This document shows positions 1-24,237 of a stretch of DNA of 24,237 nucleotides, piece after piece. This stretch comes from an uncultured archaeon (GTDB lineage: Archaea; Asgardarchaeota; Lokiarchaeia; Sigyniarchaeales; SOKP01): NCBI GenBank assembly GCA_964388035.1, contig CAYLZE010000075.1, positions 1 to 24,237 of the forward strand, read 5' to 3'. Position 1 is the stretch's first letter. Each line of letters starts with the position of its first letter. The position numbers and the translations under genes are program-made. Under the pieces are notes generated by a model. The model searched no databases. It saw nothing but the letters and a program-made list of their open reading frames with translations, and was not told where the DNA came from.

Positions 1-464
1 GAGAGCGTTTTTTCTAAAGAATTTACCAGGAATCCTTGTATTAAATCACATGCATTATCCAAATTGGAGCAAAAAACACAATTTTCAAGAATTAACGTGA
101 TTTCATTTTTTTTTTTCTCAATGACGTGAAGCTTCCAATCGGTTTGAATTAATTGATTGAGCTCCTCTATGCAATCTTCAAAATCTTTACCAAAAGGGAA
201 TAAATAAAATGAAAACTTCTTTCCAATTAAAAATAATAACTGACTCGAATGTATTAATAAAATATTCTGTGCTGTAATAATTTTTTTAAACGAGCCCATA
301 TCGGTTTTTCCATCTGAAGATATTTTTCTTAAATCAATTAGATGTTGCATTCCTGCTTCTCTTAAAATGGAGTTCAAGCCATCATAATCTAGCATGTCAA
401 GATATGCTCGAAGAAGTGCTTTTATCACCTTGTTTTCCACTTCTTCTGGATGCTGTTCACTCAA
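1..464 (-). CDS. V4R-like domain protein, 3'-partial (runs off the window start; not in the ORF track)
   Basis: Manual translation from TTG at 464, preceded by GGTGA: MSEQHPEEVENKVIKALLRAYLDMLDYDGLNSILREAG...FLIGRKF...ITLILENCVFCSNLDNACDLIQGFLVNSLEKTL. The frame stays open to the window edge. The CxxC...C-x4-G pattern resembles V4R domains. Confidence 0.7.
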   Translation of the reverse strand, partial: MSEQHPEEVENKVIKALLRAYLDMLDYDGLNSILREAGMQHLIDLRKISSDGKTDMGSFKKIITAQNILLIHSSQLLFLIGKKFSFYLFPFGKDFEDCIEELNQLIQTDWKLHVIEKKKNEITLILENCVFCSNLDNACDLIQGFLVNSLEKTL

Positions 465-549
465 TTTTGATTCACCAAGATTATTTAGAAAATTATTGCC
501 TTAAAGAAGAGATAAAGACATTATTTATCGGACTCGCATATTTAATCTT

Positions 550-981
550 TCATTCCAAGCGTAATAAATCCGCATTAAACATGGACTCATGTTCTCTAGT
601 TAAGATCTTGTTAACTTCATGAATGTAAACTTCCGCTGTGATAGAAACTATGCTTGGTTGGCTTAAATGCCCTCCCTTAATTTCAAGATTGTCTAATCCA
701 ATGGTAACATGAAGGTGAATAATAGGATTACCATTTTTATAAGAAATATTTCCCATGCAAGATACTAATTCCACATTTTCATCAAAAGTTTTAAACTGAT
801 AATTCTTATCTATAAGATTGAAATAGCCGATGGTAACCTTTTTTAATGCTCCTATCACGGTGATTAATCCCGATTTGACTTGATGTTTTTTTACGATTTC
901 TGATATTGCATCTATTAAATCTTCATCTGGCATCACTCGCCCTATAATAACTCGTCCTATTTTAGTCTCAATACTTTTCAT
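550..981 (-). CDS. PPC domain / DUF296 (AF0104-like) putative DNA-binding protein
   Basis: Motifs DEDLIDAI, IGAL, ELVSCMGNIS, HLHVTIG and GGHL are typical of DUF296. Confidence 0.9.
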   Translation of the reverse strand: MKSIETKIGRVIIGRVMPDEDLIDAISEIVKKHQVKSGLITVIGALKKVTIGYFNLIDKNYQFKTFDENVELVSCMGNISYKNGNPIIHLHVTIGLDNLEIKGGHLSQPSIVSITAEVYIHEVNKILTREHESMFNADLLRLE

Positions 982-1058
982 TAATATAAAAACTGGTGAG
1001 GATATACTCCTAATATTTAATGATTGTTCACTATATTCTTAAACAAGAAAATACATTA

Positions 1059-1084
1059 ATATAAATATATCATATAAATATATC
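1059..1084 (+). repeat. Perfect 13-bp tandem duplication (ATATAAATATATC x2) abutting the aminopeptidase start codon
   Basis: 1059-1071 and 1072-1084 are identical, and the ATG follows at 1085. Confidence 0.8.
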
Positions 1085-3574
1085 ATGTATGAAAATGAAT
1101 TAAATCCTAATAATTATAAAATTCATCTCATCCTCGATCCAAAAGAAGAGTTTAATTTTCAAGGGATCACGGAGATCAAAATTACACCAAATACGCCTGT
1201 TGACTCTCTAACTCTGAATTCAGATAATTTAGCAATATGGAATTGCATGATTAAAGCAGAAAAGGATGAATGGAACTGCACATTTAAATCAAACCCAAAA
1301 GAAGATCAGCTCATCATCTATTTTCCAAAAAAGGTTGCCGTTCCATTTACTGTTATCGTAAATTATATGGGTAAATTTAGTAAAGATTTACTAGGATTAT
1401 ATCGCTGTAAATACGTATATAAAGGAAAGGAAGGATTTGTTTTATCCACGCAATTTGAAGAGCATTACGCCCGGAGAGCTTTTCCTTGCTTTGACCATCC
1501 CTCTAAAAAGTCCGTGTTTGATATTGAATTTGTCATCGATAAGGACCTGATTGGGGTGTCAAACACCGAGATAAAGGAGGAAAAAGAATTAGAAAATGGA
1601 AAAAAGCTCGTTATATTTAAACAAACTCCTAAAATGTGTACCTATTTGCTCTATTTTGGAGTGAGTGAATTTGAGAGTATCGAAGATACTTCGGGAGATT
1701 ACCTGATTCGTGTTTTAACGACCCCGGGAAAAGCTCAATATGGTAAATTTGCATTAGAAACTGCAAGAAATTCATTGGATTTTTGTGAAAAATACACCGG
1801 AATTAAGTATCCCTTGACAAAGTGTGATTTATTGGGAATTCCCGATTTTCCCTTTGGAGCCATGGAAAATTATGGCGCAATAACTTTTCGGGAAAGCATG
1901 TTCCTTTTATATCCAAAAATCAGTTCGAGCATGGTAAAGTTAACAATTGCAGGAGTGACGGCTCACGAAGTATCCCACTTCTGGTTTGGGGACTTAGTCT
2001 CCCCCACTGATTGGCAATACATCTGGTTAAATGAATCTTTTGCTTCATATTTTCCATTTGCATTTGCCGAGAAATATTTTCCAGAATGGCATTTATGGGA
2101 AAATTTTATTATACGATACTATTCCATTGCTCTGGAACGAGATGGTCTCAATGATACTTTTGCCGTGGAATTACCTGATGGTGTAACCGAATTTGCAAGT
2201 CCTGCCAAAACGGAAATTGTTTATGACAAGGGTGCCTCTGTACTGCGCATGCTTCAAGGGTACCTGGGAGATGCTGCATTTAAAAAAGCTATTAATTATT
2301 TTCTCAAGAAATATCAATTTTCTTGCGCAAATACATCGCAATATTGGGATGCTTTTGAGGAAGCTACAGGGCAACCCATTCGGAAGTTCGCCGAAAACTG
2401 GATTAATCAACCCGGGCATCCCATTATTAATGTCAGCATGAAAAAGGGGGAATTAATCTTGCGTCAAGAGCGATTTTCCTATTCCCCCAACACTTTCGAA
2501 GAATCATGGTTAATTCCCATTGATTTATTAATTTTCCTTGAAAATGGTGAATCTAAAACGATGAGGATGGTTTTATCTCATTCAAGTGAAAACTTGAAAG
2601 TACCTTCTGAAATGGTGGCATTTAAGCTGAATCATCAACAAAAGGGCTTCTATCGAGTAAAATATGAAAAAGAAAATCTAATGAAATTGGGAGAATTAAT
2701 GAAGCAAGGAAAGTTGACCTCAACCGATAGATTTGGCATTGAAAATGATTATTTTGCCATGCTTAAAAGAGGAGATTATTCTCTCGAGGAGTATTTAAAT
2801 TTAATATCGAGCTGTTACCCCCAAGAAGAAGATTATCTTCTTCTAATTTCTGTAGGGTCTCATTTAATGGAATTAAACACCATTCTTACCTCAAAGAGAG
2901 AAAAAATCAGTGAAATTGCTAACTTATTTTTTGAAACATGGTTTGAGAAACATGGAATTAACCCGATTGAAGGGGAAGAGTTCCTCATTGCAATATCACG
3001 AGAACCCGTATTATTGTGCGCATATACTTTGAATTGCAAGCAAGCCAAGGACGCAGGAGAAAAAATCTTTAACGATCTATTAGAAGGAAATGAAGTCCAT
3101 CAAGATATCCTTGCTTCCGTGTATAAAATTGGAGCGGCATCAAATGAAAAAGCAAATGATTTCTTGTTAAAAAAAGTGTTAGCTCCCGAAACTCCTGAAA
3201 TAGAAAAAATGTACATCCTTCAAGCACTCGGTTGCTTTAAAGATGAGAAAAAAATCAAGGATACTTTAAATCTAGCATTAAAACAAATTCCACAATCAAG
3301 TCGTCATATTGTTTTTGGGGTAATGGGAAGAAATCCACATGCTCTCGAACATATTTGGCCTTGGTTTTTGAAGAATCATGAAACATTAGAAAAAGAAGGT
3401 CCAATTTCCTATGCCCGAGCCATTGCCAGCTTATTACCCCGAGGGGGTCTTCCACACCTAGAAGAGGTCAAGAAATTTCTCCATGACCATTTAAAGGAGA
3501 AAAAAATCGCCGAGGATACCATAAGGATGGTTCTCGAGGAATTGGAAATCAACTCGAGATTAAGAAATCTATAA
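1085..3574 (+). CDS. M1 family zinc aminopeptidase (PepN / tricorn-interacting factor F2/F3-like) with ERAP1-like C-terminal domain
   Basis: TQFE..ARRAFPCFDHP, GAMEN exopeptidase motif, HEVSH-x18-E zinc motif (WLNES) and YDKG catalytic Tyr. Confidence 0.95.
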   Translation: MYENELNPNNYKIHLILDPKEEFNFQGITEIKITPNTPVDSLTLNSDNLAIWNCMIKAEKDEWNCTFKSNPKEDQLIIYFPKKVAVPFTVIVNYMGKFSKDLLGLYRCKYVYKGKEGFVLSTQFEEHYARRAFPCFDHPSKKSVFDIEFVIDKDLIGVSNTEIKEEKELENGKKLVIFKQTPKMCTYLLYFGVSEFESIEDTSGDYLIRVLTTPGKAQYGKFALETARNSLDFCEKYTGIKYPLTKCDLLGIPDFPFGAMENYGAITFRESMFLLYPKISSSMVKLTIAGVTAHEVSHFWFGDLVSPTDWQYIWLNESFASYFPFAFAEKYFPEWHLWENFIIRYYSIALERDGLNDTFAVELPDGVTEFASPAKTEIVYDKGASVLRMLQGYLGDAAFKKAINYFLKKYQFSCANTSQYWDAFEEATGQPIRKFAENWINQPGHPIINVSMKKGELILRQERFSYSPNTFEESWLIPIDLLIFLENGESKTMRMVLSHSSENLKVPSEMVAFKLNHQQKGFYRVKYEKENLMKLGELMKQGKLTSTDRFGIENDYFAMLKRGDYSLEEYLNLISSCYPQEEDYLLLISVGSHLMELNTILTSKREKISEIANLFFETWFEKHGINPIEGEEFLIAISREPVLLCAYTLNCKQAKDAGEKIFNDLLEGNEVHQDILASVYKIGAASNEKANDFLLKKVLAPETPEIEKMYILQALGCFKDEKKIKDTLNLALKQIPQSSRHIVFGVMGRNPHALEHIWPWFLKNHETLEKEGPISYARAIASLLPRGGLPHLEEVKKFLHDHLKEKKIAEDTIRMVLEELEINSRLRNL

Positions 3575-3661
3575 AAATGATAAGCATATCCCTTAAGAAT
3601 ACTTTCAACTTCTCTTTTTATCTTTAAATTGTAAATAACTTCTTGAGATGGTGAAATAAAA

Positions 3662-4852
3662 ATATTAACCAATGAGAGAAAATCTATCCTCATCAATACA
3701 TGTCGTGAACTCATAAAAATTCCGAGTTATTCTAGACAAGAACAAGTTGTAGCAAATTTTCTTAAAGATCAGTTAAATTCTATGGGATTTAATGATACCA
3801 TTATAGATCAAGTTGGAAACGTTATTGGGCACGTACAAGGGAAGTCAAATGGAAAAAAAATATTATTTGATGCTCATTTAGACACGGTTCCCGTTTCAGA
3901 TGAGACAAAGTGGACCCATCATCCATTTAAAGGTGAAATTGCTGAGGATAAAATCTATGGTCGCGGTGCCTCGGATATGAAAGGACAATTGAGCGCCATG
4001 CTTTCAGCAATAGCATTTTTCAAAGAAGACTTTAAAGATAAGTTTTCAGGGGATATATATTTAGTAGGTACGGTACTTGAAGAAGTTTTTGAGGGGATGG
4101 CCGCTCGCCATACCTCCGATGTTATCAATCCTGATATGGTAGTGATTGGAGAAGCTACCGATTTGGATTTGGCAATTGGACAACGGGGAAGAGCCGAAAT
4201 TTTGTTAGAAACTTTTGGGAGATCTACCCATTCATCGAGTCCAGAAAAAGGAATAAATGCCGTGTATAAAATGCTAGCTCTCTTGCAAGAAGTTCGCAAA
4301 CTAGAGCCCATTAACCACCCTCTCCTAGGAAAAGGTATTCTGGAATTAACAGATATTAAATCATTCCCATATCCTGGTGTTTCTGTCATTCCAGAGTATT
4401 GCAAGGTTACTCTGGATAGGCGAGTTTTATATGGTGAAACCAAAAAGATGATTATCAATACTCTTGAACGATTAATAGAAAAAATGAAGAAAATAGATAT
4501 TAATTTAAATGCAAAAGTTACCATTGCTGAGGACGAGGTTCAATGCTATACGGATTTTAAAATTAAAGCCGAGAAATACTTTAGGTCATGGATTTTTGAT
4601 AAAGATCAAGAATTTATCCAAAAGGCGCTTACTGGTTTGGAATCTATGGGCTTAAATTCAAAAATTACATATTATTCCTTTTGCACAAACGGAAGTTATT
4701 ATGCTGGAGAGAAAGGTATTCCTACGGTTGGATTTGGTCCTTCGAAAGAATATTTAGCCCATGTTGTAGATGAATATATGGAAATAGATCAACTATTTAA
4801 AGGTACTGAAGGATATTACGGAATTCTAAAATCATTTTTTAATATAATATGA
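3662..4852 (+). CDS. M20 family metallohydrolase (YgeY/ArgE/DapE-like); probable start at ATA 3662, upstream of the tracked ATG 3782
   Basis: FDAHLDTV, GRGASDMKG, LEE, GQRGRAEI, FCTNGSYYAG..GIPTVGFGP and AH..DE motifs. The frame is open upstream (ILTNERKSILINTCRELIKIPSYS), and GGTGA at 3650-3654 lies 7 nt before ATA 3662. Confidence 0.85.
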   Translation: MLTNERKSILINTCRELIKIPSYSRQEQVVANFLKDQLNSMGFNDTIIDQVGNVIGHVQGKSNGKKILFDAHLDTVPVSDETKWTHHPFKGEIAEDKIYGRGASDMKGQLSAMLSAIAFFKEDFKDKFSGDIYLVGTVLEEVFEGMAARHTSDVINPDMVVIGEATDLDLAIGQRGRAEILLETFGRSTHSSSPEKGINAVYKMLALLQEVRKLEPINHPLLGKGILELTDIKSFPYPGVSVIPEYCKVTLDRRVLYGETKKMIINTLERLIEKMKKIDINLNAKVTIAEDEVQCYTDFKIKAEKYFRSWIFDKDQEFIQKALTGLESMGLNSKITYYSFCTNGSYYAGEKGIPTVGFGPSKEYLAHVVDEYMEIDQLFKGTEGYYGILKSFFNII

Positions 4853-4980
4853 AATTAAATAAGGAAATAAATATCGGAGCTATTTTACCCGGTTTCTAAA
4901 CACTCCTTTTTGAATATATTCTATTTCGTTCTAGTAAAAATAAAGATTTTTTTCATTGTTTTGTTATTAGATTAGTAACC

Positions 4981-5910
4981 ATGGTAGAAAAGATTTCCAT
5001 TTCGGGAATAGAACTTTATTTATCAGATCCTGCGAACGTAAAATTAGAATGGGTGGGTAATGAAGATCTCATCAATCAATTAAAAGCTGCTTGGATGATC
5101 GTGGATGACCAAGATTTACCCTTAAATCCCAGAATATTGGGAAAACCCGGTGTAGGCAAGACGACCTTAGCATGTGCAACTGCCAAAAGATTGAAAAAAG
5201 ATTTGTATATTTTTCAATGCACCATGGACACCCGTCCGGAAGATTTGATTATAAGTCCCGTCATTTCCGAAAACAATCAAATTCGCTATGTGGCAAGCTC
5301 CTTAGTATCTGCCGTGATAAAAGGGGGTGTTTGTCTCTTGGACGAAGGGAACCGAATGAGTGAGAAAAGCTGGGCTTCTCTTGCCCCTTTAATGGATAAC
5401 CGGAGATATATAGAGAGCATAATAACGGGTGTTCGTATCTATGCCCATCAAGATTTTCGATTATGCGTGACCATGAATTCTGACTCAAGTACTTACGAAA
5501 TTCCCGAATATATCATGTCCAGATTAAATCCTCATATTGTAATAGAATTTCCCAATAAATTAGATGAGCTGAAAATTTTAAAATATAACCTTCCCTTCTC
5601 CTCCGAAGAGATTTTAGAATACTGCGTGGATTTCCTTCAAAATGCTCATAAACATGAAGAACCCTATGTGGTGAGAGATGGCATCAATATTATTCGATAT
5701 TATTTAAAAACGAGGCTTCTAAATAAAAAAGATAAGCATGGCTTGGAAATAAGCGAATTTAAATCCGCAATAATACGGGTTTTAGATTCCACAGCTCTAC
5801 GGTATTGCCCCGATGAATATGAAGAATACATGAAAAGATTATCAAAAATTCCATCAGGAATAAATTTTCAGCAATGGGAAGAAAATAATGATGATTTCAT
5901 GGATCTTTAA
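4981..5910 (+). CDS. MoxR-like AAA+ ATPase (AAA_5 type)
   Basis: Walker A GKPGVGKT, QCTMDTRPEDL, Walker B LLDEGNR, sensor-1 TMN and arginine finger SRL. Confidence 0.9.
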   Translation: MVEKISISGIELYLSDPANVKLEWVGNEDLINQLKAAWMIVDDQDLPLNPRILGKPGVGKTTLACATAKRLKKDLYIFQCTMDTRPEDLIISPVISENNQIRYVASSLVSAVIKGGVCLLDEGNRMSEKSWASLAPLMDNRRYIESIITGVRIYAHQDFRLCVTMNSDSSTYEIPEYIMSRLNPHIVIEFPNKLDELKILKYNLPFSSEEILEYCVDFLQNAHKHEEPYVVRDGINIIRYYLKTRLLNKKDKHGLEISEFKSAIIRVLDSTALRYCPDEYEEYMKRLSKIPSGINFQQWEENNDDFMDL

Positions 5911-6101
5911 ATCTATTCTTTCACGTAATACAAAGATCGTACTATTTTTGCCTTTCTTGGAAATTTTATTCAATTTTTAATGTCAATGACCCCATGATCG
6001 CTAAAGAAATTATCAATATTAAGTCAAGGAAAAATTATATAGTCTTTTTTTCATATTTCTTTTTAGTATATTAGAAAATTTACCTTTAAAAAAGAAGTTC
6101 A

Positions 6102-8087
6102 ATGAATTCTGCCAATTTTTTAAATTATAAGAACCTTTATATCATTCCTACGTTCCATTCCCGCGTCGAGTTCGCAAAATTAACGCGCATTGCCTTCTTC
6201 CAAGTATTTCCGGATCTAATTGCCGTAGAGTTACCAAGTAACACGAGAAAAGAAGTCCTGGAAGCCGTTCAGCGCCTTCCTTATTTATCTTTAATTGGCT
6301 ACGCGGATTCATTACGCCCAGATCGACTTAATTTCATTCCCATAGACCCCGGGGATTCCATAATTGAAGGAATTCGTTTGGGACTCGAATTTAACACGCC
6401 TATCGAGTTCATTGACTTATCGGTAAAAAATTATGACCCACCCCCTACCCACCTACCTGATGATCATTCCATTACCTCGATTGGTTTAAATCACTTTTAT
6501 AAAAAAGTCTCAGAATACTTTCAAGAAGATTATTTCAAGAAAAAAGAAACAATTAGAAGTAAAGTCAATCTGAAATACTACCTTGAGCATCTAGAGAAAG
6601 ATGAAGAAAAAAGTGATACAATCGAAGTGGATATACTTAGAGAAAAGTACATGGCAACCCATCTTCTAAAGTTGATGAATCTTCATCATAGAATCCTTTT
6701 TATTGTAGGCATGGCTCATTGGGAAAATATCCGATACTTTTTAGACCATCCAGAAGAGCTCGAAGATATCAACTCGGAGCTGGAACCACATAAATTAATC
6801 AAAATATATAATATTAGAGGTAAGGATGCTCGATTTTTATTAAGAGAGCTCCCTTATCATGTTGTGAAGTGGATGAAATTTCGGGATTCGCATGCTAAAG
6901 AAGATATTGAACGGATGGAATCGATAGAGGATCTTCTTCAAACATTTAATCTTTATGATAAGAAAAAACACGTGCATGAAATATTACTAAAAGCTAAAAG
7001 CGAATATGAAGAAGAATTTAAAGAATTTATCAATCTACATCAGTTAAAATCGTTATTTCAATACATACGCAATATTAGCCTTACTGATAAGCGCTTGCTT
7101 CCTAACTTATTTCATTTTTTGATTTCTGCTAAATCTATCATTGATGATGATTATGCTTGGAAAGTATTAAAAATCGCTACAAGATATCCTCATGATGATC
7201 AAGAAGACCATTATGAAACTTTGGAATTATCTCAAGAAGGTGCACGTGATTCTACCGGACGATATATTCGATTACGCAGACACCATCCTTTTTCCGATCA
7301 AGATTCAAGAGATATTCCTTTAAAAAAAAGACCAAAGGAAAACCATGAAGGAGAATGGAGAAATGAATGGGAAAAGAATAAATGGAGAACTGTTTCCTAT
7401 CCTCCTGAGGACGTCATTGAAGAAGATTATTTTGCTTACATTAGAAATAAGACCATTAAAAATCTTAAAAATAAAAAAATAAAGATCGAACAATTTAAAA
7501 CCTCCATGATGGATGGAATTGCAATTAGAGAAACCTTACGAAATTGGGCAATTAAGAAACAAATTTATGTGAGAAATGAACATCGGATTCAAGGAAAAAT
7601 TGATACTATAATCGTTATTTTTGATGTGGATGATAAGGGTGAAGAGAAGTATCCTTATAGACTAACTTGGTGGGCAGAACACGAAAAAGAAAGCGATTTA
7701 GCTTTTTATGCAACGAATCCGGGAGATTACTTGATTGGTCCTGGAATATCTCACGTGGAAATCGGAGGTTTACTTTCCTTTTTTCCGGCCATAAAAATTA
7801 GAGAAATTTTTTCTCCCTTTGAGGACGAGATTTACTCCGATACTCTAAATAAAGCAGAAAGATTATTAAAAGCAGGAATCCTTTTTTCCAAGCAGAAATA
7901 TATCGCTTACGTGGCAGAAATGCCTCCCCGAAAATATTTTCATGATATGGCAGGTAAAAAGAATCGAACCTTGATTTACATTCCAATGGCGGATTTTAAT
8001 AAAGAAAGCTTGAAAAGGATCAAACATCTTCACATCTTGGCGGGGAAAGATAAAAGAAAAATTGCACATGAATACATTTTCTTATGA
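6102..8087 (+). CDS. Conserved hypothetical protein with N-terminal TIKI/TraB/ChaN-like domain; likely partner of the MoxR ATPase
   Basis: 661-aa ORF with N-terminal His (PTFH), IAVELP, REKYMA and ILFIVGMAHW, a pattern resembling the TIKI superfamily. The C-terminal half is unassigned. Confidence 0.6.
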   Translation: MNSANFLNYKNLYIIPTFHSRVEFAKLTRIAFFQVFPDLIAVELPSNTRKEVLEAVQRLPYLSLIGYADSLRPDRLNFIPIDPGDSIIEGIRLGLEFNTPIEFIDLSVKNYDPPPTHLPDDHSITSIGLNHFYKKVSEYFQEDYFKKKETIRSKVNLKYYLEHLEKDEEKSDTIEVDILREKYMATHLLKLMNLHHRILFIVGMAHWENIRYFLDHPEELEDINSELEPHKLIKIYNIRGKDARFLLRELPYHVVKWMKFRDSHAKEDIERMESIEDLLQTFNLYDKKKHVHEILLKAKSEYEEEFKEFINLHQLKSLFQYIRNISLTDKRLLPNLFHFLISAKSIIDDDYAWKVLKIATRYPHDDQEDHYETLELSQEGARDSTGRYIRLRRHHPFSDQDSRDIPLKKRPKENHEGEWRNEWEKNKWRTVSYPPEDVIEEDYFAYIRNKTIKNLKNKKIKIEQFKTSMMDGIAIRETLRNWAIKKQIYVRNEHRIQGKIDTIIVIFDVDDKGEEKYPYRLTWWAEHEKESDLAFYATNPGDYLIGPGISHVEIGGLLSFFPAIKIREIFSPFEDEIYSDTLNKAERLLKAGILFSKQKYIAYVAEMPPRKYFHDMAGKKNRTLIYIPMADFNKESLKRIKHLHILAGKDKRKIAHEYIFL

Positions 8088-8394
8088 ACTTAATTTATAA
8101 CTTATTATTCTAATAACTTGTGTTACCACCCTCTACCCAATTCTATTTTAACTAGTTAATTATCCGTTCTTTCTGAAATAAATTGCTTTCTATCAATAAT
8201 GTTCAAAAATTCAAGGAATTTTTAAATCATATCAATAGTTTCTATTGCAAAATTCTCTCTTGAAAAGAAAATTCTTTTTTAAAAAAATAGGAAAAATGTT
8301 AAATGATTTTTTAGATAGAAATATAAATTTCTTAGATAGTATTTTTTGATTAAAACCAATCTATTATTTGAAAATTAAAATTTGGAATTTAGTA

Positions 8395-10116
8395 TTATTT
8401 ATCAATCGAATCTATCAAGTTTTCAATTTTGCTTTGAATTACCTCGGGTTTTTCTGCTTCGGCACCCGCTAATGCTAAGCGTCTCTCTATACCTTCTCTG
8501 TGAATCGTGTTATGCGCACAGAAGGGAATCTCCAGAACTTTACTGGGATCATCAGGATCGATCACTCCATAATGAACTAAGCATTTACATACTCTATCCA
8601 GATCAAAATTATAGGCATCTTGAAAATGCATTGACGAGATCATGAGGTTTTTCGTTTGAAGAAAATTACCTGCTGATGATAAATTAGGGGAAAACACAAG
8701 GCGAGCAAAAGACTGATATGTTTTACTCGTTAAAAGTTTCTGCGGATTCTTCACGTATTTTATGGCACCAGCAAAAAAGTAGGTCTTCATCATTTGCCTG
8801 TATCCCAAATCGGTCATATCATCGACGAACTTTGCAACCGTTTGAGCAATAGCTCCATAATCTTCAAAATTGATTCCCTTTAATAAACCCGTGGGCTTGG
8901 GAACTTTTTTTTCTGCTACCATGTCATGTACTTTATTGGCCCATCTAATCAATCCTTCCACGTCAAAAAAGTTCTCTATAGGTTCCCATTCATTTTTTTC
9001 GTTAATTACAGCGATGGTCGCAAAGCCACAATCGGAATGACTTAACATGGAAAAGGGAGGTTGGTTGTCAAACCATGCGAGTAATTTCGTAAATTTTCCC
9101 GTAGTTGCTATGGGATAAAATTTAGTTATGACATTATTAGTGTGCTTATTAATTGCTACTTTTAAATCAGAAGTGGTATAACGGAGATCCATTAATTCTT
9201 CATAGTTGATTCTCCCGCATAAGGATACGGGCTGAAAAACTACACCGGCAATAACGTCTGCATTATCTCTGGCAAAATCTAAGATATTCCCAATTTGATT
9301 ATCATTGATTCCTTTTGCTACGGTGGGAACTAACATGACCCCTTTGAATCCTAATTGTCTACAATGCTCAATCACGCGTTTCTTCAAGGGCCATAAATTG
9401 ACACCTCTCACCTTCTTCCATATCTCTGGAGCATCCGTGGCATCAAATTGTAAGTAAAGTGCATCCATCCCGGCATCCACTAATTCTTTCACATACTCAA
9501 CCGACTTTCCCATGCGTACTCCATTACTAGTAACCATCACTTCAATAAATCCTAACTCTTTTGCTTTTCGGATTATTTCCGGTAAATCTTCTCTCACTGT
9601 GGGTTCCCCACCCGAGAGCTGTAATAATACTGCCGAAACGGGTTTCATGGAACGAAAATGTTCCATTATTTGTACGATTTGGTCAAAAGTAGGTTGTACC
9701 ACGTACCCCTTTGCACTTGCGTTAGCAAAGCAAATTGGACATGCCAGATTACAGCGATTAGTAATATCAATCAATGCTATGCATGGTGCTGACTTATGAT
9801 TAGCACAAATACCACAATCATAAGGACATCCACTTGATACCTCCTTTATTCCAGAAGAAACATACTCGGGTTTTGTGAGATTGGCACCTGTGGAACCAAT
9901 TTCATTAGTGAAATTTTGTACCCATATATAATCTTCAGGGTCTATTGATAATTTGTCCCTGAAAGTACCATGTGTTTGGCACTGTTTTCGCATCATCACC
10001 CAATTTTTTTCCGGATCCACGTAAATCTCCGCGGGGATTGGTTCTAAACATTCAGGACATAAACTGGTGGTCTTACGAATGATTTTTTCAGTCTTACTAA
10101 CGGTTTTTTCAGTCAT
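8395..10116 (-). CDS. tes: Radical SAM tetraether lipid synthase (Tes / GDGT-MAS family)
   Basis: N-terminal SLCPEC...CQTHG, GCPYDCGIC..H, radical SAM CNLACPIC, SGGEPT, LYLQFD, FQPVS..GR, HSDCG, MHFQDAYNFD..RV..C.VHY and IPFC match the MJ0619/MA_1486 family architecture. Confidence 0.85.
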   Translation of the reverse strand: MTEKTVSKTEKIIRKTTSLCPECLEPIPAEIYVDPEKNWVMMRKQCQTHGTFRDKLSIDPEDYIWVQNFTNEIGSTGANLTKPEYVSSGIKEVSSGCPYDCGICANHKSAPCIALIDITNRCNLACPICFANASAKGYVVQPTFDQIVQIMEHFRSMKPVSAVLLQLSGGEPTVREDLPEIIRKAKELGFIEVMVTSNGVRMGKSVEYVKELVDAGMDALYLQFDATDAPEIWKKVRGVNLWPLKKRVIEHCRQLGFKGVMLVPTVAKGINDNQIGNILDFARDNADVIAGVVFQPVSLCGRINYEELMDLRYTTSDLKVAINKHTNNVITKFYPIATTGKFTKLLAWFDNQPPFSMLSHSDCGFATIAVINEKNEWEPIENFFDVEGLIRWANKVHDMVAEKKVPKPTGLLKGINFEDYGAIAQTVAKFVDDMTDLGYRQMMKTYFFAGAIKYVKNPQKLLTSKTYQSFARLVFSPNLSSAGNFLQTKNLMISSMHFQDAYNFDLDRVCKCLVHYGVIDPDDPSKVLEIPFCAHNTIHREGIERRLALAGAEAEKPEVIQSKIENLIDSIDK

Positions 10117-10541
10117 GCGTCATAGCCTCTAATTAATTGAAATATAATTGTTTAATAAAAACTTTATTTGAATAATAAACCCATTAATATAAATAAAGTT
10201 TCCAATAAAAAACCGATTATGATTGATATGGTGGTTTTTTTTTTCTCCTTAAAATAAAGTCAGGTTAGCTCTGAATATTGGGCTCTAATTACATTTATCA
10301 TAAAGATATTCCTTGCATCTTTAAAAAGAGGAATAACTTTTTGAGAGGGAGGTTAATTAATGGAACATGATAAAAAATATTTTATAAGATTTCACATCTT
10401 ATCTTAAATTTCATAATTTTTAGAAATTACTTAATAAAAGTAGCTTTATTCTTCAATTGGATGGTAAAAATTTAGTCTAGCAGTAAATAGCTTTTTATAA
10501 TTACATGAATTCCTTACAAAAGTGAATAGACATGAGATTTT

Positions 10542-10703
10542 AAAAAGGTGACTCTCCTAAACCGCGACCTAATTACAAGGTCAATAAAATAAAAAGGGGA
10601 AGGAGGGCGAATAAAGCGTAGAACATGCTACGCTAACCAAAAGACAAAATTCCAGCCTATCCCGAAGCGGAAATGGGTATCCAGGTTGGTTTAGGAGAGT
10701 CAT
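10542..10703 (-). ncRNA. Candidate structured small RNA (~160 nt) of unknown family
   Basis: Perfect 15-bp terminal stem 10549-10563/10688-10702. Internal hairpins at 10566-10582 and 10615-10634 and an imperfect one at ~10656-10685. TATA lies at -30..-23 relative to 10703, and a U5 tract immediately follows the stem. Confidence 0.6.
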
Positions 10704-10725
10704 GGGTTTTTTTAAGTATCAAAAT

Positions 10726-10740
10726 CATATATACTTTTTT
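10726..10740 (-). promoter_or_regulatory. Archaeal BRE + TATA box for the candidate sRNA
   Basis: The minus strand reads AAAAAAG-TATATATG. The TATA at 10733-10726 is -30 to -23 relative to the first base of the stem region (10703). Confidence 0.55.
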
Positions 10741-10867
10741 AATAAAATTTTGATAATTTAAAATTTTTATCTATTATGTATTATAATATTGATGTAAGTA
10801 TATAAATGAATGGATATATAATACTTTATTCAAAGGAGAAAAGATATAAGTCAAGTTTGAATCAAAA

Positions 10868-11254
10868 ATGAGTGCGAATAAAAAAAATCCTACCCCAATG
10901 GAAGAAAAACAGAAGATTAAGATTACCTATAAGATGATCATTTTTTTCATTCTAGGAGGTTGTGTCTCTTGGATAAACATGTGGTTTATTTTGATCTTCA
11001 TGGAAATTTGGTCTTATTTAAGCATAATTTTCACAACAATTATTCCTTGTGTAGGAATTGGACTAAAAAATCGCCTATGGGCCTATAGCTACATTCTTGG
11101 ATTTTCAATAGCCGGGATTCCTTTCATGATTTTCATGGATTTATTTATAGGAGGGTATACCTTTATAACTACCTTTTTAATTTTTATTATAATATGGTTG
11201 ATTTTTTGGAAGGCGTGGCGAACTATCGGAAGTATAAAAAAAGAGATTGATTAA
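10868..11254 (+). CDS. Hypothetical small integral membrane protein (~4 TM helices)
   Basis: 128 aa with four hydrophobic stretches and basic termini. Confidence 0.8.
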   Translation: MSANKKNPTPMEEKQKIKITYKMIIFFILGGCVSWINMWFILIFMEIWSYLSIIFTTIIPCVGIGLKNRLWAYSYILGFSIAGIPFMIFMDLFIGGYTFITTFLIFIIIWLIFWKAWRTIGSIKKEID

Positions 11255-11355
11255 TAATGTAGTAATTTGAATAGAGAGAGCACTTTTTTAAAGTTAAATT
11301 ATAAGTATTCTTCTCCATTCATTATAAAGAGAATCTAAGGGCTAGTGCGATATAT

Positions 11356-11868
11356 CTAGAGTTCTATGATAATTTCTCCGACACATTTCTTTTGTGAGCA
11401 TAAAAGGCAGGTATTTATGGGGGGTTGAAACTTGTGCTTAACGTTCAATGCATTTAACCAACAATGGACTCTATATAATACACCGCATTTATATTTTTCT
11501 TGAATCCCAAGCCGCTTCATGCCCTCATATGCAAAACACTGCCCCATCTTCCATTGTATTTTATTATTTTCAATAAAGGTGTAGTTAAAATCCATGAAAT
11601 CTCCTTTTAACACGCTAAAAACATCATCAATCAAAATCTTCAAGTCATTAAAAGATTTAATGGATTTTTTTTCCGTGCCCCTAGCTTTTAAAACTCTTTG
11701 CATCTCTAAGGTAGAGAGAGTCTTAATGGAAGCTTTATTAAGTTTGTTAGCAGCACGAACCCCGTAATGCATATAAGCACTTAAAAACCAAGCTCCATCA
11801 TGAGACATCCAGCATTTAACAAGAAGCTCTTTGAGTTCATATTTTTCTAATTGATCGTATAATGTCAT
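11356..11868 (-). CDS. DUF6125-like protein (possible V4R-related fold)
   Basis: CWMSHDGAWF N-terminal motif and conserved-looking Cys in CFAY, YKCG and CLLC...C. Confidence 0.65.
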   Translation of the reverse strand: MTLYDQLEKYELKELLVKCWMSHDGAWFLSAYMHYGVRAANKLNKASIKTLSTLEMQRVLKARGTEKKSIKSFNDLKILIDDVFSVLKGDFMDFNYTFIENNKIQWKMGQCFAYEGMKRLGIQEKYKCGVLYRVHCWLNALNVKHKFQPPINTCLLCSQKKCVGEIIIEL

Positions 11869-12172
11869 GGTATCACGAAATTAAAGAAATATTTACTATT
11901 TACTATACCTTAATACCTTAAAATCTTAATTAAATTTTCTGTTCTTCTTTTTTCAATATCATGAAGTATAATTTATAGCGTCTAGATATACTTAAAAATG
12001 GGATTTAATCAAGAGGTGAGTTAAATTTCTTAGATACATCTTGAAATATTAAATGTCGCTTACCTCATCAGTGAGAAAAGAAAACTCCTAATTTTTACCA
12101 GGGGATAATCCTCTTTATATAGCTTAAAAGAAGTAGGAATGGTACCCAAAAAAATAACCATGCAAGGAATCT

Positions 12173-12634
12173 TTAAGAAAGCGTGCGAACGTCCTCTATA
12201 AATACGCTAATAATATTCTCAATACCCATGAATTTCTCTCTGATCACATCCTGAGATAAATTGCCCGATTCAATCAAATCTGCTAATAAATAGGTTTCAT
12301 AGAAGCATTTCTCCATTTCATAACACAGCCCGGTGGTATGCAAAATATTTTTGCTTAAATTAAGTTCATTTAAAATCCGTGAAATCGCTTTTACCAGATC
12401 AGGTGAAAATTCCTTGAGTTTTATGAGGATTTTTTTTACATTTGCTTTTTTTGTTGGGAAACAACTGATCTTAACAACATCTTCACGAGATATGTAAATA
12501 AACAAATAAAATGGAGACTCCATGATTTCATTTTTAATTTCGTCAGGGAATAGGGGATTTTCTTGTAACTGCTCCTTGGTTACGATCAAACCGATGGAAA
12601 TTTTATTTTTCTCATCCTTTTCCATTCTTATCAA
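12173..12634 (-). CDS. Hypothetical protein with possible C-terminal ACT-like domain
   Basis: 153-aa ORF preceded by GAGGGAG. The ILIKLKEFSPDLVKAISRIL...ILHTTGLC segment has an ACT-like beta-alpha-beta pattern (inference). Confidence 0.6.
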   Translation of the reverse strand: MIRMEKDEKNKISIGLIVTKEQLQENPLFPDEIKNEIMESPFYLFIYISREDVVKISCFPTKKANVKKILIKLKEFSPDLVKAISRILNELNLSKNILHTTGLCYEMEKCFYETYLLADLIESGNLSQDVIREKFMGIENIISVFIEDVRTLS

Positions 12635-13006
12635 TCTCCCTCACAGCCCTTATACTATTCATATAACCATGACGGTTTATGGTTGTGATTATTAATTTAT
12701 TATGATTTTTAGGTTATAAATGTTTAACATTTGAATTATTAATAAAAAGATAAGAGATTTACCATTGCTCATTGGTACCTTCTGTTTTTTTCCTTTTCAC
12801 TTTATGATGTGTTTTTCTCAAATGATCTCCTACAATTCTAATTTACACATCCAAACTACAAGCATGGTGATTCCTTTAATATTTCCAAATTTTATGAGAA
12901 AACGTATTACTATGATGTTATCAATATTTTAAATGATGCCCGTTCTCTCATTATATAATAAAGTAATTTAGAATTTTAAAGGTAAAAACCTCATTCTCGA
13001 TCAGCA

Positions 13007-13492
13007 ATGTCCTACAATCAAAAATTTAGCAGAAACGATAACGGATATGGATTTAAAATGGGAGATTTAAATAGTCATGATTCCGTATTTCATGCTATTT
13101 ATTTCATCGATGAAATTTCGGGTTCTTTATTGGTAAGTAAAAAAAATCCTAATGCCTCTGGGCTCCTCACCGAAACAAAAGAAGACTTAATCTCAAATTT
13201 TTTGAATGCAATGAACATGTTCATAAATGAAATTAAGAAAGATGGAGAGGAAGAGGAGATACAAGAAATAAATTTTAAGGATACTCGCCTTTTGTATCAA
13301 AGAAAGGGAAGAATTCTTTGCATTGGAATCTGTGACAAGAGTGATGTTATCTTAGAAAGAGCCATACTTAATAGCATCCTTGATGATTTTTATGATAGAT
13401 TTGAAATCCATATAAATTCTTTTAAAGGAATAATCCATCCTGCGATTCTTGCTTATACGAGTGAATTAGATAAGGTCTTTTTTAATTTCTAA
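13007..13492 (+). CDS. Stand-alone longin-like domain protein (true start may be Met at 13058)
   Basis: IYFIDEISGSLLVSK...DLISNFLNAMNMFINEI...IQEINFKDTRLLY...ILDDFYDRF..F.G resembles Asgard longin/roadblock-like proteins. Confidence 0.7.
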   Translation: MSYNQKFSRNDNGYGFKMGDLNSHDSVFHAIYFIDEISGSLLVSKKNPNASGLLTETKEDLISNFLNAMNMFINEIKKDGEEEEIQEINFKDTRLLYQRKGRILCIGICDKSDVILERAILNSILDDFYDRFEIHINSFKGIIHPAILAYTSELDKVFFNF

Positions 13493-13584
13493 AGTTTTTA
13501 GTAGAGTTAGAGTTAAGGGCCTATAGAGACCAAATCCATGAACTTCCACTTTTAATTCATCAAAAATTAAAATAAAACATTCTT

Positions 13585-14328
13585 CTATTTGATTGGAACT
13601 GGTTCAAAAGATTCCTCTTGAAATTGATCCTCTAAACTTAAAAGGGTGAGTTTCATATTGAGCATTTCCAAGACCTCCTCAAAAAGTTCTTTACATTTTT
13701 CAGAATCTTTTTCCAAGGAACAAGAATCAACTAAATTATTGAATTTGTGTTCTAATTGTCCTTTTAACTCGGCTTGATGTTCTAAATCGATCGAATAAGT
13801 GTTTAACCATTCATGAATTTTCTCTTTTATTTTGATTTCAATCTCTTCATTATGAATGTAGGCGATTTCAACTTCTTTCGCTATCTCAATACTTGCAAGA
13901 TAATCGTTATCTTGATACATGGGCTTAACAAGTAAGCCTAAGTTAAGCATTAAGGGTTTAATAGCTAACTTTTCGAATGAACTTGCCAAAAAATTCAAAA
14001 CTTGTTCTTTTTGAGAAAGATTGGCGTATTTGACATATTCTTGAATTAGATACATCAAGGTGGTCTTGATCATTAATTCTTCCAAATCCGCTACGTTTTC
14101 TAATTGAATTTCAAGAGACTTTTTAATACACATATATATACTTTTCATGAAAGGAGGTATATTTTTGAAGAGCTCAAAAAATTGAATAAAATGATAAATT
14201 TTATTCAACACACTCGTTTTATCACTTTCTTGAAGGGCTTTTTTCTCGAGCACCTCCTCTAATTCCGTATCATCAGGAGGGATTAATAAAAAGTCTTTAA
14301 TTCCAAAAAGAAGTGTATCATTATCCAA
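13585..14328 (-). CDS. Hypothetical acidic alpha-helical protein
   Basis: 247-aa ORF with TTG start, E/L/K-rich, no recognised motif. Confidence 0.75.
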   Translation of the reverse strand: MDNDTLLFGIKDFLLIPPDDTELEEVLEKKALQESDKTSVLNKIYHFIQFFELFKNIPPFMKSIYMCIKKSLEIQLENVADLEELMIKTTLMYLIQEYVKYANLSQKEQVLNFLASSFEKLAIKPLMLNLGLLVKPMYQDNDYLASIEIAKEVEIAYIHNEEIEIKIKEKIHEWLNTYSIDLEHQAELKGQLEHKFNNLVDSCSLEKDSEKCKELFEEVLEMLNMKLTLLSLEDQFQEESFEPVPIK

Positions 14329-14552
14329 TATCCATCACTTTATATATTGGAAGTAAGACTTATTAAATATTTTCCTTACGATCATCTAAGATGGGCGGGT
14401 GAAACCATTTTTTATTTGATAGCTATCTATTTAATTAGAAAATAAATTATATAAATACTTTTCATTCAGATAATGTCACTATCAAACAATTTTCATTATT
14501 TTTCTAAATAATGCTATACTAAACAAATCATAAACATATTTTAGATTCTAAA

Positions 14553-15332
14553 ATGCCCTATTTTCAATATAATAATAGTAAAAAAATATACTATACAATA
14601 AAAAGGTCAACTAATAATCAAGATAAATCGTCAGCTCTCATCTTTATTCATGGATCGGGTGGAAATTCGAACAACTGGAAGAACCAATTAAATTCTCTTA
14701 CAATAAATTTAGATCTTATTGCAATAGACCTTCCCTCCCATTTAAATTCTGATGAGTTTGATGGGCTCTCTCTCGAATTATATGTAGGTGTTTTGGAAGA
14801 ATTAATAGATACTCTCAAGCGGGATAAAGTCATATTATGTGGACATTCCTTAGGTGGTGCCATTATACAATCATTTTATTTTAAAAATCCAAATAAGGTA
14901 TTAGGATTAATATTGGTGGGTTCTGGGGCGCGATTGCGAGTTAGCCCCATGATTCTTAATTCATTAGCGAATGATTATCAAAAATATTTAGATGAACTTC
15001 CTTCAGGGGCATTTTATAGAAAGACTTCCTTGGAAATTATCAACGAGGTGGTAGAGGAATCCTCTAAAGTACCAGCGCCAGTTACACTTAGTGATTTTAG
15101 AATATGCGATGCTTTTGATACTTTGAATAAAACTGAGAGCATAAATGTCCCTTGCTTGATTATTTGCGGAAATCAAGATCGATTAACTCCTGCTAAATAC
15201 TCGATGTATTTTCATGAAAAAATAAAGACTTCGGAACTAGCACTCATCGATGGGGCCGGACATTTTGTGATGCTGGAAAAGCCAAATGAAGTTAACAAAG
15301 CAATTGAATCCTTTCTTAAGAAATATTATTAA
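14553..15332 (+). CDS. Alpha/beta hydrolase fold protein
   Basis: FIHGSGG oxyanion motif, GHSLGG nucleophile elbow, D (NQDRLTP) and H (AGH) triad residues. Confidence 0.93.
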   Translation: MPYFQYNNSKKIYYTIKRSTNNQDKSSALIFIHGSGGNSNNWKNQLNSLTINLDLIAIDLPSHLNSDEFDGLSLELYVGVLEELIDTLKRDKVILCGHSLGGAIIQSFYFKNPNKVLGLILVGSGARLRVSPMILNSLANDYQKYLDELPSGAFYRKTSLEIINEVVEESSKVPAPVTLSDFRICDAFDTLNKTESINVPCLIICGNQDRLTPAKYSMYFHEKIKTSELALIDGAGHFVMLEKPNEVNKAIESFLKKYY

Positions 15333-15630
15333 ATATTAAGGAATCTTCAAATACTCTCTTTTCATTCAAGTTATTTCTAATTTCTTTTAGAGGATAAAAA
15401 TATATTTTTTATACGAAGATAAGAATTATTATATATTATAATCCTTGAACTGAAACGCGTTCAATTTTTTTGATGAATAATTCTTTCATATCAGAATTTA
15501 GATTAACAAGTTTCATTTAGATTATATTCAAGATTATTAAAATATTTCCTAAATGTTAAATAACTTAATTAGTTAATTTTTTATTTAAAAGTCCTATACT
15601 TTATTTATTACGAGAAAGGGAGGTTTAATA

Positions 15631-16950
15631 ATGAGAAATGAATGGATTGATCATGAAAAGACAGTAACTTCTGATGATCCCCGCCGGATTCCCATTAAAC
15701 CAGAACCGAAAGGTCCTGAGGGATTTTTAGTATTGAAGGGGGGAAGAATTTTCGATGGAACTGGCAAACCAATCCATGACGGAACTGTGGTGTTGGAACG
15801 CAATAAAATAAAAGCAATACTTCCCAAAGAGTCAGATGATTGGTCATCAGAAGCAAAAATAATTGAATTGGGCGGTAAAACTATAATGCCAGGTCTAATC
15901 GATATGCACACGCACCTTACTTACACCGATTGGAATTTACCCGTATCAATTGCGCTAAATGAAGCAGATCAAACTTTGAGAGCTCTTGAGCGCATGCGTT
16001 ATTACATCGAGTGTGGAATTACAAGCGTGCGAGATGCTGCCTCCTCGGGTTTAGTACCTTTTCGAATTAAAGAATGGGTGTCAAAAAATAGAATCCCAGG
16101 ACCGCGAGTTTTTGCCGCAGGAAAATTCATCACGGCGACTGGAGGACATGCCGCAGAAATGATGGATCAACATAATTTCTTATATGGGGCAGTAATAGAA
16201 GCATCGGGATCCGAACAATGGAGAAATGCAGTTCGTGAACAGTATTCCTGGGGGGCTGATTTTATTAAAACGGGGAGTCATTTTTCGAGAGAGGAGATAA
16301 GAGCTGCTATTGAGGAAGCTCACAATTTTAATTTGAAAATAACCTCTGATGCAGAAACAATTTATATCCAATGGGCCGTAGAAGAGGGGATTGATATCAT
16401 CGAGCATCCCTTACCCCGCACTGATGAGACAATAAGACTCATGGCGGAAAAAGGAACCGAAGCAATTCCCACCTTAATACCTTATGAGATTTTATTTAAA
16501 TATGAAGGTGGCTACTATAATTCTACTTCTAGAAGATTCACCTTCTCGCCACGTGCGAATATTAAGTTAGTCAAAAAAATGAAAAAAGCTGGAATTAAAA
16601 TGGGGATTGGCACGGATATTATTTTTCAACTATATCGGTATCTACCTGAGATTTATATCGGTGAATTAACGAAATTTCTTCAGTTAAGGTATTCAAATGA
16701 GGAAGTATTAGCTTTAGCCACCAGGGTTAATGCTGAAATTCTCGATATGGACGATAAATTAGGAACTTTAGAACCAAATAAATTAGCTGACATTTTAATA
16801 GTCGATGGAAAACCAGATAGAAATCTTTTTGATTTGAAAAAAGTTGACACCGTGATTAGAGACGGATATATCGTTGTCAAGGAAGGGCGCATTTTTATAG
16901 AGCGACATCCTGATTTAACAATTCCTGGAAAAATGGAAGATATAAAATAA
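15631..16950 (+). CDS. Amidohydrolase superfamily metal-dependent hydrolase
   Basis: MPGLIDMHTH, GITSVRD, IEHP, GIGTD and LGTLEPNKLAD motifs, with a GGGAGGT RBS. Confidence 0.9.
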   Translation: MRNEWIDHEKTVTSDDPRRIPIKPEPKGPEGFLVLKGGRIFDGTGKPIHDGTVVLERNKIKAILPKESDDWSSEAKIIELGGKTIMPGLIDMHTHLTYTDWNLPVSIALNEADQTLRALERMRYYIECGITSVRDAASSGLVPFRIKEWVSKNRIPGPRVFAAGKFITATGGHAAEMMDQHNFLYGAVIEASGSEQWRNAVREQYSWGADFIKTGSHFSREEIRAAIEEAHNFNLKITSDAETIYIQWAVEEGIDIIEHPLPRTDETIRLMAEKGTEAIPTLIPYEILFKYEGGYYNSTSRRFTFSPRANIKLVKKMKKAGIKMGIGTDIIFQLYRYLPEIYIGELTKFLQLRYSNEEVLALATRVNAEILDMDDKLGTLEPNKLADILIVDGKPDRNLFDLKKVDTVIRDGYIVVKEGRIFIERHPDLTIPGKMEDIK

Positions 16951-17110
16951 AGAAATTTTTATTCTCTTCCTCTTTTCCCTGACTTTTCTTTATTTCAATA
17001 GTCCAAAACCTACTCTAATCGAAAAATTTAACGAATTAATCATGTTATAATCTTTAGAGTTAGAAAAAAACAATTAAATCTAAAGAAATTTCTTTTAATC
17101 TATCATTTTT

Positions 17111-17908
17111 ATGAGAGAATACACGTATGGACCTTTTCCATCTCGAAGGTTAGGATTATCCTTAGGCGTCGATGTATTATTACGAGATAAAATATGCACG
17201 TTTAATTGCGTGTATTGTGAAATAGGTTCGACCCAACCCAATAATCTCGTATCTCCTCTCTTTAGAATAAAAAAAAGACCAACATTGAATTTTAGGAAGG
17301 AATTAAAGGAAATTTTAAAATTTTTTCCTCATTTGAACTCGATCACATTTGGATATAATGGCGAACCCACGCTTAATGAATATATCGCAGAATATCAAGA
17401 AATTGCCGCAGATGTCCGTGAAGAGTTTAACTGGACTACTGCCCCTCCTAATTTAACCTTATTTACAAATTCCACTACCTTATTTCTCAAGGAAATTCGC
17501 GAACGAATAAAAAATTTTGATGTAATCCTAGCAAAGCTAGACTCTGCAAATCAAAGTGACTTGCAAAGCACGAATCAACCTCATGAGAATGTATCTTCTA
17601 TTGAAGGGATCATTGAATCACTTGCCCTCTTGAGCAGAGAATTGACTTCAGGTCATCAATTGACCCTACAATGTCTTTTTTATAATTCTTATCGAACGGA
17701 TATACGCTCTAACTATAACGATGAAAATGTTCAAGCTTTAATCGCTGCCATTAAAAAAATAAACCCTTCCAATGTTCAAATATACACTATTGCAAGGATT
17801 CCCGCAGAACCTCATGTATATTCTCTGGGGCAAGAAGAATTAAAAGAATTAACCGAAACGATGAGAAACGCGGTTAATAATGATAAAATAAGAATTGAGT
17901 ATTTTTAA
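17111..17908 (+). CDS. Radical SAM protein, COG0731-like (Tyw1-related Fe-S oxidoreductase family)
   Basis: YGPFPSRRLGLSLGVD, CTFNCVYC, GEPTL, FTNST, KLDS and QIYTIARIP. Confidence 0.85.
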   Translation: MREYTYGPFPSRRLGLSLGVDVLLRDKICTFNCVYCEIGSTQPNNLVSPLFRIKKRPTLNFRKELKEILKFFPHLNSITFGYNGEPTLNEYIAEYQEIAADVREEFNWTTAPPNLTLFTNSTTLFLKEIRERIKNFDVILAKLDSANQSDLQSTNQPHENVSSIEGIIESLALLSRELTSGHQLTLQCLFYNSYRTDIRSNYNDENVQALIAAIKKINPSNVQIYTIARIPAEPHVYSLGQEELKELTETMRNAVNNDKIRIEYF

Positions 17909-18088
17909 AAAAGAATCAAGTTTTTAGAAATTCCCCTCATTAAATAGAGAGAGTAAGAGGGGGCATTTCGAAAGAATGAACCGTGAGGGAGTAATCGGGG
18001 TATTTAATAAATTTAAAGGCAAAAGTTAAAAATAACAAGGAATATTACTCTAATGCATTAAAATACTAATTCTTGATGAGGATCAACA

Positions 18089-19108
18089 ATGGAATTGACC
18101 AAGGATGATTATATTATTGGAGTTGATATTGGTGGAACTTGGATCCGCGTAGCAGCATGTACTGGGGATTTAAATGAGGATAATTTGGTGATTGAAACAA
18201 CCAGAACATTAAAAGAGAATAAATTTTCAATTAGTACGTCGGTATGTGATTTGATTTCTAAGATCTTAAAAGATAATAAGATCTCTCTCCAAAAAGTCGC
18301 AGGGATAGGATTAGCAACGGCGGGACCGATTAATTTACAAAAAGGTGAAGTGTTTAATAACGCCAATTTAGGGTTCAAAACTATTCCCTTGAAGGGTCCC
18401 ATATCTAATCAATTTCCTGGAATTCCCATATATATCATAAATGATTGTCGTGCTGCAGTATTAGGAATACACTATTTTGAAGCGGAAGAAAACGAAAAAG
18501 AGAACATTGCATATATTACCATATCTACGGGAATAGGAGGGGGTGTAATATGCAATTCCCATTTATTATTGGGAAAAGAGGGGAATGCGGCGGAAATAGG
18601 TCACGGGAAGTTAAATCCGATGAGTGAACATGTGTGCAATTGTGGCGCCAAAGGTTGCTGGGAAGTTTATAGTTCTGGAACGGGCATTCGAGCAAGAACT
18701 TTAGAACTCCTCGAAACAGGAGAATATAATTCAAAAATCTTAATGGAAATAGTTAACGGTAATAAAGGGAACATAACGGCAAAAGAAGTGTTTGAAGCTG
18801 CAAGAAAAGGGGATGAATTATCTCAAAAAATTGTTCAAAATTGCATTCTCTACATGAAAATTGGGATTGGTCTTGTAAATAATTATTATGATTGCACCAC
18901 CATTTTTTTTGGGGGGGCAGTAATGAAAGATAGTGCTCAACTCTTACCCCCGCTTATTCAGCAATTTGAAACGGATCCCATTCAATTTACAATTAATCAT
19001 CCCCCCAAGCTAAAATTGACTCGATTGGGAGACCACGTGGGATTAAGAGGAGCTTTAACGCTTATAAAATATATTTTTGAAGAAAATCCTCTTCTTCCTC
19101 CAATGTGA
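18089..19108 (+). CDS. ROK family sugar kinase (glucokinase-like)
   Basis: GVDIGGT, ND.RAA, STGIGGG, AEIGH and CNCGAKGCWE zinc motif, with no N-terminal HTH. Confidence 0.93.
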   Translation: MELTKDDYIIGVDIGGTWIRVAACTGDLNEDNLVIETTRTLKENKFSISTSVCDLISKILKDNKISLQKVAGIGLATAGPINLQKGEVFNNANLGFKTIPLKGPISNQFPGIPIYIINDCRAAVLGIHYFEAEENEKENIAYITISTGIGGGVICNSHLLLGKEGNAAEIGHGKLNPMSEHVCNCGAKGCWEVYSSGTGIRARTLELLETGEYNSKILMEIVNGNKGNITAKEVFEAARKGDELSQKIVQNCILYMKIGIGLVNNYYDCTTIFFGGAVMKDSAQLLPPLIQQFETDPIQFTINHPPKLKLTRLGDHVGLRGALTLIKYIFEENPLLPPM

Positions 19109-19246
19109 ATCTGCTAAAAGCTTGCAAGTAAAATAGGGAAAAAGAAAAATGTAGATTAAATAATGTTGAAGTTCCTATTTCATCGATTTTTTCCAATTTC
19201 TTTCCAAAATTCTATTTTAAAATTAAAACGTGATTTCATTTATTAT

Positions 19247-20455
19247 TTAAAGACCAAAGAAAAAACATACCTCCATGATAACACCTGAAACAATGGGTAC
19301 GCTAAAATTATCATTAATTCTAGCTGAAAACAACTCAATTAAAGGAGCTATAACTGCGCCAATGAGAATAATATAAATAAACTCAGGGAAAAAGTATGAT
19401 AAGATATACCAACACATCAAGGTACAACCCAAATAAGCTAAACTACCTTCTAGGGATTTATCAAAAATTTTGTGCCTTCCAAAACCCATTCCAAAGATTT
19501 TACTGAAAAGATCACCGAAAATAGCAAAGCTTAATGCCGCAATCGCAATTTTCTGATTGAATAAAAATATGGTTATGAATGCTGCGACTAAGAAAAGAGT
19601 CATTGAGGAAAATCTTTCTTCCCCCTTCCTAAAAAGGGATTTTACTCGTTGCGTCAGGAGTTCTCGGGAGGACCGGCTTAGCATTTTTGAAAGATCGATT
19701 GCAATAAATGTTAGAGCAACGATGCCTAGGATTAATAATGAAATGATATGAGTAAAAAAATTATCGAAAATGACGAATAATACTGCAAAGGGTCGCGCCG
19801 CGACACGCCACCAATGGAGTTTAAATTCTTCATTTTCAATTACAATCAATTTTTGATGGATGATATTATACGTGCCTACTCCCGTGATATGTGCTATTAT
19901 GATCACGAAAAATAAGTTATATGGACTCATTGGATATGTTATAAACATAAAAAAGCCTAATAAGGGTAAAATTAAAATTGATAAAAATTCTCCTTTTTTG
20001 GTAACATAAGCAAATATTACCACTAAAATCAGGCAGAACCCTATAAAAGTAATAAATACTAACAATTGACCCAAAAGTAAATAGTTTACCAAATAAAAGA
20101 GTAAAATACCCACGGCAGTTGCTACTCCCTGTCCTCCTTTAAATCCATTGTAGAAAGGAAAGACATGTCCAACAATAGCCATTAGCGCCGCTACTTGAAT
20201 CACAATGAAATTCGCTCCGATAAGATAAGCTACCCACATGGCTAATAATCCTTTAAACGTGTCATATGCTGCAGTGGGAATTGCATAAACTAAACCTAAT
20301 GAATGATATACATTCATTGTTCCAGCATTTAATGTTCCCACTTTTCTAATATCTATACCGTTTAATCGTCCAAATACCTGAGCTGGTAAAATCGATCCAA
20401 TTAAATAACCCAGACAAATTCCGATAATGTCTATAAAGAAACTTATTATTTCCAT
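19247..20455 (-). CDS. plsY: Fusion of glycerol-3-phosphate acyltransferase PlsY (N-terminal) and SEC59/DGK1/VTE5-type CTP-dependent lipid kinase-like domain (C-terminal)
   Basis: PlsY motifs GYLIGSI, DIRKVGTLNAGTMN, D..KG and GHVFP...FKGGQGVAT. C-terminal GD..S..G..FG..K..KSLEGS and E....DN..VP. The likely start is ATG 20455 rather than TTG 20479. Confidence 0.8.
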   Translation of the reverse strand: MEIISFFIDIIGICLGYLIGSILPAQVFGRLNGIDIRKVGTLNAGTMNVYHSLGLVYAIPTAAYDTFKGLLAMWVAYLIGANFIVIQVAALMAIVGHVFPFYNGFKGGQGVATAVGILLFYLVNYLLLGQLLVFITFIGFCLILVVIFAYVTKKGEFLSILILPLLGFFMFITYPMSPYNLFFVIIIAHITGVGTYNIIHQKLIVIENEEFKLHWWRVAARPFAVLFVIFDNFFTHIISLLILGIVALTFIAIDLSKMLSRSSRELLTQRVKSLFRKGEERFSSMTLFLVAAFITIFLFNQKIAIAALSFAIFGDLFSKIFGMGFGRHKIFDKSLEGSLAYLGCTLMCWYILSYFFPEFIYIILIGAVIAPLIELFSARINDNFSVPIVSGVIMEVCFFFGL

Positions 20456-20632
20456 AATTTCCACTTCCTTTTTTTTCAATTACATTCCAAATAACATTCC
20501 ACTTGAATTTCAAAATTCCTTAAACTCACTCAAAACTAGATGATTTGTTATTTAAATCTTTGTTTAAAAATTTAAAAAAAAGTGGAATCCATTTTTTAAT
20601 ATTCGAAAACAACTTTAAAACTTTCAATTAAC

Positions 20633-20959
20633 TTGGTATTTTTCAAATATACTTGGTCAAGCATTTTCTCTCGGTATTATATTCCTGTAAGTAAACCTTT
20701 AATGATTCTCGTTATTGGATTGAGATTCTCGAGAAATATTTTGTTCGTGAAGATAATAAGCAGGCAGATGCAAAGTGAAATTCGGGCAACCACGTGGAGT
20801 ACACTCAACATGATTGCTAATATTAACAGCGCAATTTTATATCCCTTAATAGGACTAATTGTGATGTGGAACTTAGAAGGGACTTACCTAATTTTAGGCT
20901 ACAGTGGAATTTTTTGTGCGCTATTGTTGAGCTTCAAAATGGAATATTTCAAGGATTAA
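20633..20959 (+). pseudogene. C-terminal remnant of an MFS transporter
   Basis: Q.QSEIRATTWSTLNM...LYPLIG resembles the loop and last helices of MFS permeases, and the rest of a ~400-aa protein is absent. Confidence 0.6.
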
Positions 20960-20983
20960 TTATTTAATTTAATAAGTTTTTTT

Positions 20984-21478
20984 TTGAAACAAGAAAATGA
21001 TTTGAGAAAATTTGATATTAATAAACCATTGAAGATTAGAAAATTTCAAGAGGAAGATGCTGAGGAGGCATCAAATTTAATCAAGAAAACTTTAAGAGAG
21101 ATGAATAGTAAAGATTATCCCCCAGAAGTCATTGATTATTTAAGTAATCTTTATTGTCCTACTACGTTGAAAAATATTTCACGGGAACGTAATTTTTTTT
21201 TAGCAGAGAAAGACAAAAAGATTATTGGAACGATAACTTTGGAACATGATTACATTGGAGTTCTTTTTATTCATCCCGATTACATGAATCTTGGTATTGG
21301 AACGCTTCTCATGCACCATGTAGAACAAATAGCAAGAGAAAATAACATTAAAAAGATAAGGTTAAATTCCAGCATTACTGCAAAGCTGTTTTATCACAAA
21401 TTAGGATACGAACTCATCAAAAAGAACGTGCATGAAGATGTTGGAATCAATTATTTGATGAGTAAAATAATATCTTGA
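20984..21478 (+). CDS. GNAT family N-acetyltransferase
   Basis: LFIHPDYMNLGIGTLL acetyl-CoA motif A and A..FY.KLGY motif B. Confidence 0.92.
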   Translation: MKQENDLRKFDINKPLKIRKFQEEDAEEASNLIKKTLREMNSKDYPPEVIDYLSNLYCPTTLKNISRERNFFLAEKDKKIIGTITLEHDYIGVLFIHPDYMNLGIGTLLMHHVEQIARENNIKKIRLNSSITAKLFYHKLGYELIKKNVHEDVGINYLMSKIIS

Positions 21479-21653
21479 AACCAATGCATATAATATTAAT
21501 TAACTTTGATTTATTCAACTTCTTTTTTAATAATTAGATGTAAATCCCTTTAATATCACTTTCATGCCTTTTAAAGCAAAAAATTTATTAATCATGTTCA
21601 ATATATAATAGTATTCACGAATTCGAAAACAAATAATAAATTGAGGATAGAAA

Positions 21654-21830
21654 ATGGTTAAAGCGGAATGTCCATCATGTTTCTTCGAGTTTGAATTAGA
21701 TGAAGGGACGATTGAAGGAGAAGTAATTCCTTGCCCAGACTGTGGTGTAGATCTTGAAGTAGTATCCATACAGGGCAATGTCGTAAAACTGGAAGAAGCA
21801 GAAATGGCTGAAGAGGACTGGGGAGAATAG
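21654..21830 (+). CDS. lysW: LysW/ArgW amino-group carrier protein (58 aa; below the ORF-track cutoff)
   Basis: MVKAECPSCFFEFELDEGTIEGEVIPCPDCGVDLEVVSIQGNVVKLEEAEMAEEDWGE has two CxxC zinc knuckles, is acidic and ends in the invariant EDWGE. A GAGGA RBS lies upstream. Confidence 0.96.
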   Translation: MVKAECPSCFFEFELDEGTIEGEVIPCPDCGVDLEVVSIQGNVVKLEEAEMAEEDWGE

Positions 21831-21890
21831 CTGGAGATCTCATCTTTCGGAGAAAGATTAATCTATAATCTGGCAAATGCTCATGTCCGT

Positions 21891-23720
21891 TTAGAGAAGT
21901 CTTTTCTTAATTTCTTGAGCTAATTTTTTATTTACGATTGTTGTCAATTCTTCGAAAGGAGCATTCTTTATTCCTTCAAGGCTGCCGAACTCGATTAATA
22001 ACTTCTTTCTTGTTGCGGGACCAATTCCTTTAATTTCATCCAAAACTGAACCCGTTGTTTTTTTCTTTCTCTTTATTTTATGAAGTCTAATTGCAAAACG
22101 ATGAGCTTCATCCCTTATTCGTTGAATTAATTGCAAGGCAGAGGAATCTTTGGGAAGGAGAAGGGACTTTTCCTGATTAGGAATAAAAATTTCTTCTAAT
22201 CTTTTTGCAAGACCGATAATAGGAATGTTTAAACCTAACTCTTTTAGCACCTCTGTTCCTGCATTGAGTTGACCCTTACCGCCATCTAATAATATTAAAT
22301 CCGGCATTTCCTCGTTATTTTTTAAAACTGAAAGGTATCTCCGTTTTAATACTTCTTTCATCATTGCTACATCATCAGGCGTGGATTTTGATTTAATATT
22401 AAAATGGCGATATTTCTTTTTATAGGGTTCTCCCTCAAGAAAGTACACCATGGAACCCGTGGCATTCTTGCCCCCAATATTAGAAATATCAAATCCTTCG
22501 ATTTTATTAGGTATATTTGGTAATTCTAATATTTGTTTGACTTCTTTTAATGTCTCAATAATTGTGCTTTTCTCTTTATCTTTAATGGCTTGTATTTGAA
22601 GTTGCTGCTCCACCATTACTTTTGCATTTTTATATGCAATGCGAAGTAATGCGGCTTCTTTTTCATCTCCAGAGATTCTCAAACTTAACTTTTTATTCAT
22701 TTCCATTAATATTTCTTGTAATAGACTCAATCCTTGATTCATCTTAGGTACAACAATACTCTCGGGGATCATATGATTTTTCTCTTGATAATATTGCTCT
22801 AATAACTGATTTAAAATTTCTTCTCTACGTATTATTTTATCTTTTACATCTAATAGGAAAGAGCTTTTATTAGTCATCCTTCCATCTCTTATATGAAGGA
22901 TTACCAGGGCAAAGAAAGTATCATTCTCATCGATATAATAACCAACGACATCCTTATTTGCTAAATGGTCAAGTAAAACATTTTGGCGAGTAGTGGAATG
23001 ATTAATTGATTCTATTTTATCCCTCCAAAAAGCAGCAACCTCGTAGTTTTGATTTTCTGCCGCCTCATTCATTTTATGTTGTAAGTCCGCAATCAGTTCG
23101 GAAGTATTTCCTTTTAGGAAAAGTTCTATACTTTTTATATTTTCCATATAATCTTCTTTAGTAATAGTGTTTCCGCATAAACCGGGGCATAATTTTAATT
23201 GATAATATAAACAGGGCCGATCGCATTTTTTAACGGATTTTTTGCAAGAACAGTAGGGAAAAATCTTTCTTAAGTCCCGTAATATCCTTTGAATTTCTTT
23301 TTTATCCGTATAAGGCCCAAGCACTAAATTTCCATTAGAATACTTTTCAGGTCCACGAATGATGCGTATTCTTGGGAATTCCTCCGAGTAGAATATGCAA
23401 ATCCAAGGATAAGATTTCGAATCCCGCATGATAACGTTGAAGCGAGGAAGATATTTTTTGATTTGAAGGTTTTCAAGAATTAGTGCTTCTTTTTCGTTTT
23501 GCGTGACAATATATTCAATTGAATGGATATTTTTTACTAATTCTCTAATTTTCTCTTCATAGTAGGGATCATTATAACTTGTCTTTAAGAAGTATTGGGA
23601 AACTCTCTTTTTGATGTTTATTCCTTTTCCAATATAGATAATAGTACCCTTTTTATCCTTGAATAAATAAATTCCCGGATCCGTAGGTAAGCTCTTTCTT
23701 TGTAATTCTAAGTCTGACAT
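21891..23720 (-). CDS. uvrC: Excinuclease ABC subunit C
   Basis: GIY-YIG (PGIYLF..YIGK), Cys-rich region, UVR domain, RNase H-like GFDIS...DGGKGQ, RDEAHRFA and C-terminal HhH (GIGP). Confidence 0.97.
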   Translation of the reverse strand: MSDLELQRKSLPTDPGIYLFKDKKGTIIYIGKGINIKKRVSQYFLKTSYNDPYYEEKIRELVKNIHSIEYIVTQNEKEALILENLQIKKYLPRFNVIMRDSKSYPWICIFYSEEFPRIRIIRGPEKYSNGNLVLGPYTDKKEIQRILRDLRKIFPYCSCKKSVKKCDRPCLYYQLKLCPGLCGNTITKEDYMENIKSIELFLKGNTSELIADLQHKMNEAAENQNYEVAAFWRDKIESINHSTTRQNVLLDHLANKDVVGYYIDENDTFFALVILHIRDGRMTNKSSFLLDVKDKIIRREEILNQLLEQYYQEKNHMIPESIVVPKMNQGLSLLQEILMEMNKKLSLRISGDEKEAALLRIAYKNAKVMVEQQLQIQAIKDKEKSTIIETLKEVKQILELPNIPNKIEGFDISNIGGKNATGSMVYFLEGEPYKKKYRHFNIKSKSTPDDVAMMKEVLKRRYLSVLKNNEEMPDLILLDGGKGQLNAGTEVLKELGLNIPIIGLAKRLEEIFIPNQEKSLLLPKDSSALQLIQRIRDEAHRFAIRLHKIKRKKKTTGSVLDEIKGIGPATRKKLLIEFGSLEGIKNAPFEELTTIVNKKLAQEIKKRLL

Positions 23721-23904
23721 TCCTTTTTCTTTTTATAATATTTAAAAGATCTTTGCTTAAAAGTAATAACTTCCTTTTAATTATTAAAAATTCTCAATGA
23801 ATGATTAAATTTGAATGAGTTTAAATTTAATTATTATAAAACTTTACCTCTAATTGAGAAATACATGTATTTCGTGAATAGAAGAATCTAAATGAGATCT
23901 AAAC

Positions 23905-24123
23905 TTGAAAAATGAAAAAGAAAAGAAAAAACCGACCATAAAAATCTGTCCTAGATGTAAATCTCCGAGAATAAGACCTGCCGTAAATGTTAGCGGATGG
24001 CTAGCTCCCAATATGATTGAGTGTTGGCAGTGTGGTTATATTGGACCTATCTACATTGAGATGGATTTGGAGGATTATGAAGCATTAATTAAGGAAGAAA
24101 ATGAGAGAAAAAAAAAAAGTTAA
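23905..24123 (+). CDS. Small zinc-ribbon protein
   Basis: CPRC...GWL...CWQCGY in a 72-aa ORF with TTG start. Confidence 0.75.
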   Translation: MKNEKEKKKPTIKICPRCKSPRIRPAVNVSGWLAPNMIECWQCGYIGPIYIEMDLEDYEALIKEENERKKKS

Positions 24124-24237
24124 AAATCAAAAAGCAACAATTTAATAAAAAATAGCAAAAAAAAATACAAATTTAAGAGAGAATTTTTAGACAATCTTTA
24201 AAATGGACATTAAAAACGTATTATCCCCATATTGCAA

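Follow-up and report, generated by a model that had tools for sequence, protein, structure and literature searches.

A multicopy family of candidate structured RNAs in Lokiarchaeia with predicted bulge-helix-bulge introns in a conserved U-rich box

By sequence comparison, the element described here is a member of a multicopy family of structured RNAs with 1–14 copies per genome. It lies in the window, by which we mean the whole 24,237-nt stretch of Lokiarchaeial DNA that was analysed, and appears to be the gene of a folded RNA of ~120 nt that is common to most Lokiarchaeia and previously undescribed. That it is a real RNA gene is, in our judgement, almost certain. The overall model, to which we give a reasonable probability, is that of a stand-alone, housekeeping-like RNA of Lokiarchaeia that would be matured in a tRNA-like manner and would serve as a protein-binding scaffold or decoy with two single-stranded boxes.

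Locus, fold and distribution

The element is located in an AT-rich spacer of 750 nt between a Tes-like gene and a divergent membrane-protein gene. The window's genome was 96.7% complete and held five copies. The features of the locus are listed below by coordinates in the window, with the supporting evidence in parentheses.

10547..10701, minus strand: RNA gene, whose predicted processed precursor spans G+1 (10701) to the 3' CC (10547) (end conservation in 69 homologs; spliced fold)
10688..10702, minus strand: 5' arm of terminal helix P1, with U-1 (10702) able to pair with N at 10549 (P1 pairs compensated, 10/10)
10549..10563, minus strand: 3' arm of terminal helix P1 (pairs with 10688..10702)
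10679..10684, minus strand: 5' exon half of box A, in which CUGG is a strand of the predicted bulge-helix-bulge (BHB) central helix and AU the first bulge
10650..10678, minus strand: predicted 29-nt BHB (HBh') intron comprising a hairpin, the partner strand CUGG (10655–10652) and the bulge AA^U (23 different inserts, one site)
10637..10649, minus strand: 3' exon half of box A (columns 95–100% conserved, 86 distinct sequences; pattern in 124/134 family genomes)
10615..10634, minus strand: hairpin P3 (6/6 pairs compensated; first five pairs retained in 21/21 sister-family copies)
10584..10614, minus strand: box B (family consensus UGAUUUCGCC) and a single-stranded pyrimidine tract with an anti-Shine-Dalgarno (anti-SD)-like CCUCC
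10565..10583, minus strand: hairpin P4 of 5–7 bp with a 5–7-nt loop, missing from one genus
10542..10549, minus strand: 3' signature N-C-C, then a U5 terminator tract (C in 60/69 and 61/69, next positions U in 56–61/69)
10726..10740, minus strand: proximal BRE/TATA candidate, from which the start would be A-2, 10703 (spacing typical only of some sister-family copies)
10756..10773, minus strand: conserved distal AT-rich motif, at the distance where TATA typically lies in the family; it may serve the divergent gene instead (36/57 syntenic versus 7/114 non-syntenic copies)
8395..10116, minus strand: radical SAM gene of Tes-like (tetraether lipid synthase) type, next to the RNA on its downstream side at the orthologous locus (NF045702, E 6.5e-133)
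10868..11254, plus strand: divergent gene for a 128-aa membrane protein, upstream neighbour at the orthologous locus (synteny)

The Tes-like gene scored 443.9 bits against NF045702, just below the cut-off of 450, and the 128-aa membrane-protein gene matched no Pfam or NCBIfam family. The synthase is apparently intact, and homologs of ~50% identity were found in 5/5 other Lokiarchaeia tested. A 20-nt inverted repeat (18/20 matching; 10241–10260 and 10823–10842, 562 nt apart) brackets the RNA gene and lies upstream of both divergent genes, possibly as paired regulator sites. In a genome of the same genus, a spacer of ~480 nt between the RNA and tes contains further GC-richer stretches that have no evident counterpart in the window. 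A degenerate copy-like sequence also occurs in the window's genome (contig C92 near 7061, minus strand), with a damaged core, an intact 3' end and no 5' arm.

Comparison of homologs shows a conserved minus-strand RNA fold of P1, P3 and P4, in which two boxes, also conserved, are exposed mostly as single strands. The predicted order is P1, box A (AU4-5GUCU4-5GG), P3, box B (UGAUUUCRCC), pyrimidine tract, P4, P1', N-C-C and U-tract, with the boxes on either side of P3; from G+1 to the stem's end, the most frequent length is 118–120 nt. Across 86 distinct sequences, in an alignment fitted to the covariance model, 97.9% of cells were paired and 16/19 pairs had compensatory changes; in an independent alignment made with MAFFT, 19/23 pairs were compensated. 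None of 500 shuffles was as good, and slid structures reached at most 42%. The window segment itself had a fold z of −5.8, with equal stability in 0/200 shuffles. Within P1, all ten pairs showed compensatory changes, and G-U (24) far exceeded A-C (4), which fixes the minus strand. A plus-strand RNA, which folds equally well in isolation, was ruled out by this asymmetry together with the BHB geometry described below. In sister-family copies, the pyrimidine tract is folded into a hairpin. Box A may form either a small, weak hairpin with a UUUU loop or a 17-nt loop closed by only 3 bp, and its columns are invariant, so that covariation cannot decide between the two.

These results bear out much of an earlier note on this DNA, made from the letters alone. 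It had described a perfect 15-bp inverted repeat (10549–10563/10688–10702), hairpins at 10615–10634 and 10566–10582, CC followed by U5 (10548–10542) and an A-rich, TATA-like stretch (10740–10726), all of which are present. Its proposal of a discrete, stable Asgard non-coding RNA on the minus strand agrees with the homologs, covariation, strand asymmetry and intron content, and the homologs with compensatory changes that it had asked for across Asgard genomes were found (16/19 pairs).

The 19-nt core was present in 124/134 genomes of the window's GTDB family, 1–14 times each, and in 1/265 other Asgard genomes, where it lies on a 1.8-kb contig that is probably misbinned. The covariance model matched in 50/50 family genomes. 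A diverged form was found with broader models in the sister family, where the core is exact in 11/14 genomes; its carriers include the cultured species Promethearchaeum syntrophicum MK-D1 and Ca. Lokiarchaeum ossiferum, as well as Ca. Harpocratesius repetitus. A further multicopy relative, found in CR_4, shares box B and the pyrimidine tract and lacks most of box A. Outside Lokiarchaeia, three models gave no convincing match among the 56–132 candidates scored per genome, a search whose first model missed real homologs in the sister family. All homolog counts treat kin as if they were independent.

Several observations concern the margins of the family. Elements in other families that are pyrimidine-rich and closed by a stem, and whose ends resemble G+1 and N-CC (e.g., in a closed 1.42-Mb genome, C1:419729–419821), are possible distant members. 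Viral contigs contained four motif matches, of which one alone, at a contig end, resembles a copy. Truncated copies lack the terminal helix but retain box A and a word resembling box B, and might be mRNA-borne sites for the same protein; one lies in tandem behind a full copy in L. ossiferum (2498046–2498063), and another directly follows the stop codon of a HAD-like gene in Promethearchaeum, as a 3' UTR element conserved in four genomes.

Rfam scans of the window and two sister-family loci matched no family; over the window nothing reached a gathering score, and only chance matches (E>0.7) over other stretches and weak lncRNA profiles were returned, in line with the novelty implied by the earlier note. 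Literature searches, with subscription journals outside their scope, found no description of the RNA, and no paper on lineage-specific non-coding RNAs of Asgard archaea was found. The RNA failed membership of every family tested, and would thus be new as a class.

The length of 118–120 nt, together with the 0/25 family genomes over the Rfam 5S cut-off, had suggested a divergent 5S rRNA. This identity was rejected: the family has a separate, permuted 5S, the sister family carries an ordinary 5S alongside the RNA, and the window element has no RF00001 match. The 5S gene of the family is circularly permuted (in the window's genome, contig C112:11620–11800, plus strand), with the 3' part first, then a tetraloop-capped helix I and the 5' part, which explains the missing Rfam matches. 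It sits inside a BHB from which excision and ligation would restore the normal sequence, and its break point differs among genes, with at least two versions. Contig C73 has a further, weaker 5S-like match (7715–7765, minus strand; E 0.037). SRP RNA, RNase P RNA, tRNA and tmRNA were likewise rejected, with no Rfam or ARAGORN match to the element and full-length SRP and RNase P genes on contigs C68 and C53; the separate 5S, SRP and RNase P genes and the ARAGORN result uphold the earlier judgement by eye that it is none of tRNA, 5S, SRP or RNase P. A likeness of the P4 loop to the SRP Alu UGUNR motif is not conserved.

Predicted splicing and end maturation

Compared with the family consensus, the window copy has 29 extra nucleotides (10678–10650) within box A. 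In an initial search that fixed no insert base, six copies of the family had inserts at precisely this position, and 6/6 inserts had all four central pairs with CUGG, two 3-nt bulges and an intron helix, against 0.3% of shuffled inserts. With a metagenome scan that fixed two of the four partner bases, the total was 23 different inserts of 29–35 nt at one site, forming 11 clusters at 60% identity. The central helix has 4/4 pairs in 20 and 3/4 in three; that of the window insert has 4/4, two being G-U. The partner strand varies among inserts (CCAG, CCGG, CUGG or UCAG). Excision after the second base of each bulge restored the exact intronless consensus in 23/23, with the invariant CUGGAUUUUUGUCUUUUGG regained. 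An intron-side outer helix is present in the window insert and in 17/23 under a strict rule, and an exon-side outer helix is absent. The nearest exon relatives of intron-bearing copies are mostly intronless (up to 97.6% identical; often 88–98%). Comparison of the copies shows repeated acquisition of BHB-shaped inserts at one box A site, and we regard this pattern as the best indirect support for transcription of the locus and for the need for an intact box A.

It is highly likely that a two-subunit splicing endonuclease would cut the HBh' motif and that a ligase would rejoin box A. The window's genome encodes two EndA paralogs and many intron-containing tRNA genes, in some of which the intron position is non-canonical. 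The (αβ)2 type of EndA is common in Asgard archaea, HBh' is counted as canonical, and a survey of this group reported repeated gains of BHB introns by an unknown route (10.64898/2026.10.13.758758). Most tRNA genes of the window's genome carry at least one intron, ARAGORN mis-calls several isotypes (Pyl, Stop), and one tRNA gene on contig C26 looks 5'-truncated.

The intron revises two points of the earlier note. An "imperfect CCU..CCC/GGG..AGG stem" assigned to the RNA is the BHB intron and not a part of the mature fold, and the U-rich segment at 10652–10637 is found where it was placed, except that its leading GAA is the 3' end of the intron. With the intron removed, the mature RNA would be ~126 nt long (G10701 to C10547 minus 29 nt), not ~160 nt. 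Three further ideas about the insert were rejected. The window intron was not copied from a tRNA intron or another site of the same genome, in which no match beyond 13 nt was found elsewhere. A terminal BHB circularising the whole RNA fails by eye, as the upstream bases do not pair with NCCU. A likeness to an anticodon loop, with U at "37" and a missing closing pair, has a geometry that follows from any BHB and is not evidence of mimicry.

The ends were compared in 69 homologs. A-2 is found in 64/69, U-1 in 46/69 and CC in 60–61/69, G+1 is conserved, and the helix between varies. The variable N before CC is a purine in 40/69 (A35/U24/G5/C5). The sister family has a similar start and a looser 3' end. 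The optimum for E. coli RNase P is A(-2)U(-1), with a 3' RCC pairing with GGU of L15, and non-tRNA substrates with long stems exist (PMC10731613). The conserved ends (A-2, U-1, G+1 ... stem-N-CC) fit this RNase P consensus, in a comparison that applies bacterial rules to an archaeal host. At the position that corresponds to L15 of E. coli, the RNase P RNA of the window's genome has GGU; some archaeal RNase P enzymes of type A retain this element (PMC6565675).

Across the window's family, TATA-like words peak 56–70 nt upstream of the stem, not at ~32, and the −60 bin of syntenic copies contains 16 against an expectation of 4. The window copy has TATA candidates at both distances, and the conserved motif at the distal position may belong to the divergent gene. 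In the sister family, TATA lies at −30 in 8/19 copies, several of them MK-D1-like, so that little or no leader would be needed; by analogy with this subset, the start at 10703 proposed in the earlier note is possible for the window copy. A sigma-70 promoter scan has no bearing on an archaeon. Many copies have, 17–58 nt upstream, a stretch that is complementary to the pyrimidine tract and follows its variants: G in the tract is accompanied by a partner C in seven copies and A by a partner U in 12, and A with C never occurs. A leader-tract helix of at least 11 bp was found in 46% of syntenic copies versus 24% of cross-paired and 7% of shuffled ones. The window copy has no good helix of this kind (−3.1 kcal/mol). 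The TATA peak at −56 to −70 and the leader-tract covariation together point to a leader that is removed.

We consider it nearly certain that the RNA would be transcribed as a precursor ending in the U-tract. In many copies the leader would first pair with the pyrimidine tract. RNase P would then, with somewhat better than even likelihood, remove the 5' leader by reading A-2/U-1/G+1, with the 3' N-CC paired with GGU of L15, and would leave a helix ending in NCC. A-2 could instead be a start site and not an RNase P determinant.

Protein-binding model and competing explanations

Box A is U-rich, invariant, largely unpaired and has no detectable nucleic-acid complement, which argues for recognition by protein. 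Neither box A nor box B had a complement in 16S or 23S rRNA above chance (longest 7–8 nt), and pairing of box A and the pyrimidine tract with start-codon regions was no better than that of shuffles. The mature RNA would likely work by protein binding, not as a base-pairing guide; a C/D or H/ACA guide was rejected, as there are no conserved boxes and the rRNA complement of 7–8 nt is at chance level.

As the likeliest partner we tentatively propose an Sm-like (SmAP/Lsm) ring docked on the U-tracts of box A, in which case the RNA would either form a small Sm-RNP or titrate the ring. The spliced box A of the window copy, CUGGAUUUUUGUCUUUUGG, includes an Sm-site-like AU5G and a second U-tract. The RAU4-6G word has 95–100% column conservation in the window's family, with AU4G in the sister family, and the window's genome contains four LSM-family matches (three clear paralogs and one weak). 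SmAP binds U-rich single-stranded RNA in archaea (PMC3710371), and the in vivo roles of archaeal Sm-like proteins are poorly characterised (PMC9887622). In the window's AT-rich genome, AU4-6G words occur at ~0.8 per kb, so that Sm-likeness alone is weak. A stronger version is unlikely: an archaeal snRNA-like RNA whose Sm site, into which tRNA-type introns have repeatedly come, would make up a stable small RNP with the Asgard Lsm paralogs, its assembly gated by splicing of the intron. As the family was not detected outside Lokiarchaeia among the genomes searched, direct ancestry of the U snRNAs is not claimed.

The RNA might instead be a trans-acting anti-SD sRNA (cuckoo/RoxS-like), whose CCUCC tract would repress translation at ribosome-binding sites and would be masked by the leader until processing. 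The CCCUCCUCC tract is common in copies of the window's family and of CR_4, is in the same sense as the 3' end of 16S rRNA and lies next to a leader that covaries with it, and SD words precede 19% of long ORFs versus 4% at a control position. However, the tract decays to generic pyrimidines in paralogs and is folded into the hairpin in sister-family copies, its pairing with start regions did not exceed that of shuffled tracts, and it is box A, rather than the tract, that is invariant. We regard this explanation as improbable.

The conserved G+1 start and stem + N + CC end across two families also suit a tRNA mimic (tmRNA-, Yrl- or viral-TLS-like), in which the NCC end would receive A and be aminoacylated or would engage the ribosome or another tRNA-binding enzyme. 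The invasion by tRNA-type introns accords with this, and the tRNA genes of the window's genome mostly have no encoded CC, which implies that the CC of the RNA family was specifically selected. Against such mimicry, which we hold to be quite improbable, the discriminator varies (A35/U24/G5/C5), ARAGORN was negative, and there is no T-loop consensus, 7+5-bp geometry or tag ORF.

Because 62/206 distinct copies lie at the orthologous locus, on the same strand and ~200–580 nt upstream of tes, a cis-regulatory leader or riboswitch of this gene was considered. The neighbours of the other 144 copies are unrelated (174 clusters for 243 proteins) and stand in either orientation (68 same versus 51 opposite), and a given Pfam family is seen in at most 3 of 110 neighbours. 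The tes loci of the sister family are without the element, which is found elsewhere in the same genomes, and the stem is followed by a U-tract of its own. The unrelated neighbours in either orientation and the element-free tes loci argue against a cis leader, which is very unlikely, and comparison of the loci shows that the RNA is independent of neighbouring genes.

A MITE or another non-autonomous DNA element with terminal inverted repeats, a possibility that the earlier note had named, would account for a perfect 15-bp TG...CA inverted repeat and 1–14 dispersed copies per genome. This explanation is highly implausible, because 60–68 of 69 copies are not flanked by target-site duplications and the terminal repeats are covarying, not identical: they differ among copies of one genome, with pairing kept through G-U. 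One position is fixed across genera, spliceable introns are present, and the commonest neighbour families include no transposase or integrase.

The Y- or vault-like identity suggested in the earlier note, for which the terminal stem, pyrimidine-rich loop and U tail resembling a Y RNA would speak, has next to no probability, since Ro60/TROVE was found in 0/37 and the major vault protein (MVP) in 2/37 family genomes versus the RNA in ~93–100%, and P1 has no conserved bulged-C Ro helix. No MVP match was found in the window's own genome. MVP homologs are patchy in Lokiarchaeia (4/61), L. ossiferum included.

Significance and comparison with known systems

This multicopy RNA family is close to universal in two families of Lokiarchaeia and occurs in both cultured species, which makes its expression, processing and partners testable now. 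With more than 20 unrelated introns at one site, it provides a compact system for how Asgard BHB introns arrive. If box A is a ligand of Asgard Sm-like rings, it would bear on what SmAPs bind in vivo and on how Sm-RNPs could have preceded the spliceosome; were the snRNA-like reading true, the RNA would provide, in a living prokaryote, a model of the Sm-RNP around which eukaryotes built the spliceosome.

A Y RNA consists of a terminal stem, a pyrimidine-rich loop and a U tail. The present RNA shares its size, paired ends, pyrimidine-rich loop and U tail with Y and vault RNAs, but differs in having no co-occurring Ro60 or MVP and no Ro-binding helix. With the cuckoo (CCUCCUCCC) anti-SD sRNAs of Alphaproteobacteria, the window's family and CR_4 share the CCUCCUCCC word, whereas here a single multiloop tract stands in place of repeated hairpin loops and is not single-stranded in the sister family, and the RNA has no Rfam match.

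The phage P4 CI RNA is a long-stem RNA matured by RNase P. As in C4 and CI RNAs, many copies of the present family have an upstream leader complementary to an internal loop. The extended terminal helix, A-2/U-1/G+1 and 3' NCC are shared with the phage P1/P7 C4 RNA and pre-4.5S RNA (PMC10731613). In contrast to C4 and CI RNAs, the RNA is chromosomal, archaeal and multicopy. Neither a target repeat downstream of it nor an immunity operon linked to it was seen, and Rfam scans gave no C4 match.

The Sm-class snRNAs (U2, U4, U5 and U7) and SmAP/Hfq-bound RNAs share with the family an invariant AU4-5G and a second U-tract beside a hairpin. The spliced family word fits the context of the U2 Sm site and overlaps the U7 site. 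Unlike in Sm-class snRNAs, the word lies near the 5' end in a closed multiloop, not between 3' stem-loops, and the RNA has no evident cap, spliceosome partner or target complementarity.

The closest likeness of the insert is to archaeal tRNA and rRNA BHB introns of the HBh' type, which share with it a central helix of 4 bp, two bulges of 3 nt on the 3' side of that helix, an intron hairpin, a length of 29–35 nt, repeated and unrelated gains at one site and a two-subunit EndA present (PMC4090602; 10.64898/2026.10.13.758758). Here the host differs, being a free-standing small RNA, and the exon-side outer helix is missing. Literature searches found no BHB intron host of this kind, the Asgard survey covering tRNA only. 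The BHB intron is of a known kind, in what appears to be a new class of host.
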